64,000 bases of DNA from Algoriphagus sp. Its GTDB lineage: Bacteria > Bacteroidota > Bacteroidia > Cytophagales > Cyclobacteriaceae. Positions 1-64,000 of the stretch are shown one piece after another (the stretch's first letter is position 1; every line of letters starts with the position of its first letter). The stretch is taken from NCBI RefSeq assembly GCF_029254265.1, contig NZ_JAQWXX010000048.1, positions 27,256 through 91,255 of the forward strand, in the 5' to 3' direction. Both the position numbers and the translations under genes were made by a program. The notes below the pieces were generated by a model. The model did not search any database. It was not told where the DNA came from and saw only the letters and a program-made list of their open reading frames with translations.

Positions 1-9240: not shown

Positions 9241-10044
9241 ATGAAAAAAATACTTTTACTCCTTTTAGCATCGGGTCTATTTTTTGAATCCTTTGCCCAA
9301 TCAGATTCTAAAATTTGGATCGGAATAGATGGCTCTTATTGGCAAAAATCAGTTAAATCTTCAGGTTTGGTAAGTTTAAAAAATGAGAATTTTGGAAGCT
9401 TACGCCCTATGGTCGGCTTGAGCCTCAATCAAAAATGGGACTTAGGAGTAATGGTAAGTTTCAATTCATACGTCGAAGAGATTTCACCATTGAGTTTGAC
9501 TACTTTTTCCTCCAATTTCAACGAGGATGGAATTTTGATTTCCCAAGATGCTCAGACTACCGTTTACCAGACTAGCATTGATAATCAGCTTTTTGGAGTT
9601 GGAATTTTCGCAAGAAGGCACTTCAGGTTGAATCAAAAATTTTCTTTTAATCTAAGCCCTTACATTTTAAGAGAATCTGGTGACTCCGGCACGATGGATT
9701 TTTATTTTCCTTATAACCTGACTTTCTATGACTATTGTTTAAACTGCCTTTCCATTTTTCCGGGACCGATTGAGGTCCCAATCAGTGAGGAAAATTGGAG
9801 ATTTGGTGTAGATGCAGCTTTTGCCTACCAAGCCTCTAATTGGCTGAAGCTAGAAATACGGGCAAATCTGCTCGAATTGAGAAAACAAACCCTAAGTGAT
9901 GAGCGAAATAACCTTACTAATGGATTGTCAGTTTTCGATCCTTTTCTTTCTGCCACACAAGGTTATTTTGGTAATTATTCAGACTTTGGCTCGGCAGTCA
10001 CTCGTGAAGGAATCCGCTTTGGGCTAGTCTTTACTCCCTTTTAA
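9241..10044 (+). CDS. Hypothetical outer-membrane beta-barrel protein
   Basis: Signal peptide, alternating amphipathic strands and C-terminal Phe. Confidence 0.55.
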   Translation: MKKILLLLLASGLFFESFAQSDSKIWIGIDGSYWQKSVKSSGLVSLKNENFGSLRPMVGLSLNQKWDLGVMVSFNSYVEEISPLSLTTFSSNFNEDGILISQDAQTTVYQTSIDNQLFGVGIFARRHFRLNQKFSFNLSPYILRESGDSGTMDFYFPYNLTFYDYCLNCLSIFPGPIEVPISEENWRFGVDAAFAYQASNWLKLEIRANLLELRKQTLSDERNNLTNGLSVFDPFLSATQGYFGNYSDFGSAVTREGIRFGLVFTPF

Positions 10045-10076
10045 ACTTTGCAATCGGTACACTCCGAAAGAAAAAC

Positions 10077-10084
10077 TACCTTTG
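10077..10084 (+). promoter_or_regulatory. Bacteroidota sigma-A -7 element TACCTTTG
   Basis: Matches TAnnTTTG 17 nt upstream of ATG 10102. Confidence 0.55.
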
Positions 10085-10101
10085 TGGAGAATTTTATTTC
10101 C

Positions 10102-11292
10102 ATGAAGCTACATAACAATACCATCCGCGGAGTTCATACCGCATTAAAAGCAATATTCGAAGAAGGACAATACGCTGACAAAGTCATCGAGCGTACCCTA
10201 AAATCCAACCCTAAATGGGGAGCGAGAGATCGTTCTTTCATCGCGGAGACGACTTACGAGATGGTGCGCTGGTGGAGATTGATCAATTACTTGAGTCCGT
10301 CAAAGGATTATTACGATCTATTTGGTACTTATTGGTTGATGCAGGGACATTCTCTTCCACCATGGGAGGAGTTTGCACGAATCAATCCCGACAAACTTCA
10401 AGACAAATACGAAAAGCTGGACGACCCAGCGAAACTGGAGTCTGTTCCAGATTGGCTTTTTGAAATGGGCAAAAAAGAATTGGGAGAAAAATGGGAGGCA
10501 GAAATCCATTCTTTGAATCAAGAAGCCCAGGTAGTTTTGAGAGTAAACACCTTAAAAACCACACGTGAGCGATTGAAAAATCGTTTGGCCGAGGATAATA
10601 TTTCAACTCACATCATCAAAGGCTATCCAGATGCATTGATCTTGGACGAGCGAGCGAATGTATTCCGTCATCCAACTTTCAAAGAAGGACTATTCGAAGT
10701 GCAAGATGCTTCTTCACAATTGGTAGCCGCAGCTTTGGCTGTAGAGCCAGGAATGCGTGTGATTGATGCCTGTGCTGGCGCCGGTGGAAAATCCCTTCAC
10801 ATTGCCGCTTTGATGCAGAATAAAGGGAAAGTCTTGTCCATGGATGTGGAAGAGTGGAAACTCCAGCAAACTAAGCTTCGCGCTAGAAGAGATGGTGTAT
10901 CCATCATCGAGCGGAAAGTAATAGAGGGTTCGAAAACAATCAAGCGATTAAAGGATACGGCAGACCGTTTATTGCTAGATGTACCTTGTTCAGGACTCGG
11001 AGTATTACGAAGAAACCCTGACACAAAATGGAAGCTTAGCGAAGAGTCCATCGAGAAAGTAAGGCAAACGCAGCAGGAAATTCTTCAATCCTATCCATCC
11101 ATGGTCAAGCCGGGTGGTCAAATGGTCTATGCGACCTGTAGCATTCTTCCTTCCGAAAATCAAGATCAGGTAGCTAAATTCTTGGCTTCAGAAGCAGGAA
11201 AAGATTTTGAATTAATTGAAGATCAAAAAGTACTGGCCCAAGAAAGTGGGTTTGACGGATTCTATATTGCTCGACTTCAAAAGAAAAAATAA
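10102..11292 (+). CDS. RsmB/NOP2-family RNA cytosine C5-methyltransferase
   Basis: NusB-like N-terminus; FEVQDASSQ, DACAGAGGKS, LDVPCSGLG and YATCS. Start moved from TTG 10048 to ATG 10102. Confidence 0.93.
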   Translation: MKLHNNTIRGVHTALKAIFEEGQYADKVIERTLKSNPKWGARDRSFIAETTYEMVRWWRLINYLSPSKDYYDLFGTYWLMQGHSLPPWEEFARINPDKLQDKYEKLDDPAKLESVPDWLFEMGKKELGEKWEAEIHSLNQEAQVVLRVNTLKTTRERLKNRLAEDNISTHIIKGYPDALILDERANVFRHPTFKEGLFEVQDASSQLVAAALAVEPGMRVIDACAGAGGKSLHIAALMQNKGKVLSMDVEEWKLQQTKLRARRDGVSIIERKVIEGSKTIKRLKDTADRLLLDVPCSGLGVLRRNPDTKWKLSEESIEKVRQTQQEILQSYPSMVKPGGQMVYATCSILPSENQDQVAKFLASEAGKDFELIEDQKVLAQESGFDGFYIARLQKKK

Positions 11293-11351
11293 TCATTTAA
11301 GTTTCTGATTTTCAAAAGGATATTTTTAACTTAGGTCTAAATTTTCTTAAA

Positions 11352-11804
11352 ATGGACTTAGAAATAATTTTTTCCATCGCAAATTCTCTTGCATTACTGA
11401 GTTGGATATTACTTTTTGTTTTGTACCAAAAACGATGGGTATATACTTTTCTTTTCTCTTTTGTATTTGTCTTTATGGCTTGTCTTTACCTATTCTTTAT
11501 TCTTCAAGGGATTGGTGGAGATTCGCAGGGTGGCTTTGACACCTTAGCGAATGTGAAACTACTTTTTGGAAAAGATGAGGCAGTTTTGGCAGGCTGGATC
11601 CACTATCTGGTATTTGATTTATTCACCGGTATGTGGATTTGTAATGATGGGGATAAGCGAGGAATAAATCGCTGGATTCTGCTTCCTTGTTTGGTCTTCA
11701 CCTTTATGCTAGGTCCCGCAGGGCTTCTGATCTATATTTTGATACGTGTCATTCACTTAAAAAAATACCCTCAGCATCCTTATGATCCGAAAATGGTTTC
11801 TTGA
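11352..11804 (+). CDS. ABA4-like (DUF4281) membrane protein
   Basis: LAGWIHYLVFDLFTG and LPCLVFTFMLGPAGLL motifs. Confidence 0.88.
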   Translation: MDLEIIFSIANSLALLSWILLFVLYQKRWVYTFLFSFVFVFMACLYLFFILQGIGGDSQGGFDTLANVKLLFGKDEAVLAGWIHYLVFDLFTGMWICNDGDKRGINRWILLPCLVFTFMLGPAGLLIYILIRVIHLKKYPQHPYDPKMVS

Positions 11805-12543
11805 ATTAAGGCGAAGAAATCGCTTATTGGCAGATACTGGCTTATTTTACCTTTTCGTTTTTATTGGATTAGCGATTCTCACTCTTTTTGATCCCAGAGA
11901 ATTATTGGGTGTGAGTGTATGGAATAAACCCTTAAAATTCTTTGTCTCCACAACTGTTTTATTTTGGACAATCGGTTGGATCATGGTGGATATTCCCAAT
12001 CAAAAAGCAGTAAAGTTTATTTCCAGAAGTGTATTTCTACTTCTGACAGGTGAACTTATCTTGATTTTTTACCAAGCTGTTCAGGGAAAACAATCTCATT
12101 TCAACATTTCCAGTCCGATTGACAGTGCAATTTTTGGCACGATGGGAATCCTGATTTTTTTGAATTCACTTTGCTTCATTTACCTCCTTTTTTTGATTTC
12201 AAAAGTAGAAACCCTTCCTGAAGGCTATAAAAGGGGAATTCAATTGGGATTGATAATATTTTTAATTGGGGGATATGAGGGTTATTTGATGGCCGGGAGG
12301 CTTAGTCATACCATTGGCGCAGCAGATGGGCAGGATGGCTATTTTTTCTTAGGTTGGACAAAAGCTTATGGAGATCTTCGGGTTTTTCACTTCTTGGGAT
12401 TACACGCTTTGCAAGTTTTATCCCTGACGGGCTGGTATTTCTTTAAAAACAAGCCTTGGAAAATTACACTTTTTGGCATTGTATATTTTTTGATGAGCTC
12501 GGGTATCTTATGGAAAAGTTTGCAGGGAAATAGTCTATTTTAA
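11782..12543 (+). CDS. Conserved multi-pass membrane protein coupled to the ABA4-like gene
   Basis: WNKPLKF, QSHFN, HTIGAADG and GDLRVFHFLGLHALQ; overlaps the upstream stop. Confidence 0.75.
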   Translation: MIRKWFLELRRRNRLLADTGLFYLFVFIGLAILTLFDPRELLGVSVWNKPLKFFVSTTVLFWTIGWIMVDIPNQKAVKFISRSVFLLLTGELILIFYQAVQGKQSHFNISSPIDSAIFGTMGILIFLNSLCFIYLLFLISKVETLPEGYKRGIQLGLIIFLIGGYEGYLMAGRLSHTIGAADGQDGYFFLGWTKAYGDLRVFHFLGLHALQVLSLTGWYFFKNKPWKITLFGIVYFLMSSGILWKSLQGNSLF

Positions 12544-12639
12544 GGCTGCAATCAAAATTTTTGTCTACTATCTTCAAGAAAAAGCCACTCATTCAAAATA
12601 AATTTTTGAATGGACTACGCCAGCTTCGGATTTTGTCTT

Positions 12640-12647
12640 TAACTTTG
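12640..12647 (+). promoter_or_regulatory. -7 promoter element TAACTTTG for guaB
   Basis: TAnnTTTG match 36 nt upstream of the ATG. Confidence 0.55.
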
Positions 12648-12671
12648 ACGGGCAAATAGGGTTACCTATAA

Positions 12672-14162
<1,491 letters not shown>

Positions 14163-14182
14163 GTTGAAAATTGCTTTCAACC

Positions 14183-14212
14183 AAAAAGACCAGTCTCGGC
14201 TGGTCTTTTTTT
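14183..14212. terminator. Bidirectional terminator guaB/GNAT
   Basis: AAAAAGACCAG-TCTCGG-CTGGTCTTTTT. Confidence 0.85.
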
Positions 14213-14216
14213 ATTT

Positions 14217-14696
14217 CTATTTTAATAAAGTCTTGATCTCGTAATCCTGAAGGTGGGCGTTCAACCATCCAGCTTCCAAAGTCGCATTGTAGTATTTTTT
14301 ATAAAAATTGATCGCTGGCTCATTCCAATCCAGTACTTGCCACATCATCCCGGTACAGCCTTCTTCCAGACCTTTCTCCATGATGCGATCAAACAATAAT
14401 TTACCAGCTCCTTGGGCTCTTTCAGATTCAGTGACGATCAAATCTTCAAGGTAAATACGTTTCCCTTTCCAAGTTGAATAGCGGTAGTAATAAATTGCTG
14501 TACCAATTATTTCACCAGAATCTTCTTTTTCACAAACAAAGAATCTAAAGACCGGATTGGGACCGAAACCATCTTTTTCCATCATCTCGACGGTGTTAAT
14601 GACTTGTTCAGGCGCTTTTTCATACACTGCGAGTTCGTAGATCAACTCTAAAACACGAGGCAAGTCCTCGATTTTTCCAGCTCGAATTAAAAACAT
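14217..14696 (-). CDS. GNAT N-acetyltransferase (diamine acetyltransferase/SSAT-like)
   Basis: YSTWKGKRIYLEDL and QVLDWNEPAINFY. Confidence 0.88.
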   Translation of the reverse strand: MFLIRAGKIEDLPRVLELIYELAVYEKAPEQVINTVEMMEKDGFGPNPVFRFFVCEKEDSGEIIGTAIYYYRYSTWKGKRIYLEDLIVTESERAQGAGKLLFDRIMEKGLEEGCTGMMWQVLDWNEPAINFYKKYYNATLEAGWLNAHLQDYEIKTLLK

Positions 14697-14767
14697 TTGA
14701 TAAGGGGTTGAATTGAATTTTGGATTTTATATGAAGGAAAGGCTAAATTTAGCGAAAACCAAGGTAT

Positions 14768-15538
14768 ATGTTTTTAGCGATTGACGCGGGGAATTCCAAT
14801 GTAGTTTTTGCTCTTTATGACAGAAGAGAAAACCGATGGAAAAATCAATTCCGCCTCGAAACAAATTTTGAAACGCTAGGAATTCAGCTCAGCAAAAAAG
14901 TCCCGCTCTATTTTTTAGAGCATGGAATTGGACCACAGGATATTTCCCAAATAGGTTATAGCTCAGTAGTCCCTGAAATCAATAAGATCATCACTGACTT
15001 TTGCGTAAACTTTTTAGGCAAAAAACCCTACCTCATTTCTGCAAAAAGCTATTCGAAGCTTCCAGTCAAAACAAGCAGGCCACAAGAAATGGGAACTGAC
15101 CTGATGTGTAATGTGATGGCAGGATTTAAAAGATTTCAAAGACCTGTAATTATCGTCGATTTTGGAACGGCGCTTACCTTTACTGTAATCAATGAAAACG
15201 GCGAAGTGCTTGGGGTCAATATCGTTCCTGGGATCAAAACAGCTATTAAATCACTTTTTTCCAATACTTCCAAACTCCCGGAAGTTGCTCTGAAAGTCCC
15301 CGAATCGGCCATCGGGAAAAATACGATACACGCAATTCAGGCAGGGATTTTTTATGGCTATAGTAGCTTGATCAAAGGTATGCTGGAAACCATCAGTCAG
15401 GAAGCAAAGCTGGAATTCAAAGTAATCGCAACCGGAGGATTATCCGCAGTCTTGACACCATTGGAGAAAATTTTCGATGAGGTGGATCGAAATCTTACAC
15501 TGGAAGGATTAAGACTAATCACCGAAGCAAATACTTAA
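14768..15538 (+). CDS. coaX: Type III pantothenate kinase
   Basis: LAIDAGNSN, SSVVP, VDFGTALT and ATGG. Confidence 0.93.
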   Translation: MFLAIDAGNSNVVFALYDRRENRWKNQFRLETNFETLGIQLSKKVPLYFLEHGIGPQDISQIGYSSVVPEINKIITDFCVNFLGKKPYLISAKSYSKLPVKTSRPQEMGTDLMCNVMAGFKRFQRPVIIVDFGTALTFTVINENGEVLGVNIVPGIKTAIKSLFSNTSKLPEVALKVPESAIGKNTIHAIQAGIFYGYSSLIKGMLETISQEAKLEFKVIATGGLSAVLTPLEKIFDEVDRNLTLEGLRLITEANT

Positions 15539-16206
15539 TCCAAAACTTCACAGTTCAAGACCAGATTGGGATTAGGACAATTTTCAGAATAATAGTCTAA
15601 CTCCCGCTTGGCACAGACGCCTGGATAATCACCAAATTTCTCGCCCAATTCCCACATCAATTGAAAGTGTAAATGTGGTGGCCAATCTCCATTTTCTGGG
15701 AATGGACCGACATGGCAGAGAACTGTTCCTGCTTTGACTTCTTGGCCCTTTTCAAAAAGCTGCAAATCTGTTTTGGTCAAATGCCCATAAAGTGAATACA
15801 GTGTCTTACCATTCAGACTATGCTTCAAGATGATAGTTGGGCCATAATCACCAAAACCTTCATTATCCTGAATCGAAAAAATCTTCCCATCCAAAGGTGC
15901 ATAAACTGCTGCGCCAGCAGTCGTCCAAATATCCACTCCCAAATGAATATTACGAAAGTCAGCATCCGAAGTCTCAAATCGCTCACTTCTACGATAAATA
16001 GCCCGATGCTCGAGATAACCACCTACTCCGTAAGTCTTACTAGACCCTTTCAACTGGTCAAAAACAAACTCATTGAATACTGCAGTATTCCCCAAATCCA
16101 CATTTTCCAATTCCTTATTTGCAGGACTGAAATCCAGTTTCATCGTATTCTTGCTATTCAGCGACTCTCCCATGATCGGGTAAAAATCAATCTCATTCCA
16201 ATTCAT
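15535..16206 (-). CDS. M23-family metallopeptidase domain protein, no signal peptide
   Basis: IHLGVD (HxxxD), YSLYGHL and DWPPHLHFQ (HxH). Confidence 0.85.
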   Translation of the reverse strand: MNWNEIDFYPIMGESLNSKNTMKLDFSPANKELENVDLGNTAVFNEFVFDQLKGSSKTYGVGGYLEHRAIYRRSERFETSDADFRNIHLGVDIWTTAGAAVYAPLDGKIFSIQDNEGFGDYGPTIILKHSLNGKTLYSLYGHLTKTDLQLFEKGQEVKAGTVLCHVGPFPENGDWPPHLHFQLMWELGEKFGDYPGVCAKRELDYYSENCPNPNLVLNCEVLD

Positions 16207-16303
16207 GCCCGAAGATTTAAAAAATAATTGAAAGCCCTAAATCATCTGACGAGAATCTATCCCTTAACATTTCATAGGCAAAAAGAAATTCCTACTTTTC
16301 GAC

Positions 16304-17257
16304 ATGGAAAACACCCACTTCCCTTCACTGAACGACATTCGATTTGCCGCAGTTCGGATCAAATCATTTATTCATAAAACTCCAATCTTGACCAATTCCA
16401 CCATCAATGAGATGGCAGGTTGTGAGATTTATTTCAAATGTGAAAACTTCCAGAAGGTTGGAGCTTTCAAAGCTCGTGGCGCTGCAAACGCGGTCATGAA
16501 ACTAACTGATGAGCAAAAGAAAAAGGGTGTAGCCACGCATAGTAGCGGAAATCATGCTGCTGCACTTGCCCGTGCTGCAACTGTGGCTGGAATACCTTCT
16601 TACATCGTGATGCCTTCCAATGCACCGGAGATTAAGAAAAAAGCAGTGAAGGGCTATGGTGGAGAAATTATTGAGTGTGAACCTAATCTCAAAGCACGTG
16701 AGACTACGCTTGAAGCGGTCGTAAAACGTACCGGAGCGACATTTATTCCTCCTTATGATTTTATGGATGTGATCGAAGGGCAAGCAACTTGCGCATTGGA
16801 ATTTCATGAGGAACAGGATGACCTGGAAATTATCATGGCTCCTGTGGGCGGGGGTGGCCTTTTGGGTGGAACAGCCTTACTTACCCATCATTGGGATCCT
16901 GAAATAGAGGTGATCGGTGCGGAACCTGCAGGTGCAGATGATGCCTATCGCTCCTTCCATGCAGGTAAAATTATTCCACAAACAGGCCCAAACACCATTG
17001 CCGATGGATTACTCACTTCTCTTGGAGTTCTGAATTTTGAACTGATCCAGAAGTATGTGTCTGATATCCTTTTAGCGACAGATCCACAGATTATCGCCGC
17101 TATGCGCCTGATCTATGAACGAATGAAGATTATCATCGAACCTTCCTGCGCAGTACCGCTTGCTGCCTTGTTGGCAAATAAAGAGCGCTTCAAAGGAAAA
17201 AAAGTAGGAATTATCCTATCCGGTGGAAATGTGGATTTAGGGAAATTACCTTTTTGA
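16304..17257 (+). CDS. PLP-dependent serine/threonine dehydratase or serine racemase-like enzyme
   Basis: FKCENFQKVGAFKARG, SSGNH, PVGGGGL, EPSCA and ILSGGN. Confidence 0.9.
   Translation: MENTHFPSLNDIRFAAVRIKSFIHKTPILTNSTINEMAGCEIYFKCENFQKVGAFKARGAANAVMKLTDEQKKKGVATHSSGNHAAALARAATVAGIPSYIVMPSNAPEIKKKAVKGYGGEIIECEPNLKARETTLEAVVKRTGATFIPPYDFMDVIEGQATCALEFHEEQDDLEIIMAPVGGGGLLGGTALLTHHWDPEIEVIGAEPAGADDAYRSFHAGKIIPQTGPNTIADGLLTSLGVLNFELIQKYVSDILLATDPQIIAAMRLIYERMKIIIEPSCAVPLAALLANKERFKGKKVGIILSGGNVDLGKLPF
17208..17257 (+). repeat. Direct repeat A (3' 50 bp of the dehydratase; att-like)
   Basis: 46/50 identical to 22660-22709. Confidence 0.92.
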
Positions 17258-17284
17258 TAAAGACTAAAGAGCAATTTGACAAAA

Positions 17285-17533
17285 TCACTTTTTCACCTTC
17301 TTTTCCAAATAAGCCAATAAGGATTTGAGATTACTGGTTTTTCCATAGTCCTCTTCAGGGATATCTACATTCAGTTTCTCGCTAATTGACACGATAAACT
17401 GAAGAGCATCAAAAGAATCGATATTTAGTGCTTCTCGGATATTCTCTTCGGGCATCAGCTGCGAGGGGTCTGTCTCTGGGGCAATCCTTTGCAATAATTG
17501 AAAAACTGTTTTCTTGATTTCTTCCTCGGTCAT
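17285..17533 (-). CDS. Acyl carrier protein
   Basis: 82 aa, acidic; LNIDSFD phosphopantetheine Ser motif; ATGA overlap with the E2 stop. Confidence 0.88.
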   Translation of the reverse strand: MTEEEIKKTVFQLLQRIAPETDPSQLMPEENIREALNIDSFDALQFIVSISEKLNVDIPEEDYGKTSNLKSLLAYLEKKVKK

Positions 17534-18738
17534 AATTCTTCGGGATTTTGTAAGTGTCTATTGAGTGCTGCTAAAAACTTGCTTCCTATTAATCCATCCG
17601 TAGCACGATGATCTGCTGCCAAAGTCACGTCTACAACTGGCCGAATTCCCAACATGCCTTCGTCGGCAAATGGCTGCTCGCTGATTTCTCCAAAACCGAC
17701 AATCCCAACCTGTGGCGGATAAATCAGTCCAAAGACTTTATCCGCTCCTCCTTCTCCGATGCTAGTGATGGTAAATGTGGACTGACTGAGCTCTGAGCTT
17801 CTCAATTTGAAGGCTCGTGCTCTAGGGATAAGATCGTTGAGGTTTTCCATGATTTCGTCCACAGATTTCGAATCTGTCTGAAGGATAGCCGGAACGACAA
17901 TCCCACCAGATCTCAAGGAAACCACAAAACCTATATTGATTTCGTTTTTCCGCTGAAGCCCATTTTCCCATGTTGCATTGAGATCCGGAACTTCATCCAA
18001 TGCTTTTGCTACTGCTTTGATCAAAAGAGCAACAGGTAATAGACGCTTTTGAATCGGCAGCTCTTTGTTGGCTTCCTTCACCCAATCCATGGCTTTGGAC
18101 ATGTCCATCCTTTTTTCCAGATAGTAATGAGGAATCTCGCGGTTGGACTTACTCATGGCAGCAGCCACAGCCATCCGCACAGCATTGGCATTTGCCGTAA
18201 CAGGTTTTGCTGAAATTTCTTTTATTTCCTCTGTTTTCTTTTCAACTTCTTGAGTTGGCTTTTCCCCTTCGGAAATAGCCTCTTCAACGTCTTTTTTCAC
18301 AATCGACCCCTCGGGACCTGTTCCTTTCAACAAGGAAATATCAACCTGATTAGCCTCAGCAATTTTCCTTGCCAAAGGGGAAATCTTTATTCTCTCTCCT
18401 TCTTCAGTTTTCTCATGAGGTGTTTCTGTCTTTTCCTCAATAGGATGAATTTCCGGTTTTTGAGCTTCCTCAGCAGGAATAACAGATTCGGAAACTTCAG
18501 CTTTTCCGTCATTGATCAAAGCCAAAACGGTACCGACAGGAACCTTTTCTCCTTCTTTCACCAGAAGCTTTTCTAAGGTTCCTTCCTCAAAAACCTCTAT
18601 TTCTATCAAGCCTTTTTGCGTTTCCACATCAGCAATAATATCACCTCGATGGAGGACTTCGCCAGTTTGTTTTCTCCATTCAACCAACGTACCGGCTTCC
18701 ATATCTGCACCCAAATTGGGCATTTGAAACTTGATCAT
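17530..18738 (-). CDS. pdhC: 2-oxoacid dehydrogenase E2 (dihydrolipoamide acyltransferase)
   Basis: Lipoyl domain (VETQKG), subunit-binding domain ([14 protein letters not shown]) and DHRATDG catalytic motif. Confidence 0.9.
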
Positions 18739-19721
18739 GGCTTTAGCATTTTTTTAACCTTTTCTAAAATATCCGATACTTGAGGAACAGAAGCATCTTC
18801 CAAATGCTTGGGATACGGAATTGGCACCTCCACACCGCAGAGTCTTTCTACAGGCCCATCCAAATCAAAAAAGGCTTTTTCCATAATTCTGGAAATCACT
18901 TCAGATGAAATACTGACCGATTTCCATGCTTCTTCTACAACTAGCGCTCGATGTGTCTTTTTCACGGAATTCAGGAAAGTCTCCTCATCCATCGGCCTCA
19001 ACACTCTCAAATCAATCACTTCGGCATCAATTCCTTCTTCTCCCAGCGCTTCGGCCGCTTCCAAGCATTTGTAAACTCCCGCACCGTAGGTGATCAGCGA
19101 AATATCTTTTCCTTCGCGAAGGACCTTGGCTTTTTTGATCTCGACAGCTCCTGCATCTGCTGGGATTTCTTTCTCCAGATTCAGCATGAAGGTATATTCA
19201 AAAATGACTACCGGATCAGGACTTTGCATGGCAGAAAGCAACATCCCTCTTGCATCTTCATGGGTACCTACGGAAAGCACAATCAATCCCGGCACATGGG
19301 CAAAAAACGGTTCCCAACTATGGGAATGCTGCGCCGCCAACTGACGACCTATGCCACAACCCATTCGAATCACCACTGGAACATTCAACTGTCCGCCAGA
19401 CATATGGAGAAGAGTCGAAGCATTGTTGACTATTTGATCCATAGCGAGAAGACTGAAATTGACCGTCATCACTTCCACTATTGGCTTCATCCCGGCAAGG
19501 GCAGCCCCAATTCCCGCACCGGTAAATCCGGATTCTGACAGCGGCACATCCATAATCCGATCTGCTCCAAATTCCTTCAACAATCCTTTACTCACGGCGA
19601 ATGCTCCACCATAATTCCCCACATCCTCACCCATTAGGAAAACCCGTTCATCTTTTTGCATGACTTCTCGAATAGCTTGTTTGATAGCCTCTCGGTAAGT
19701 TATTTTGATCATGTCGCTCAT
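18735..19721 (-). CDS. pdhB: 2-oxoacid dehydrogenase E1 beta
   Basis: [22 protein letters not shown] and AQHSHS. Confidence 0.92.
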
Positions 19722-20704
19722 ATCGATTCTGTTTCAGAGTATACAAATCGCGTCAGGTTTTCAGTATCTTCCCAAGTTCCGTTTTCTGCAAACTCAATCG
19801 CTTCTTGAATCTGTGCATCCGCAGCTTTTTCGATTTCGGTTATTTTCTTAGCCGTAATGAGTTTTCCCTTCAGTAAAAATTCCTGAAACTTTGGAATCGG
19901 ATCTTTCTTTTTCCACTCCTCTACCTCCGATTTTTCCCGATATAATTCAGCATCAAACATGGAATGCGCTCGAAATCGATAGGTATTACAAACCAAAAAA
20001 TAGGGCTTCCCTTTTTCCTTGATCGTCTTCACCGCTTTTGCTGTGGCTTCCATCACTGCCAAAAGATCCATCCCGTCTACTGCTGCTGATTCAATGCCAT
20101 AAGCAGGACCCTTTTTCTCCAATTGCTGTACAGAATGGGTTAATTTGATTGCAGTACCCATCGCGTAAAGGTTATTTTCACAAACAAAAAGCACAGGAAC
20201 TTCCCATAATGCGGCTAAATTCATTGACTCATGAAACTCACCTTCTGCTGCAGCTCCCTCGCCAAAAAAGCAACAAGTCACATTATTTTTCTTTTGCTTT
20301 TTTGCTGCCAAAGCCATTCCCACCGCCAATGGCAAATGCCCGCAGACGATTGCATTTCCTCCAAAAAAATTCTTGGTCGCGTCAAAAAGATGCATGGATC
20401 CTCCACGGCCTTTGCTGCAACCTTCTTGCTTTCCATACATCTCCGCCATAATTGCATTAGGATCGACTCCTCTCGCTAGCGCATGTCCATGCTCCCGATA
20501 AGTACAAAGAAGATTATCCTCTTCAGTTAATGCTTGAATAACGCCAACAGCAACTGCCTCCTCACCCGTATAGAGATGCAAGAATCCCCGTATTTTGGAC
20601 TTGGTATATTCTTCAGCAGATTTCTCTTCAAACCTGCGAATGAGTATCATTTGCTGCAAAAGCCTTTGGCCTTCTTTAGCATCTAATTTTTGCTTCTTCT
20701 CCAT
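19718..20704 (-). CDS. pdhA: 2-oxoacid dehydrogenase E1 alpha
   Basis: [28 protein letters not shown]...ENN and YRFRAHS. Start moved to ATG 20704, 4 nt after the acsA stop. Confidence 0.92.
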
Positions 20705-20708
20705 GATT

Positions 20709-22424
20709 TTAGCCTTTTTCAAGTGTAGATAAATCTCCTTCCGGTAATCCCAATTCACGGGCTTTCAACAGCCTTCTCAAGATCTTTCCGCTTTTGGTTT
20801 TAGGAAGACTTTCGATAAAGGAAATTTCTTTGGGAGCTACCGCCGGACCCATCGTCTTTCGGGCGAAGCCAATCAATTCTTGGCTCATTTCGTCAGTAGG
20901 TTCAAAGCCTTCTTTCAGGACTACAAATGCCTTGACCAATTCTCCGATAGATGGTTCAGGTTTTCCGATTACTGCGGCTTCCACCACTGCCGGATGCTTC
21001 ATAAGTGTACTTTCCACTTCAAATGGACCAACCATATGGCCAGAAGTTTTGATGATGTCATCCGCCCTTCCAATAAACCAGAAGTAACCCTCCTTATCAA
21101 TTTTCGCCAGATCCCCAGAGATATACCAGTCTCCTTTAAAGCATTTTTGGTAGCGTTCTTCCTCATGGAGATAACCCCTGAAAAGAGAAGGAAACCCTTT
21201 TTTCAAAACCAAATGACCTTGATTATCCGGCTGATCATAGATCTTGATATCTTCACCTTCTATATCAGCAATCGCTGCGATTATTCCGGGAAGTGGCTTT
21301 CCCATGGAACCTGGTTTTACCTCCATCGAACGATAATTGGCAATCATTATCCCCCCAGTTTCTGTTTGCCACCAATTATCCAGCACGGGAACTCCAAAAG
21401 CTTTTTGTCCCCAGGTCACAGCTCCGGGGTGAAGTGGCTCGCCTACACTTAGTACCAATCTCAAATTAGAAAGGTCATATTTTTCTTTGGGCACCAGTTC
21501 CATTCGCATCAATCTTCGGATGGCCGTTGGCGCAGTATACCACACATTGACTTTCTGCTTTTCCAAAATGGAATACCAGCGCAAGGCATCAAATTCCTCT
21601 TCATCTATGATGCTGGTTACGCCGTTGACCAGAGGAGCCATGATCCCATAAGAAGTGCCGGTCACCCAACCTGGATCTGCAGTACACCAAAAAACATCCC
21701 CCTCATGAAAATCCAATACGTATTTCCCGGTGGTATAATGCGTAAGTACGGCCTGGTGAACGTGTAAAGCACCTTTCGGCATTCCTGTGGTTCCGCTTGT
21801 AAAATGCAACAAAGCCGGGTCTTCCGAATCGGTGGGAGGAATAGTGAATTCTTCAGAAGCTTCCCCCATGAGTTTGGTCAATGAAAGAGCTTTCTTATCC
21901 ACATGCTCATCTGAGTCCGTCAGTAAGATGACTTCTAAGGAAGGAAGCCGATCGAGAAGTCCCTTTATCTTTTTCTCGTAAAAGCTTGTATTGGTGACCA
22001 ACACTTTTGCATCACCCTTACTCAATCGTTGAAAAATGGGTTCTGGTCCAAAAACCGAGAACAAGGGACAAAAAACAGCTTTGAATTTCAGCGTCCCTAA
22101 AGCCGCGATATACAAGTCCGGTACTCGACCCAATAATGAAAAAACCCGTTCTCCTTTTTTCAATCGTAATCCAGCCAGTACATTGGCAAACTTGGAAGTT
22201 TGGGTTTTTAAATCTCCATAAGAGTAATCATTAGTCTTTTCCTCCTTTCCGATAAAGCGAAGCGCAACCGTATTTTTCAAGTGGCCAGAAGCATGCCTAT
22301 CCACCGCTTCATGTGCGATATTCAGTCCTTTTCCGTCGGGTAATCCTGATAATTGATTTCGCTCCTTTTGCCAGTCAAAATCTTGATAAAGCTTGGCATA
22401 ATCGGTTAAATTTGGCTTTTTCAT
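20709..22424 (-). CDS. acsA: Acetate/short acyl-CoA ligase (AMP-forming)
   Basis: [30 protein letters not shown] and TKSGKILRR. Confidence 0.92.
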
Positions 22425-22580
22425 ACGCAGATCTTTTATTCCAAAAATTTTTTGAAAGCCTGTTTTTTTAACAGAATTCCAACTTCTAATCCCTCAAAAA
22501 CCAGATGAGGTATTGATCCTTTCCTAATTTACCATTTTATAAAAATGAAATTAAATTTTTGGACAATCATTTAGCCCTTA

Positions 22581-22594
22581 ATGACTTAAATCAT
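22581..22594. promoter_or_regulatory. Candidate Crp/Fnr-type operator ATGAC-N4-ATCAT
   Basis: Near-palindrome about 157 bp upstream of the acsA start; same geometry as TTGAT-N4-ATCAA. Confidence 0.35.
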
Positions 22595-22659
22595 ATTCTT
22601 CGGCATTGAAATGAGATGTTTTAAAGACTAAAGGAACAGATAACTCCTAAAAAATGACA

Positions 22660-22709
22660 GAATCATCCTCTCCGGCGGAAATGTGGATTTAGGGAAATTG
22701 CCTTTTTGA
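22660..22709 (+). repeat. Direct repeat B (orphan copy of the dehydratase 3' end, encodes IILSGGNVDLGKLPF*)
   Basis: Four differences from copy A, all at synonymous third positions. Confidence 0.92.
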
Positions 22710-22871
22710 GTTCGTCACCAAGTCAACAAAGGCTATTGCCAAGTACCCAAAGGGTTTTAACCACATAGGAGTAAAGCATAGTCAAAAATCGTTAAAGAAT
22801 GAAAGCAATCTATTTTCCATAAGATTGGTCAATTAATATAACCAGAGAATCAAGTTGCCTTTTTGATTAAG

Positions 22872-22906
22872 AAAACAGCCCAAATCTTTCGACTTGGGCT
22901 GTTTTT
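22872..22906. terminator. Terminator hairpin, copy 1
   Basis: AAAACAGCCCAA-loop-TTGGGCTGTTTT; its 26-bp core is 25/26 identical to 24488-24513. Confidence 0.85.
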
Positions 22907-23072
22907 GTATTTTTAAGATCGCATCGCACACTATCTTCGGCAGGTAAATCTAATTTATTGTCATAATTGTTCTTTTTGTAGTAGAAACAAGTACCTAAAT
23001 TTCTTCTTTACACTCATTTTAATTTCCACAAAATCTACCATCTCATCTTTGTTGTTGAATAATTGATCCTTT

Positions 23073-23684
23073 TCAATCGAGAAACAGCAAGTCTTTCCTA
23101 GATACTTCTATCCATTCATTATTTTCCCATAGAAACATAAATGCCGTTAAGGGAGTAAGTTCACTATGATTACTATTTGATTTTATAATTAGAAATCCGA
23201 TAGTTCTGGCTTTAGTATTGATTATTAAAGGACTAGAAATCTTTAGACTCCAATATTTATTGGATTTTTTTGGCCATTGTTTGATTGACTTTAAATTACA
23301 CTCATCACTTATTGTCGTTTCGTAAGATGAATCAATTAATGTATCTAAAATATTCATATCAATTTTTTCACCAATAAGCGTAGATAAACTATCAGAAATT
23401 AATTGTCCACCTTTGATTAAAGGAAAGAAGACTGATTCAAGTTCTGAACCATTCCCTATTTCTTCAGAAAAGGCAAAGGTCTTATTCAAAATTTTATATT
23501 TCCCTTCGCCTTTCTCTAATAATACACAGACTTTATTCATTAGTTTTTCACTTTTTGTTTGTGCAGATAAGTAAATAGAGTTAGTCAAGACTATTAGTAC
23601 AGCTAGAATAAGAGCACTTTTGGCCTTTTGCATTAGGGTCACCGAGAGTTTCATGTGTTTGTTATTCATTTTTAGCGGACACAT
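23073..23684 (-). CDS. Hypothetical, probably secreted, AT-rich protein
   Basis: 203-aa ORF with a hydrophobic N-terminal segment; true start uncertain. Confidence 0.55.
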   Translation of the reverse strand: MCPLKMNNKHMKLSVTLMQKAKSALILAVLIVLTNSIYLSAQTKSEKLMNKVCVLLEKGEGKYKILNKTFAFSEEIGNGSELESVFFPLIKGGQLISDSLSTLIGEKIDMNILDTLIDSSYETTISDECNLKSIKQWPKKSNKYWSLKISSPLIINTKARTIGFLIIKSNSNHSELTPLTAFMFLWENNEWIEVSRKDLLFLD

Positions 23685-23728
23685 ATACTCTTGAAGGGTT
23701 GAAAAAAAGAATTACACATCCCAAACTA

Positions 23729-24409
23729 TTATTCAATCTCTGACAATATTTTGCTCAATCCACCCATTCCATGGTCAATCACAAAATGAAGCGTTTTATT
23801 GTCTGGCGCATCAACCATCTCCAGAATATCTAAGAAGTATCCTTTTGCATCCTCGCCTGAACCCATAGTACCTATTTCTTTTTCATAGTATTTGGTGATC
23901 AACACATAACCATCAATAGGAGAAATCACAAAATAAGGGCGCTCTTTGGAGCCGTCGCCGGTAGACAAAATAGATTCCGCGATTAACTTAAATCTTGCTT
24001 CATACTTCTTCGTTTCCTGTTCATTTATAATCTTGGAATTTGCCTTCCAGAGGCCATAGTTAACCGACAAATCAACAGGGTTCATTTCGTAAACTAACTT
24101 CCCGTATTTCAAAAGTGTATCCGGTGAAACCTGATCTGTAGCTAAAAAAGATCTTTCCAAACCAACCATTCCATAGGCATTGTAGCTTTCTTGGGCAGTT
24201 TGTCCGATCAACAATCGAATTACTTCTTTCTTCGTGAAATTCTCTCCCTCTTCATTAAACCTGGATCTAAGACTTTCATAAAAATTGGGGTCGTCTTGAA
24301 TTTTAGATAGTTTGTAATATTTAGGGTAGTCCTCTGAGTAAGTGAAGTTTTGAGAAAATACTCCAAAACTAATGACACTTAGCAGGAAGGTTGCAATCAG
24401 ATTTTTCAT
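23729..24409 (-). CDS. DUF4919-like secreted protein
   Basis: Signal peptide; ILSTGDG..ERPYFVI segment recalled as typical of this family. Confidence 0.7.
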   Translation of the reverse strand: MKNLIATFLLSVISFGVFSQNFTYSEDYPKYYKLSKIQDDPNFYESLRSRFNEEGENFTKKEVIRLLIGQTAQESYNAYGMVGLERSFLATDQVSPDTLLKYGKLVYEMNPVDLSVNYGLWKANSKIINEQETKKYEARFKLIAESILSTGDGSKERPYFVISPIDGYVLITKYYEKEIGTMGSGEDAKGYFLDILEMVDAPDNKTLHFVIDHGMGGLSKILSEIE

Positions 24410-24483
24410 GCTTTTTTTTGAAAGATAAACTATCTTTTAATTAATCAAAACGATTTTCTTTTTCCTTGATGATCTTAGAAATA

Positions 24484-24518
24484 AAAAAGCCCAAATCTTT
24501 CGATTTGGGCTGTATTTT
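24484..24518. terminator. Terminator hairpin, copy 2
   Basis: AGCCCAAATC-TTTC-GATTTGGGCT with flanking A/T runs, downstream of the GMC gene. Confidence 0.85.
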
Positions 24519-24545
24519 TCATACTTATAACCTTAGCTTTCTGAA

Positions 24546-26255
24546 TTACTTTTTGCTTTCTGCAACCGCATGATGCGCTGCTCTCGCCGCAAAAGCCATA
24601 TAGGTCAAGGATGGATTCTGAGTAGACGTTGAAGTCATAGAAGCCCCATCTGTCACATAAACATTCGGAACAGCATGAAGCTGATGGTTAGCATTAAGCA
24701 GAGAAGTCTTCGGATCTCTACCCATTCGTATACCACCCATCTCATGGATATCTAATCCCGGTGCTTGCTTGCTGTCACTGGATTGAATATTCGTAAAACC
24801 AGCCTTTTCAAACATCTCGGTCATCTGCTCGATGTAATCCTTCGTCATCTTCTCATCATTGTCATCATAGTCAATGTTGATCTTCAACTGAGGCATTCCG
24901 TATGGATCTTTTAGATTTTCGTCCAAAGCCACATAATTAGTTTCTTTTGGGATAGTTTCTCCCATCATATGAGAACCTACACGCCAAGGCCCATATTGAT
25001 CTGGATTGAGCAAGCTTTCTTTCAGCTCCATACCTATTCCACTATTATCCGATCTCACACCTCTTCCTCCAGAGAAGCCTGCAGCGTATCCACGAAGAAA
25101 ATCTGTCTCCTGCTTATAGACATTTCGGAATCTTGGGAAATAGCCACTCGTTGGTCTTCCGCCGGAAGTGGCATATTCAGAAAGCCCCTCGTATTCTCCC
25201 GAAACACGTGCTCGGTAATTATGGAAAGCCACATATTTACCCATTAACCCATTGTCATTTCCAAGGCCATTCGGGAAGCGATTGGAAGTGGAATTCAATA
25301 AAATCAAATTGGTATTCAAGGCGGCTGCATTGATGAAAAGTACCGGAGCATAAAACTCCTCCATTTCTTTGGTATGCGCATCGATGATCCGTACACCTGT
25401 GGCTTTACCTAATTCCTCATCGTAGATCACCGAATGCACAATAGCGTCCGGTCTCAAGGTGAGATTTCCAGTTTTCAAAGCCCAAGGAATGGTCGATGAG
25501 TTGGAAGAAAAATAGCCTCCAAAAGGACATCCTCGCTGACAAAGGTTTCTATTTTGGCACATTGCCCGCCCTTGCTGGGCATAATAATCTGCATTTCCGT
25601 GAATATGCGCACAGCGTGAGGATATCATGTGACGGTCATTGCCGTAGTGTTTTTTGAGTTGCTCCGCAAAATATTTCTCCACCACATTCAACTCATAACC
25701 CGGCAAAAACTCCCCATCCGGTAAATTAGGTAACCCATCTTTGTTCCCAGATACCCCGGCAAACTTCTCCACATGGCTGTACCAGGAAGCAATATCCTTG
25801 TATCGAATCGGCCAATCCACCGCAAAACCATCCCGAGCAGGGCCTTCAAAATCAAATTCCGACCAGCGCTGTACTTGTCTTGCCCATAGCAAAGATTTAC
25901 CTCCTACTTGATAGCCCCGGATCCAATCAAAAGGCTTTTCTTGTACATAAGGATGCTCTGCATCTTTTACGAAAAAATGAGCGGCGTCTTCATTGAAAGC
26001 ATAGCACTTACTTACCACCGGATTGGCATCTTTCACTTCCTGAGGCATTTGTCCGCGATGCGGAAATTCGTAAGGAAGTAGGTTGGTGGTGGGATAATCT
26101 TTGATGTGTTCCACATTGCGACCACGCTCGATCATCAGGGTTTTCACGCCCAAGTCACAGAGTTCTTTTGCAGCCCAGCTTCCACTGATTCCCGAACCGA
26201 CCACAATCGCTTCATAAGTTCGTTCTTGTTTACTTCTAATATTCAGATTAGCCAT
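24546..26255 (-). CDS. GMC-family flavoprotein oxidoreductase (glycoside/sugar 3-dehydrogenase-like)
   Basis: VGSGISG, GGKSLLWAR, CxxxxxCxxxC (CQNRNLCQRGC), HEMGG and STQNPSLTYMA. Confidence 0.9.
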   Translation of the reverse strand: MANLNIRSKQERTYEAIVVGSGISGSWAAKELCDLGVKTLMIERGRNVEHIKDYPTTNLLPYEFPHRGQMPQEVKDANPVVSKCYAFNEDAAHFFVKDAEHPYVQEKPFDWIRGYQVGGKSLLWARQVQRWSEFDFEGPARDGFAVDWPIRYKDIASWYSHVEKFAGVSGNKDGLPNLPDGEFLPGYELNVVEKYFAEQLKKHYGNDRHMISSRCAHIHGNADYYAQQGRAMCQNRNLCQRGCPFGGYFSSNSSTIPWALKTGNLTLRPDAIVHSVIYDEELGKATGVRIIDAHTKEMEEFYAPVLFINAAALNTNLILLNSTSNRFPNGLGNDNGLMGKYVAFHNYRARVSGEYEGLSEYATSGGRPTSGYFPRFRNVYKQETDFLRGYAAGFSGGRGVRSDNSGIGMELKESLLNPDQYGPWRVGSHMMGETIPKETNYVALDENLKDPYGMPQLKINIDYDDNDEKMTKDYIEQMTEMFEKAGFTNIQSSDSKQAPGLDIHEMGGIRMGRDPKTSLLNANHQLHAVPNVYVTDGASMTSTSTQNPSLTYMAFAARAAHHAVAESKK

Positions 26256-26820
26256 TGATGCGAGGTTTTTGAAGGTCAGTAATCAACACAGCACCATTGT
26301 ATTCGCCAGGAATCAATGAGTATGGGATTACTTCGGTTTGAATGTATTCAGAGGCCATGTAGCCTTGGATAGTAAATCGCTTGGTTGTATTCAGGAAATA
26401 AGAAATTGCCTTGTTGGTCTGTCCCTCTTCGGTTTCTCCTCCTTCCAGTTTGGTGCCAGCTTGGATGATTTCCTCCTTCTTTTTTGTATCCAGTTTTTCA
26501 AAATTACTCCCACCTGTTTTCTTCACATAGTCAGGAAAAGCTGCAAACCCTTTGGTAAAAAGAGCCTGGTTTTCAGCGGTGTAACAATCGTTGATCATCA
26601 CAAGGATAAAATCCGGAACCTCTAAATCCAAGGCTCCTTTGATTTCCCCTGCAGGAATAATCGTATTGGAAATATCACCGAGTAGCGTTTTTTGAGAAGC
26701 GGTGACTTTGAGTTTGTCGTATGCTGCGAGTATATCATCCGAACTGAAATCGCAGGAAGGAATCAGGGCGAGTCCTCCGGAGATTAGTGCCAGATGTCGC
26801 AGAGCAATGCGTCTGTTCAT
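26248..26820 (-). CDS. Gluconate 2-dehydrogenase subunit 3-like Tat-exported partner
   Basis: MNRR twin-Arg start at 26820; IIPA..KGA; GYMASE; overlaps the GMC start. Confidence 0.85.
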   Translation of the reverse strand: MNRRIALRHLALISGGLALIPSCDFSSDDILAAYDKLKVTASQKTLLGDISNTIIPAGEIKGALDLEVPDFILVMINDCYTAENQALFTKGFAAFPDYVKKTGGSNFEKLDTKKKEEIIQAGTKLEGGETEEGQTNKAISYFLNTTKRFTIQGYMASEYIQTEVIPYSLIPGEYNGAVLITDLQKPRING

Positions 26821-26908
26821 AGGTTTTCGGTTAATTTGAGTTTTGGGTTTGGGTGAATTCTCGCAAATAAGGTAAGGAAAATGTGACGTAAATGCCATTA
26901 AAAAACAG

Positions 26909-28288
26909 CTATCGGTCCAAAATCCCTTTTAGCCAATCTTCATGAAGTTTCAGCAGTTCGGCTAACACCTCGGAGTTTTCAGTTGCCAAATTCTTCGCTT
27001 CAGTACTATCTCGTTCCAAATTGACCAGATAGAGTTGATCGGCTTCGCCAAAAGTGAGTTTGTTCGTTGGGTCAGTGGGATTTCCCAAGAGCTTCCAAGG
27101 TCCTTTTCGCACAGCCCAAGAAGCTTTTGGATTCTCAGGATTTCCAGTCCCCCAGTGCATCAGATCATGTGGAGAAGACGCATTCTCAGAGATTACTTTT
27201 CGCAGACTTAGTCCGTCCAACTCAGTGGGGTTGGGGATTTCCACTTCGGCATAATCCGCTAAAGTCGGCAGCCAATCCACCGCTCCGGCCCATTGATGGC
27301 GAACTTCACCTTCAGGAATTTGCCCAGGCCAGGAAATAATCGCCGGAACTCGGATGCCTCCCTCGAGCATGCTGAATTTAGCTCCGGCAAAAGGTCCTGC
27401 ATTTCCTCCACCGAAATAGGCTCGCTCTTCGGTACTGTGTCCGTGATCAGATTGAAAGACGATAATGGTATTTTCCAACTGGCCCGTTTGCTCCAAATGA
27501 TCCAGCACATTGCCTACCAATTCATCTAGTGTGGAAAGGAATGCAGCATATTCACGGCGAGGGCTTGGCAGATTTTCATAATGCTTTAGCCAAGATTCGC
27601 GACCTTGATAAGGATAGTGTGGCATATTGATCGCCCAATAAATAAAGAAGGGATCAGCCGAAGGTTGGGTGAATTGCTTCACTTCCTCCACCATCAAGTC
27701 ACCAAAGAATTGCCCTTCTCGATAGATTTCCTGCTCATTTTGGTAGAGATCATGAAGATTTGGCCCATTCCAATAAAAGAAGTGGGAATAGTTATCGATG
27801 CATCCCCGCTGGTGTCCAAAGAAATAATCGAAGCCCTGACCATTGGGTAATTTCTCTGGGTTATGTCCCAAATGCCACTTCCCAATAGCTGCTGTTCGAT
27901 AACCTGCAGGTCGGAAAACCTCCGCCATCGTGATCTCCTCTGTTGGCAATCCAGACAATCCTTCCGGATCATTGTTTGGCGTATCGACATTCCCAAAAAG
28001 TCCAGCGTTGAAATTGTATTTGCCTGTCAACAAACTGGCTCGAGAAGGGGAACAAACAGGTGCCGCCGCATAGAACTGAGTAAATCGAACCCCCCGACTA
28101 GCCATTCGATCCAAATTTGGCGTAGCCAAATCCGTCGAACCGTAGCTATTCAAGTCTAAAGTCCCCTGATCGTCCGAAAGGATAATCAGGATATTTGGCT
28201 TGGCCGGTTTGGGGATTTCTTGGGCCTTTTTTCCACAGGAGAAAAGGAGAAAGGATCCTGCAAGGAGGATGTTGCCTAAATATTTCAT
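26909..28288 (-). CDS. Cys-type sulfatase (lipoprotein)
   Basis: Lipobox FSC; SDDQG, CSPSR and GKWHLG. Confidence 0.93.
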   Translation of the reverse strand: MKYLGNILLAGSFLLFSCGKKAQEIPKPAKPNILIILSDDQGTLDLNSYGSTDLATPNLDRMASRGVRFTQFYAAAPVCSPSRASLLTGKYNFNAGLFGNVDTPNNDPEGLSGLPTEEITMAEVFRPAGYRTAAIGKWHLGHNPEKLPNGQGFDYFFGHQRGCIDNYSHFFYWNGPNLHDLYQNEQEIYREGQFFGDLMVEEVKQFTQPSADPFFIYWAINMPHYPYQGRESWLKHYENLPSPRREYAAFLSTLDELVGNVLDHLEQTGQLENTIIVFQSDHGHSTEERAYFGGGNAGPFAGAKFSMLEGGIRVPAIISWPGQIPEGEVRHQWAGAVDWLPTLADYAEVEIPNPTELDGLSLRKVISENASSPHDLMHWGTGNPENPKASWAVRKGPWKLLGNPTDPTNKLTFGEADQLYLVNLERDSTEAKNLATENSEVLAELLKLHEDWLKGILDR

Positions 28289-28397
28289 GCGTTTTATTTA
28301 TTTCTTATAATCCAAACTAGATCAAAAACCTTCAAAAAATACCCAATACTGGTTATTGTTTTTTAAAAATATTCTTTTTCATAAAAATTTAGTTTGG

Positions 28398-28424
28398 ATA
28401 ATAATAATAATAATAATAATAATA
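28398..28424 (+). repeat. (ATA)9 microsatellite
   Basis: Nine perfect trinucleotide units in the divergent intergenic region. Confidence 0.95.
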
Positions 28425-28508
28425 TGTTGCCAGTGTCCTTAGTTCAGAAGAAGGTCTTATGAATAATGGATAGCCTTGGCCAAGGTTTCATTTTACTTAA
28501 AAATAAGT

Positions 28509-29945
28509 ATGAAACCAAAAGGAAGATTTTCCCATTTAAAATGGGTAGTTGCTTTAGGGTTAATTGCCCTAATCGGAAGCTGTATTGAGCAAGAACTTGA
28601 GTTAGATCCTACCTCAAAAATTGATGAAACCCTAATTTCAAATGCTCAAAACTGGTACAGGACTAGTCCTGTCACGTCTGGAAACCAGAATTTCAGAATT
28701 AATAATTTGATAGCTGGGGAGCCGGATTGGAAAAAGTCCATAGAGTATATCCATAAGGGAAGAAAAGTGCTGGAAATCCCCGTGAACCTTTCTGTAAAAA
28801 ACCTCTTTGCACAAGGAAATAAAAATTTTAAAAAAAATTCTGGCGATTATCGAATTCTACTTTTCCAACTGCAAGAGAATCAATTCAAACCTTATTTATT
28901 TAAGATCGAAAATGGCGAAGATTCATTTGATTCAAAAAACAAAAATTTGAAGCATCTCAATCTGAACCAGATTCCAAAAGATTTCAGCGGCAAATATATG
29001 TTTTTCAATTTGGATGGAGGATTCGTTGGTTCTTGGATTATAGAATCAGGGGAAAGAACCAGAGCAGAATCGTATCGAAAACCAGCTCCTGCTGAATCAG
29101 GAAAAAACAACGCAAGAACATCCGATTGGAACTACACCTGTGAGGTGACTACTATTACCACCTATGTCCAGGCGGGAGATGGCGAACCCGAGGTCGTGGC
29201 ACAAATTGAACTTTGGGATTGTGAATTTACACAGGTTCCAGAAAAAATAGCCCCACCGGATAGTGGTCCTGGTACAGGAGGAGAAGATCCAGGCTGCTAC
29301 GAGCCTAATCCGTTTATGGAGGGTCAAGTGGTGCCTTGTGGATCTTTAGATCTGGACTGCCCTTGCTGCAAAGCTCCTCTTAGTGAACGGGTACTATGTG
29401 AACAACTATCTCCACCTTGTGATGATATACCAACATATTCAATTGCTATACAGAATACTACTGCTTGGACAGGTAAAAATAGTGGAAGATATTCTGCAAC
29501 AGCAAGGAAATATGATGATGGATCTCCAAAGCCACATTGGGGCCTAGATATTGCTACTACTCCAGGCACACCTGTATTTAGCGTTCATCCTGGAGTTGTG
29601 GATGAAGTAGTCTCTCATATTACTCCAAATAAATATATAAGCAGAAGTTTAGGAAACTATGTGAAAATAAAATCAATAGATTCAAACGGGGAAGTGTTTT
29701 ATCTTTCATATAATCACTTGAATTATGTTTGGGTTGGTAAGGGTGATGTTATTGAAAAAGGGCAGGCAGTAGGTTTGTCTGGAGCCACAGGCAATGCTGG
29801 AGATCAATACGTAAAGAAACATGTCCACATTGAGGCAACAAAACTTAACTCAAATAGCAAACAAATAAGAGTTAACCCAGAAAACTACATGAAATTTCGG
29901 TATGATTCCCAAGGGAATGTTTCTTTTAATCCTTGTAATAATTAA
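28509..29945 (+). CDS. Lipoprotein with Gly/Cys-rich linker and C-terminal M23 peptidase (candidate polymorphic effector)
   Basis: ATG 28509; ..LIGSC lipobox followed by acidic residues; HWGLD (HxxxD), YNHL and HVHIE (HxH); AT-rich. Confidence 0.75.
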   Translation: MKPKGRFSHLKWVVALGLIALIGSCIEQELELDPTSKIDETLISNAQNWYRTSPVTSGNQNFRINNLIAGEPDWKKSIEYIHKGRKVLEIPVNLSVKNLFAQGNKNFKKNSGDYRILLFQLQENQFKPYLFKIENGEDSFDSKNKNLKHLNLNQIPKDFSGKYMFFNLDGGFVGSWIIESGERTRAESYRKPAPAESGKNNARTSDWNYTCEVTTITTYVQAGDGEPEVVAQIELWDCEFTQVPEKIAPPDSGPGTGGEDPGCYEPNPFMEGQVVPCGSLDLDCPCCKAPLSERVLCEQLSPPCDDIPTYSIAIQNTTAWTGKNSGRYSATARKYDDGSPKPHWGLDIATTPGTPVFSVHPGVVDEVVSHITPNKYISRSLGNYVKIKSIDSNGEVFYLSYNHLNYVWVGKGDVIEKGQAVGLSGATGNAGDQYVKKHVHIEATKLNSNSKQIRVNPENYMKFRYDSQGNVSFNPCNN

Positions 29946-29957
29946 AATATTTAAAAA

Positions 29958-30467
29958 ATGAAAAACATATTCTTCACAGTTATATTGACAATGGTTGCTG
30001 CTTTTAGCTCTCACGCCCAATTAATTCCTAAAACTCCAAAAACCACCTCACTTGATGTCAATAATTTGACTATCAAAAAAATATCAAATTCAAATACTAT
30101 TGATATTTTTGATGGAATTGAAAAGGTTATTCAAATGTTTGGTTCTCCTACTTCATCACAACCCTATGTTTTTGAAATGGATGAAAAGGTTGGTACACTG
30201 TACAAGTATTCTGGAAATGAGTTCTATTTTACTGATAGGCTGTATGGGTTTGAATTGAACTCAAGTGCATTTGCTATTGGAAACAACAATGTTTATCTTA
30301 AAGTAGGGGATAAAACAAGTATGATAAGTAATTTTTTACCAAGCTACTCCGCAGGTAGTGTGGATAACGTTATTTATTTAAAAAATGGAGCAGAATATGT
30401 GAGTTCTGCAATAAGTATAAAATCAAATAATAATTTAATTACAAGGATAAGATTGATTTACTTTTGA
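29958..30467 (+). CDS. Small secreted protein, candidate immunity protein
   Basis: Starts 12 nt after the M23 gene stop; Sec signal (..SSHA-Q); no recognisable motif. Confidence 0.55.
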   Translation: MKNIFFTVILTMVAAFSSHAQLIPKTPKTTSLDVNNLTIKKISNSNTIDIFDGIEKVIQMFGSPTSSQPYVFEMDEKVGTLYKYSGNEFYFTDRLYGFELNSSAFAIGNNNVYLKVGDKTSMISNFLPSYSAGSVDNVIYLKNGAEYVSSAISIKSNNNLITRIRLIYF

Positions 30468-30727
30468 TAAAGTAGATTTTATAATTATTGAAGTAGAAAA
30501 AAATTAAACCATTATCTAAATTGAAGCTCTAGAAATAGAGCTTTTTTATTCAAGATACAAGCAGTGAAATCAAAGTTACTTATCCCCCTCTTTTAAAAAA
30601 ACTGAAAGGAGGGTGATTTAATTTAAAAAATAAAACTTATCCTCCTATTTAGAGTAATCCTACTAGTTTCGATGAATACAATTATTGTTTTTAATTTAGA
30701 AACTGGAAAAATAATTGATATTATAGT

Positions 30728-31162
30728 ATGATACCATTCGAACTTAAAAAGCACTTTTGGAAACCAATAATCCTCATTTTAATGCTTTTCGTTTCTCCAG
30801 ATGTTTTTTCCCAAGACATCTCAGGCTCCTATCGATGGTGGGTGGATGATGGCGAAAGTAGTTTTGTAATTGACCTAAGCCCAAAAAATTCTATAAGAGG
30901 GTCCATACCAACTAGTTTCAAAGGCGAACATTGCGGGGTATACTTTGAGGGGAAAAGAATGGACTGTAGCTATGAAGAATACTCCATAGCTCTCCATAAG
31001 GTGTTTGAAAATGTATTTTCATGAAGAATTTTAAGTGCCTATTCAAGGACCCTAAGCGAAATCAAAGTCACTTATTTCCCCGAAACCAAAAATCTACGAT
31101 GGCAAGTCACTAAACAAGGAGAAGGACAAACCTATTTCCCAAAAGATGTAATAATGGATTAA
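30728..31162 (+). pseudogene. Secreted protein gene interrupted by an in-frame TGA at 31022-31024
   Basis: The frame continues for 45 sense codons (RILSAYSRTLSEIKVTYFPETKNLRWQVTKQGEGQTYFPKDVIMD) to TAA at 31160-31162. Confidence 0.75.
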
Positions 31163-31354
31163 AATGCTCCTAATTTCCTAGCGTTTTTTAATTTTTTTTG
31201 GGGGTTAATCTTTATGGTTCTTCCCCTGACTTTAGTGAGGAAGTAAAATAGGTTTTGGACTAAAACTATATGGTATAAAGAAGGATACTTATTTTACTAA
31301 AGCGAAGTTTGAACCTTCCAAGCTCATAAAGCCAAATTCTAGCCATTTATCTTT

Positions 31355-31575
31355 GTCACTTTTTGGCGGCCAAAAAGTGACCAAAAAGCCCTGAGCCTCA
31401 GTTTTTTCTTTCCGCTGTCAGCTTTATTTATTGATATGATGTGAAGAAACAGCGGAATTTTGTGCTGCCTTGCGCACCTAAAAATGACTGGATCTCCCTC
31501 GTACCTTGGGAGCTAAGTCATTTTCTTAACGGCTTGCAAACCAGCCCAAAACCGAAAATCCCGAAAGGCTCACCC
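31355..31575. other. Multi-stem structured intergenic element (ncRNA or repeat candidate)
   Basis: Several complementary stems of 7-12 bp; see findings. Confidence 0.45.
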
Positions 31576-31627
31576 ATCCGGAAATTAACCTCCAGTGCCA
31601 ATTACCATAAAATAATCAAGTTTCAAT

Positions 31628-32971
31628 TTAATTCGGGGTAGAACCATCTTTATCATAAAAACTCGGATTAGCCGCAGCCTCAGCATTGAATTTTTGGATC
31701 AATTCTTCCAATTGCTTCACCATTTCAGGATTGGCCGCAGCAAGATTATACTTTTCCGAAGGATCAGTATCCAGATCAAAAAGCAAGGGTAGAGGATCTA
31801 AAAAATAGCTTTCACCCGTTTGGCTGTTCGTGCGAATATGAAGTTTCCACTTCCCCTGCCTGACGGCAAAAACGGTATTATCGAAACCAAAATAGAAGAA
31901 GGTTTCAGAATTCGCTTTTGCTCCGAAATTCGGGTTCAGATTCCCACTAAGATTCACTCCATCTACAATTCGGTCCGTAGGAACTTTCGCTCCTCCCAAC
32001 TGCATGGCTGTCGCATAAATATCTTTGGTCGCTCCCAAATTCATCTCTACCGAACCCGCAGCTATCGTCCCCGGCCACCAAGCTATGGAAGGTTCGCGCT
32101 GCCCGCCCTCCCAAGTGCTTCCTTTCCCATCTCGGAAGAGTCCGGCCGAGCCAGCCTGATCTCCTTTGATGATCCAAGGCCCGTTGTCAGAAGTAAACCA
32201 AACCAGCGTATTTTCAGCCAATCCATTTGCTTTCAAATAAGCTAAAATCTGCCCCACCGATGCATCAATTTCTTCAATTACATCTCCATACAAACCTCGT
32301 CGGGATTTACCTTGATAAGCTTTCCCCGGGAAAAGTGGCACATGCGGCATCGCATAGGGCAAATAGATAAAGAAAGGTTGATCCCTATTCTTTTCCATAA
32401 ACTGGATAGCCCGATCCGTATAAAGCTGAGTCAATTTGGTCTGATCTGGATTGAGTTCGAGCGTGTCATTGCCAGACATGAGTGCGATATCCGGCCATTT
32501 TGGAGGGATCATATCATTGCTATAAGGCAAACCCACATATTCATCAAAGCCATTTTGGAGCGGTAAAAATTCGGGTTTAGTCGTGCCGAGGTGCCATTTT
32601 CCAAACATGGCAGTAGCGTAGCCTTGGGATTTTAGGCCTTCTGCCAAAGTCAGTTCCTTTGGATGAATTCCTCGTGGCGAATCCGGATTAAGTACCCAAC
32701 CAAAGCCAGATCTTCCCGGATATCTTCCGGTCAGTAATCCATATCGACTTGCTGTACAAGCAGGAGAAACAGAATAAAAATTACTCCAGCGCATTCCTTC
32801 CATCGCCATCTGATCCAGATTGGGTGTGCGAATCGTCGGGTGACCTGTGATTCCCAAATCGCCATAGCCCATATCATCCGCAAACAGGATGATGATATTA
32901 GGTTTTTGCTTTGCAAAGCATGGTGCAAATACAAAAGTCAAAAGGAAAATTAAAAGGAATAAATGTTTCAT
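31628..32971 (-). CDS. Cys-type sulfatase (arylsulfatase-like)
   Basis: ADDMGYGD, CTASR, GKWHLG and SDNGP. Start moved to ATG 32971 (MKHLFLL signal peptide). Confidence 0.93.
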   Translation of the reverse strand: MKHLFLLIFLLTFVFAPCFAKQKPNIIILFADDMGYGDLGITGHPTIRTPNLDQMAMEGMRWSNFYSVSPACTASRYGLLTGRYPGRSGFGWVLNPDSPRGIHPKELTLAEGLKSQGYATAMFGKWHLGTTKPEFLPLQNGFDEYVGLPYSNDMIPPKWPDIALMSGNDTLELNPDQTKLTQLYTDRAIQFMEKNRDQPFFIYLPYAMPHVPLFPGKAYQGKSRRGLYGDVIEEIDASVGQILAYLKANGLAENTLVWFTSDNGPWIIKGDQAGSAGLFRDGKGSTWEGGQREPSIAWWPGTIAAGSVEMNLGATKDIYATAMQLGGAKVPTDRIVDGVNLSGNLNPNFGAKANSETFFYFGFDNTVFAVRQGKWKLHIRTNSQTGESYFLDPLPLLFDLDTDPSEKYNLAAANPEMVKQLEELIQKFNAEAAANPSFYDKDGSTPN

Positions 32972-33065
32972 ATGATTATAATTTCTTTTTAATGGCCATA
33001 TGGAATCTCGCAAGGTTTATAATAATCCTAGGGTGTGACTTTTTAGTCCTGCTCGATTTCATGAT
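32966..33065 (-). mobile_element. Short start-codon-associated element, copy 2 (85-bp core between TTTCAT/ATGAAA direct repeats)
   Basis: Homologous to 1562-1657. Direct repeats at 32966-32971 and 33057-33062. Mobility is inferred. Confidence 0.55.
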
Positions 33066-35104
33066 TATCGGGTCAAAATACCTAGTTCGGCGAAAGTGGC
33101 TGAATTTCCATCAGTGGTTTTAATAGCTTTCAGACGAATAAATCGCGCTAAAACCGGATCAAATCGTACTTCCTGCTGAATGGGATTATTGGCAATATTG
33201 GCGAATTCACCTTTGGTAACAGACTTCCAACTTTTCCCATCAGCCGAAATCTCAAACTCATAATTCTGAATAAATCCACTGGGATATCGTGCCTGCATGG
33301 GGAAATAGGTAAAGCCTTTGATTGTAATAGACTCTCCCAAATCGATGGTTAACTGATTATCCGAGCTAGTCCAGAAAGTACCTGAATTTTCATCAATGGC
33401 TTTTTCAGCGTCTGTCTCCATGGCCTTCCAATTGACTTTAGCCAGATCCAAGTTCACTTCCAAAAGCTCACTACTTTCTTCCCTATTTGGATCAAAACTC
33501 AACACCTTCAAGGTTCTGGCTTCCAGCAAAGGAATCGGATTCAAATAAGTTTGAGTCGGTTCACTTCCATCCAAACTATAGCGGATTTCCAAATCCTCAT
33601 CTGACTGAATTAAGGTGACCTCGCCTGATTTATCCCGCTTGATGCTAGGCGGAAGAAGCAGTGTCGGCGCATGATAAATTCCAAGTTCAGAGATTACAGG
33701 AATTCCTTTTCCGTCCAAGAAATTGATTCGGACTTTTTGAGCTTTTTGCAGAGGAAATCTAAGGATTCGCTTATAACCGATGGTAGTTCCCTCGGCGATT
33801 TTCTCCCAGTTTCCATTGACTTCCTTTTCCAGTGAAAAAGCTTTTTGTCGCTGACCCAAAGGGGTGAATTCTTGTAGCAACAGTCGATTGAACTCAGATT
33901 CTTTCCCAAAGTCTAAATCAAGACTAGCGGAAATCATCCCATCCGAAGTAGTCCAGTAGGTTGCATAATCTTCGTCCAAAACTTTCGCAGCTTCATATCC
34001 TTTACCCCGACTTTCACTTGCAGAAATCACCGCTTGTGCAGCTAAGTTGACCGAAAAGTCAGCCTTGATTTTCTTTCCCAAGGCCAAAATCGCAGCTCCA
34101 TCTTTTTCATGAATCAATCCCCGTCGGTCTACTGGAAAATTGATCAGCATGGAGCTATTTCTTCCGATACTGTTGTAAAAAATTTCGACCAGCTGAGGCA
34201 ATGTCTTCACTTTATGATCCTCATAAGCATGGTAATACCATCCCGGACGAATGCTCACATCCGACTCCGCCGGCACCCAATGCGTCCCGTTTTCCTGGCC
34301 ATCCGCCCATTTTTCTGAATATTCCGGCATTCCGGCATAAACCGAATCCCGCATCAAATTTGACCATGTAGTCTCGTAAGCAAAACCCTGCTCATTGCCC
34401 ACCCAGCGTACATCTGGCCCGGCATCGCTAAACATCATGGCTCCCGGTTGAAGGGTTCTAACCAGTTCATGAGTCGTCGGCCAATCGTAATAACTGAATT
34501 TATCTACCGTACGCGTCTCATTTGCTCCTCCGTACCAGCCATCTCCACCATTGGCACCGTCAAACCAAACTTCAAAAATATCCCCATAGTTGGTCAACAA
34601 CTCGGTGAGCTGATTTCGCATATAGGTGATGTATTCCGGCTTGCCATAATCAGGATGATTTCGATCCCAAGGAGAGTAATAGATCCCCACTTTCAAACCA
34701 TACTCCCGACAAGCATCTGCAAACTCTCTGATCAAATCTCCTTTTCCATCACGCCAAGGGCTATTTTTTACCGAGTGCTCCGTGTAAGCAGACGGCCAAA
34801 GTACATAACCATCGTGATGCTTGGCCGTAATGATCAAGCCTTTCATTCCAGATTCCGATGCTATTCTTGCCCATTGGCGGGCATCCAGTTCAATCGGGTT
34901 AAATTGTTCGGGTTTTTCATCCCCAAATCCCCATTCCCGATCTGAGAATGTATTCATATTGAAATGAATGAAGCCGTAATATTCGAGTTCTTGCCATGCA
35001 ATCTGTCTAGCATCCGGAATAGGCAAAACCGGTTCTGGGGGAGCAGCTTTCTCTTGGCAAAAAGAAAGGATAAGTAAGCAAAGGGGCCAGAATAGTTTTT
35101 TCAT
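33065..35104 (-). CDS. Alpha-L-fucosidase GH29 with F5/8 (CBM32-like) domains, lipoprotein
   Basis: FIHFNMNTF, TAKHHDG, YYSPWDRN, WFDGA and DVSIRPGWYYH. Confidence 0.95.
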   Translation of the reverse strand: MKKLFWPLCLLILSFCQEKAAPPEPVLPIPDARQIAWQELEYYGFIHFNMNTFSDREWGFGDEKPEQFNPIELDARQWARIASESGMKGLIITAKHHDGYVLWPSAYTEHSVKNSPWRDGKGDLIREFADACREYGLKVGIYYSPWDRNHPDYGKPEYITYMRNQLTELLTNYGDIFEVWFDGANGGDGWYGGANETRTVDKFSYYDWPTTHELVRTLQPGAMMFSDAGPDVRWVGNEQGFAYETTWSNLMRDSVYAGMPEYSEKWADGQENGTHWVPAESDVSIRPGWYYHAYEDHKVKTLPQLVEIFYNSIGRNSSMLINFPVDRRGLIHEKDGAAILALGKKIKADFSVNLAAQAVISASESRGKGYEAAKVLDEDYATYWTTSDGMISASLDLDFGKESEFNRLLLQEFTPLGQRQKAFSLEKEVNGNWEKIAEGTTIGYKRILRFPLQKAQKVRINFLDGKGIPVISELGIYHAPTLLLPPSIKRDKSGEVTLIQSDEDLEIRYSLDGSEPTQTYLNPIPLLEARTLKVLSFDPNREESSELLEVNLDLAKVNWKAMETDAEKAIDENSGTFWTSSDNQLTIDLGESITIKGFTYFPMQARYPSGFIQNYEFEISADGKSWKSVTKGEFANIANNPIQQEVRFDPVLARFIRLKAIKTTDGNSATFAELGILTR

Positions 35105-35250
35105 AAGGTGATATCAAAGTAGGATATTAGCCATTTTGGATGGAAATCGGAAGGGGATTTTGATTTAGGTAAAAGGGTTCTTATTAAATACCGGATGGTA
35201 AATTTTTAAACGGTTAAAATCGATCTCCAAAAACCCTGTAAATTCGCTCC

Positions 35251-37491
35251 ATGAAAAGATGCCTAAGCCTCCTATTACTATTTATAAGTTTTTCTACAAT
35301 TGCCCAAGTTCAATTCAAAGTAGTAGACGGTAATACTGCTTTGCCTTTGGAAAATGTTCGGATTCAGCCTAAAAATGGGACAGCTCAGCTTTCAAATGCT
35401 TCGGGAATCGTAGCATTCGCAGTATCGGAGGCCGCAACTTTTACCTTCTTCAAATCTGGCTACGAACCCTTCAAGGCAGATTTTGGAGCGGGGGAACATT
35501 TGGTAGAATTAAGCCCAAAATCAGTAGATCTATCCCAAGTCACCGTCACAGCGTTTGAGTCTGAACGTCCACTTTTGGAGCAGTCAGCAGCTATTTCCGT
35601 AGTGACAGAGCGGGATTTCAACCGCTTCAATGAAACTTCTATCGTCAATTCTTTCAACACCAAACCTGGTATCCGAATCGAAGAGCGTGCCCCGGCGAGT
35701 TATCGAATTTCTATCCGAGGAAGCTCTTTAAGATCTCCTTTTGGTGTACGAAATGTCAAGGTTTACTGGAATGAAGTTCCTTTTACATCACCTGATGGAA
35801 CCACACCTCTGAACTTGCTCGATCTTTCCAATATTCGAACTGCCGAGGTAATCAAAGGCCCATCGGGAAGTATTTACGGGGCTGGAAATGGAGGGGCGAT
35901 CAGCCTAAACAGTCCTTCAAATCCACAAGGAGGAAGAATCAGCAGCGAATATATGGCGGGTGATTTTGGGCTTAATCGCTTTAGAGTCGCACTTTCTCAA
36001 CAAATCGGAGAAGGCGGAATCGAAGCTTCCTTTGTCACTCAAAAAGCGGATGGCTACAGAGAGCATTCAGCAATGGATCGAAAAGTATTTCAATTGGGAA
36101 GCTTTTTTCCGGTATCGGAAAATCAAGAAATACGGACGCAACTCTTGATCTCTGACCTAAACTATCAAATTCCCGGAGCACTTAATGCTGATCAACTTTC
36201 AGCTGACCCTACTCAAGCCCGTCCAGGTTCGGTGGCTCAAAATAGCTCCATTGCTCAGCAGTCGGTCTTCGCTTCCTTTGGCCATTTATATCGCTTTTCT
36301 GAGAAAACAAGCAATAACACAACGGTATACCTAAACACCAATGACTTCGAAAATCCTTTTATCCTAGACTACAAAAAGGAATTAGGATTCGGTTTTGGTG
36401 GTCGGACTCGCTTCACGCATGACACCCAACTCGGTGGAAAATCACTCCGTCTCATTGCAGGTGGAGAATATCAGACGAGTTTGACTGATGCACAGAACTT
36501 TGGAAATCGGGCAGGTGTGGCAGACACGGTTCGCTTTTCGGATAAACTTCGAGCCACGCAAGGGTTCCTTTTCCAGCAGGCAGAATGGCAAATTGCTTCC
36601 AAGTTCCTCTTCACTCTGGGCTTGAGTGAAAACTTCTCGAGCTTCGAAATCGACCGACAGATTGATGCCGCAGGAGGTCCAACAGGACTTCAAACCCGAA
36701 CATTTGATCCGATCGTAGTTCCACGAGTAGCGCTGAATTATCGTGTAAATGAAGCCTCGGCAGTTTACGGAAGTGTAAGCAGTGGATTTTCTCCGCCGAC
36801 TATCGATGAAGTTCGAACGAATGAAGGAAGTTTGAATCTGGATTTAGAAGCTGAAAAAGGAGTTAATTATGAATTGGGATATCGCCTTGGAAAAGGGAAA
36901 TTCAATCTCGACCTGACCACTTATTATTTCAAGTTGGATCAGACGATTACGACATTTACCAATCCCCAAGGCGTAGTTTTATTCAGAAATGCAGGTTCCA
37001 CGGATCAAAAGGGAATCGAAGCAGCGATTGATTACAGCTTGATCCAAAATGGTCAAGGATTTATTCAGAATTTAAGTTTGGGAACCGCTTATACAGGTCA
37101 GTTTTTCACCTTTAAAGACTACCAAAAACGAGATGATGATTTCTCAGGAAATGCGCTGACTGGCGTACCGGAGACTACTTTGGTGACCCGATTAGATCTC
37201 CGAACCAAGCCGGGGTTCTATCTGAATTTCACCCATAACTATGTGAGCGAGCTTCCGCTTAATGATGCCAATACGGTATTTCAAGATGCCTACAATTTGG
37301 TCAATCTGCGATTTGGCTGGGCAAAAACTTTTGCCGGAAAATGGGAATTGGAAGCCTTTGCTGGGGTAGATAATTTGTTGGATGAAAGCTATTCACTTGG
37401 AAACGATCTGAATCCTTTTGGTGGAAGATATTATCAGCCAGCTCCGACAAGAAATTGGTATGGGGGTATTAAAGTAGGATTTCTTTATTAA
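35251..37491 (+). CDS. TonB-dependent receptor
   Basis: Signal peptide, plug domain (SIRGS, VIKGPSGSIYG) and a barrel ending in an aromatic residue. Confidence 0.92.
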   Translation: MKRCLSLLLLFISFSTIAQVQFKVVDGNTALPLENVRIQPKNGTAQLSNASGIVAFAVSEAATFTFFKSGYEPFKADFGAGEHLVELSPKSVDLSQVTVTAFESERPLLEQSAAISVVTERDFNRFNETSIVNSFNTKPGIRIEERAPASYRISIRGSSLRSPFGVRNVKVYWNEVPFTSPDGTTPLNLLDLSNIRTAEVIKGPSGSIYGAGNGGAISLNSPSNPQGGRISSEYMAGDFGLNRFRVALSQQIGEGGIEASFVTQKADGYREHSAMDRKVFQLGSFFPVSENQEIRTQLLISDLNYQIPGALNADQLSADPTQARPGSVAQNSSIAQQSVFASFGHLYRFSEKTSNNTTVYLNTNDFENPFILDYKKELGFGFGGRTRFTHDTQLGGKSLRLIAGGEYQTSLTDAQNFGNRAGVADTVRFSDKLRATQGFLFQQAEWQIASKFLFTLGLSENFSSFEIDRQIDAAGGPTGLQTRTFDPIVVPRVALNYRVNEASAVYGSVSSGFSPPTIDEVRTNEGSLNLDLEAEKGVNYELGYRLGKGKFNLDLTTYYFKLDQTITTFTNPQGVVLFRNAGSTDQKGIEAAIDYSLIQNGQGFIQNLSLGTAYTGQFFTFKDYQKRDDDFSGNALTGVPETTLVTRLDLRTKPGFYLNFTHNYVSELPLNDANTVFQDAYNLVNLRFGWAKTFAGKWELEAFAGVDNLLDESYSLGNDLNPFGGRYYQPAPTRNWYGGIKVGFLY

Positions 37492-37672
37492 ATAGAAATA
37501 CGATTGAAATACACCTTCCTAGATTTGATAATACAATGGAAATAAGGTTGAAATACACCTTCCTTCGGTCGGTGAAATATTAGGTTCTAGTCCGAGCTTA
37601 CATAGTACTTTCAAATCGATATTTCGCCAAAGGCTTATTTCAGCGAAGCTATATTTCCACAGTATTTCTATC
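37492..37672 (+). repeat. GAAATA-rich intergenic repeat, copy A
   Basis: 37530-37571 is 40/42 identical to the reverse complement of 40343-40384; 37620-37670 also matches 40238-40276 inverted. Confidence 0.8.
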
Positions 37673-37684
37673 TTATCTTTTATT

Positions 37685-39598
37685 TTACTCTATCCCGTCC
37701 AACTCGCTCAATTCCAACCAAGTCAACTCTAATTCTTCCAATTTAGAATCGATTTCCAGCATACGGGATGATATTTTCATCAGCTCTTCGTGATCGGAAT
37801 TTCCACCGCTGATTTTCTCGGTAAGGTCAGCTTTCTCTTTTTCCAATTTGGCCATAGAAGCAGTAACTTCCTTAAATTCATTCTTCTGCTTAAAACTAGC
37901 TTTTGCTTTAGAAGGAGCTGTAGCAGCAACTTCAGCCTTTTCGGATTGATTCGTAGGGGTGGTGCCGGTACTTCGGTCTCCAGACTTCGGTCTTCCGTCT
38001 TTGTTCTCTTTCTCCGCCTCTCTAAACTCCGAATAATTCCCAGGGAAATCAGAAATCACTCCCTCGCCCTCGAAAACAAACAAATGCTCCACCAAGCGAT
38101 CCATAAAATATCTATCGTGGGAAACAATGATCAAGCAACCTGGGAAAGAATCCAAAAACTCCTCCAAGGTATTCAAGGTCATCAGATCCAGGTCATTGGT
38201 AGGCTCATCGAGAATCAGGAAGTTTGGATTCTTGATCAAGACCATCAAAAGCTGCAAGCGACGACGCTCACCACCACTGAGTTTCTCGATCGGCGTATGC
38301 TGCTGCTTTGGAGGGAAGCCAAATTGCGTCAAAAACTGGCTAACTGTGATCGTCTGACCTTTATCCAGCACCACGACTTCAGCCACATCCTTGACGATAT
38401 CAATTAATCGCTTGCTCTCGTCAAAGCTACTTTCTTCCTGTCGGTAATAGCCAAAAGCCGTAGTCTGACCGATGGAAATCTTCCCTTTATCCGGTGCCAA
38501 TTGGCCCGTGATCATATTTAGAAAAGTGGTTTTCCCGGCTCCGTTTGGTCCGACGATTCCTACCCGGTCTTTCTTTTTGAAGACATAGGAAAAATCTTCC
38601 ACCAGCTTTTTATCGCCATAGGATTTACTGATTTTATCGATCTCTATGATTTTATTTCCCAGTCGCTGGGCACTCACTTGAAGTTCGATATCGCGGTCTT
38701 CCCGCTTCTGAGATGCTTTTTCTTTGGTTTCCTCGAAAGCATCAACTCTATATTTTGCTTTGGTAGTTCGGGCTTTAGGCTGCCGTCTGATCCAGTCAAG
38801 TTCTTTCTTATAAAGACTTTTCGCCTTTTCCAATTCAATATCCTCGTTTTGCATTCGCTCGGCTTTCTTGTCGAGAAAATAGCCGTAATTTCCTTGGTAG
38901 CGATGTACTTTACCCTGATCGAGTTCAAGAATCTCGTTAGTCACTTTTTCTAGAAAATAGCGGTCGTGGGTGACCATAAAAAGTGCCAAATTGGCTTTCG
39001 CTAGGTAATCTTCCAGCCACTCGATCGTTTCCAAGTCAAGGTGGTTGGTCGGTTCGTCAAGCAGGAGAAGATCCGGTTTTTCGAGAATGGCTTTCGCCAA
39101 AGCAACCCGCTTGCGCTGTCCTCCGGAAAGGGAACCAACTGGCAACTCTGTATCGTGAAGCCCTAATTTTCCCAGAACTTCCTTCACTTGGTATTCAAAA
39201 TCCCAAGCTTGAAAAGCATCCATTTTTTCAAAAAGCACCGTCATCTTATCGGAGTTGTCAATGCCCCGCTCCGCATCCAGCATCGCTTTATGATAATCCT
39301 CAATCACTTGCAGCACCTCACTATTGCTCTGATCAAAGATCGTCTGGTAAATGCTCATCGTTCCTTCAAAAACCGGATTTTGATGCACATAAGCCACTTT
39401 GATCGCTTGGTTGATCCCAACTTGACCCGTATCGGCGATTTCCAGCCCCATGATGATTTTCATCAAGGTGGATTTACCGGCACCGTTGATACCCACTAAG
39501 GCGATTTTTTGTCCTTGTAATATGCCAAAGGAAATATTGGAAAAAAGCTTGCGCTCACCGAACGCTTTACTGAGGTTTTCGACCGAAAGGTAATTCAT
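37685..39598 (-). CDS. ABC-F ATPase (Uup-like)
   Basis: Two ABC domains (GINGAGKS/LSGGQ/DEPTNH and GPNGAGKT/LSGGE/DEPTND), an inter-domain linker and a C-terminal coiled coil. Confidence 0.95.
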   Translation of the reverse strand: MNYLSVENLSKAFGERKLFSNISFGILQGQKIALVGINGAGKSTLMKIIMGLEIADTGQVGINQAIKVAYVHQNPVFEGTMSIYQTIFDQSNSEVLQVIEDYHKAMLDAERGIDNSDKMTVLFEKMDAFQAWDFEYQVKEVLGKLGLHDTELPVGSLSGGQRKRVALAKAILEKPDLLLLDEPTNHLDLETIEWLEDYLAKANLALFMVTHDRYFLEKVTNEILELDQGKVHRYQGNYGYFLDKKAERMQNEDIELEKAKSLYKKELDWIRRQPKARTTKAKYRVDAFEETKEKASQKREDRDIELQVSAQRLGNKIIEIDKISKSYGDKKLVEDFSYVFKKKDRVGIVGPNGAGKTTFLNMITGQLAPDKGKISIGQTTAFGYYRQEESSFDESKRLIDIVKDVAEVVVLDKGQTITVSQFLTQFGFPPKQQHTPIEKLSGGERRRLQLLMVLIKNPNFLILDEPTNDLDLMTLNTLEEFLDSFPGCLIIVSHDRYFMDRLVEHLFVFEGEGVISDFPGNYSEFREAEKENKDGRPKSGDRSTGTTPTNQSEKAEVAATAPSKAKASFKQKNEFKEVTASMAKLEKEKADLTEKISGGNSDHEELMKISSRMLEIDSKLEELELTWLELSELDGIE

Positions 39599-39602
39599 GC
39601 CG

Positions 39603-39610
39603 CAAAAGTA
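39603..39610 (-). promoter_or_regulatory. -7 element TACTTTTG 4 nt before the ABC-F ATG
   Basis: Minus strand reads TACTTTTG-CGGC-ATG. Confidence 0.6.
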
Positions 39611-39750
39611 AGGAAAAGAAGGCAGGCAATCATGTGGAATACAATATTCTGGCTGGAACTATTCATTTTTTAAAATTCATTTACCTTAACTAATGGTAAA
39701 TACAGCTATGTTTAAAACCTAACTCAAACGGATTTTACTATATTTTCACA

Positions 39751-40236
39751 ATGAAAACCATTCACGATATATTGAAGCTCGGCGATCCAAAACTATATGA
39801 GATTTGTGAGCCTGTACTCGAGTCTGAACTTCCATTAGTCCCCGGCTGGGTGCAGCAGCTTCATGAAGCCATGGAGGACATCCGAAAAGTTTATGGTTTT
39901 GGTCGGGGCATTGCTGCTCCCCAATTGGGAATTATGAAGCGACTTTTTTACCTGAATCTGGATCGCCCCTATGTGATTCTAAATCCTGAGTTGAAAAACC
40001 TAAGTGATGAAAAATTTGAGCTTTGGGATGACTGCATGTCATTTCCCAATCTTTTGGTCAAGGTGGCCCGCCACGAATCCCTGACTTTGGACTATTTGGA
40101 TGAAAATTGGGAAAAGCAGTCATTATCGGTCACAGGAGCACTTTCTGAATTAATCCAGCACGAATATGATCACTTAGACGGCATTCTCTGTACCATGCGG
40201 GCGATTGATGGGAAGAGTTTTAAGTTGAAAAAATAA
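39751..40236 (+). CDS. def: Peptide deformylase
   Basis: GRGIAAPQLG, DDCMSFP (EGCLS-equivalent) and HEYDHL. Confidence 0.9.
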   Translation: MKTIHDILKLGDPKLYEICEPVLESELPLVPGWVQQLHEAMEDIRKVYGFGRGIAAPQLGIMKRLFYLNLDRPYVILNPELKNLSDEKFELWDDCMSFPNLLVKVARHESLTLDYLDENWEKQSLSVTGALSELIQHEYDHLDGILCTMRAIDGKSFKLKK

Positions 40237-40237
40237 T

Positions 40238-40388
40238 ATAGAAATACAGCTTTGCTGAAATAAGCTTCGCGAAATACAGTAGAAATACGACTTCGGCGAA
40301 ATAAATTGAAATAGGATTCGAATTTATTGTTTCTTATTTCGACGACCGAAGGGAGGGGTATTTCAACCTTATTTCCATTGTATTTCTT
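40238..40388 (-). repeat. GAAATA-rich intergenic repeat, copy B (inverted)
   Basis: Inverted homolog of 37492-37672. Confidence 0.8.
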
Positions 40389-40406
40389 TTCCCAATAAAA
40401 ATTCTA

Positions 40407-40976
40407 ATGAAAGCCAATAACAGACTAAGCAATTCCGAAAAGGAAACTCTACTGAAAACGTTAAAAAGTCGCTTTGAGAAAAATAAAGCTCGGCATAAGG
40501 GACTGGACTGGGAGAAGGTTTTGACTAAACTCGAGGCCTTGGAATCCCAAGAGAAACTCTGGTCGATTTTCCGGCTAGAAGAAACTGGAGGCGAACCGGA
40601 TGTGGTTGGTTTTGATGAAGCAACAAATGAATTTATTTTTTACGATTGCTCTCCAGAAACCCCGAAAGGTCGAAGAAGCATCTGCTATGATCGAGAGGGT
40701 TTGGAATCTCGCAAAGACTATCCTCCAAAAGATACGGCCATAGATATGGCTGCGGACATGGGGGTAGAATTGCTCAATGAAGAAGAATACCGAAGCCTGC
40801 AAGCTTTGGGGACATTTGATCAAAAAACCTCCAGTTGGCTCAAAACGCCTGAATCTGTACGGAAACTTGGCGGAGCTATTTTCGCTGATTTCAGATATGG
40901 ACAGGTATTCATCTACCATAATGGCGCCCAGTCCTATTATGCAGGTCGTGGCTTTCGGGCTTCAGTTCGAGTTTGA
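40407..40976 (+). CDS. DUF4256 family protein
   Basis: METGGEPD-like segment (LEETGGEPDVV), ESPKGRRS-like ETPKGRRSICYD, TSSW and YHNGAQSYY..RGFR. Confidence 0.88.
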   Translation: MKANNRLSNSEKETLLKTLKSRFEKNKARHKGLDWEKVLTKLEALESQEKLWSIFRLEETGGEPDVVGFDEATNEFIFYDCSPETPKGRRSICYDREGLESRKDYPPKDTAIDMAADMGVELLNEEEYRSLQALGTFDQKTSSWLKTPESVRKLGGAIFADFRYGQVFIYHNGAQSYYAGRGFRASVRV

Positions 40977-40985
40977 TTTTTTTAT

Positions 40986-41040
40986 TTAACCACTAAGGAC
41001 ACGGAGGATATCACGGAGGACACAAAGGTTTAAAATCAGA
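40986..41040 (-). repeat. Intergenic CTTTGTG/CACAAAG-type repeat, copy B
   Basis: 47/55 identical to 3284-3338, inverted. Confidence 0.75.
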
Positions 41041-41185
41041 AAGCTGAAAATTCTCCGCGGTTCGAGTCTTCACGAAACGTAATAAGTTGGAGCCTTTTTT
41101 ACCGCTAAGTCTGCGAAGGTTTTCGTGAAGAAGGGATACAAATACCAAGGCTTGATTTCCGGCTAAGAAATCCTCTTGAATCCCT

Positions 41186-41193
41186 TAACTTTG
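41186..41193 (+). promoter_or_regulatory. -7 element TAACTTTG 4 nt before the rlmN ATG
   Basis: TAACTTTG-CAGC-ATG. Confidence 0.6.
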
Positions 41194-41197
41194 CAGC

Positions 41198-42265
41198 ATG
41201 GAAGAGATTCAGAAAAAAGACATTCGTAAGCTTACTTTGACAGAATTGGAGGAGTTCTTTTTAGCACATGGCGAAAAGAAGTTCCGAGCCAAGCAGGTCT
41301 ATGAGTGGCTTTGGAATAAGTCGCTGAAGAACTTCGATGACATGAGTAATATTTCCCTTTCTACCCGGGAAATGCTCAAAACCCATTTTGAGATCAATCA
41401 CATCTTGGTGGATCTGATGCAGCATTCCTCAGATGGTACGATCAAGAATGCGGTAAAACTCTATGATTCAAAAATTGTCGAATCTGTACTCATTCCAACT
41501 ACCAAGCGAATCACCGCCTGTGTCTCCTCTCAGGTAGGATGCAGTTTGGATTGCAACTTTTGCGCGACTGCCCGTCTAAAGCGCATGCGAAATCTAAACC
41601 CTGATGAAATCTATGATCAAGTCGTGGCGATCAAGGATGAGGCCGAAACATATTTCCAGCGTCCACTGACCAATATTGTTTTTATGGGAATGGGTGAGCC
41701 CCTGCTCAATTATGCGAATGTTCTCGAGGCAATCGATAAAATCACTTCCCCTGAAGGTCTTGGGATGGCTCCCAGGAGAATTACACTCTCTACAGTTGGC
41801 GTAACCAAAATGATCCGCAAACTGGCTGATGATGGAGTGAAATTTAACCTTGCCGTTTCCCTCCACTCTGCTATCAATGAAACTCGATCCCGGCTTATGC
41901 CAATCAACGACAGCAATCCAGTCGAAGAATTGGGGGAATCATTGAAATATTGGTACGACAAGACCAAACGAAAGGTGACTTACGAATACGTCATCTGGGA
42001 TGGTATCAACGACGATGAACGGCATGCTCGAGCTTTGGCTAAATTCTGCAAAATCATTCCTTCCAAAGTCAACATTATCCAATACAATCCGATCGATGAA
42101 GGTGAATTTCGTCAGGCAAAACAGGAAGCCGTGGATATGTATGTTCGGATTTTAGAATCGCAAGGAATCATCGCAAAGGTCAGAAAATCAAGAGGTCAGG
42201 ACATCGATGCTGCATGCGGTCAGCTGGCAAATAAAAATGAAGTAGCGGCACTGAATGCTATTTAA
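41198..42265 (+). CDS. rlmN: 23S rRNA/tRNA adenine C2-methyltransferase
   Basis: CVSSQVGCSLDCNFCAT radical-SAM motif, MGMGEPL and DIDAACGQL. Confidence 0.98.
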   Translation: MEEIQKKDIRKLTLTELEEFFLAHGEKKFRAKQVYEWLWNKSLKNFDDMSNISLSTREMLKTHFEINHILVDLMQHSSDGTIKNAVKLYDSKIVESVLIPTTKRITACVSSQVGCSLDCNFCATARLKRMRNLNPDEIYDQVVAIKDEAETYFQRPLTNIVFMGMGEPLLNYANVLEAIDKITSPEGLGMAPRRITLSTVGVTKMIRKLADDGVKFNLAVSLHSAINETRSRLMPINDSNPVEELGESLKYWYDKTKRKVTYEYVIWDGINDDERHARALAKFCKIIPSKVNIIQYNPIDEGEFRQAKQEAVDMYVRILESQGIIAKVRKSRGQDIDAACGQLANKNEVAALNAI

Positions 42266-42337
42266 GATTTTTTCACTTGTCAATTTATAAGCAATTAGTT
42301 TTATTGCCTCTGTTTTTAGTAACAAACCAACTATTTT

Positions 42338-45016
42338 ATGAAAAATCAAGTTTTAACGCTGATTATTTTTCTCATCAGCTTTAGCTCAACGGAGCTATTT
42401 GGACAAGAAGCTTTGCCTCAAAAGATCCAGAGCTATTTTGACACTTATCAGAAAGAATACCCTGTAGAAAAAGCTTATCTCCATTTAGACAAAACCACCT
42501 ACACACTCGGTGAAGATCTTTGGTTTAGTGCTTACCTGACTGCTGGAAGCAGTCAAATCCCATCCCCTTTGAGTGCTACCCTATATGTTGACTTGTTTGA
42601 CGGAGATGGATTGCTTTTAGAGCAAAAAACTATTCGATTGGAAAAAGGAAGAGGGAAAGGAGACTTCGCCTTACCGGCCTTTGGCAAACCTGGGATCTAC
42701 CAACTTAAAGCTTATACTTCTTGGATGCGGAATTTTGGAGATGAATATTTCTTTAACTCCCAAATCAATGTGGTCGATGGAGCAGGAGGTTCATTCCTTC
42801 CAAAAATCACTTTTACTAGCATCAGTGCTGCGGCTGGAAAAGTAACTTATAAAGCAGATCTGATCGTGATTGATAGTGAGGGCAATCCACTTGCAGGTAA
42901 AACGGTTGAAATAAAGGCAAAAGCAGGCGAAGAAGAGTTGTATACACAAGCACTGCCGGTAAATGCACAAGGACAGGTAAGTTTCACGTTTGCAATCCCT
43001 GAAAAAGCTAATTCATCGCAGCATTTGGAATTAACTTTCATGGAAAATGAAAACTATTCTGTAACCCAAAAGCTTCGCCTACCCTATAGTTTAACTTTGG
43101 CAGATATTCAGTTTTTGCCGGAAGGCGGCCACTCCGTGATTGGGAAAAAGACCAACTTTGGATTTCGAGCGATCTATCCTGACGGGATGCCTGCCGAAAT
43201 CCAAGGCTCAATCGAAGGAAGTGATATTACTTTCGAAAGCAATTTTGCAGGTTTGGGAAAATTTGAACTCACTCCAACCCAATCCAGCTATCCAGTAAAA
43301 ATCACTGAAAAAACTACCGCTCAGGAAATCAGCACAAATCTTTCTAAAATTGATTCAGAAGGATTGGTCATGCAAGTGATCAATAATCCTGCTGCAAGCT
43401 ATTTAACTGCATTTGTGCAGGGGGAATATGCCGCAAATTCACTTTTGTTAGTCTCTCAAACTCGGGGAATCATCAATTACATGATTCAAGGCACTTTGGC
43501 AAATGGTGTCTGGGGTGTACGTATTCCTAAAGAGAATCTGATCTCAGGGATCAACCAAATCACTGTGATGAGCGAGGATGGAAAGCCGCTGTTGGAGAGA
43601 TTGATATTTGTCCAAAAAGAAGATCAAATACAACTAGACATTGCAAAGACGGGAAGTGTTTCTCCACGTGAGAAAATCAGTCTGAATCTAAAATCAACCT
43701 TTGCCGGAACAGCTAATTCAGGAAGTTTCTCTGTGGCCGTATTGGATGCAGCTCAGGTTAATCCAAGTGAATTGGAAGCCGGAGATATTTTTTCTACTCT
43801 TCTTTTGACTTCAGATTTATCTGCTGAAATCTACCAACCGGGAAGATACTTCAAAGATAACTCCGCAGAGACGCAGGAAGCATTGGATCTGGTGATGATG
43901 ACACATGGTTGGAGAAGATTTGAGTGGTCTGATGTCCTTGCGGGGAATCTCCCAAAGATTGAGCAGTTTATCGAGCGGGGAATCAATATCGAAGGTCAGG
44001 TAACAGATGCCGAGCAAACTAAAAAAGGTCTCGCTGGTGGAAAAATCACGGCCTTAGTAGGTGAAGGAATTGAAATTGTCACCTCGGAATATGGCCCTAA
44101 TGGTCGCTTCATTTTTAGAGATTTGGAATATTTGGATTCCGCTTCAGTTACGATCACGGCTGAGGATACACGACTCAAAAACTTTATCGACGTGTCGGTG
44201 ATTCAGCCAGAACCTGTTTTTAATTCGATCGAAGGAAATTATACACAGGAAGTGGTTTGGCCAGAAGGGCTTGTGGCTACTTATCGAGAGCGGACGATGA
44301 TGCAACAACTCAATGCAGAAAAAGATATTATAGATCTGGAGGGAGTCACGGTTGAAGCAAAGACTATTGAACGCGAGGAAGAAGAAATCAGAAAAATCTA
44401 TGGATCTGGTGATGTAACACTCGATCCGGAAAAAATCCCTTCCTCTGTTGGTTTTACAAATGTCTTCCAATTGATCCAAGGAAGAGTATCCGGTGTACAA
44501 GTCTTTGTATCTGGTTTATCTGTTAATGTCACGATCCGAGGGGTAGGTTCACTCGGTGGCTCTGGTACACAGCCACTTTATTTGTTGGACAATATACCTG
44601 TTGAAGCCTCGACTTTGCTCACAATCAGCCCAAGAGATGTAGCCAACGTAGATGTATTCAAAGACCCCGCCAAGACGGCTATTTTTGGAGCACAGGGTGC
44701 AAATGGTGTAATAGCGGTTTACACCAAAACCGGTGCTGGATTTGGGAAAAGTGTAGGAGGTACTTTGGTAACACAATATGGAGGATATGCTGTTCCTCGC
44801 GAATTTTACCTTCCAAAATATGATACCAAAACGGTAGAAAATGCAATCAAGGATGCTCGTGCTACCATCTATTGGAATCCGCTAGTGGAGACTGGAGAAA
44901 ATGGAGAATCACGTCTGGAGTTTTACAATACTGATATAGCTTCAAAGCAAATGATCATTGTCGAAGGAATTGATTCAGAAGGCAGACTGGGCCGATTGGT
45001 TCGAATTTTAGAATAA
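42338..45016 (+). CDS. Secreted macroglobulin (MG2)-like protein with a C-terminal TonB-plug-like domain, no barrel
   Basis: EKAYLHLDKTTY..GEDLWF, FLPEGG, LVMMTHGWRR, a plug-like IRG..PLYLLD..FG..GANGVI segment and TIYWNP. Confidence 0.75.
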   Translation: MKNQVLTLIIFLISFSSTELFGQEALPQKIQSYFDTYQKEYPVEKAYLHLDKTTYTLGEDLWFSAYLTAGSSQIPSPLSATLYVDLFDGDGLLLEQKTIRLEKGRGKGDFALPAFGKPGIYQLKAYTSWMRNFGDEYFFNSQINVVDGAGGSFLPKITFTSISAAAGKVTYKADLIVIDSEGNPLAGKTVEIKAKAGEEELYTQALPVNAQGQVSFTFAIPEKANSSQHLELTFMENENYSVTQKLRLPYSLTLADIQFLPEGGHSVIGKKTNFGFRAIYPDGMPAEIQGSIEGSDITFESNFAGLGKFELTPTQSSYPVKITEKTTAQEISTNLSKIDSEGLVMQVINNPAASYLTAFVQGEYAANSLLLVSQTRGIINYMIQGTLANGVWGVRIPKENLISGINQITVMSEDGKPLLERLIFVQKEDQIQLDIAKTGSVSPREKISLNLKSTFAGTANSGSFSVAVLDAAQVNPSELEAGDIFSTLLLTSDLSAEIYQPGRYFKDNSAETQEALDLVMMTHGWRRFEWSDVLAGNLPKIEQFIERGINIEGQVTDAEQTKKGLAGGKITALVGEGIEIVTSEYGPNGRFIFRDLEYLDSASVTITAEDTRLKNFIDVSVIQPEPVFNSIEGNYTQEVVWPEGLVATYRERTMMQQLNAEKDIIDLEGVTVEAKTIEREEEEIRKIYGSGDVTLDPEKIPSSVGFTNVFQLIQGRVSGVQVFVSGLSVNVTIRGVGSLGGSGTQPLYLLDNIPVEASTLLTISPRDVANVDVFKDPAKTAIFGAQGANGVIAVYTKTGAGFGKSVGGTLVTQYGGYAVPREFYLPKYDTKTVENAIKDARATIYWNPLVETGENGESRLEFYNTDIASKQMIIVEGIDSEGRLGRLVRILE

Positions 45017-45072
45017 GCATTTGTTTTCCTCACCAAAGCCTCCTAATTTCTTCCCAAATTAAACAGGAAGAA

Positions 45073-45549
45073 ATGAAAAAGGCTTTGGTGATTTTTTTTG
45101 GAGCATTTTTGATCACGTTTGGGAGCATGGCTCAAACGCAGAATCAGGGAGATGCTCGAGTGCATGTGTTGGGGACTTATGGACTTCGATGGAATAATTT
45201 TGGAGCAGGTGTCGGAATAGAATACTTTTTCGCAGAACACTTTGCGATCATGCCAAGCTACATCCGCAACTTTCCCAATGTAGGCACATCGAGCAATTTC
45301 AATGCGGACCTCAGGTACTATGTCTCAGAGGGACCTTCGCAACTTTATTTTATGGCCGGATACGCTCAAAGCTGGGAGAATTCACAGCCGGATGGAGCTG
45401 GAGTAAGGCGCTCTTACAATGGGGCAAATGTGGGAGTTGGCGCATACATCAGGCTTGTAGATTGGGTCGGTTTAAGTACTGAGTTCAAATTTCAGAGTAC
45501 TAGTCCGCAAGAGGTTGGCTTTCGGTTCGGCTTTGCTTTCCCCCTTTAA
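45073..45549 (+). CDS. Small outer-membrane beta-barrel protein
   Basis: Signal peptide, about 8 amphipathic strands and C-terminal GFAFPL. Confidence 0.7.
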   Translation: MKKALVIFFGAFLITFGSMAQTQNQGDARVHVLGTYGLRWNNFGAGVGIEYFFAEHFAIMPSYIRNFPNVGTSSNFNADLRYYVSEGPSQLYFMAGYAQSWENSQPDGAGVRRSYNGANVGVGAYIRLVDWVGLSTEFKFQSTSPQEVGFRFGFAFPL

Positions 45550-45574
45550 AAGAGAGCCAAGAAACAGGAGAACT

Positions 45575-46507
45575 TTATTTCTTCGAAAATTCAAACAGCT
45601 TTCGTTTCTCTTCTTTGTTCAACGCTTCATATCCTCGCTCCGCAATCTTATCCAAAATCCGATCAATTTCTTCTTGAGTCGCATCAGAACTGTTAGTCAC
45701 TGGAGTATTCGATTTGGAAGGGTTTGAAAAAGAGGATCCATAACCTGCCGATGTTTTCTTTTTTCGGTAGGAAACTTTTACGCCTTTTCGACTGGTAAAA
45801 AAATTCTCAAAAAAGATCCCGACTTTCTGAACCGGAATTCCCCAATCAATTCCTTTTCGAAGCTGCGTGATGTAAATAAAACCCAGCAAAGCTCCACCAA
45901 GATGCGCAAGCTCACCTCCTGCATTTGCTCCAGCAGAATTGGCGAAGGAAAGAATCACGTAGAAAATCGCGATGTATTTGATCTTAACAGGTCCGATAAG
46001 AATCAGCATAAAAGTGGTATTAGGAGTCAAAGTCGCCGCTCCAACTACTACTGCAAATACCCCAGCACTTGCTCCAAGCATCAAAGATGAATCAACTGAT
46101 CCGCTGAAATACGGTGCCAAATTGTAGATCAACACATAAAAAACAGCACCAGCCAAACCTCCAAGAATATAGAGATTTGCCAATTTGCGACTACCCAAAT
46201 ACTGATTAATCAAGAGTCCAAACCAATAAAGGAACAGCATATTGAAGAGAATATGGAAAATCCCTTCATGCAAAAACATGTAAGTCAATATACTCCATGG
46301 CTGTAAAATCAACCGAGAGACTGACGCAGGCATCATCAAGTAAGACAGTGCACTGGAATACAAATCTCCCACGCCACCGATCGTCATCAACACCCGTGCG
46401 ACCATGACGACCAAGAATACCAGCAAGTTGATAGCAATCAGTTTATAAAGACTGTTGTCGCTATGCTTGAATGCATTTTTTAAATTATCCCAAAAACCGC
46501 CGTACAT
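45575..46507 (-). CDS. Rhomboid intramembrane serine protease with a soluble C-terminal tail
   Basis: HILFNM, GASAG and AHLGG; tail EEIDRILDKI..GY..L. Confidence 0.93.
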   Translation of the reverse strand: MYGGFWDNLKNAFKHSDNSLYKLIAINLLVFLVVMVARVLMTIGGVGDLYSSALSYLMMPASVSRLILQPWSILTYMFLHEGIFHILFNMLFLYWFGLLINQYLGSRKLANLYILGGLAGAVFYVLIYNLAPYFSGSVDSSLMLGASAGVFAVVVGAATLTPNTTFMLILIGPVKIKYIAIFYVILSFANSAGANAGGELAHLGGALLGFIYITQLRKGIDWGIPVQKVGIFFENFFTSRKGVKVSYRKKKTSAGYGSSFSNPSKSNTPVTNSSDATQEEIDRILDKIAERGYEALNKEEKRKLFEFSKK

Positions 46508-46509
46508 TT

Positions 46510-47301
46510 TTAATAAAAATTAGTTCTGTCTTTTTTCCATCCGTAAACCAAGATCGCACCGATCACCAATCCACTTAAGTGGGCAAAGTGTGCCACATTA
46601 TCAGTGGGGTTGTTTATCACTACGTTATAAATGGTATAAAGTCCATAAAATAAGACCAAGTATTTTGCTTTTACCGGCATTGGAGGAAAAAGCAAAAAGA
46701 GTTGAGTATTTGGGAAAAGCATTGCAAAAGCAATTAAAACCCCAAACAAAGCTCCTGAAGCACCAACCATTGGGACATTCCCCTGAATTTCTAAAATGGC
46801 ATTCAAAGTTTGTTTTGCCTGACTGATTTTATTTGGATCATTAGGATTCCGGCTGAAATCATCTACAAAATCAAAAACAGAACTTTGGAAAAATCCACGA
46901 TTCTCAACCACCAACTTGTTAAAAGCATCGGGATCAGGATTACTTTCAAATGCTTCAACCTTGTCCTGCAAGTTATTCATCCGATAAGCAGTATACCCGG
47001 AATAAAGAACTCCTGAACCTACTCCACAAACCATCCAAAGAATCAGAAGTTTTTTGGGTCCAAGGAATTGCTCCAAAAGAGGTCCAAAGATCATCAGTCC
47101 AAACATATTGCTGAATAGATGCCAAAAATCTGCATGCATGAACATGTAGGTCAGAAACTGAAATGGCTTAAAATATTGGCTATGTATGTAGTACAGTGCA
47201 AACCAATCACTCAACTGAGGAAATAAAAACGCACTCACCAAAAACAGTGCAACGTTGGCTATCAAAAGATTTTGTACTACTGGGGTGATATTTCTAAACA
47301 T
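46510..47301 (-). CDS. Rhomboid intramembrane serine protease
   Basis: HLFSNM, GASGA and AHFAHLSG. Confidence 0.93.
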   Translation of the reverse strand: MFRNITPVVQNLLIANVALFLVSAFLFPQLSDWFALYYIHSQYFKPFQFLTYMFMHADFWHLFSNMFGLMIFGPLLEQFLGPKKLLILWMVCGVGSGVLYSGYTAYRMNNLQDKVEAFESNPDPDAFNKLVVENRGFFQSSVFDFVDDFSRNPNDPNKISQAKQTLNAILEIQGNVPMVGASGALFGVLIAFAMLFPNTQLFLLFPPMPVKAKYLVLFYGLYTIYNVVINNPTDNVAHFAHLSGLVIGAILVYGWKKDRTNFY

Positions 47302-47302
47302 G

Positions 47303-49156
47303 CTATTTTCCGAAGAATGAATGAATACTGCTTAAATCCAATTTGACGAAAGATTTGTTCCCTCCCAAACCAAAATTAGGGTTCTGACAGGCAAATAATT
47401 GTCCCACGAGGGTTTCCATTTCCTGAGGATTAAGTTTTTGCCCCTTTTTCAGGGCAGATTTTCGAGCTAGAGACCGAGCGAGGTTCTCTCTTTTATCCAA
47501 CGAAAGCTCATTTTTATAATTTTTAAACTGCTCCAATAATCCCTCGAAGAGCTCCTTTTCGTTTTTCACCTGTATATCTGCAGGAACTCCCTGAATGATC
47601 ACCGTGTCTTTTCCAAACTCAGAAACCATAAACCCTAAGCTATGCAACTCAGGCAAAAGATCTTGTACCAATGCAAAATCAGAAGATCCGAGTTCAATGA
47701 TTGGAGGAAAAAGACATTGTTGAGATGGTCCTTGGGCGATTTTCAATTGACGCAGATAGCGTTCGTATAAAACTCGCTCATGTGCGGCTTGCTGATCGAC
47801 AATCAGCATCCCTGTCGACATTTGAGCGACAACATAGCTCAATTCCACTTGAAAGGTCGTCCCGGTAGAATCTTCTGCTGAGGGCCGCGGAATTCGATCA
47901 GGAATCTGATCCGGATTAGCTTTACTGGAAAAAGTGAGCACTTCTGTATCCTCACTTTCAGTTTTTCTGGTGTAATCCTGCGGCTGATTCACAGGGATAT
48001 TACTTTCAAACAGTTTTTCCCAACCGGAAGTACTTGCCTTTTTAAATTCAGGTGTATTAAAAGTTTTATAGCTGTACTCACGATCGACTTGCTCTTTTTT
48101 AGATGGATCCTGATCCCATTTTTCATTGAAATTCACGTCATATGAAAAGTCAATTGAAGGGACTACATGGTGAGAACCTAAGGCTTGCTTCACTGCTGAA
48201 CGGATCACCGCGTAGACTGTACGCTCATCATCAAACTTGATTTCAGTTTTGGTTGGGTGCACATTGATATCAATATGCGAGGGGTCTATTTCCAAAAAAA
48301 GAACATAAAAAGGATGCTGATCCGGCTGGATCAAGCCTTCAAAAGCATTGCCAACTGCGTGATGCAGGTAGCTGCTTTTGATGTATCGATTATTGACAAA
48401 AAAGAACTGCTCTCCTCGGGTCTTTTTAGCATTTTCCGGTTTGCCTACATAGCCTTTTACATTGACATGCGGCGTAAGTTCTTCGCAGGGAACCAACTGT
48501 CCCTGATAGCTTTTTCCGAAAAGTTGGACAATACGATGGCTTAATTTGCCAGGCGTAAGGTTATAAACTTCCAAATCCTGCTGAAAAAGCGAAAACCCAA
48601 TTTCAGGATAAGAAAGGGCCACCCGTTGAAACTCGTCCACAATGTGTCGCATCTCGACGGGATTTGATTTCAGGAAATTCCTTCTGGCAGGCACATTGAA
48701 AAATAGATTTTTCATTGAAACTGCAGTACCTACATTTCCTGCAAATGGTTCTTGCTTTTTCACCTCAGACCCTTCGATCTGAATCAATGTCCCAAGCTCA
48801 GATTCTGCTTGCTTAGTTTTCAACTCCACTTGAGCGACAGCAGCGATGGAAGCTAAGGCCTCTCCTCTAAATCCGAAGGTACGAATGGTAAATAGATCGG
48901 TAGAATTTCTGATTTTGGAAGTAGCATGTCGCTCAAAACTCATCCGAGCGTCAGTAGCTGACATTCCTTTTCCGTTGTCAATTACCTGAATCAATTGCTT
49001 GCCGGCTTCCTTTACCACAACTTGAATTTGAGTAGCACCCGCATCCACGGCATTTTCCAAAAGTTCTTTGAGTGCCGAGGCTGGACGTTGTACTACTTCC
49101 CCTGCCGCAATTTGATTTGCGATCGCATCAGGCAGAAGCTGGATAATATCACTCAT
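47303..49156 (-). CDS. mutL: DNA mismatch repair protein MutL
   Basis: NQIAAGEVVQRP, GFRGEALAS, DINVHPTK and DQQAAHER. Confidence 0.98.
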   Translation of the reverse strand: MSDIIQLLPDAIANQIAAGEVVQRPASALKELLENAVDAGATQIQVVVKEAGKQLIQVIDNGKGMSATDARMSFERHATSKIRNSTDLFTIRTFGFRGEALASIAAVAQVELKTKQAESELGTLIQIEGSEVKKQEPFAGNVGTAVSMKNLFFNVPARRNFLKSNPVEMRHIVDEFQRVALSYPEIGFSLFQQDLEVYNLTPGKLSHRIVQLFGKSYQGQLVPCEELTPHVNVKGYVGKPENAKKTRGEQFFFVNNRYIKSSYLHHAVGNAFEGLIQPDQHPFYVLFLEIDPSHIDINVHPTKTEIKFDDERTVYAVIRSAVKQALGSHHVVPSIDFSYDVNFNEKWDQDPSKKEQVDREYSYKTFNTPEFKKASTSGWEKLFESNIPVNQPQDYTRKTESEDTEVLTFSSKANPDQIPDRIPRPSAEDSTGTTFQVELSYVVAQMSTGMLIVDQQAAHERVLYERYLRQLKIAQGPSQQCLFPPIIELGSSDFALVQDLLPELHSLGFMVSEFGKDTVIIQGVPADIQVKNEKELFEGLLEQFKNYKNELSLDKRENLARSLARKSALKKGQKLNPQEMETLVGQLFACQNPNFGLGGNKSFVKLDLSSIHSFFGK

Positions 49157-49553
49157 TTTTCTTTTTGGGTTTTAGCCTAAAGAAAAAATAAACAGCTACG
49201 ATCAGCAGTGCGACATAAAGCATATATTCAAAAATTACCGGACCGAGGTAGACATAGCCGAAAATTGACCCCAGCAAAATCAAAAAAATGAAAGTTCTGA
49301 TCATTGCAGTGGATGCAAACATATTTGGACTGGATCGCTCTTTTATTCCTCGATATTGTGAAAACGATCCTCTGATTCCTCCCCCATAAGATCCTAACTC
49401 CTCATCTCCTTCTTTAATCAATCCTTCGGCCTGAAGTTCTCTTTTGATCCGAGAGGTACGCTGGTCAATTTCTTCTTTGACAGGATCATAATATCTTGGC
49501 TTGATATCAAATCGCATTGGAGCGGCAGTACGGAAGACAGATGGGAATTTCAT
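49149..49553 (-). CDS. Hypothetical membrane protein upstream of mutL
   Basis: F.IKPRYYDP motif and two C-terminal hydrophobic segments; overlaps the mutL start. Confidence 0.7.
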   Translation of the reverse strand: MKFPSVFRTAAPMRFDIKPRYYDPVKEEIDQRTSRIKRELQAEGLIKEGDEELGSYGGGIRGSFSQYRGIKERSSPNMFASTAMIRTFIFLILLGSIFGYVYLGPVIFEYMLYVALLIVAVYFFFRLKPKKKNE

Positions 49554-49820
49554 TTTTCTCGAATTTTATTGGAACTCAATAAGGTAAAACGTCAACAAAG
49601 TCATAAGTTCCAAGATATTGACCAAACATCAAATTTATACCCTTTTTAACCAGATTTACGGTTTTATGTTGCCTTATCTTTAGTATATTAATCTATTCTA
49701 GGACGAACTCTACCGTACAATATTCCTATATGATCACTTTTATCTGGCAAAGACCGTTAAGATGAAAGTGTTGACGTACAAATTTATTTTAAAAGTTACG
49801 AATTAAAAATTTACTCATAC

Positions 49821-52781
49821 ATGAGCAACATGCTTTGGAGGGTATTCGCCGTCTGTATTATTGTTCTTACTTTCTCTTCCGGGAAACTCGACGAATCACT
49901 TCTAATCGAGGACCCATTGATTTCCGTTGACCAAATTTCCCAAAGCAATTGGGTTGATTCGGTATTTCAAAGTTTGACATTTGATGAGCGGCTTGGTCAG
50001 CTTTTTATGGTGGCAGCTTACTCCAACAAAGATCAGGCACATGTCAACGAGATCACTAATTTGATCAAGACAGAAAATCTTGGAGGTCTGATCTTTTTTC
50101 AGGGAGGCCCTGATCGGCAAGCCCGATTGACCAATCTCTACCAAGCTCAGGCTAAAACTCCTCTTTTTATTGCAATGGATGCTGAGTGGGGAATTGGAAT
50201 GCGTTTGGATTCTGTACCTGATTTCCCCAAGGCAATGACTTTGGGAGCTATTCAAGATGAAAAACTCATCTATGAAATGGGCGAAGAGATGGCCCGCCAA
50301 TTCAAAGAGCTTCGAATGCATATCAATTTTGCACCTGTAGTAGATGTTAATTCTAATCCTGACAATCCAGTTATAGGCTATCGAGCTTTTGGAGGAAACA
50401 AGGAACTGGTCGCAAAGCAGGCGGTAGCTTACATGAAAGGTCTTCAGGATAATGGGGTAATCGCCAATGCAAAGCATTTTCCGGGTCATGGTGATACTGA
50501 AGCTGATAGTCACTATTCACTCCCCGTAATCAAGCACCCTGAGCAACGAATCTGGGATATAGATCTATATCCCTATGAGGAGCTTTTCAAAGAAAACCTC
50601 ATGTCTGTCATGGTTGTCCATTTAAATATCCCGAGTCTGGACAGCGAGGCCAACAGTGCTACTAGCCTTTCAAAAAAAGTGGTAACTGACCTACTTCAGA
50701 AAAGGATGAATTTCCAAGGGTTGGTTTTCACAGATGCATTAAATATGCGGGGTGTGGCAAAAGCAAATTCTCCAGGTGAGGTAGATTTAAAGGCACTTTT
50801 GGCAGGAAATGATGTCTTGCTATATTCCATGGATGTGCCAAAGGCGAAGGCAATGATCAAGAAAGCTGTGGAAGATGGAATCATTAGCGAGTCTGAAATA
50901 GATCGAAGAGTAAAAAAAATCTTAAAAGCAAAATACTGGTCTGGACTCAATCATTATGTGCCGATTAAAACTTTTGAACTAAATGATCGGCTACATACCC
51001 CAAAAACAGATGAACTTATAGAAAAATTGTATGCTAGTTCCATCACAGTAGCTTCCAATAAAGACAAATTAATCCCCTTTGAGCAATTAGACCTCAAGAG
51101 TTTTGCAAGTCTGAGTATAGGTGATGATGGGAAAGTGTTTCAAAAATACCTTGGGAAGTATACCAAGTTTGACCATTTCAGTATTCAAAAAGCGGCAAAT
51201 GAAACCACGCATTACAACACCCTGAAACAACTCGAAGACTATGATGTCGTCGTAGTGGGATTGATGGGAGTGACTAATAGTCCAAAGCGGAAATTTGGTA
51301 TTGCAGATGCCGATGTACAATTGATCCGGGATCTTTCCAAAAGACAAAAAGTCGTAACTGTATTATTTGGAAATGCCTACGCTTCTCAGCATTTGGAAGG
51401 GTTGGGAAATTTAGTCTTTGCCTTTGAAAATAATGAAACTACACAAGAATTAGCTCCCCAGATCCTTTTCGGAGCTAGACCTGCAGAAGGAATTCTTCCT
51501 GTGACAGTTAGTAGCCAATATTCTTTTGGAGTGGGTGGCTATATGGAATCTTTGAAAAGACTTTCCTATGGGACTCCTGAGAGTGTAGGGTTGGATAGCA
51601 AGATCTTAAATAAAATAGATGAAGTGGCTGAAAAAGCCATTCGGATTCAAGCCACGCCCGGTGCAAATGTATTGGTCGTCAAAGATGGAAAAGTAGTCTT
51701 TGAGCGCTCCTACGGTAAGCTCGAATACAAAAGCAGTCCAAAAGTCAATTCCGAAACAGTTTATGATTTAGCCTCGATCACGAAAGTCCTGGCGACTACA
51801 CAGGCAGTAATGTTTCTTCAAAGTCGAGGTGAATTGGACATGGATAAAACCTTGGGGCATTATCTCCCGGAATTAAGAGGCACCAACAAAGAAAAACTAG
51901 TGCTCAAAGACGTGATGGCACATGAGGCCGGCTTGGTTGCTTTTATTCCTCATTATGCAAAAACTGTAGAAGGAGGAAACTGGAAATCAGAATATTTTCA
52001 TGCCACTTCGAGTCCAGGTTTTTCTCGTCCCGTATCCAATGACATGTTTGGAAATGATGCCCTTCGAGACAGTATTTGGACCTGGACTATCGAATCTAAA
52101 CTCACGCCTAAACCCTCAGGAGCGGCCAAGCATAAATATGTCTATTCTGACTTGACAATGTATTTTATGCAGGCAGTAGTAGAAAAAATTGTTAACCAAC
52201 CCATGGAAGTATTTTTGGAGCAGAACTTTTATGCTCCACTTGGTCTCCATACTTTGACTTTCAATCCATTTAACAAAATGCCACTGGACAACATTGCTCC
52301 TACAGAAAATGATGTAGCGTTTCGTAAGCGGCAAGTTCAAGGATATGTACATGATCCAGGAGCAGCAATGTACGGAGGAGTGGCTGGACATGCTGGCCTT
52401 TTCGGTACAGCCAATGATCTTGCTGTTATGATGCAGCTTATGCTGAACAAAGGCTATTATGGAGATGTCAGTCTAATAAAAAGCGGCACGGTAACAGAAT
52501 TCACAAAAAGACAATCCACTCAAAGTAGAAGAGGCTGGGGCTGGGACAAGCCAGAACCTGAAAAAGGAAAGGGAGGATCTGCAGGAGATCTAGCTCCAAA
52601 AAGCACCTTTGGACATACCGGATTCACAGGAACCTGTGTATGGGCGGATCCAGAGAATAACCTGATTTATGTCTTTCTATCCAACCGAGTATATCCTGAC
52701 GGAAACAACACCAGATTATTGAAAGAAGGTATTCGAACAGAAATTCACGATATCATTTATCAAGCTCTCAGTAAAAAATAG
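49821..52781 (+). CDS. GH3 beta-N-acetylglucosaminidase fused to a beta-lactamase-fold serine hydrolase
   Basis: KHFPGHGD and FTDAL (GH3); ASITK (SxxK), YSD and GHTGFTGT. Confidence 0.93.
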   Translation: MSNMLWRVFAVCIIVLTFSSGKLDESLLIEDPLISVDQISQSNWVDSVFQSLTFDERLGQLFMVAAYSNKDQAHVNEITNLIKTENLGGLIFFQGGPDRQARLTNLYQAQAKTPLFIAMDAEWGIGMRLDSVPDFPKAMTLGAIQDEKLIYEMGEEMARQFKELRMHINFAPVVDVNSNPDNPVIGYRAFGGNKELVAKQAVAYMKGLQDNGVIANAKHFPGHGDTEADSHYSLPVIKHPEQRIWDIDLYPYEELFKENLMSVMVVHLNIPSLDSEANSATSLSKKVVTDLLQKRMNFQGLVFTDALNMRGVAKANSPGEVDLKALLAGNDVLLYSMDVPKAKAMIKKAVEDGIISESEIDRRVKKILKAKYWSGLNHYVPIKTFELNDRLHTPKTDELIEKLYASSITVASNKDKLIPFEQLDLKSFASLSIGDDGKVFQKYLGKYTKFDHFSIQKAANETTHYNTLKQLEDYDVVVVGLMGVTNSPKRKFGIADADVQLIRDLSKRQKVVTVLFGNAYASQHLEGLGNLVFAFENNETTQELAPQILFGARPAEGILPVTVSSQYSFGVGGYMESLKRLSYGTPESVGLDSKILNKIDEVAEKAIRIQATPGANVLVVKDGKVVFERSYGKLEYKSSPKVNSETVYDLASITKVLATTQAVMFLQSRGELDMDKTLGHYLPELRGTNKEKLVLKDVMAHEAGLVAFIPHYAKTVEGGNWKSEYFHATSSPGFSRPVSNDMFGNDALRDSIWTWTIESKLTPKPSGAAKHKYVYSDLTMYFMQAVVEKIVNQPMEVFLEQNFYAPLGLHTLTFNPFNKMPLDNIAPTENDVAFRKRQVQGYVHDPGAAMYGGVAGHAGLFGTANDLAVMMQLMLNKGYYGDVSLIKSGTVTEFTKRQSTQSRRGWGWDKPEPEKGKGGSAGDLAPKSTFGHTGFTGTCVWADPENNLIYVFLSNRVYPDGNNTRLLKEGIRTEIHDIIYQALSKK

Positions 52782-52787
52782 AAATTC

Positions 52788-52830
52788 AAGAAAGGCAGAA
52801 ATTATACTCATTTTCTGCCTTTCTTTTTTT
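52788..52830. terminator. Bidirectional terminator
   Basis: AAGAAAGGCAGAAA ... TTTCTGCCTTTCTT followed by a T-run. Confidence 0.85.
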
Positions 52831-52836
52831 TAAAAC

Positions 52837-54168
52837 TTACTTTTTACCTACAAGAATCAATTCTTCTTGTGGCTCGATCAGATAGGTAGCACCATCTGAA
52901 GTGACTACTGCCATTTCCTCTACAGATATGGTTTTGGTATTTCCATCAGGCAATTTCCAACAATGAAACCCATCGAAAGCGAAAGTCATTCCCTCTTTTA
53001 ATTCTTTTTGAGCAGCCGGTCGGGGAGTTGGACTTTGCGAGCCTCCAAGATTCGGCCCCACATCATGTGCTACATAACCGACAGGGTGACCAGTGCTCCA
53101 CATTACATATTCAGAACCAGCAGCCTCCATTAGGTTACGTTGAGCCCGATCTACATCCTCTCCTTTGACGCCGGGTTTCATTGCAGCCAAAGCCGCTCTA
53201 CTACCAGCTTTCCCATGATTCCAATAGCTTTGAATCTCTACCGGAGCTTCTGTCTCTCCATCTTTCAGGACATATCCAAATCGCTGAATATCACTTACCC
53301 AGATATCATAAAGCTTGACGCCAAAATCAATCTGAATCACATCCCCGCCCTGAATCACCTTATCTGTGGCATGTGAGTGACCCCGATCAGGCCCAGAATT
53401 GACATTTGGATTTTGATCTGGATGCCAAGCGTCAGTGACTCCATATTCAACCATTTTTGATTTTAAAAATCTTGCAACATCCGCATCTGTGGTTTTGCCG
53501 GGTTCTATCATTTGATAAGCTTCGTACTGGAAGTCCGAAGCGAGTTTTGCGGCTTGTTTAAGAATTTCAACTTCAGCAGGAAGCTTAATTGAGAGCCATT
53601 CATAGACAAGCTCAGTAGATGAAACCAATTTAGAAGCTTCCTCACCCAATGCTTTTTCAAGTTCCAAATGCTGGGAATGGGTAAGCCCGTCTGCGAGCGA
53701 GTTTGAGGCGGAAGTATTAATCGCAATGGCAGAAAAATTCTTTTCTTTGATAAAGTCAGCTGCCTGATCAAGAGTGGAAATACCGCGCTCCACTCTTACA
53801 ACCGTATCATGAATATCGAGTTCATCCAGAGCCGTAGCCTCTCCATCCGGAGAAAAAACCAAGGAGTGAAATCCAACTTCATCAAAGTAAAAAATAAATA
53901 TTGCAGATCCGCTGGCATTTTCCCCTCCGATATGACTCGCGATGGGATCATTATTGTTTTCTCTACAGATGCTTACCCAACAGTCCACCCCTGCAGCTTT
54001 CATAGCCTTAGGTAGTAAAACTGAAATTCGCTCCTTTCGGATTTCCGGCCATGGATTATTTGACCAAAGATTTTCTGAATTTTGGGATACTGTTTGCTTT
54101 TCCGAGGGCTGATCACATGCCTGAAAAACCAATAGGAAGAAAAAAAGCAGATTGACAAGTCTGTTCAT
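52837..54168 (-). CDS. M24 (Xaa-Pro peptidase-like) metallopeptidase lipoprotein
   Basis: Lipobox QAC; IDFG..SDIQR, TGHPVG..HD and SVEE. Start moved to ATG 54168. Confidence 0.82.
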   Translation of the reverse strand: MNRLVNLLFFFLLVFQACDQPSEKQTVSQNSENLWSNNPWPEIRKERISVLLPKAMKAAGVDCWVSICRENNNDPIASHIGGENASGSAIFIFYFDEVGFHSLVFSPDGEATALDELDIHDTVVRVERGISTLDQAADFIKEKNFSAIAINTSASNSLADGLTHSQHLELEKALGEEASKLVSSTELVYEWLSIKLPAEVEILKQAAKLASDFQYEAYQMIEPGKTTDADVARFLKSKMVEYGVTDAWHPDQNPNVNSGPDRGHSHATDKVIQGGDVIQIDFGVKLYDIWVSDIQRFGYVLKDGETEAPVEIQSYWNHGKAGSRAALAAMKPGVKGEDVDRAQRNLMEAAGSEYVMWSTGHPVGYVAHDVGPNLGGSQSPTPRPAAQKELKEGMTFAFDGFHCWKLPDGNTKTISVEEMAVVTSDGATYLIEPQEELILVGKK

Positions 54169-54383
54169 ATGCAGATATTTTTTGAATTCGAAGATAAAGT
54201 AAATTGGAAAATTCAATGCTTCATATTATTAAAAAGGGCTCAAACTGGTAAAAAAAAGGATATTGAATAAAAGTTACGAAGCCAGTTTTCTGATTGATCC
54301 ATAAAAAAATTTTAATTTGAACAAAAAATAGGTTTATGCGTGTTACCAACACAGCAATTAAACCTGCACCACCATATTATATT

Positions 54384-55520
54384 ATGAAAATAGGAATTGT
54401 TTGTTACCCAACTTTTGGAGGAAGTGGAGTAGTCGCCACTGAACTAGGAAAGGGACTGGCAAAACTGGGTCATGAAATTCATTTCATCACCTATAGGCAG
54501 CCTTCAAGGTTAGATTTTTTTAGTGAAAATCTATTTTATCATGAGGTAGATATTAAGAGTTATCCTCTTTTCGAGCATGCTCCCTACGAACTTGCCCTTG
54601 CAAGTAAAATGGTCAGTGTAGTTAAATATGAAAACTTGGACCTTCTTCATGTCCATTATGCGATTCCTCATGCTTCTGCAGCATATATGGCAAAGCAAAT
54701 CTTAAAAACACAAGGAATTCACATTCCTGTTGTAACTACACTTCACGGAACGGATATTACTTTGGTGGGTAAGGATCAAAGTTATGAACCTGTAGTAACA
54801 TTCAGTATTAATCAATCAGACGGGGTGACATCCGTTTCTGAGGATTTAAAGAAGGAAACCTATTCGCATTTTGAAGTAACTCGAGACATTGAAGTGATTC
54901 CAAACTTTATTGATCTGGAGCGATTCAAAAGACAGAAAAAAGAGCACTTCAAATTAGCAATCTGTCCAAATGGTGAAAAACTATTGGTTCACACCTCCAA
55001 TTTTCGAAAAGTGAAGCGGGTAGAAGATGTGATTAGAGTTTTTTTCGAAGTAAGGAAAATGATTCCTGCTAAACTTTTGCTCGTAGGAGATGGTCCAGAG
55101 CGGGACCGTATGGAGCGATTGTGCAGGGAATTAGGAACTTGTGAAGACACCCGGTTTTTGGGTAAGCTAGATGCGGTAGAAGAGGTTTTGTCAGTAGCGG
55201 ACTTATTCCTAATGCCTTCCGAAAAAGAGAGTTTTGGACTTGCTGCCCTCGAAGCGATGGCTTGTGAAGTTCCAATTCTTACTTCGAATGCAGGTGGAAT
55301 CCCTGAACTAAATATTGATGGGGTAACTGGATATGCCTGTAATGTCGGTGATGTACAAGACATGAAAGAAAAAGCACTGTTTATTCTTGATGACAACAAC
55401 CTGCCAAAATTTAAAGCAAACGCATTGGCAAGGGCTAAAGAATTTGATATTTCTGAGATTTTGCCAAAATACGTAGCTTACTATCATCGGACTATTGAAT
55501 TGACGATGGCACAAATTTGA
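54384..55520 (+). CDS. bshA: N-acetyl-alpha-D-glucosaminyl L-malate synthase
   Basis: MKIGIVCYPTFGGSGVVATELG, HVHYAIPHA, TTLHGTDIT and ESFGLAALEAM. Start ATG 54384. Confidence 0.95.
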   Translation: MKIGIVCYPTFGGSGVVATELGKGLAKLGHEIHFITYRQPSRLDFFSENLFYHEVDIKSYPLFEHAPYELALASKMVSVVKYENLDLLHVHYAIPHASAAYMAKQILKTQGIHIPVVTTLHGTDITLVGKDQSYEPVVTFSINQSDGVTSVSEDLKKETYSHFEVTRDIEVIPNFIDLERFKRQKKEHFKLAICPNGEKLLVHTSNFRKVKRVEDVIRVFFEVRKMIPAKLLLVGDGPERDRMERLCRELGTCEDTRFLGKLDAVEEVLSVADLFLMPSEKESFGLAALEAMACEVPILTSNAGGIPELNIDGVTGYACNVGDVQDMKEKALFILDDNNLPKFKANALARAKEFDISEILPKYVAYYHRTIELTMAQI

Positions 55521-55642
55521 TAGGAAATAGATTATTATGAGTTAAATCATCCCTTATAAAAGTCGATTTATCTTACCTTTGTAATCAGATAAAACCTTTT
55601 TTAGGGGAATACGAATTATTATTTAAGTCACTTAAGTTGCAT

Positions 55643-56269
55643 ATGAAAAAGATTGGAAGATTGGAAAAGCCAGACAATTTTGGTTCAGCCCACATGTTCT
55701 CCAACCCTATTCTTGAAAGGATTTCGAGAACGCATATATCTATACCTATCACTATGTTCCTAGTGATGGCCCTGATATCATTTTACATTGCCTACACTGA
55801 GACTAGTACTTTTATTGGAACAGGAATATTATTATTAATCGCAGGATTTATCTTTTTTACTTTTGTGGAATATTTCATGCACAAGTATTTTTTCCATATG
55901 GAACCTAATACGCCGATTAAAGACAAAGTACAGTATAGCATACATGGAGTTCACCATGATTATCCAAAGGATAAAGATCGATTAGCTATGCCTCCTTTTG
56001 TGAGCGCTGCTTATGCAGCAATTCTATATTTGATCTTTAAATTGATTATGGGTGATTTAGCTTATTATTTTCTCCCAGGTTTCTTAATAGGGTACGCATC
56101 CTATCTAGGGGTACACTACATTGTACATGCATTTCCACCTCCCAAGAATTTCTTCAAAACCCTTTGGGTAAATCATGCAATTCATCATTATAAAGATCCC
56201 GATTCAGCCTTTGGAGTAAGTACACCCCTATGGGATATCATTCTGGGTACGATGCCAAAAAAGGATTAA
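55643..56269 (+). CDS. Fatty-acid hydroxylase/sterol desaturase family protein (FA2H-like, no cytochrome b5 domain)
   Basis: His boxes EYFMHKYFFH, HGVHHDYP, HYIVH and HAIHHY; FGVS..WD. Confidence 0.88.
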   Translation: MKKIGRLEKPDNFGSAHMFSNPILERISRTHISIPITMFLVMALISFYIAYTETSTFIGTGILLLIAGFIFFTFVEYFMHKYFFHMEPNTPIKDKVQYSIHGVHHDYPKDKDRLAMPPFVSAAYAAILYLIFKLIMGDLAYYFLPGFLIGYASYLGVHYIVHAFPPPKNFFKTLWVNHAIHHYKDPDSAFGVSTPLWDIILGTMPKKD

Positions 56270-56275
56270 TATTTT

Positions 56276-56301
56276 AAGCCTCCCGAATAGGAGGTTTTTT
56301 T
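56276..56301 (+). terminator. Intrinsic terminator
   Basis: AAGCCTCC-CGAATA-GGAGGTTT followed by a T-run. Confidence 0.75.
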
Positions 56302-56316
56302 ATTTTATTTTCAAAA

Positions 56317-57150
56317 ATGAAAGTATCAATCATAGGTTTGGGTTGGCTAGGATTTCCACTGGCAAAATCACTACAATCAAAAGGATTCTCAGTAATCGGT
56401 AGTACCACTAGCTTAGAAAAAAAAGAAAGGATTCAAAAACTGGGTATTACTTCAGTTCAGTTGGAAATGGCACCTCATCCGATAGGATTAGGATTCGCAC
56501 CACTATTTGATGTAGACGTTTTAATCATTACAATTCCTTCAAAATCTAGACAGCAATCCGGAGATTTTTATCTTGAACAATTGAAATATCTAAAAAGCAT
56601 GATCACCAATTCAAAGGTGAATAAGGTTGTTTTCATCTCAAGCACAAGTATTTATCCGGAAGCTCCAAGACAAAAAGAATATCTTGAATCTGAATCCCTC
56701 AATCTGGAAAACACCGGGAATCAAACTCAATTGCGTGGAGAATCCCTACTTCAAGGGGCAAAAGATTATGAACTTACTATCATCAGATTTGGTGGTCTGA
56801 TGGGAGGAAATCGAATTCCAGGGAAATATTTTGCAGGTAAAGAAAATGTAATGGGACATACCAGGGTCAATTTTATCCATATCCTCGATGCAATTGGAAT
56901 AGTCGAATGGGTAATCTTGAAAGGACTATGGAACGAAACGTTCAATGGTGTAGCTCCTTTTCATCCCTTTAGAAAGGAGATTTATGAAAGGAATGCGATA
57001 GAATATGGATTAGACCCTCCCAAAAGTTATTCAACTGGAATTAGTAGCTTAGACCGCTTGATATCTTCCCAAAAAATCCAAGACTCTGGATATCAATTTA
57101 AAACCCCAAATCCTTTAGACTTCGAATACGATCTAAATAAAAGCATTTAA
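56317..57150 (+). CDS. NAD(P)-binding atypical SDR (YeeZ-like)
   Basis: IIGLGWLG, FISSTSIY and RFGGL. Confidence 0.8.
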   Translation: MKVSIIGLGWLGFPLAKSLQSKGFSVIGSTTSLEKKERIQKLGITSVQLEMAPHPIGLGFAPLFDVDVLIITIPSKSRQQSGDFYLEQLKYLKSMITNSKVNKVVFISSTSIYPEAPRQKEYLESESLNLENTGNQTQLRGESLLQGAKDYELTIIRFGGLMGGNRIPGKYFAGKENVMGHTRVNFIHILDAIGIVEWVILKGLWNETFNGVAPFHPFRKEIYERNAIEYGLDPPKSYSTGISSLDRLISSQKIQDSGYQFKTPNPLDFEYDLNKSI

Positions 57151-57485
57151 TGGAGTTTTGCTCCATTAGGAACTGACCGTTCCACAGACGTAAGTATAAC
57201 ACCTCCACCGTATGCTAAGAATCCTGTGACCAATACTTCAGACATGAAATCAGCAATTTGACGAGGCTTGAAATTACATACGCAAACAACCTGACGACCG
57301 ATCAAATCTTCAATTTGATAATAATCTGTGATTTGAGCGGAGGATTTTTTAATCCCGACTTCCTCTCCCAGATCCACCCAAATTTTATAAGCAGGCTTTC
57401 TTGCTTTTTCAAAGTTCTCTGCTTTGACAATAGTACCGACTCTAAGGTCTATTTTTTCGAAATCTTCGTAATCAATCGTTTGCAT
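57147..57485 (-). CDS. csaA: CsaA/Trbp111-like tRNA-binding protein
   Basis: DLRVGTI, KSSAQIT and NFKPRQI..FMSEVLV. Start moved to ATG 57485. Confidence 0.9.
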   Translation of the reverse strand: MQTIDYEDFEKIDLRVGTIVKAENFEKARKPAYKIWVDLGEEVGIKKSSAQITDYYQIEDLIGRQVVCVCNFKPRQIADFMSEVLVTGFLAYGGGVILTSVERSVPNGAKLH

Positions 57486-57559
57486 AGTGGATATTTTTAC
57501 TAATTTTAGGAACCTTTTCGCAAAGTCAAAGTTAAATAACAAGACTAGAAATTTTAAAA

Positions 57560-57910
57560 ATGACCGATTCATCCAAATTCCCTTTTAAAAAAATCACCTT
57601 TTTCAGCCTTGCTGTATTGGGTTTTTGCTTTTTGCCGGAAGTTTCTTTCGCTCAAGAAGACTTAGGAAAAGTCGAATCAGAGATTTTAAAACCTTCGGAT
57701 AGAGTTAATCAAGACAATAGTATCAACTTATTGGAAGGTAGTGCTTCTGGGGCTATCCTTAATCCCAAACAGACTGTTATAATTCAAAAAGGAGCAGCAG
57801 TAAAGAAAGAAAATCCATTAGTGGGAGAGGGTAAAAAGTCTGAACCGGCACCTTCCACTCTTAACTTCAATATTTTTCTTTACATCGTTGACAAGTTTAA
57901 AGCAGATTAA
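57560..57910 (+). CDS. Hypothetical secreted protein
   Basis: Signal-peptide-like N-terminus; conserved-looking C-terminus (NFNIFLYIVDKFKAD). Confidence 0.6.
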   Translation: MTDSSKFPFKKITFFSLAVLGFCFLPEVSFAQEDLGKVESEILKPSDRVNQDNSINLLEGSASGAILNPKQTVIIQKGAAVKKENPLVGEGKKSEPAPSTLNFNIFLYIVDKFKAD

Positions 57911-57919
57911 AAAATATAA

Positions 57920-57962
57920 AACGCATAAAAAAAGAGGCTTAATGCCTCTTTTTTTATGCGTT
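57920..57962. terminator. Bidirectional terminator, perfect 19-bp inverted repeat
   Basis: AACGCATAAAAAAAGAGGC-TTAAT-GCCTCTTTTTTTATGCGTT; overlaps the HisA-like stop codon. Confidence 0.9.
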
Positions 57963-58691
57963 CTCAGAATTAAATTTTTCCAACTCTTCTAGGGAAATAA
58001 GCCCCTCGTAATAGGCTCTTCCAAATACTGCGGCTGTCACCCCCATTTCCTTAAGTTTTCTGAAATCATCTATGCCTCTTACTCCACCGCTCGCAGCTAA
58101 ATGGATTGATGGAAAACGATCTCTTATTTTTTGGAAAAGAACAAAATTTGGACCTTCTGCTATCCCGTCACGACTCACATCAGAGCATTTTAAGTATTTT
58201 AATCCTCGCTCGTGAAAGAATTCAATGTGATCAAAAAGATCAATTTCAGTCTTTTTTAACCAACCTCTTATTTTGATTTTGTAATCTGCCGGATTGACGT
58301 CAGCAGCTAAATTTATTTTTTCCCTACCGTAGGAAAGTAAAAATTGCGCAAAGCGCTCAGGATTATTCGCTGCTATAGAACTTACAGTAACTGTAGCAGC
58401 TCCAAATTCAAAAGACTTGATTACGTCTCCATCGGTTGTAATACCTCCAGTGAAGTCAACTTTGAGATCTGTGTATCCAGTGATTGCTTCTAAAATATGA
58501 TAATTTTTTGGCTCGCCTCTTCTTGCACCATCAAGATCAACCAAATGAATCCGCTTCAGACCGATGGACTCAAAAGCTTGGGCAATTTCAAGAGGATTAT
58601 CCGAAATTACCTTCTCAGTGGAGAAGTCGCCACGCTTTAGGCGGACGCATTTTCCATTAATTAACCAAATCGAAGGGACTATTTCAAACAT
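57954..58691 (-). CDS. HisA-like (beta/alpha)8 protein, stand-alone paralog
   Basis: VRL..G, HLVDLDGA, TGGI, DVSRDG and ASGG; N-terminal catalytic Asp replaced by Trp. Confidence 0.85.
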   Translation of the reverse strand: MFEIVPSIWLINGKCVRLKRGDFSTEKVISDNPLEIAQAFESIGLKRIHLVDLDGARRGEPKNYHILEAITGYTDLKVDFTGGITTDGDVIKSFEFGAATVTVSSIAANNPERFAQFLLSYGREKINLAADVNPADYKIKIRGWLKKTEIDLFDHIEFFHERGLKYLKCSDVSRDGIAEGPNFVLFQKIRDRFPSIHLAASGGVRGIDDFRKLKEMGVTAAVFGRAYYEGLISLEELEKFNSENA

Positions 58692-58853
58692 TACAGTGGG
58701 GTTTTCTAAATTATTAGTATTGGTTTTTAAAACCGGTGTTCAAAGATAATACAGGATAGGATTCTTCTGTAAAACTTCAAATCTATTCTTTCAGATTTTT
58801 GAATAAATAATCCGGTAAATCGAATATACTATAATAAATCTTGGATTTTATTT

Positions 58854-59885
58854 TCAATATTTCAATTTAGCAACTTTCCCATTGGCTCCTGAAGCCCAAA
58901 TAGAGGCTTCTGTGTGACCGATTTTCACAGAATGAAATCCTTCTTGAGAGAAATTTTGCCAAAAGACTCCGCCATCCTTTGAAAAATCGGAGCCACTAGG
59001 CCCCACCGCTATTAGCCAATCCAATCCTGGAAAAAATGTCACACCAGATCGATACCCTTTAGGAGGACTCCCTACTTGAATCCATTCCTCTTGATCCAGA
59101 ACAAATTTTCCGAAATTTTTAATCGAATCAGTTTCCTTTAAGTAGTCTCCCCCTACAGCGAATAATTGATTTTTCCCGATGGCAGTAACTGCAAATATTC
59201 CCTGAGAACTTTCGCCTTGAATTAAAATAGAATTATACTCTCTCCATTGATCTCCACCATTTTCAGAAATATAAAGATTAGCCTCAGACCCTCCACTTCC
59301 TAAAATCAACATCTCCTCAATTGCCAGTAAAGAACTTGCACTAGCAGCAAAGCCTGCCTCACCAAATGCTGCATCTGGAGGATTCAGCAAAGAATACCAA
59401 GTCTCCCCCTTATTGACTGTCTTTAATACAGTCCATTTACCATTCACTGGATCACCAATCACATAACCGGTGTCCTGATTGGCAAAGGAAATTCCATCCA
59501 AAAATGCCTGATCACTTTCCCGATGTTTCAACTCCCAAGTTATACCTCCATCAGCTGTTCGATAGATTACAGCCGGCTGACCAGCAGAAACTGCAACAGC
59601 ATTTTCAGCATCAAATGCGTGAATTGACCTAAAATCGACAGTATCCAATCCCGCAATGACTCCATGATCCCAGGTTTTTCCACCATCTAAAGTCCGCAGC
59701 CAAGTACCATTACTTCCACTCGCCCAAGCAATATCTTTAGTCAATGGAGAAAGTCCACGCAATGACGATTTGACGGGAGTTTGAAATACTTCCCATCCTT
59801 TTGGTGCTTCTGGTATTGGCTCCGTATGGGTTGAACAGGAAAAAAGCGCTCCTAAAAAGGAAAGCGCTATTAAAAATTGTCTCAT
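58854..59885 (-). CDS. YCF48/BNR (Asp-box) repeat beta-propeller lipoprotein
   Basis: Repeated T/S-x-D-G-G-x-T-W Asp boxes; lipobox FSC. Confidence 0.85.
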   Translation of the reverse strand: MRQFLIALSFLGALFSCSTHTEPIPEAPKGWEVFQTPVKSSLRGLSPLTKDIAWASGSNGTWLRTLDGGKTWDHGVIAGLDTVDFRSIHAFDAENAVAVSAGQPAVIYRTADGGITWELKHRESDQAFLDGISFANQDTGYVIGDPVNGKWTVLKTVNKGETWYSLLNPPDAAFGEAGFAASASSLLAIEEMLILGSGGSEANLYISENGGDQWREYNSILIQGESSQGIFAVTAIGKNQLFAVGGDYLKETDSIKNFGKFVLDQEEWIQVGSPPKGYRSGVTFFPGLDWLIAVGPSGSDFSKDGGVFWQNFSQEGFHSVKIGHTEASIWASGANGKVAKLKY

Positions 59886-59892
59886 TCTTTAT

Positions 59893-60807
59893 TTAATTCT
59901 TTATATCAACATTTCTATATGCGGCAATTAGAGCTTTTTCACCTTCTATACCTGGACCAGCATTGCCATGCTCCATACCCATCACTCCCTTGAATCCTTT
60001 TTCATGAATAAATTTAAAGACATTCTCAAAATTGATTTCTCCGGTGCCTGGCTCTTTTCGTCCAGGATTATCACCGATTTGGATGTAAGCTATTTCATCC
60101 CAGGTTTTATCCATAGTAGCAATCAAATTCCCCTCATTCCGCTGCATATGATAAATATCATACAGAATCTTACAACTTGGACTAGCCACCGCTTTACAAA
60201 TCATATGACTTTGATCAGCATGTCTCAGGAAAAGCTCCGGAGTGTCACTCAGTGGCTCCAGTACCATAACGAGTCCATGTGGCTCAAAAATCTCTGCGCC
60301 CCTTCTAAGCGCCTCTATTACATGCCCAGTTTGAATACCAATAGGTAAACTACGGTCAAAGAATCCAGGCACCACAGTCATCCATTTAGCATTGACTCGC
60401 TTGGCTGCCTCAACTGATTGGCGGCAAGTAGCGAGAAAAGTATCTATAAACTCTTGCTTCCCAGTGGTAAGAGATATTTTCCAATTATCTCCGCCGTCTA
60501 CTACAAAAACACCCATCCTCATACCTAACTCGGAGAGCATGTTCCCAATTTTAGTCTGATCCTCAACAGATCTTTTCAGCAGGCCATTATCCTCTAAGGA
60601 CCTAAATCCCTGATCAGCCATAAATCTCAACTCATCAAAAATTCCTCCTGGAGCTGAGTTTTTGAACATTCCAAAATGTGGAGCAAAGTCCATATTAAAT
60701 GTAGGTTCGGCACTATTCCTCGCAAACGAAGAAAAACTTGTGGCACCGGAAACTCCTAAAACAGTCCCACCCAATCCAATTTTCTTTATAAATCCTCTTC
60801 TTTTCAT
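59893..60807 (-). CDS. Tat-exported xylose-isomerase-like TIM barrel (hydroxypyruvate isomerase family)
   Basis: KRRGF signal; LEPL, LYDIYHMQ, GDNPGRKEPGTGEIN and GMEH. Confidence 0.88.
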   Translation of the reverse strand: MKRRGFIKKIGLGGTVLGVSGATSFSSFARNSAEPTFNMDFAPHFGMFKNSAPGGIFDELRFMADQGFRSLEDNGLLKRSVEDQTKIGNMLSELGMRMGVFVVDGGDNWKISLTTGKQEFIDTFLATCRQSVEAAKRVNAKWMTVVPGFFDRSLPIGIQTGHVIEALRRGAEIFEPHGLVMVLEPLSDTPELFLRHADQSHMICKAVASPSCKILYDIYHMQRNEGNLIATMDKTWDEIAYIQIGDNPGRKEPGTGEINFENVFKFIHEKGFKGVMGMEHGNAGPGIEGEKALIAAYRNVDIKN

Positions 60808-60810
60808 GAT

Positions 60811-62124
60811 CTAGATCACTTTAGTTTTTCCTGGAATCGCATGTGGGTAATAGCCATCAGGACCTGGTAAAATTTTTGGCATCGCATCCCAGGCCAATTT
60901 CTCAGGGAAAAGATCCACAGAGCCATTTAAAGCTTCATCCCATGTCAATGGTTTTCCAGAGTAGGTGGCATAACGTCCCATAATGGAGGTCATCGTACTT
61001 TTAGCAGCATTCTCTGCATCTGCAAATTTATATTCACCTTTGAAAAGCGTAGCCCATAGCTCGTCATGCTCTTGTTGATACGGGTTGGGCTGATTGTCTC
61101 TTGAGTGATTGTAAAGTTCCTTCCCCTTCCAATCCGTCAATATTCCGTGGTTTCCTGCACTTAGATAAGCCCGACCATTAGTGCCCTGGAATGTCTCGTC
61201 TACCCGATTGGCAGCTCCCGGAAAATGGCGGCACTCGCTGTGTATGACAGAGCCGTCTTCGTAAGTAAATGATACCACGTGGTGATCGAAGATTTCTCCA
61301 TTCTCCTTCCCAGTTCTCACTAATCTTCCTCCTGTCCCTTCAGCTTTTACAGGATATCCTTTCTTAACCCAATTAGCTACATCAATATTATGCACATGCT
61401 GCTCAGTGATATGATCTCCGCATAGCCAATTGAAATAATACCAGTTACGCATTTGATATTCCATTTCAGTCTGACCTGGCTGACGCTCTCTTACCCAGAC
61501 ACCGCCATCATTCCAGTACACTTGACCACCGGTAATTTCACCTATTGCCCCGTCATGGATCTTGGCGATAGTGTCCCGATAATTATTCTGATAATGGCGC
61601 TGCAGGCCCACCACTACATTAAGCTTTTTAGCCTTTGCCTCCTCAGCAGCTTTCAATATTCTCCGGATACCAGCTGCATCCGTAGCTACTGGTTTTTCCA
61701 TAAATATCTGCTTGCCTTGCTTGACAGCTTCTTCAAAATGCATCGGTCTAAAACCTGGAGGTGTAGCCAAAATCACCACATCAGCAGCTGCAATTGCTTC
61801 TTTGTAACCCTCAAATCCCACTAATTTCATTTCCTCCGGAACAGCTACTTTATCTGCACCATATTTTTCTAAAATCAACTTATGGCTATTATCTAATCGG
61901 TCTCTAAAAGCATCTGCCATTGCAACCAGCTTGATTGGATGACCAGTTTCCATTGCCTGAAATACAGCACCAGTTCCTCTTCCGCCACATCCTATGACGG
62001 CAAGTTTGAGTTCATTCACAGGAGCCGCGTATGCGCCTGGAAGAACAAATGGGGATGCAAGAACTCCACCGGTCACCAAGGCTCCGGTTTTGATAAAGTC
62101 TCTACGGGAATTAGAGTTTTTCAT
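60811..62124 (-). CDS. Tat-exported Gfo/Idh/MocA oxidoreductase
   Basis: SRRDFIK signal; IGCGGRG, EKP and EQHVHNID. Confidence 0.92.
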   Translation of the reverse strand: MKNSNSRRDFIKTGALVTGGVLASPFVLPGAYAAPVNELKLAVIGCGGRGTGAVFQAMETGHPIKLVAMADAFRDRLDNSHKLILEKYGADKVAVPEEMKLVGFEGYKEAIAAADVVILATPPGFRPMHFEEAVKQGKQIFMEKPVATDAAGIRRILKAAEEAKAKKLNVVVGLQRHYQNNYRDTIAKIHDGAIGEITGGQVYWNDGGVWVRERQPGQTEMEYQMRNWYYFNWLCGDHITEQHVHNIDVANWVKKGYPVKAEGTGGRLVRTGKENGEIFDHHVVSFTYEDGSVIHSECRHFPGAANRVDETFQGTNGRAYLSAGNHGILTDWKGKELYNHSRDNQPNPYQQEHDELWATLFKGEYKFADAENAAKSTMTSIMGRYATYSGKPLTWDEALNGSVDLFPEKLAWDAMPKILPGPDGYYPHAIPGKTKVI

Positions 62125-62142
62125 AATTGGGTTATTTTAGGT

Positions 62143-63123
62143 TTAATAATCAGTTATTGGGCTTGCTGTATAATAGTTTTTAATTAATTCTGGTGAAGGT
62201 GGATTGAGCGGTCTAACTATTCTAATCCCCAAAAAGGGAGCTTCTGGAAACCACCATTGGCTTTTTGGTATTTGTGGATCAATTCGCTTCCAGTCCGGAG
62301 AGGTTTGAAAACGCTTTGTAGCGCTAAGCTCATCTGCTGCTGTAGCAAAACTTCCTCCTCTTACCACTCTAGAATAGAGTCTGACTGGAGGATTCTGAGG
62401 GTTTAGAGAATTTGATTTTTTATAAAATTCAGGATCATACAAATCATATGTCCATTCCAAAACATTCCCATAGATATCATAAAGACCCCAAGGATTTGGC
62501 TTTTTGGTTCCGATTTTCTGAGTAGATTCTTTTGAATTTTCTTTGATCCAAGCATAATCTATTAGTTTACTTGGATCATCTCCAAAGAAAAACCTAGAAT
62601 TGGAACCTGCTTTTGCTGCATATTCCCATTCAGCCTCAGTCGGGAGTCTATAGAAAATCCCGGTCTTCAGGTAGAGCCAATGGCAATACTGAATGGCTCC
62701 ATACTGGGTCATACCAACTGCAGGTTTACCTTCCTTACCCATTCCAAAAGTCATATCCAGATATGGCAAACTTGGTCTACTTAATCCATCCACAATCTCT
62801 CCTATCGGCTCCTCAGAGATAGCTAATTCATAGTTTTTGTCCAAAAAAAGCTCGAAAGCTTCCCAAGTGACTTCATGGGTTCCCATCCAAAAGGAATCTA
62901 ATTTTACTTTATGAGCAGGTTTTTCATCCTGGTTATTAGAATTATCATTCCCCATTAGAAACTCACCTTCTGGGATAGGAGTCATTTCAAAAGTCACTTG
63001 AGTCCCAGGTATTTTTTGGGTGTACGCTTCAAAAAGAGAATCCCTATTTGAAATGAAACTGACCAGATAGCCAGCAAAACCCAAGAATCCCAGGAAAATA
63101 AAAGTTCTTTGAAAAGTACTCAT
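62143..63123 (-). CDS. FGE/SUMF1-domain protein lacking the catalytic cysteines
   Basis: FLMG, RLPTEAEWEYA, NPWGLYDIYGNV and RGGSF, with no CxxxxC after RGGS. Confidence 0.88.
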   Translation of the reverse strand: MSTFQRTFIFLGFLGFAGYLVSFISNRDSLFEAYTQKIPGTQVTFEMTPIPEGEFLMGNDNSNNQDEKPAHKVKLDSFWMGTHEVTWEAFELFLDKNYELAISEEPIGEIVDGLSRPSLPYLDMTFGMGKEGKPAVGMTQYGAIQYCHWLYLKTGIFYRLPTEAEWEYAAKAGSNSRFFFGDDPSKLIDYAWIKENSKESTQKIGTKKPNPWGLYDIYGNVLEWTYDLYDPEFYKKSNSLNPQNPPVRLYSRVVRGGSFATAADELSATKRFQTSPDWKRIDPQIPKSQWWFPEAPFLGIRIVRPLNPPSPELIKNYYTASPITDY

Positions 63124-63190
63124 ATGTTTAATAGGTAATTGAAATACAATTAGATGCTAAGAAATATTATCCAGATTTATAGAACGGGAT

Positions 63191-63856
63191 TTATAATCGG
63201 TTCACAACTTCTTTTTTTGGTATTCGAATAGACCACATTCCCCTTAAATCACCAATTTGGTGACCTTTGGCTTTATCATTTGGGTAGATTGAATCTATCT
63301 TTTGAAGCGTTTTGGAATCTATTTCCTTACTTGGGTCGCCATGACAACTCAGACAAAAGGCACCGGGAATTACGATAGCTTTAGTATATAACAATACGTC
63401 ACCATTCTCTATCTTTTGAATACTAGGTTCGCTCTTGATCCCGTTTTCCGCATTGTATTCATAGGCTTCCAGAAGTGGCTGTTCGTCTTCGTTGGGTTGA
63501 TCTGCAGGGTTGCGGTATCGATTTGAAGCCCTACGAATACTAACGTTATATTTTTCGGCAACTTCATTCAGAAGTGAAGTGGCATTGACATTACAAAATT
63601 CAACTGCACCGTCTACTCCCTTATCAGCGATTGCTTTTTGCAGATTGGATATCAATTGGACTTGCGCTTCAGTGGCAATCGAATCTCCCCAGACCATTGC
63701 TTCCTGCACAATTTCAAAATCTGAAAGTTTTTTTACTTCCATTTTCTCATTTACTGCCTCAAATACCTCTTTTGAAACTCGCTCCTGAGGGCCACAGGAA
63801 CAAATTAAGAGTGCAGGAATAATCAGTTTTACTAATACTTTCATTTTTCTTTTCAT
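63191..63856 (-). CDS. DUF3365 (Tll0287-like) c-type heme lipoprotein
   Basis: Lipobox CSC; RNP.NQP, CLSCHG heme motif and GDLRGMWSI. Confidence 0.88.
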   Translation of the reverse strand: MKRKMKVLVKLIIPALLICSCGPQERVSKEVFEAVNEKMEVKKLSDFEIVQEAMVWGDSIATEAQVQLISNLQKAIADKGVDGAVEFCNVNATSLLNEVAEKYNVSIRRASNRYRNPADQPNEDEQPLLEAYEYNAENGIKSEPSIQKIENGDVLLYTKAIVIPGAFCLSCHGDPSKEIDSKTLQKIDSIYPNDKAKGHQIGDLRGMWSIRIPKKEVVNRL

Positions 63857-64000
63857 TTCTATTCTTCTAAAGCTACAAATCTCGGATCAAAATAGAAATC
63901 CAGAATGAGCCTTTTAAACAAGCTATATCAAGATACCACTTTGACAACTAGCAAAATCACGTATTTTTGTTTTAAATCCCTGAATCTAAAGAATGCGAAA

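Follow-up and report, generated by a model that had tools for sequence, protein, structure and literature searches.

[quoted passage not shown] The repeat found on the two sides of the operon looks like a known kind of recombination scar and not like a new mobile element. The host belongs to Algoriphagus, with A. marinus as its closest named relative and a genome size of 4.75 Mb, and all the coordinates refer to the window, which is the whole stretch of 64,000 nucleotides that was analysed. The gap is hypervariable and lies between a PLP dehydratase and a GMC oxidoreductase; the repeats and the operon occupy 17197-22709. The genes and gene ends concerned are as follows.

16304-17257, plus strand: PLP-dependent serine/threonine (beta-hydroxyaspartate-type) dehydratase, a core gene of the genus (Pfam PALP, E 5e-79).
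17197-17257, plus strand: functional 3' end of the dehydratase gene, repeat copy 1 (from the repeat search and codon comparison).
22660-22709, plus strand: orphan 3' end of the dehydratase gene, repeat copy 2 (collinear with the functional gene end of the relative G061).
24546-26255, minus strand: GMC-family oxidoreductase (GMC_oxred_N/C), convergent core gene and right boundary of the hotspot.

The dehydratase is found in 40 of 41 relatives. Its top NCBIfam matches, BhcB and threo-3-hydroxy-L-aspartate ammonia-lyase, are both under their cut-offs. The repeat search found a single direct repeat, 17197-17257 against 22649-22709, which is 61 nt long and 87% identical with a spacing of 5452. Within its final 48 nt (17210-17257 against 22662-22709) there are four differences, at 17212, 17218, 17224, and 17248. 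All of them fall on third codon positions and are synonymous, so that either copy encodes IILSGGNVDLGKLPF*. Synonymous changes make up 25% of the possible single substitutions in the 15 codons of the repeat, and the chance of four out of four being synonymous is P ~0.004. The preliminary description, made from this DNA alone, had noticed the duplicated gene end with its four silent differences, and this stands. It had also asked for a genome-wide copy check and raised the objection of an assembly artefact. The 4.75-Mb genome has just these two copies of the 61-mer. Over 20,954 bp spanning both repeats, the sequence agrees at 100% with a Logan assembly made independently (L043), and nine contigs have this gene beside the same neighbours, which rules out an artefact as the origin of the repeat.

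That the 5.4-kb block between the repeats is an insertion, as had been proposed, is evident from the relatives with an empty site and the same flanks on both sides (L049, G043/L127). The empty-site genomes have one dehydratase tail, with the GMC oxidoreductase directly 3' of it, and the same direct succession of the two genes is seen in L046 and many other relatives. Empty sites are numerous, and other relatives have unrelated cargo in the gap. The inserted block consists of the following.

17285-17533, minus strand: acyl carrier protein (ACP), the last cassette gene (PF00550; ACP models).
17530-18738, minus strand: E2 dihydrolipoamide acyltransferase (Biotin_lipoyl, E3_binding, and 2-oxoacid_dh).
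18735-19721, minus strand: E1 beta subunit (Transket_pyr and Transketolase_C; NF006667 above cut-off).
19718-20758, minus strand: E1 alpha subunit (E1_dh; TIGR03182 above cut-off).
20709-22424, minus strand: acetate-CoA ligase-type AMP-forming enzyme, the first cassette gene (AMP-binding domains; assigned by NF003313 with 880 bits against a cut-off of 729).
22425-22621, no strand: upstream region of the operon, which travels with the cassette and has a block conserved in three species (from the identity profile and an alignment of this genome, G000, with am2 and SE2).

The operon encodes the E1 and E2 components of a 2-oxoacid dehydrogenase without an E3, along with the ACP and the acetate-CoA-type ligase. 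Pfam and NCBIfam scans of the five cassette genes and their neighbours found no recombinase domain between the repeats, which bears out the earlier remark that integrase and transposase are absent there. The repeat search found no inverted repeats at the cassette ends, and a transposon or insertion sequence is ruled out on this ground.

Two copies of a 12-mer are found close to the repeats.

17258-17269, plus strand: left copy of the 12-mer TAAAGACTAAAG, immediately 3' of the dehydratase stop codon.
22622-22633, plus strand: right copy of the 12-mer TAAAGACTAAAG.

The 12-mer had been reported at both inner ends of the block, and these are indeed its only two copies in the genome. In A. marinus am2 the left copy reads TAAAGACAAAAG, and the right copy is not conserved as such, being GGAGACCAAGG in am2 and different again from the 12-mer in SE2. 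Unlike transposon ends, the copies lie off the repeat boundaries and are not conserved in relatives. A role as an arm-type binding site is unsupported, as the right copy is kept in neither am2 nor SE2. The duplication of the 12-mer is left unexplained by the displacement model and may mark an older insertion step.

The DNA that surrounds the orphan has the following features.

22634-22659, no strand: spacer together with the degenerate 5' margin of the old orphan; all three cassette-bearing species have homologous sequence here.
22710-22851, no strand: native sequence (142 nt) 3' of the dehydratase stop in G061, G050, and partly A. pacificus.
22852-22866, plus strand: older 15-nt orphan of the gene end, AAGTTGCCTTTTTGA.
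22869-22906, no strand: palindromic terminator hairpin, copy 1 (repeat families D8/I1).
23073-23684, minus strand: 203-aa protein of unknown family, without a Pfam or NCBIfam match, in an AT-rich patch.
23729-24409, minus strand: DUF4919 protein (PF16266).
24480-24517, no strand: palindromic bidirectional terminator, copy 2.

In G061, an intact dehydratase gene is followed by sequence collinear with 22660-22906 of the window (82% over 261 nt). The orphan from about 22660, together with the next 200 nt, hence once served as a working gene end and the DNA native to its downstream side. This accounts for the pristine state of the orphan in this genome, and its recent retirement from function explains why all four differences are synonymous. 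The earlier suggestion that both copies had been under coding selection in different lineages is thereby supported. In am2 and SE2, an orphan lies at the orthologous place and has decayed with non-synonymous and stop changes. The spacer before the orphan is homologous among this genome, am2, and SE2, and at 22634-22659 they share a CAG(A/G) state missing from functional dehydratase genes, whereas the DNA right after the orphan differs among the three. The description had the cassette arrive with a foreign allele of the gene end, but the pristine orphan does not date that arrival, since this genome shares the cassette and an orphan at the same place with am2 and strain SE2, in which the orphan is decayed. 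Rather, the young piece in this genome is the orphan with the AT-rich DNA to its right, and not the cassette.

The smaller features to the right of the orphan add to this picture. The 15-nt orphan is unique to this locus genome-wide, is also present in G061, and aligns with the end of the am2 orphan plus the am2 terminator. The terminator core sequence occurs three times in the genome, and the inverted repeats within the duplicated terminators are the outer arms of one long palindromic terminator. The AT-rich patch with the 203-aa gene (GC 32-34%) is found only in this genome, and of 121 genus genomes, 3 have a homologue of the 203-aa protein (38-44% identity). Among these 121 species representatives, the search for a donor of the patch found no 203-aa gene beside an intact dehydratase. 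The DUF4919 gene adjoins the oxidoreductase also in G014, G018, and G009.

Across the genus, at least eight different cargos occupy the gap in different species, and at least five species have the cassette block in this position. The cassette genes are 87-88.6% identical to those of SE2 with a 4-fold-site divergence of 0.33-0.43, and the flanking genes are 69-79% identical with a divergence of 0.58-0.73. The identity switches at the dehydratase stop or ACP end and in the intergenic region upstream of the ligase. In Ww129, the tract of high similarity also takes in the dehydratase and its promoter, which the SE2 tract does not, and hence the end points of the tract vary. The operon has passed from one Algoriphagus species to another through ordinary homologous recombination, whose end points were not fixed. 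In G022 the cassette is present and a recognisable orphan is absent, and local alignment of 40 related loci for further orphans scored only this genome, G005, am2, and SE2.

Orphan gene ends are not restricted to the cassette. At the dehydratase gene their lengths are 15 nt (this genome and G061), 61 nt (cassette), and 282 nt (G061), the last with 43 synonymous and 4 non-synonymous differences, and G005 has an orphan of about 51-60 nt beside an AAA_14/DUF4143 gene. In this genome, orphan 3' ends of 101-169 nt next to inserted genes are also present at five further genes, with synonymous/non-synonymous differences of 19/2, 24/4, 2/0, 9/5, and 8/7, so that in three of the five nearly every difference is synonymous. 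The rimO-like gene has orphans in two other species as well. The orphan of the G005 insertion and that of the cassette, which are independent, start within ~10 nt of each other, and we infer that an A-run, the sole microhomology seen at the junctions and common to them, is the reason for this near-coincidence. A site-specific mechanism also predicts such close starts.

Integrative elements (ICE/IME) and CIMEs are known in the 3' ends of protein genes, for example at the fda locus of Streptococcus thermophilus. The preliminary description had considered an element whose integrase was lost or acts in trans; on such a reading the dehydratase 3' end would be attB and the repeats attL and attR. Like a CIME, the present block lacks an integrase, is bordered by direct repeats of a gene 3' end, and occupies the same site in several strains. 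The architecture (gene end intact on the left, displaced on the right), the recurrence in several species, the nearly common start of the orphans of two independent cargos, and the 12-mer at both inner ends would all fit such an element. Tyrosine recombinases that might act in trans are also available, since PF00589 has 11 matches in the genome, although none on this contig. However, CIMEs keep a defined att core that is recognised by an integrase, whereas here the repeat lengths and junctions vary, the boundaries at this one gene being -15, about -51 to -61, and -282 nt from the stop. SE2 and Ww129 differ in where the transferred tract ends, the right-end 12-mer is not conserved in am2 or SE2, and the same pattern with repeats of 101-169 nt is found at five unrelated genes. 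Moreover, the site has taken up at least eight different cargos, and no cognate integrase or remnant was seen in the examined cargos at the site (~50 Algoriphagus loci, with selected inserted genes scanned against Pfam). Hence a site-specific element is an unlikely explanation.

Intrachromosomal gene conversion, by which the functional tail 5.4 kb away would have kept an ancient orphan fresh, is very unlikely. The CTA and TTA of copy 1 are readable as later synonymous changes, am2 having CTC and TTG, and few changes would then be left in the orphan itself. But the fresh tract runs past the stop into the 200 nt that are collinear with G061 and have no counterpart near copy 1, and the orphans of am2 and SE2 have not been homogenised. 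Scarcely more credible, and if anything slightly less so, is selection on the orphan in its own right, for instance as part of a small ORF, as a regulatory RNA, or as a signal in the transcription of the genes next to it. The perfectly preserved reading frame in this genome would agree with it, but there is no usable start codon save an internal GTG, an in-frame TAA is present at 22647-22649, the orthologous copies have decayed, and the searches found no Rfam match for the orphan and no known RNA or tRNA target. The least probable reading, that the orphan is the last trace of a mostly deleted paralogous dehydratase or tandem duplication, draws on the 282-nt orphan of G061 as a sign that larger pieces can persist, but the 100 nt 5' of the orphan align no better than shuffled controls in this genome, am2, and SE2, which rules out a longer decayed pseudogene there, and decay predicts ~40% synonymous differences against the 4/4 observed here and 43/47, 19/21, and 24/28 elsewhere.

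Displacement of the gene end followed by homologous recombination would account for the locus in the following way. The gap between the dehydratase and the oxidoreductase would be a hotspot that gains foreign or allelic DNA without a dedicated recombinase. In an ancestor, a segment carrying the 3' part of the dehydratase and the ACP-E2-E1beta-E1alpha-acetate-CoA-ligase operon would have recombined into the chromosome, its left side through homology in or near the dehydratase and its right end illegitimately, ~50-61 nt 5' of the resident stop and beside the A-run GGA AAA AAA GTA. Integration of a circularised fragment by a single crossover would be equivalent. Both the type of this first event, illegitimate or Campbell-type, and its dependence on RecA are presumed. 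The gene would have remained intact, with the last 50-61 nt of the resident copy displaced downstream as an orphan, and the later spread of the block among Algoriphagus species is the one seen in the identity profiles. In this genome, the old decaying orphan and the intact dehydratase end of a G061-like chromosome then recombined by a crossover near 22660. The retired gene end comprises the orphan, the 142 nt, the older 15-nt orphan, and the terminator, after which comes the AT-rich two-gene patch. The flanks are equally am2-like on the left and the right, and either chromosome may have been the donor in this last event.

Homology-facilitated illegitimate recombination reportedly occurs in transformable bacteria (de Vries and Wackernagel, 2002; Prudhomme et al., 2002), and it shares with the proposed event one homologous anchor and one illegitimate microhomology joint by which foreign DNA is added. 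Experimental events of this kind usually delete recipient DNA, whereas here the joint would lie inside the region carried by the donor and give a duplication. We know of no natural competence in Algoriphagus.

The locus closely resembles the described pattern of insertion with long target duplication (Nobusato et al., 2000; Furuta, Abe and Kobayashi, 2010, PMC2853133). In both, genes are inserted without a transposase or integrase, the direct repeats exceed 30 bp and vary in length where the empty-site genome has one copy, and the repeats in the published cases often overlap a gene 3' end, as is found here. The published cases concern restriction-modification genes within species with near-identical repeats, whereas here a metabolic operon was inserted, the repeats are alleles that diverged in separate lineages, and the orphan was reused later as a crossover point. 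Likewise, C-terminal displacement has led to orphan arrays at Rhs, CDI, and T6SS effector-immunity loci (Jackson et al., 2009; Kirchberger et al., 2017, PMC5361080). There, the incoming segment brings a gene end, the resident end is displaced downstream, and orphans can stack; the displacement has been ascribed to homology-facilitated illegitimate recombination with subsequent spread by homologous recombination (PMC5361080). The collinearity with G061 places the present orphan in the same class, as the end of a formerly functional allele with its native downstream DNA. However, those systems displace variable toxin tips, which come with immunity genes and are subject to diversifying selection, whereas here the displaced piece is a conserved tail of 16 codons from a metabolic enzyme and toxin logic is absent.

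The locus shows that a whole metabolic operon can be gained and exchanged without the machinery of mobile elements. The set of comparators is unusually full: there are relatives with an empty site and relatives with a decayed orphan, one relative in which the orphan sequence is still the working end of the gene, and older orphans that are stacked. Orphan ends that differ mainly at synonymous sites offer a simple signature by which recombination could be found and roughly dated genome-wide. At least six orphan-end events are present in this genome, and the signature should not be taken for the att sites of integrative elements. As a tentative possibility, the intact and orphan tails may serve as portable homology arms for a RecA-only insertion into any Algoriphagus chromosome, since they lie on the two sides of the operon and correspond to the best-conserved part of a core gene. 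If so, the operon could insert whatever DNA lies 3' of the dehydratase, and the orphan would be made anew with every transfer. Should the other orphan loci behave alike, 3'-end displacement would be a general way in which this genus gains genes at convergent core genes, and one whose events can be dated.

The 3' end of the dehydratase gene and its displaced copy make up a single 61-nt direct repeat with 87% identity (window 17197-17257 vs 22649-22709). The second copy is an orphan, that is, a displaced, non-functional copy of a gene's 3' end. As the preliminary description had stated, the differences are synonymous only: the last 48 nt of the repeat hold four mismatches (17212, 17218, 17224, and 17248), each at a third codon position, and IILSGGNVDLGKLPF* is encoded by both copies. 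Because just 34 of the 135 possible single substitutions in the repeat codons are synonymous, random change would give four out of four with P ~0.004. The search of the whole 4.75-Mb genome confined the 61-mer to these two sites. The suspicion of an assembly artefact was dispelled, since an independent Logan assembly, built from a public run, matches at 100% across 20,954 bp that include both repeats, and the same dehydratase neighbours are found on nine gene-carrying Logan contigs. Between the repeats lies the cassette, a five-gene operon, and the genes of the locus are as follows.

Between the repeats, minus strand: acyl carrier protein (ACP)
Between the repeats, minus strand: E2 acyltransferase
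Between the repeats, minus strand: pyruvate-dehydrogenase-type complex, E1 alpha and E1 beta subunits
Between the repeats, minus strand: acetate-CoA-ligase-type enzyme (NF003313, above cut-off)
Left of the cassette: PLP-dependent serine/threonine (beta-hydroxyaspartate-type) dehydratase
Beyond the right repeat: 203-aa protein of unknown family
Beyond the right repeat: DUF4919 protein
Beyond the right repeat: GMC-family oxidoreductase, convergent on the dehydratase

The operon (17285-22424) encodes the 2-oxoacid dehydrogenase components E1 alpha/beta and E2 without E3, plus an ACP and an acetate-CoA-type ligase, and it stands tail to tail with the dehydratase wherever it is present. The GC content of the cassette is that of its flanks (43-45%), and 22400-24000 is AT-rich (GC 32-34%). 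Pfam and NCBIfam scans found no recombinase domain in the genes of the region, and each of the 11 tyrosine-recombinase matches in the genome is on another contig, which agrees with the earlier observation of no integrase or transposase between the repeats. Neither a tRNA gene nor an Rfam family was found in the region. The 12-mer TAAAGACTAAAG described at both inner ends is indeed there and has exactly these two copies in the genome. The two-end match is merely 8/12 in the A. marinus strain am2, and the left-hand copy is not recognisable in SE2 (genome G055). Speculatively, the 12-mer may be a relic of an earlier event that initially placed the cassette 12 nt after the stop codon.

The organism belongs to Algoriphagus (Cyclobacteriaceae), and its closest named relative is am2, with 87-89% nucleotide identity in the region. 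Empty sites do occur among the relatives. The oxidoreductase directly follows the dehydratase in the genomes G012, G006, G003, G007, G071, and G070 and at the loci L046, L054, L056, L058, and L059. L049 and G043 share the genes on both sides of the window's cassette but lack the cassette, and therefore it is an insertion. Other cargos in this gap include a pair of unknown genes in A. pacificus; four genes in A. sediminis, among them a protease and an adenylate cyclase; an AAA_14/DUF4143 gene in both G005 and G023; and still other gene sets in G011, G014, G018, and G019. The gap between the two convergent core genes is an integration hotspot. At L046, an empty site in a metagenome genome, a tandem duplication (1073-1110) affects the final 14 nt at the gene end around the stop codon, GCCTTTTTAGAATC. 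G050 (L126, reverse complement 7684-10301) has, between the dehydratase and an oxidoreductase-end fragment, the acetate-CoA ligase gene and ~50 nt of E1 alpha only, the remainder of the cassette being missing.

The cassette adjoins the dehydratase in am2, SE2, Ww129 (G001), G069, G022, and G076. Compared with SE2, the five cassette genes show 87-88.6% identity and a 4-fold-site divergence of 0.33-0.43, whereas the genes flanking on both sides show only 69-79% and 0.58-0.73. The identity switches on the left at the dehydratase stop and the ACP end, and on the right in the intergenic region upstream of the ligase. Against Ww129 there are three identity levels, namely ~65-70% in the flanks, 80-92% in the dehydratase and its promoter, and 88-90% in the cassette. 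This similarity covers the dehydratase and promoter, so the left crossover of that transfer was upstream of the dehydratase. The cassette has thus moved between species, and end points that vary in this way are characteristic of homologous recombination and not of a site-specific enzyme.

The dehydratase promoter region (window 16163-16364) is 83-100% identical among the studied genome, am2, and Ww129 and is unalignable with SE2 and G022 (20-50%); therefore, two distinct upstream alleles exist in the genus. Upstream of the dehydratase, the genus shows two gene orders, coaX-M23 or c4-c1 (contigs L037 of G013 and L030 of G023), and the layout of G013 suggests an inversion, one of whose ends lay immediately 5' of the dehydratase.

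The orphan is found at the orthologous place in am2 and SE2, with the same spacer before each, and has decayed there by non-synonymous changes and stops (GGATTATTCGCTCGGGGGGAAATATAGATTTGGGGAGGCTGGTTATTT in am2 and GGATTATCCTTTTCAGTAGAAATTTGAACTTAGGAAAGCTACCTATAAAA in SE2). These two orphans show ~35% divergence, in line with the cassette's neutral divergence at 4-fold sites, and therefore the original insertion is older than these species. Directly 3' of the orphan, am2 has a AGCCCAAATC-type terminator followed by the oxidoreductase, SE2 has a AAAAACCCTCCC-type terminator, and the studied genome has 1.76 kb absent from both. As the sequence after the orphan is wholly different in the three genomes, the orphan is the point where lineages joined. 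In G061, a close relative without the cassette at this site, the dehydratase gene (98% protein identity) is intact and full-length, and the sequence there is collinear with window 22660-22906 (82% identity over 261 nt), through the tail, the 142 nt 3' of the stop codon, a 15-nt gene-end copy, and the terminator. The same post-stop sequence is present in G050 and partly in A. pacificus. Before ~22660, the cassette spacer and a degenerate CAG(A/G) state are common to the studied genome, am2, and SE2. Hence, from ~22660 on, the orphan and its 3' flank once served as the end of a functional gene together with the DNA native to its downstream side, and a crossover inside the tail joined them to the cassette.

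The orphan lacks a usable start codon, and a TAA in its frame lies just upstream. Its origin as a retired functional gene end explains the purely synonymous differences, and no selection on the orphan is needed. The proposal of coding selection on both repeat copies, each in a different lineage, is borne out by the collinear, intact gene end of G061. The outer flanks are equally am2-like on both sides, and the patch is AT-rich. The simplest reading is that the patch entered an am2-like, cassette-bearing chromosome, with homology provided by the old orphan and the terminator/oxidoreductase end; the reverse direction would also be possible. The 15-nt dehydratase-end copy, AAGTTGCCTTTTTGA, is immediately 5' of a palindromic terminator (22852-22906), whose second copy (24480-24517) lies 1.6 kb on. 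The pair brackets the AT-rich genes for the 203-aa and DUF4919 proteins, and the 24-nt hairpin core has a third exact copy on contig C66 of the studied genome (23475-23498).

Dehydratase orphans come in several lengths:

15 nt: 22852-22866, also in G061
~51-60 nt: G005, beside the AAA_14/DUF4143 gene
61 nt: at the cassette
282 nt: G061, fused to an oxidoreductase 3'-end fragment

An integrative element with its att site at the dehydratase 3' end, as envisaged in the preliminary description, is not supported: the orphan lengths and end points vary, this gene end has no fixed core, and no integrase was seen in the gap cargos examined across species. The A-run GGNAAAAAAGT, the position of both the cassette and G005 junctions, is probably a favoured microhomology. 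Behind the G005 orphan comes the DNA found after the intact gene of G014, at 92.5% identity vs 85% for the gene itself. The in-frame 282-nt orphan differs from G061's own gene by 43 synonymous and 4 non-synonymous changes. Orphan pieces of the oxidoreductase 3' end also occur in G061, so the same process acts from both sides of the gap. The scars of G061 are stacked (L124, reverse complement 6215-9118), with two oxidoreductase 3'-end fragments of ~38-80 nt and the 282-nt orphan surrounding two genes related to the A. pacificus inserts.

Comparison of the genome with itself revealed five further genes with a second copy of the 3' end 0.6-4 kb downstream, located in non-coding DNA next to inserted genes (C125:147564-149286, C51:9938-12319, C2:7949-8686, C20:41580-45777, and C87:22507-25853). 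Their repeat lengths and synonymous/non-synonymous differences are:

rimO-like: 169 nt, 19/2
Cation antiporter: 141 nt, 24/4
410-aa protein: 101 nt, 2/0
Peptidase: 136 nt, 9/5
SMC: 122 nt, 8/7

The differences are nearly all synonymous in three of the five. The inserts are ordinary, with no integrase-like gene among the genes inserted at these loci. The C87 insert contains an IS200-like Y1 transposase homologue. For the rimO-like gene, orphans of other lengths are found in am2 and G071.

The insertion could have arisen through a homologous crossover combined with one illegitimate joint inside a region that the donor also carries, or through a circularised fragment integrated by a single crossover; both routes would yield the same product and are indistinguishable from sequence. 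The pattern of the locus fits the 'insertion with long target duplication' known from restriction-modification genes, in which repeats are >30 bp, of variable length, without mobility genes, and often over a gene 3' end (PMC2853133). A second match is the 'C-terminal displacement' of Rhs and T6SS effector loci, for which homology-facilitated illegitimate recombination with subsequent spread by homologous recombination has been proposed (PMC5361080). Unlike the published cases, the cargo here is a metabolic operon, the repeats have inter-species allelic divergence, and the orphan was later reused as a crossover point. The locus is a further, well-documented case of a known integrase-free insertion scar.

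Follow-up and report, generated by a model that had tools for sequence, protein, structure and literature searches.

What does an aerobic Algoriphagus do with a second set of pyruvate- and acetate-handling enzymes that travels together with its own acyl carrier protein (ACP)? The question is raised by five co-directional genes on the minus strand (22424..17285) of a 64-kb stretch of DNA, hereafter the window, arranged in the order acsA-E1alpha-E1beta-E2-ACP. AcsA and E1alpha are separated by a 4-nt gap, and ATGA overlaps join E1alpha to E1beta, E1beta to E2 and E2 to ACP. The five tightly coupled genes of the original prediction are confirmed as open reading frames, as are its motifs in the translations (the lipoyl Lys and DHRxxDG of E2, GEG...NN of E1alpha and the ACP Ser). 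The five-gene order is not a product of chance, since it recurs in ~38 Bacteroidota loci and six others. All five genes are under purifying selection (dN/dS 0.04–0.10), and according to translation and alignments the lipoyl Lys, the catalytic His/Asp, the acetate-pocket Trp, the catalytic Lys and the ACP Ser are intact. The operon is spanned by RNA-seq contigs from a ~89% identical relative, assembled sequences that attest to transcription and are silent on oxygen. Elsewhere, the Algoriphagus genome encodes a housekeeping pyruvate dehydrogenase (PDH), OGDH, BCKDH, two E3s, two PPTases (one AcpS-type, one Sfp-type) and pta-ackA, so that the cassette comes on top of a complete complement; it is a diverged set, its proteins being only 30–45% identical to their paralogs in the same genome.

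The cassette is a horizontally acquired five-gene operon, present as a 5.4-kb insertion between duplicated gene 3' ends. The left copy of a 61-nt direct repeat (family D1; 17197..17257, plus strand) forms the functional 3' end of a BhcB/threonine-dehydratase-like gene (16304..17257). The right copy (22649..22709, plus strand), 87% identical, is an orphan remnant of the dehydratase 3' end. It sits at the far boundary of the insertion and shares 90% identity with the dehydratase 3' ends of the cassette-free congeners G019 and G002. Only 2 of 24 congeners and ~2% of the sampled Bacteroidota carry the cassette. The six loci with the same gene order beyond Bacteroidota lie in other phyla or on unclassified contigs, two of them being plasmid records. 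Alphaproteobacteria, Actinomycetota, Thermodesulfobacteriota and a MAG labelled Deltaproteobacteria have the cassette, which recurs unchanged in at least four bacterial phyla, and 35 plasmid records show the same gene order. Identity to the proteins of the window across phyla amounts to 55–64% for AcsA and E1 and 38–48% for E2 and ACP, above the 30–45% of the same-genome paralogs for AcsA and E1, and the cassettes constitute a distinct orthologous set. Elsewhere the cassette often adjoins stress or dormancy genes, as the original prediction had suggested for other phyla and as a gene-neighbourhood survey now documents. The neighbours include PpsA, a lactate-dehydrogenase-like 2-hydroxyacid dehydrogenase, Zn-ADH, a P-type ATPase, an M50-CBS protease, USP, Hsp20, BON, NAPRTase and a ribonucleotide-reductase-domain gene, and an SDR gene is frequent in Bacteroidota (13 loci). 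In the Algoriphagus window the cassette stands alone, with no surrounding stress island; it is mobile as five genes, in agreement with the stand-alone module first proposed. Our literature searches met no paper describing this cassette and no published function.

The first gene (20709..22424, minus strand) encodes a 571-aa AMP-forming acetate ligase of the B. subtilis AcsA type (short AMP-forming acetyl-CoA synthetases, PRK04319). It scores 880 bits against the acetate–CoA ligase model NF003313 (cut-off 729), and its closest solved structure is the 572-aa AcsA 9g79 (PDB; E 4e-169). The acetate pocket (NWWQTETGG) and the catalytic Lys of KSGKILRR are retained, with WWQTETGG and SGKILRR aligning with solved Acs, and identity to the long Acs of the same genome is 34%. 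Family score, pocket Trp and catalytic Lys are those of B. subtilis-type AcsA, from which the cassette enzyme differs in always sharing an operon with E1, E2 and ACP. The E1alpha (19718..20704, minus strand) comprises 328 aa when the ATG at 20704 is taken as start; the longest ORF begins at a GTG at 20758. It scores 441 bits against TIGR03182 (cut-off 394), has human PDH E1alpha as its closest solved structure (E 1e-66) and shares 45% identity with the housekeeping E1alpha of contig C81. E1beta (18735..19721, minus strand), also of 328 aa and with Transket_pyr and Transketolase_C domains, reaches 402 bits against NF006667 (cut-off 321) and is 45% identical to its housekeeping counterpart on C130. 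The ThDP motif of E1alpha, GEG-x26-NN, where GEG aligns with the GDG of the human enzyme, had been put forward as a possible diagnostic of ACP linkage, an idea that did not hold. GEG occurs in 36 of 37 Bacteroidota cassettes, but three of five distant cassettes have GDG, and the solved, active human BCKDH E1alpha likewise has GEG; in these alignments the motif behaves as a habit of the clade and is no marker for ACP linkage.

That AcsA, E1alpha and E1beta all exceed curated equivalog or subfamily cut-offs of NCBIfam CoA-ligase and PDH models favours ordinary CoA-dependent isozymes, namely low-oxygen or stress paralogs of PDH and Acs that would produce and consume acetyl-CoA with the host E3, the ACP being an accessory. 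The two E3s of the genome and a PSBD kept in E2 are in line with this explanation, which we nevertheless regard as rather unlikely in view of the E2 and ACP features described below. The cassette shares with the heterotetrameric-E1 PDH family (PdhA/PdhB/PdhC/Lpd; alphaproteobacterial, mitochondrial, Gram-positive and Bacteroidota housekeeping PDH) the E1 scores above PDH cut-offs and a lipoyl/PSBD/catalytic E2. It departs from that family in that AcsA always leads the operon, in its below-cut-off E2 and in its nature as an accessory, mobile, plasmid-borne set; compared with Gram-positive PDH operons, an ACP gene stands in place of pdhD and no locus has an E3.

The E2 (17530..18738, minus strand) is a 402-aa dihydrolipoyl acyltransferase (Pfam Biotin_lipoyl, E3_binding, 2-oxoacid_dh) with a single lipoyl domain, whose Lys lies in DVETQKG, a PSBD, and a catalytic domain containing DHRATDG. 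Its closest solved relative is mammalian PDH E2, and it reaches 267 bits against the equivalog TIGR01349, below the cut-off of 445. Its PSBD reads GTGPEG-S-I where canonical E2s carry the Arg of GxGxxGRI, and this conserved Arg is gone in 44 of 45 cassette E2s, a loss that speaks against ordinary CoA-dependent isozymes. The same loss lends some support to a non-oxidative or aldehyde-forming E1, that is, a pyruvate decarboxylase feeding an alcohol dehydrogenase, or an enzyme cleaving acetoin or diacetyl, for which E3 would not be needed. Anoxia-tolerant Carassius offers a precedent, a duplicated PDH set used under anoxia whose E1–E2 (PSBD) contact is weakened and whose changes include loss of the basic residue at E2 position 382 (PMC5554223), equivalent to the Arg missing here. 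At several loci Zn-ADH and SDR genes with the same promoter box as the cassette lie nearby. Nonetheless, both the lipoyl Lys and the catalytic His are retained in an E2 that is under purifying selection and translationally coupled, which argues that its chemistry is used, and an acetoin dehydrogenase AcoC-type assignment was rejected, given 73.8 bits against NF011457 (cut-off 307), over the lipoyl/PSBD part only. An aldehyde-forming E1 would moreover leave AcsA and ACP unexplained, and we consider it very improbable.

The last gene (17285..17533, minus strand) encodes a private ACP of 82 aa (PF00550, E 2e-7), whose start overlaps the E2 stop, as it does at nearly every cassette locus. It falls below every NCBIfam ACP cut-off, its dN/dS is 0.045, and the attachment Ser lies in NIDSFD, with D39-S40 invariant across 68 diverse family members. 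The subfamily comprises 332 clusters (50% identity) at E<=1e-10; such a specific and large family, together with the stop/start overlap, would support an E2–ACP partnership. Two candidate E2–ACP or AcsA–ACP fusions proved to be frameshift artefacts, and no true fusion was found. The nearest solved relatives of the ACP profile are FAS-type ACPs and mitochondrial complex-I ACPs, a point in favour of an accessory ACP, and mitochondrial ACP acts as a structural or regulatory subunit of other complexes. Among CoA-dependent isozymes the ACP could have such a structural or regulatory role, or serve as octanoyl donor for lipoylating a foreign E2. The Desulfotalea plasmid copy, which has a lipoate-protein ligase directly after ACP and still no E3, would fit the latter; the addition of this gene makes lipoylation a concern for the cassette and may be counted as a sign that the lipoyl arm matters. 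On the other side, the kept pocket Trp limits AcsA to acetate-sized acids and so makes octanoate activation unlikely, and none of lipA, lipB and lplA was found in the other 52 loci. Above all, strict retention of the ACP and its start–stop coupling to E2 across phyla would be hard to explain for a dispensable accessory.

Transfer of an acyl unit from a lipoyl E2 to an ACP has precedents. In the glycolicacyl-ACP-forming E1/E2-like systems QncN/QncL/QncM of quinocarcin, their naphthyridinomycin counterpart and SclQ1-4 of scleric acid, a C2 unit moves from ThDP to lipoyl to ACP (PMC6335953). The cassette likewise encodes together a ThDP E1, a lipoyl acyltransferase and a small dedicated ACP, and by this parallel it could be a biosynthetic loader, in which E1/E2 and/or AcsA would charge the ACP with acetyl or another unit derived from a 2-oxoacid. 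The resulting acyl-ACP would be a starter or donor for a lipid, polymer or secondary metabolite, or for protein acetylation. One ACP of the subfamily is indeed fused to a GNAT acetyltransferase, in stress island P0186, and the frequently adjoining SDR gene could be read in the same way. However, the quinocarcin, naphthyridinomycin and scleric acid systems belong to NRPS clusters, use a ketose phosphate and, in Scl, include a PPTase, whereas the cassette has a PDH-type rather than transketolase-like E1, an acetate ligase and a context of stress, low oxygen and energy metabolism. Ketosynthase, NRPS/PKS, thioesterase, acyltransferase and PPTase genes are not conserved beside it in 53 loci, where no assembly line was seen; no NRPS/PKS genes are among the recurrent neighbours at 44 Bacteroidota and six other-phylum or unclassified loci. 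As the cassette also moves as five genes alone, a role as loader seems distinctly improbable.

Neither the cassette nor its neighbouring genes in the window include E3, PPTase, ketosynthase or thioesterase, and tblastn searches with the E3s and PPTases of this genome gave no match anywhere in the 64 kb of the window or across 53 related loci (872 kb). The initial description of an operon with no E3 thus stands for every cassette locus searched, but needs qualifying for the cell, because two E3 genes sit in trans in the genome.

A link to hypoxia had also been suggested, and candidate FNR/FixK-type boxes do lie upstream. In Algoriphagus a CRP/FNR-type palindrome, TGATTTAAGTCA (22582..22593, minus strand), precedes the AcsA start codon by 158 nt. 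Of 34 Bacteroidota loci, at least 21 have TGAY-N4-RTCA ahead of the first gene, PpsA or AcsA, the background density of this pattern being 0.15 per kb. In the Algoriphagus genome the same box lies upstream of the high-affinity oxidase genes ccoNO, of pta and of genes for a FixI-type ATPase and an M50-CBS protease. The box is short, and genome-wide it shows only mild enrichment in intergenic DNA (0.175 against 0.117 per kb). FixK-type TTGA-N6-TCAA boxes are found at −65 and −187 on an S. fredii plasmid and at −69 in Bradyrhizobium. [quoted passage not shown] Similar neighbours surround the cassette at other loci, whereas lxa uses Pta-AckA without a PDH/ACP cassette and the Algoriphagus cassette stands alone. 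From these boxes we infer that the cassette is probably induced by low oxygen.

Taken together, the data are most compatible with a pyruvate/acetate module for low oxygen in which the cassette's own ACP carries the acetyl group, an explanation that we hold tentatively, at somewhat less than an even chance. Through a mobile, self-contained operon, turned on from a CRP/FNR-type promoter, aerobic Algoriphagus would gain a second PDH-type core (E1alpha2beta2/E2) together with an acetate ligase of the Bacillus type and a dedicated ACP. Pyruvate would be decarboxylated by E1 and the E2 lipoyl arm reductively acetylated; pyruvate and acetate are the probable substrates according to family scores and pocket residues. 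The acetyl group would then pass from E2 to a thiol acceptor. We presume this to be the phosphopantetheine on the private ACP that is co-translated with E2, with CoA as a possible second acceptor. AcsA would interconvert the acetyl thioester and free acetate, either loading acetate at the expense of ATP or releasing acetate with ATP formation when AMP and PPi are high, and one of the two host E3s would re-oxidise the reduced lipoyl arm in trans, or less efficiently undocked. We can only speculate on the ACP as acetyl carrier and on the direction of flux. Ordinary CoA chemistry would suffice, because AcsA scores as an acetate–CoA ligase and E2 keeps a general acyltransferase site. A PDH that makes NADH would be an odd choice under low oxygen, and the host E3 is the NADH-sensitive part. 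As pta-ackA already lies behind the same box in this genome, a second acetate branch yielding ATP would be redundant.

ATP formation by an AMP-forming Acs running in reverse is a proven route in Syntrophus (PMC4992975; PMC13404658). The Acs1 of Syntrophus aciditrophicus resembles the cassette enzyme as an AMP-forming Acs able to run towards ATP, but it belongs to the long type of Acs, and its bias has been mapped to the CoA-binding loop E-G-x-R-x-x-R; in our alignment the short AcsA type appears to lack this loop, so that the loop-based test of direction would not be transferable. A bolder form of the low-oxygen acetyl-ACP module, which we consider improbable, is an acetyl relay that works without CoA in aerobes starved of oxygen. 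In it, PDH-type E1/E2 would load the private ACP with acetyl from pyruvate, the Arg-less PSBD would no longer dock E3 canonically, and AcsA would discharge acetyl-S-ACP with AMP and PPi to acetate and ATP. If such a relay operates, the cassette would represent a new kind of substrate-level phosphorylation module travelling as five genes.

The cassette comprises five head-to-tail ORFs on the minus strand, which encode an AcsA-like ligase (22424..20709, 571 aa), E1alpha (20704..19718, 328 aa counted from the ATG, the longest ORF starting at GTG 20758), E1beta (19721..18735, 328 aa), E2 (18738..17530, 402 aa) and ACP (17533..17285, 82 aa). The ORF coordinates reproduce the tight coupling described in the original prediction, with a 4-nt gap at the first junction and ATGA start/stop overlaps at the other three. 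AcsA, E1alpha and E1beta exceeded the NCBIfam cut-offs of NF003313 (880 bits against 729), TIGR03182 (441 against 394) and NF006667 (402 against 321), respectively; the nearest family for E2, mitochondrial-type PDH E2, scored 267 bits, under its cut-off of 445, and the ACP stayed under all NCBIfam ACP cut-offs. By Pfam, E2 contains Biotin_lipoyl, E3_binding and 2-oxoacid_dh domains and the ACP a PP-binding domain. All the motifs noted earlier could be read from the translation, namely the lipoyl Lys of E2 (DVETQKG) with its DHRATDG motif, the ACP Ser (NIDSFD) and the GEG...ENN of E1alpha. The nearest solved structures were human PDH E1alpha and E2 and, for AcsA, the 572-aa AcsA 9g79 (E 4e-169). 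Retention of the WWQTETGG acetate-pocket motif, together with the catalytic Lys in SGKILRR, points to an acetate-sized acid as the predicted AcsA substrate, a pocket that disfavours octanoate activation or lipoylation as the role of AcsA and the ACP.

The same arrangement recurs well beyond this genome. A pattern scan with ACP alignment collected 45 Bacteroidota loci from Cyclobacteriaceae, Flavobacteriaceae, Saprospiraceae, Daejeonella and Ohtaekwangia, about 38 of which keep the order AcsA-E1alpha-E1beta-E2-ACP as far as contigs allow, with identities of 70-95% for AcsA and 52-99% for the ACP and an overlap of E2 stop and ACP start in almost every locus. The same five genes were found in a Bradyrhizobium MAG, in Gaiellaceae (Actinomycetota), in a MAG labelled Deltaproteobacteria and in two unclassified contigs. 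These distant orthologs, 55-64% identical to the window proteins for AcsA and E1 and 38-48% for E2 and ACP, are closer to them than the paralogs from the window's own genome. Searching 1.84 billion representative proteins with the ACP profile returned 332 clusters at E<=1e-10, and a broader profile at least 7,127 clusters at 90% identity. The cassette ACP also occurs in 35 plasmid records, with an annotated E2 adjacent in most of those having a gene table, from hosts that include Leisingera, Rhodococcus, Cupriavidus, Sinorhizobium fredii, Paraburkholderia phymatum and Methylocystis. Two of the plasmid records were inspected. On the large conjugative plasmid of the strict anaerobe Desulfotalea psychrophila LSv54 a lipoate-protein ligase follows the cassette, and no E3 does (locus L089:10336-11346); on S. 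fredii pSF45436d the cassette lies among genes for USP, Hsp20, BON, FtsH, NAPRTase and J-domain proteins. These loci place the cassette, in conserved form, in at least four bacterial phyla as well as on conjugative plasmids. Its culturable carriers include Algoriphagus marinus am2, A. lutimaris KCTC 22630, Flavobacterium frigoris DSM 15719, Leisingera methylohalidivorans DSM 14336 and S. fredii CCBAU 45436, the host of pSF45436d. The lack of E3 and PPTase genes, first noticed in the window, extends to all 53 loci surveyed (872 kb in total), where no homolog of either was found. Annotation pipelines give the parts generic names (acsA, pdhA, 'acyl carrier protein'), full-text literature searches returned no description of the cassette, and it is absent from the papers on the Burkholderia cenocepacia lxa locus and on Bradyrhizobium diazoefficiens. 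The parts belong to known families, and their combination, with the place of the ACP in it, is a variant not described in the literature searched.

In the window's own genome, which its protein names put in Algoriphagus, the cassette is an additional set. Three of the four E2 genes lie outside it and resemble those of PDH, OGDH and BCKDH, and cassette E1alpha, E1beta, E2 and AcsA are only 45%, 45%, 30% and 34% identical to housekeeping E1alpha, E1beta, E2 and the long-type Acs. The latter is encoded on the same contig, upstream of the window (C38:13988-15760) and about 32 kb from the cassette AcsA. The anatomy of the locus is that of an insertion. Copies of a 61-nt direct repeat, 87% identical, lie on both sides of the cassette, the left one (17197-17257) forming the 3' end of a BhcB-like dehydratase gene and the right one (22649-22709) being an orphan that is 90% identical to dehydratase 3' ends in cassette-free congeners. 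In one of these (G019), a GMC oxidoreductase gene follows the dehydratase within 0.8 kb, and the same gene lies past the insertion in the window. The cassette ACP was present in two of 24 congeners and in seven of 400 sampled Bacteroidota genomes. Compared with A. lutimaris, synonymous divergence was 0.8-1.2 for the cassette genes against 2.6 for the flanking dehydratase, and all five genes, including that for the ACP, gave dN/dS values of 0.04-0.10. Low dN/dS, synonymous divergence below that of the flank, the repeats and the patchy presence together indicate that the cassette is functional, mobile and younger in this lineage than its flank. A comparison of window positions 16304-22424 with two other loci (L031 and L033) gave the cassette genes less than half the synonymous divergence of the adjacent core dehydratase gene; exchange among Algoriphagus species after their divergence is suggested. 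Beside the cassette, an AT-rich segment of about 1.8 kb (22635-24474) contains two small ORFs (23073..23684 and 23729..24409), neither of which matches an NCBIfam family, and is replaced by 77 other letters in an RNA-seq contig of an approximately 89% identical relative. Since near-identical, terminator-like sequences bound it at both ends, this segment looks like a second, independent insertion.

At the residue level, the original prediction had asked whether the GEG motif is diagnostic of an ACP-linked E1alpha. It is not. GEG was found in 36 of 37 Bacteroidota cassette E1alphas, the remaining one, from an Algoriphagus cassette, having GDG; among five distant cassettes two have GEG and three GDG. 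The housekeeping E1alpha of the same genome has GDG, and the solved human BCKDH E1alpha carries GEG...NN. Given the GDG cassettes and the human GEG, Glu is a tolerated ligand variant and no marker of ACP linkage. [quoted passage not shown] This genome's three housekeeping E2s and human E2 all have the arginine of GxGxxG-R-I; among 45 cassette E2s, which represent the phyla sampled, 44 have Ala, Ser, Glu or Val in its place. Basic PSBD residues generally bind peripheral subunits (PMC6270654), and a study in Carassius identified this position (human E2 382) as one of two basic E1-E2 contacts, whose loss was proposed to loosen the complex (PMC5554223). We read the loss of this arginine as a probable family-wide change in E2 docking, of E3, E1 or both, which fits the lack of an E3 gene. 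In the catalytic domain, cassette E2s show family-specific differences from the three housekeeping E2s of this genome, namely K193A and R194A in the first helix and gained R232, R276 and R313 (numbering of the window E2). These changes might mark a remodelled acceptor site, though we conclude nothing from them; some other canonical E2s likewise do not have those arginines. The C-terminal Asp of E1beta (equivalent to human D319) showed no consistent pattern.

Predicted regulation links the cassette to low oxygen. Of 34 Bacteroidota loci, at least 21 have a CRP/FNR-type palindrome, TGAY-N4-RTCA (consensus aTGAy-N4-rTCAt), in the intergenic DNA upstream of PpsA or AcsA, whichever gene opens the block, against a background of 0.15 per kb in 737 kb of these loci; the window's copy occupies 22582-22593, 158 nt ahead of the ATG of AcsA. 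Genome-wide, this short box is only mildly enriched in intergenic DNA (0.175 versus 0.117 per kb). In this genome it also precedes the genes for a CcoN-FixO cbb3 oxidase, a FixI-type ATPase, an M50-CBS protease and pta, which adjoins ackA (contigs C14:281-5799, C101:154 and C35:47060). These genes outline a candidate FNR-type low-oxygen regulon of this Algoriphagus. FixK-type TTGA-N6-TCAA sites were found at -69 from acsA in Bradyrhizobium and at -65 and -187 in S. fredii, and TGA-N6-TCA is the common core of Anr/Fnr sites and the B. cenocepacia lxa low-oxygen motif (PMC3721108). The window itself was found only in metagenome DNA runs; RNA-seq contigs from the approximately 89% identical relative span the operon and so show transcription, with no contrast of conditions, and one run gave a separate contig over 16333-22411.

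The recurrent neighbours in Bacteroidota were PEP synthase (16 loci, usually directly upstream), SDR (13), a zinc-ribbon protein (11), M50-CBS protease (9), HtrA (8), PLD (7), D-2-hydroxyacid dehydrogenase, P-type ATPase and OsmC (6 each) and Zn-ADH (5). A 146-aa protein without Pfam match recurs in 10 loci (L034-L039, L046, L050, L053 and L060 cited, about 270 nt after the ACP start); it directly follows the ACP in nine of the ten, whereas at L056 the opposite strand encodes it about 0.7 kb downstream, and it is not in the window. Together with the loci of other phyla and the plasmids, this neighbourhood survey supports the statement in the original prediction that other phyla have cassettes of this kind, often close to genes for stress or hypoxia.

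2-Oxoacid dehydrogenase complexes consist of E1, E2 and E3 and pass acyl groups to CoA. In the cassette, the PDH-type core is always accompanied by an acetate ligase and a dedicated carrier protein, and in no locus by an E3 in cis. Elsewhere, the genome has two E3 genes, one adjoining an E2, as well as AcpS-type and Sfp-type PPTase homologs. The main rival explanation is ordinary CoA chemistry in which the ACP is an accessory. From family membership, E1 would take in pyruvate and acetylate the lipoyl arm, and AcsA would handle acetate. Strict co-inheritance, the overlap of E2 stop and ACP start and the precedent of the Qnc/Scl systems (PMC6335953) suggest that the ACP accepts and/or donates that acetyl group. 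Two further readings, a biosynthetic loader and an E1 that forms an aldehyde, are less likely. No genuine natural E2-ACP fusion was found among 266-847-aa proteins scored on their ACP part, two such matches being frameshift artefacts with out-of-frame sequence between the domains. A genuine fusion of this ACP subfamily to a GNAT acetyltransferase does exist (P0186, 301 aa, L087:439-1344). It belongs to an island of USP, CBS-BON and cytochrome c genes, has no E2 gene upstream of it, and may hint that acetyl is the cargo of this ACP family.

The direction of flux through AcsA is speculative either way. AcsA might place acetate on the ACP, or might run in reverse and use AMP and PPi to form ATP, the direction in which Syntrophus Acs1 converts acetyl-CoA (PMC4992975, PMC13404658). 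The SaAcs1 'CoA-loop' determinant of reverse bias is not applicable here, short AcsA proteins, including that of B. subtilis, being without the loop. Combined with the lactate-dehydrogenase-like and alcohol dehydrogenase neighbours, a reversed AcsA could give a pyruvate dismutation sustaining aerobes in anoxia. Against this ATP-yielding reading, pta-ackA already lies behind the same box in this genome, and PDH produces NADH. Two other cassette-positive congeners have no ackA, a comparison of three genomes only.

The conservation of the cassette and its low-oxygen-type boxes point to an unrecognised way of dealing with two-carbon units once respiration is no longer possible. Should the acetyl group indeed pass to the ACP, carrier-protein chemistry would extend into central energy metabolism, and this would account for a fitness module of aerobes that is widespread in hypoxic habitats, for example sediments, nodules and biofilms, and has been transferred repeatedly. 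The more conservative interpretation, in which the cassette is a set of PDH/Acs isozymes for low oxygen, would still fill a gap in our understanding of how strict aerobes survive anoxia.
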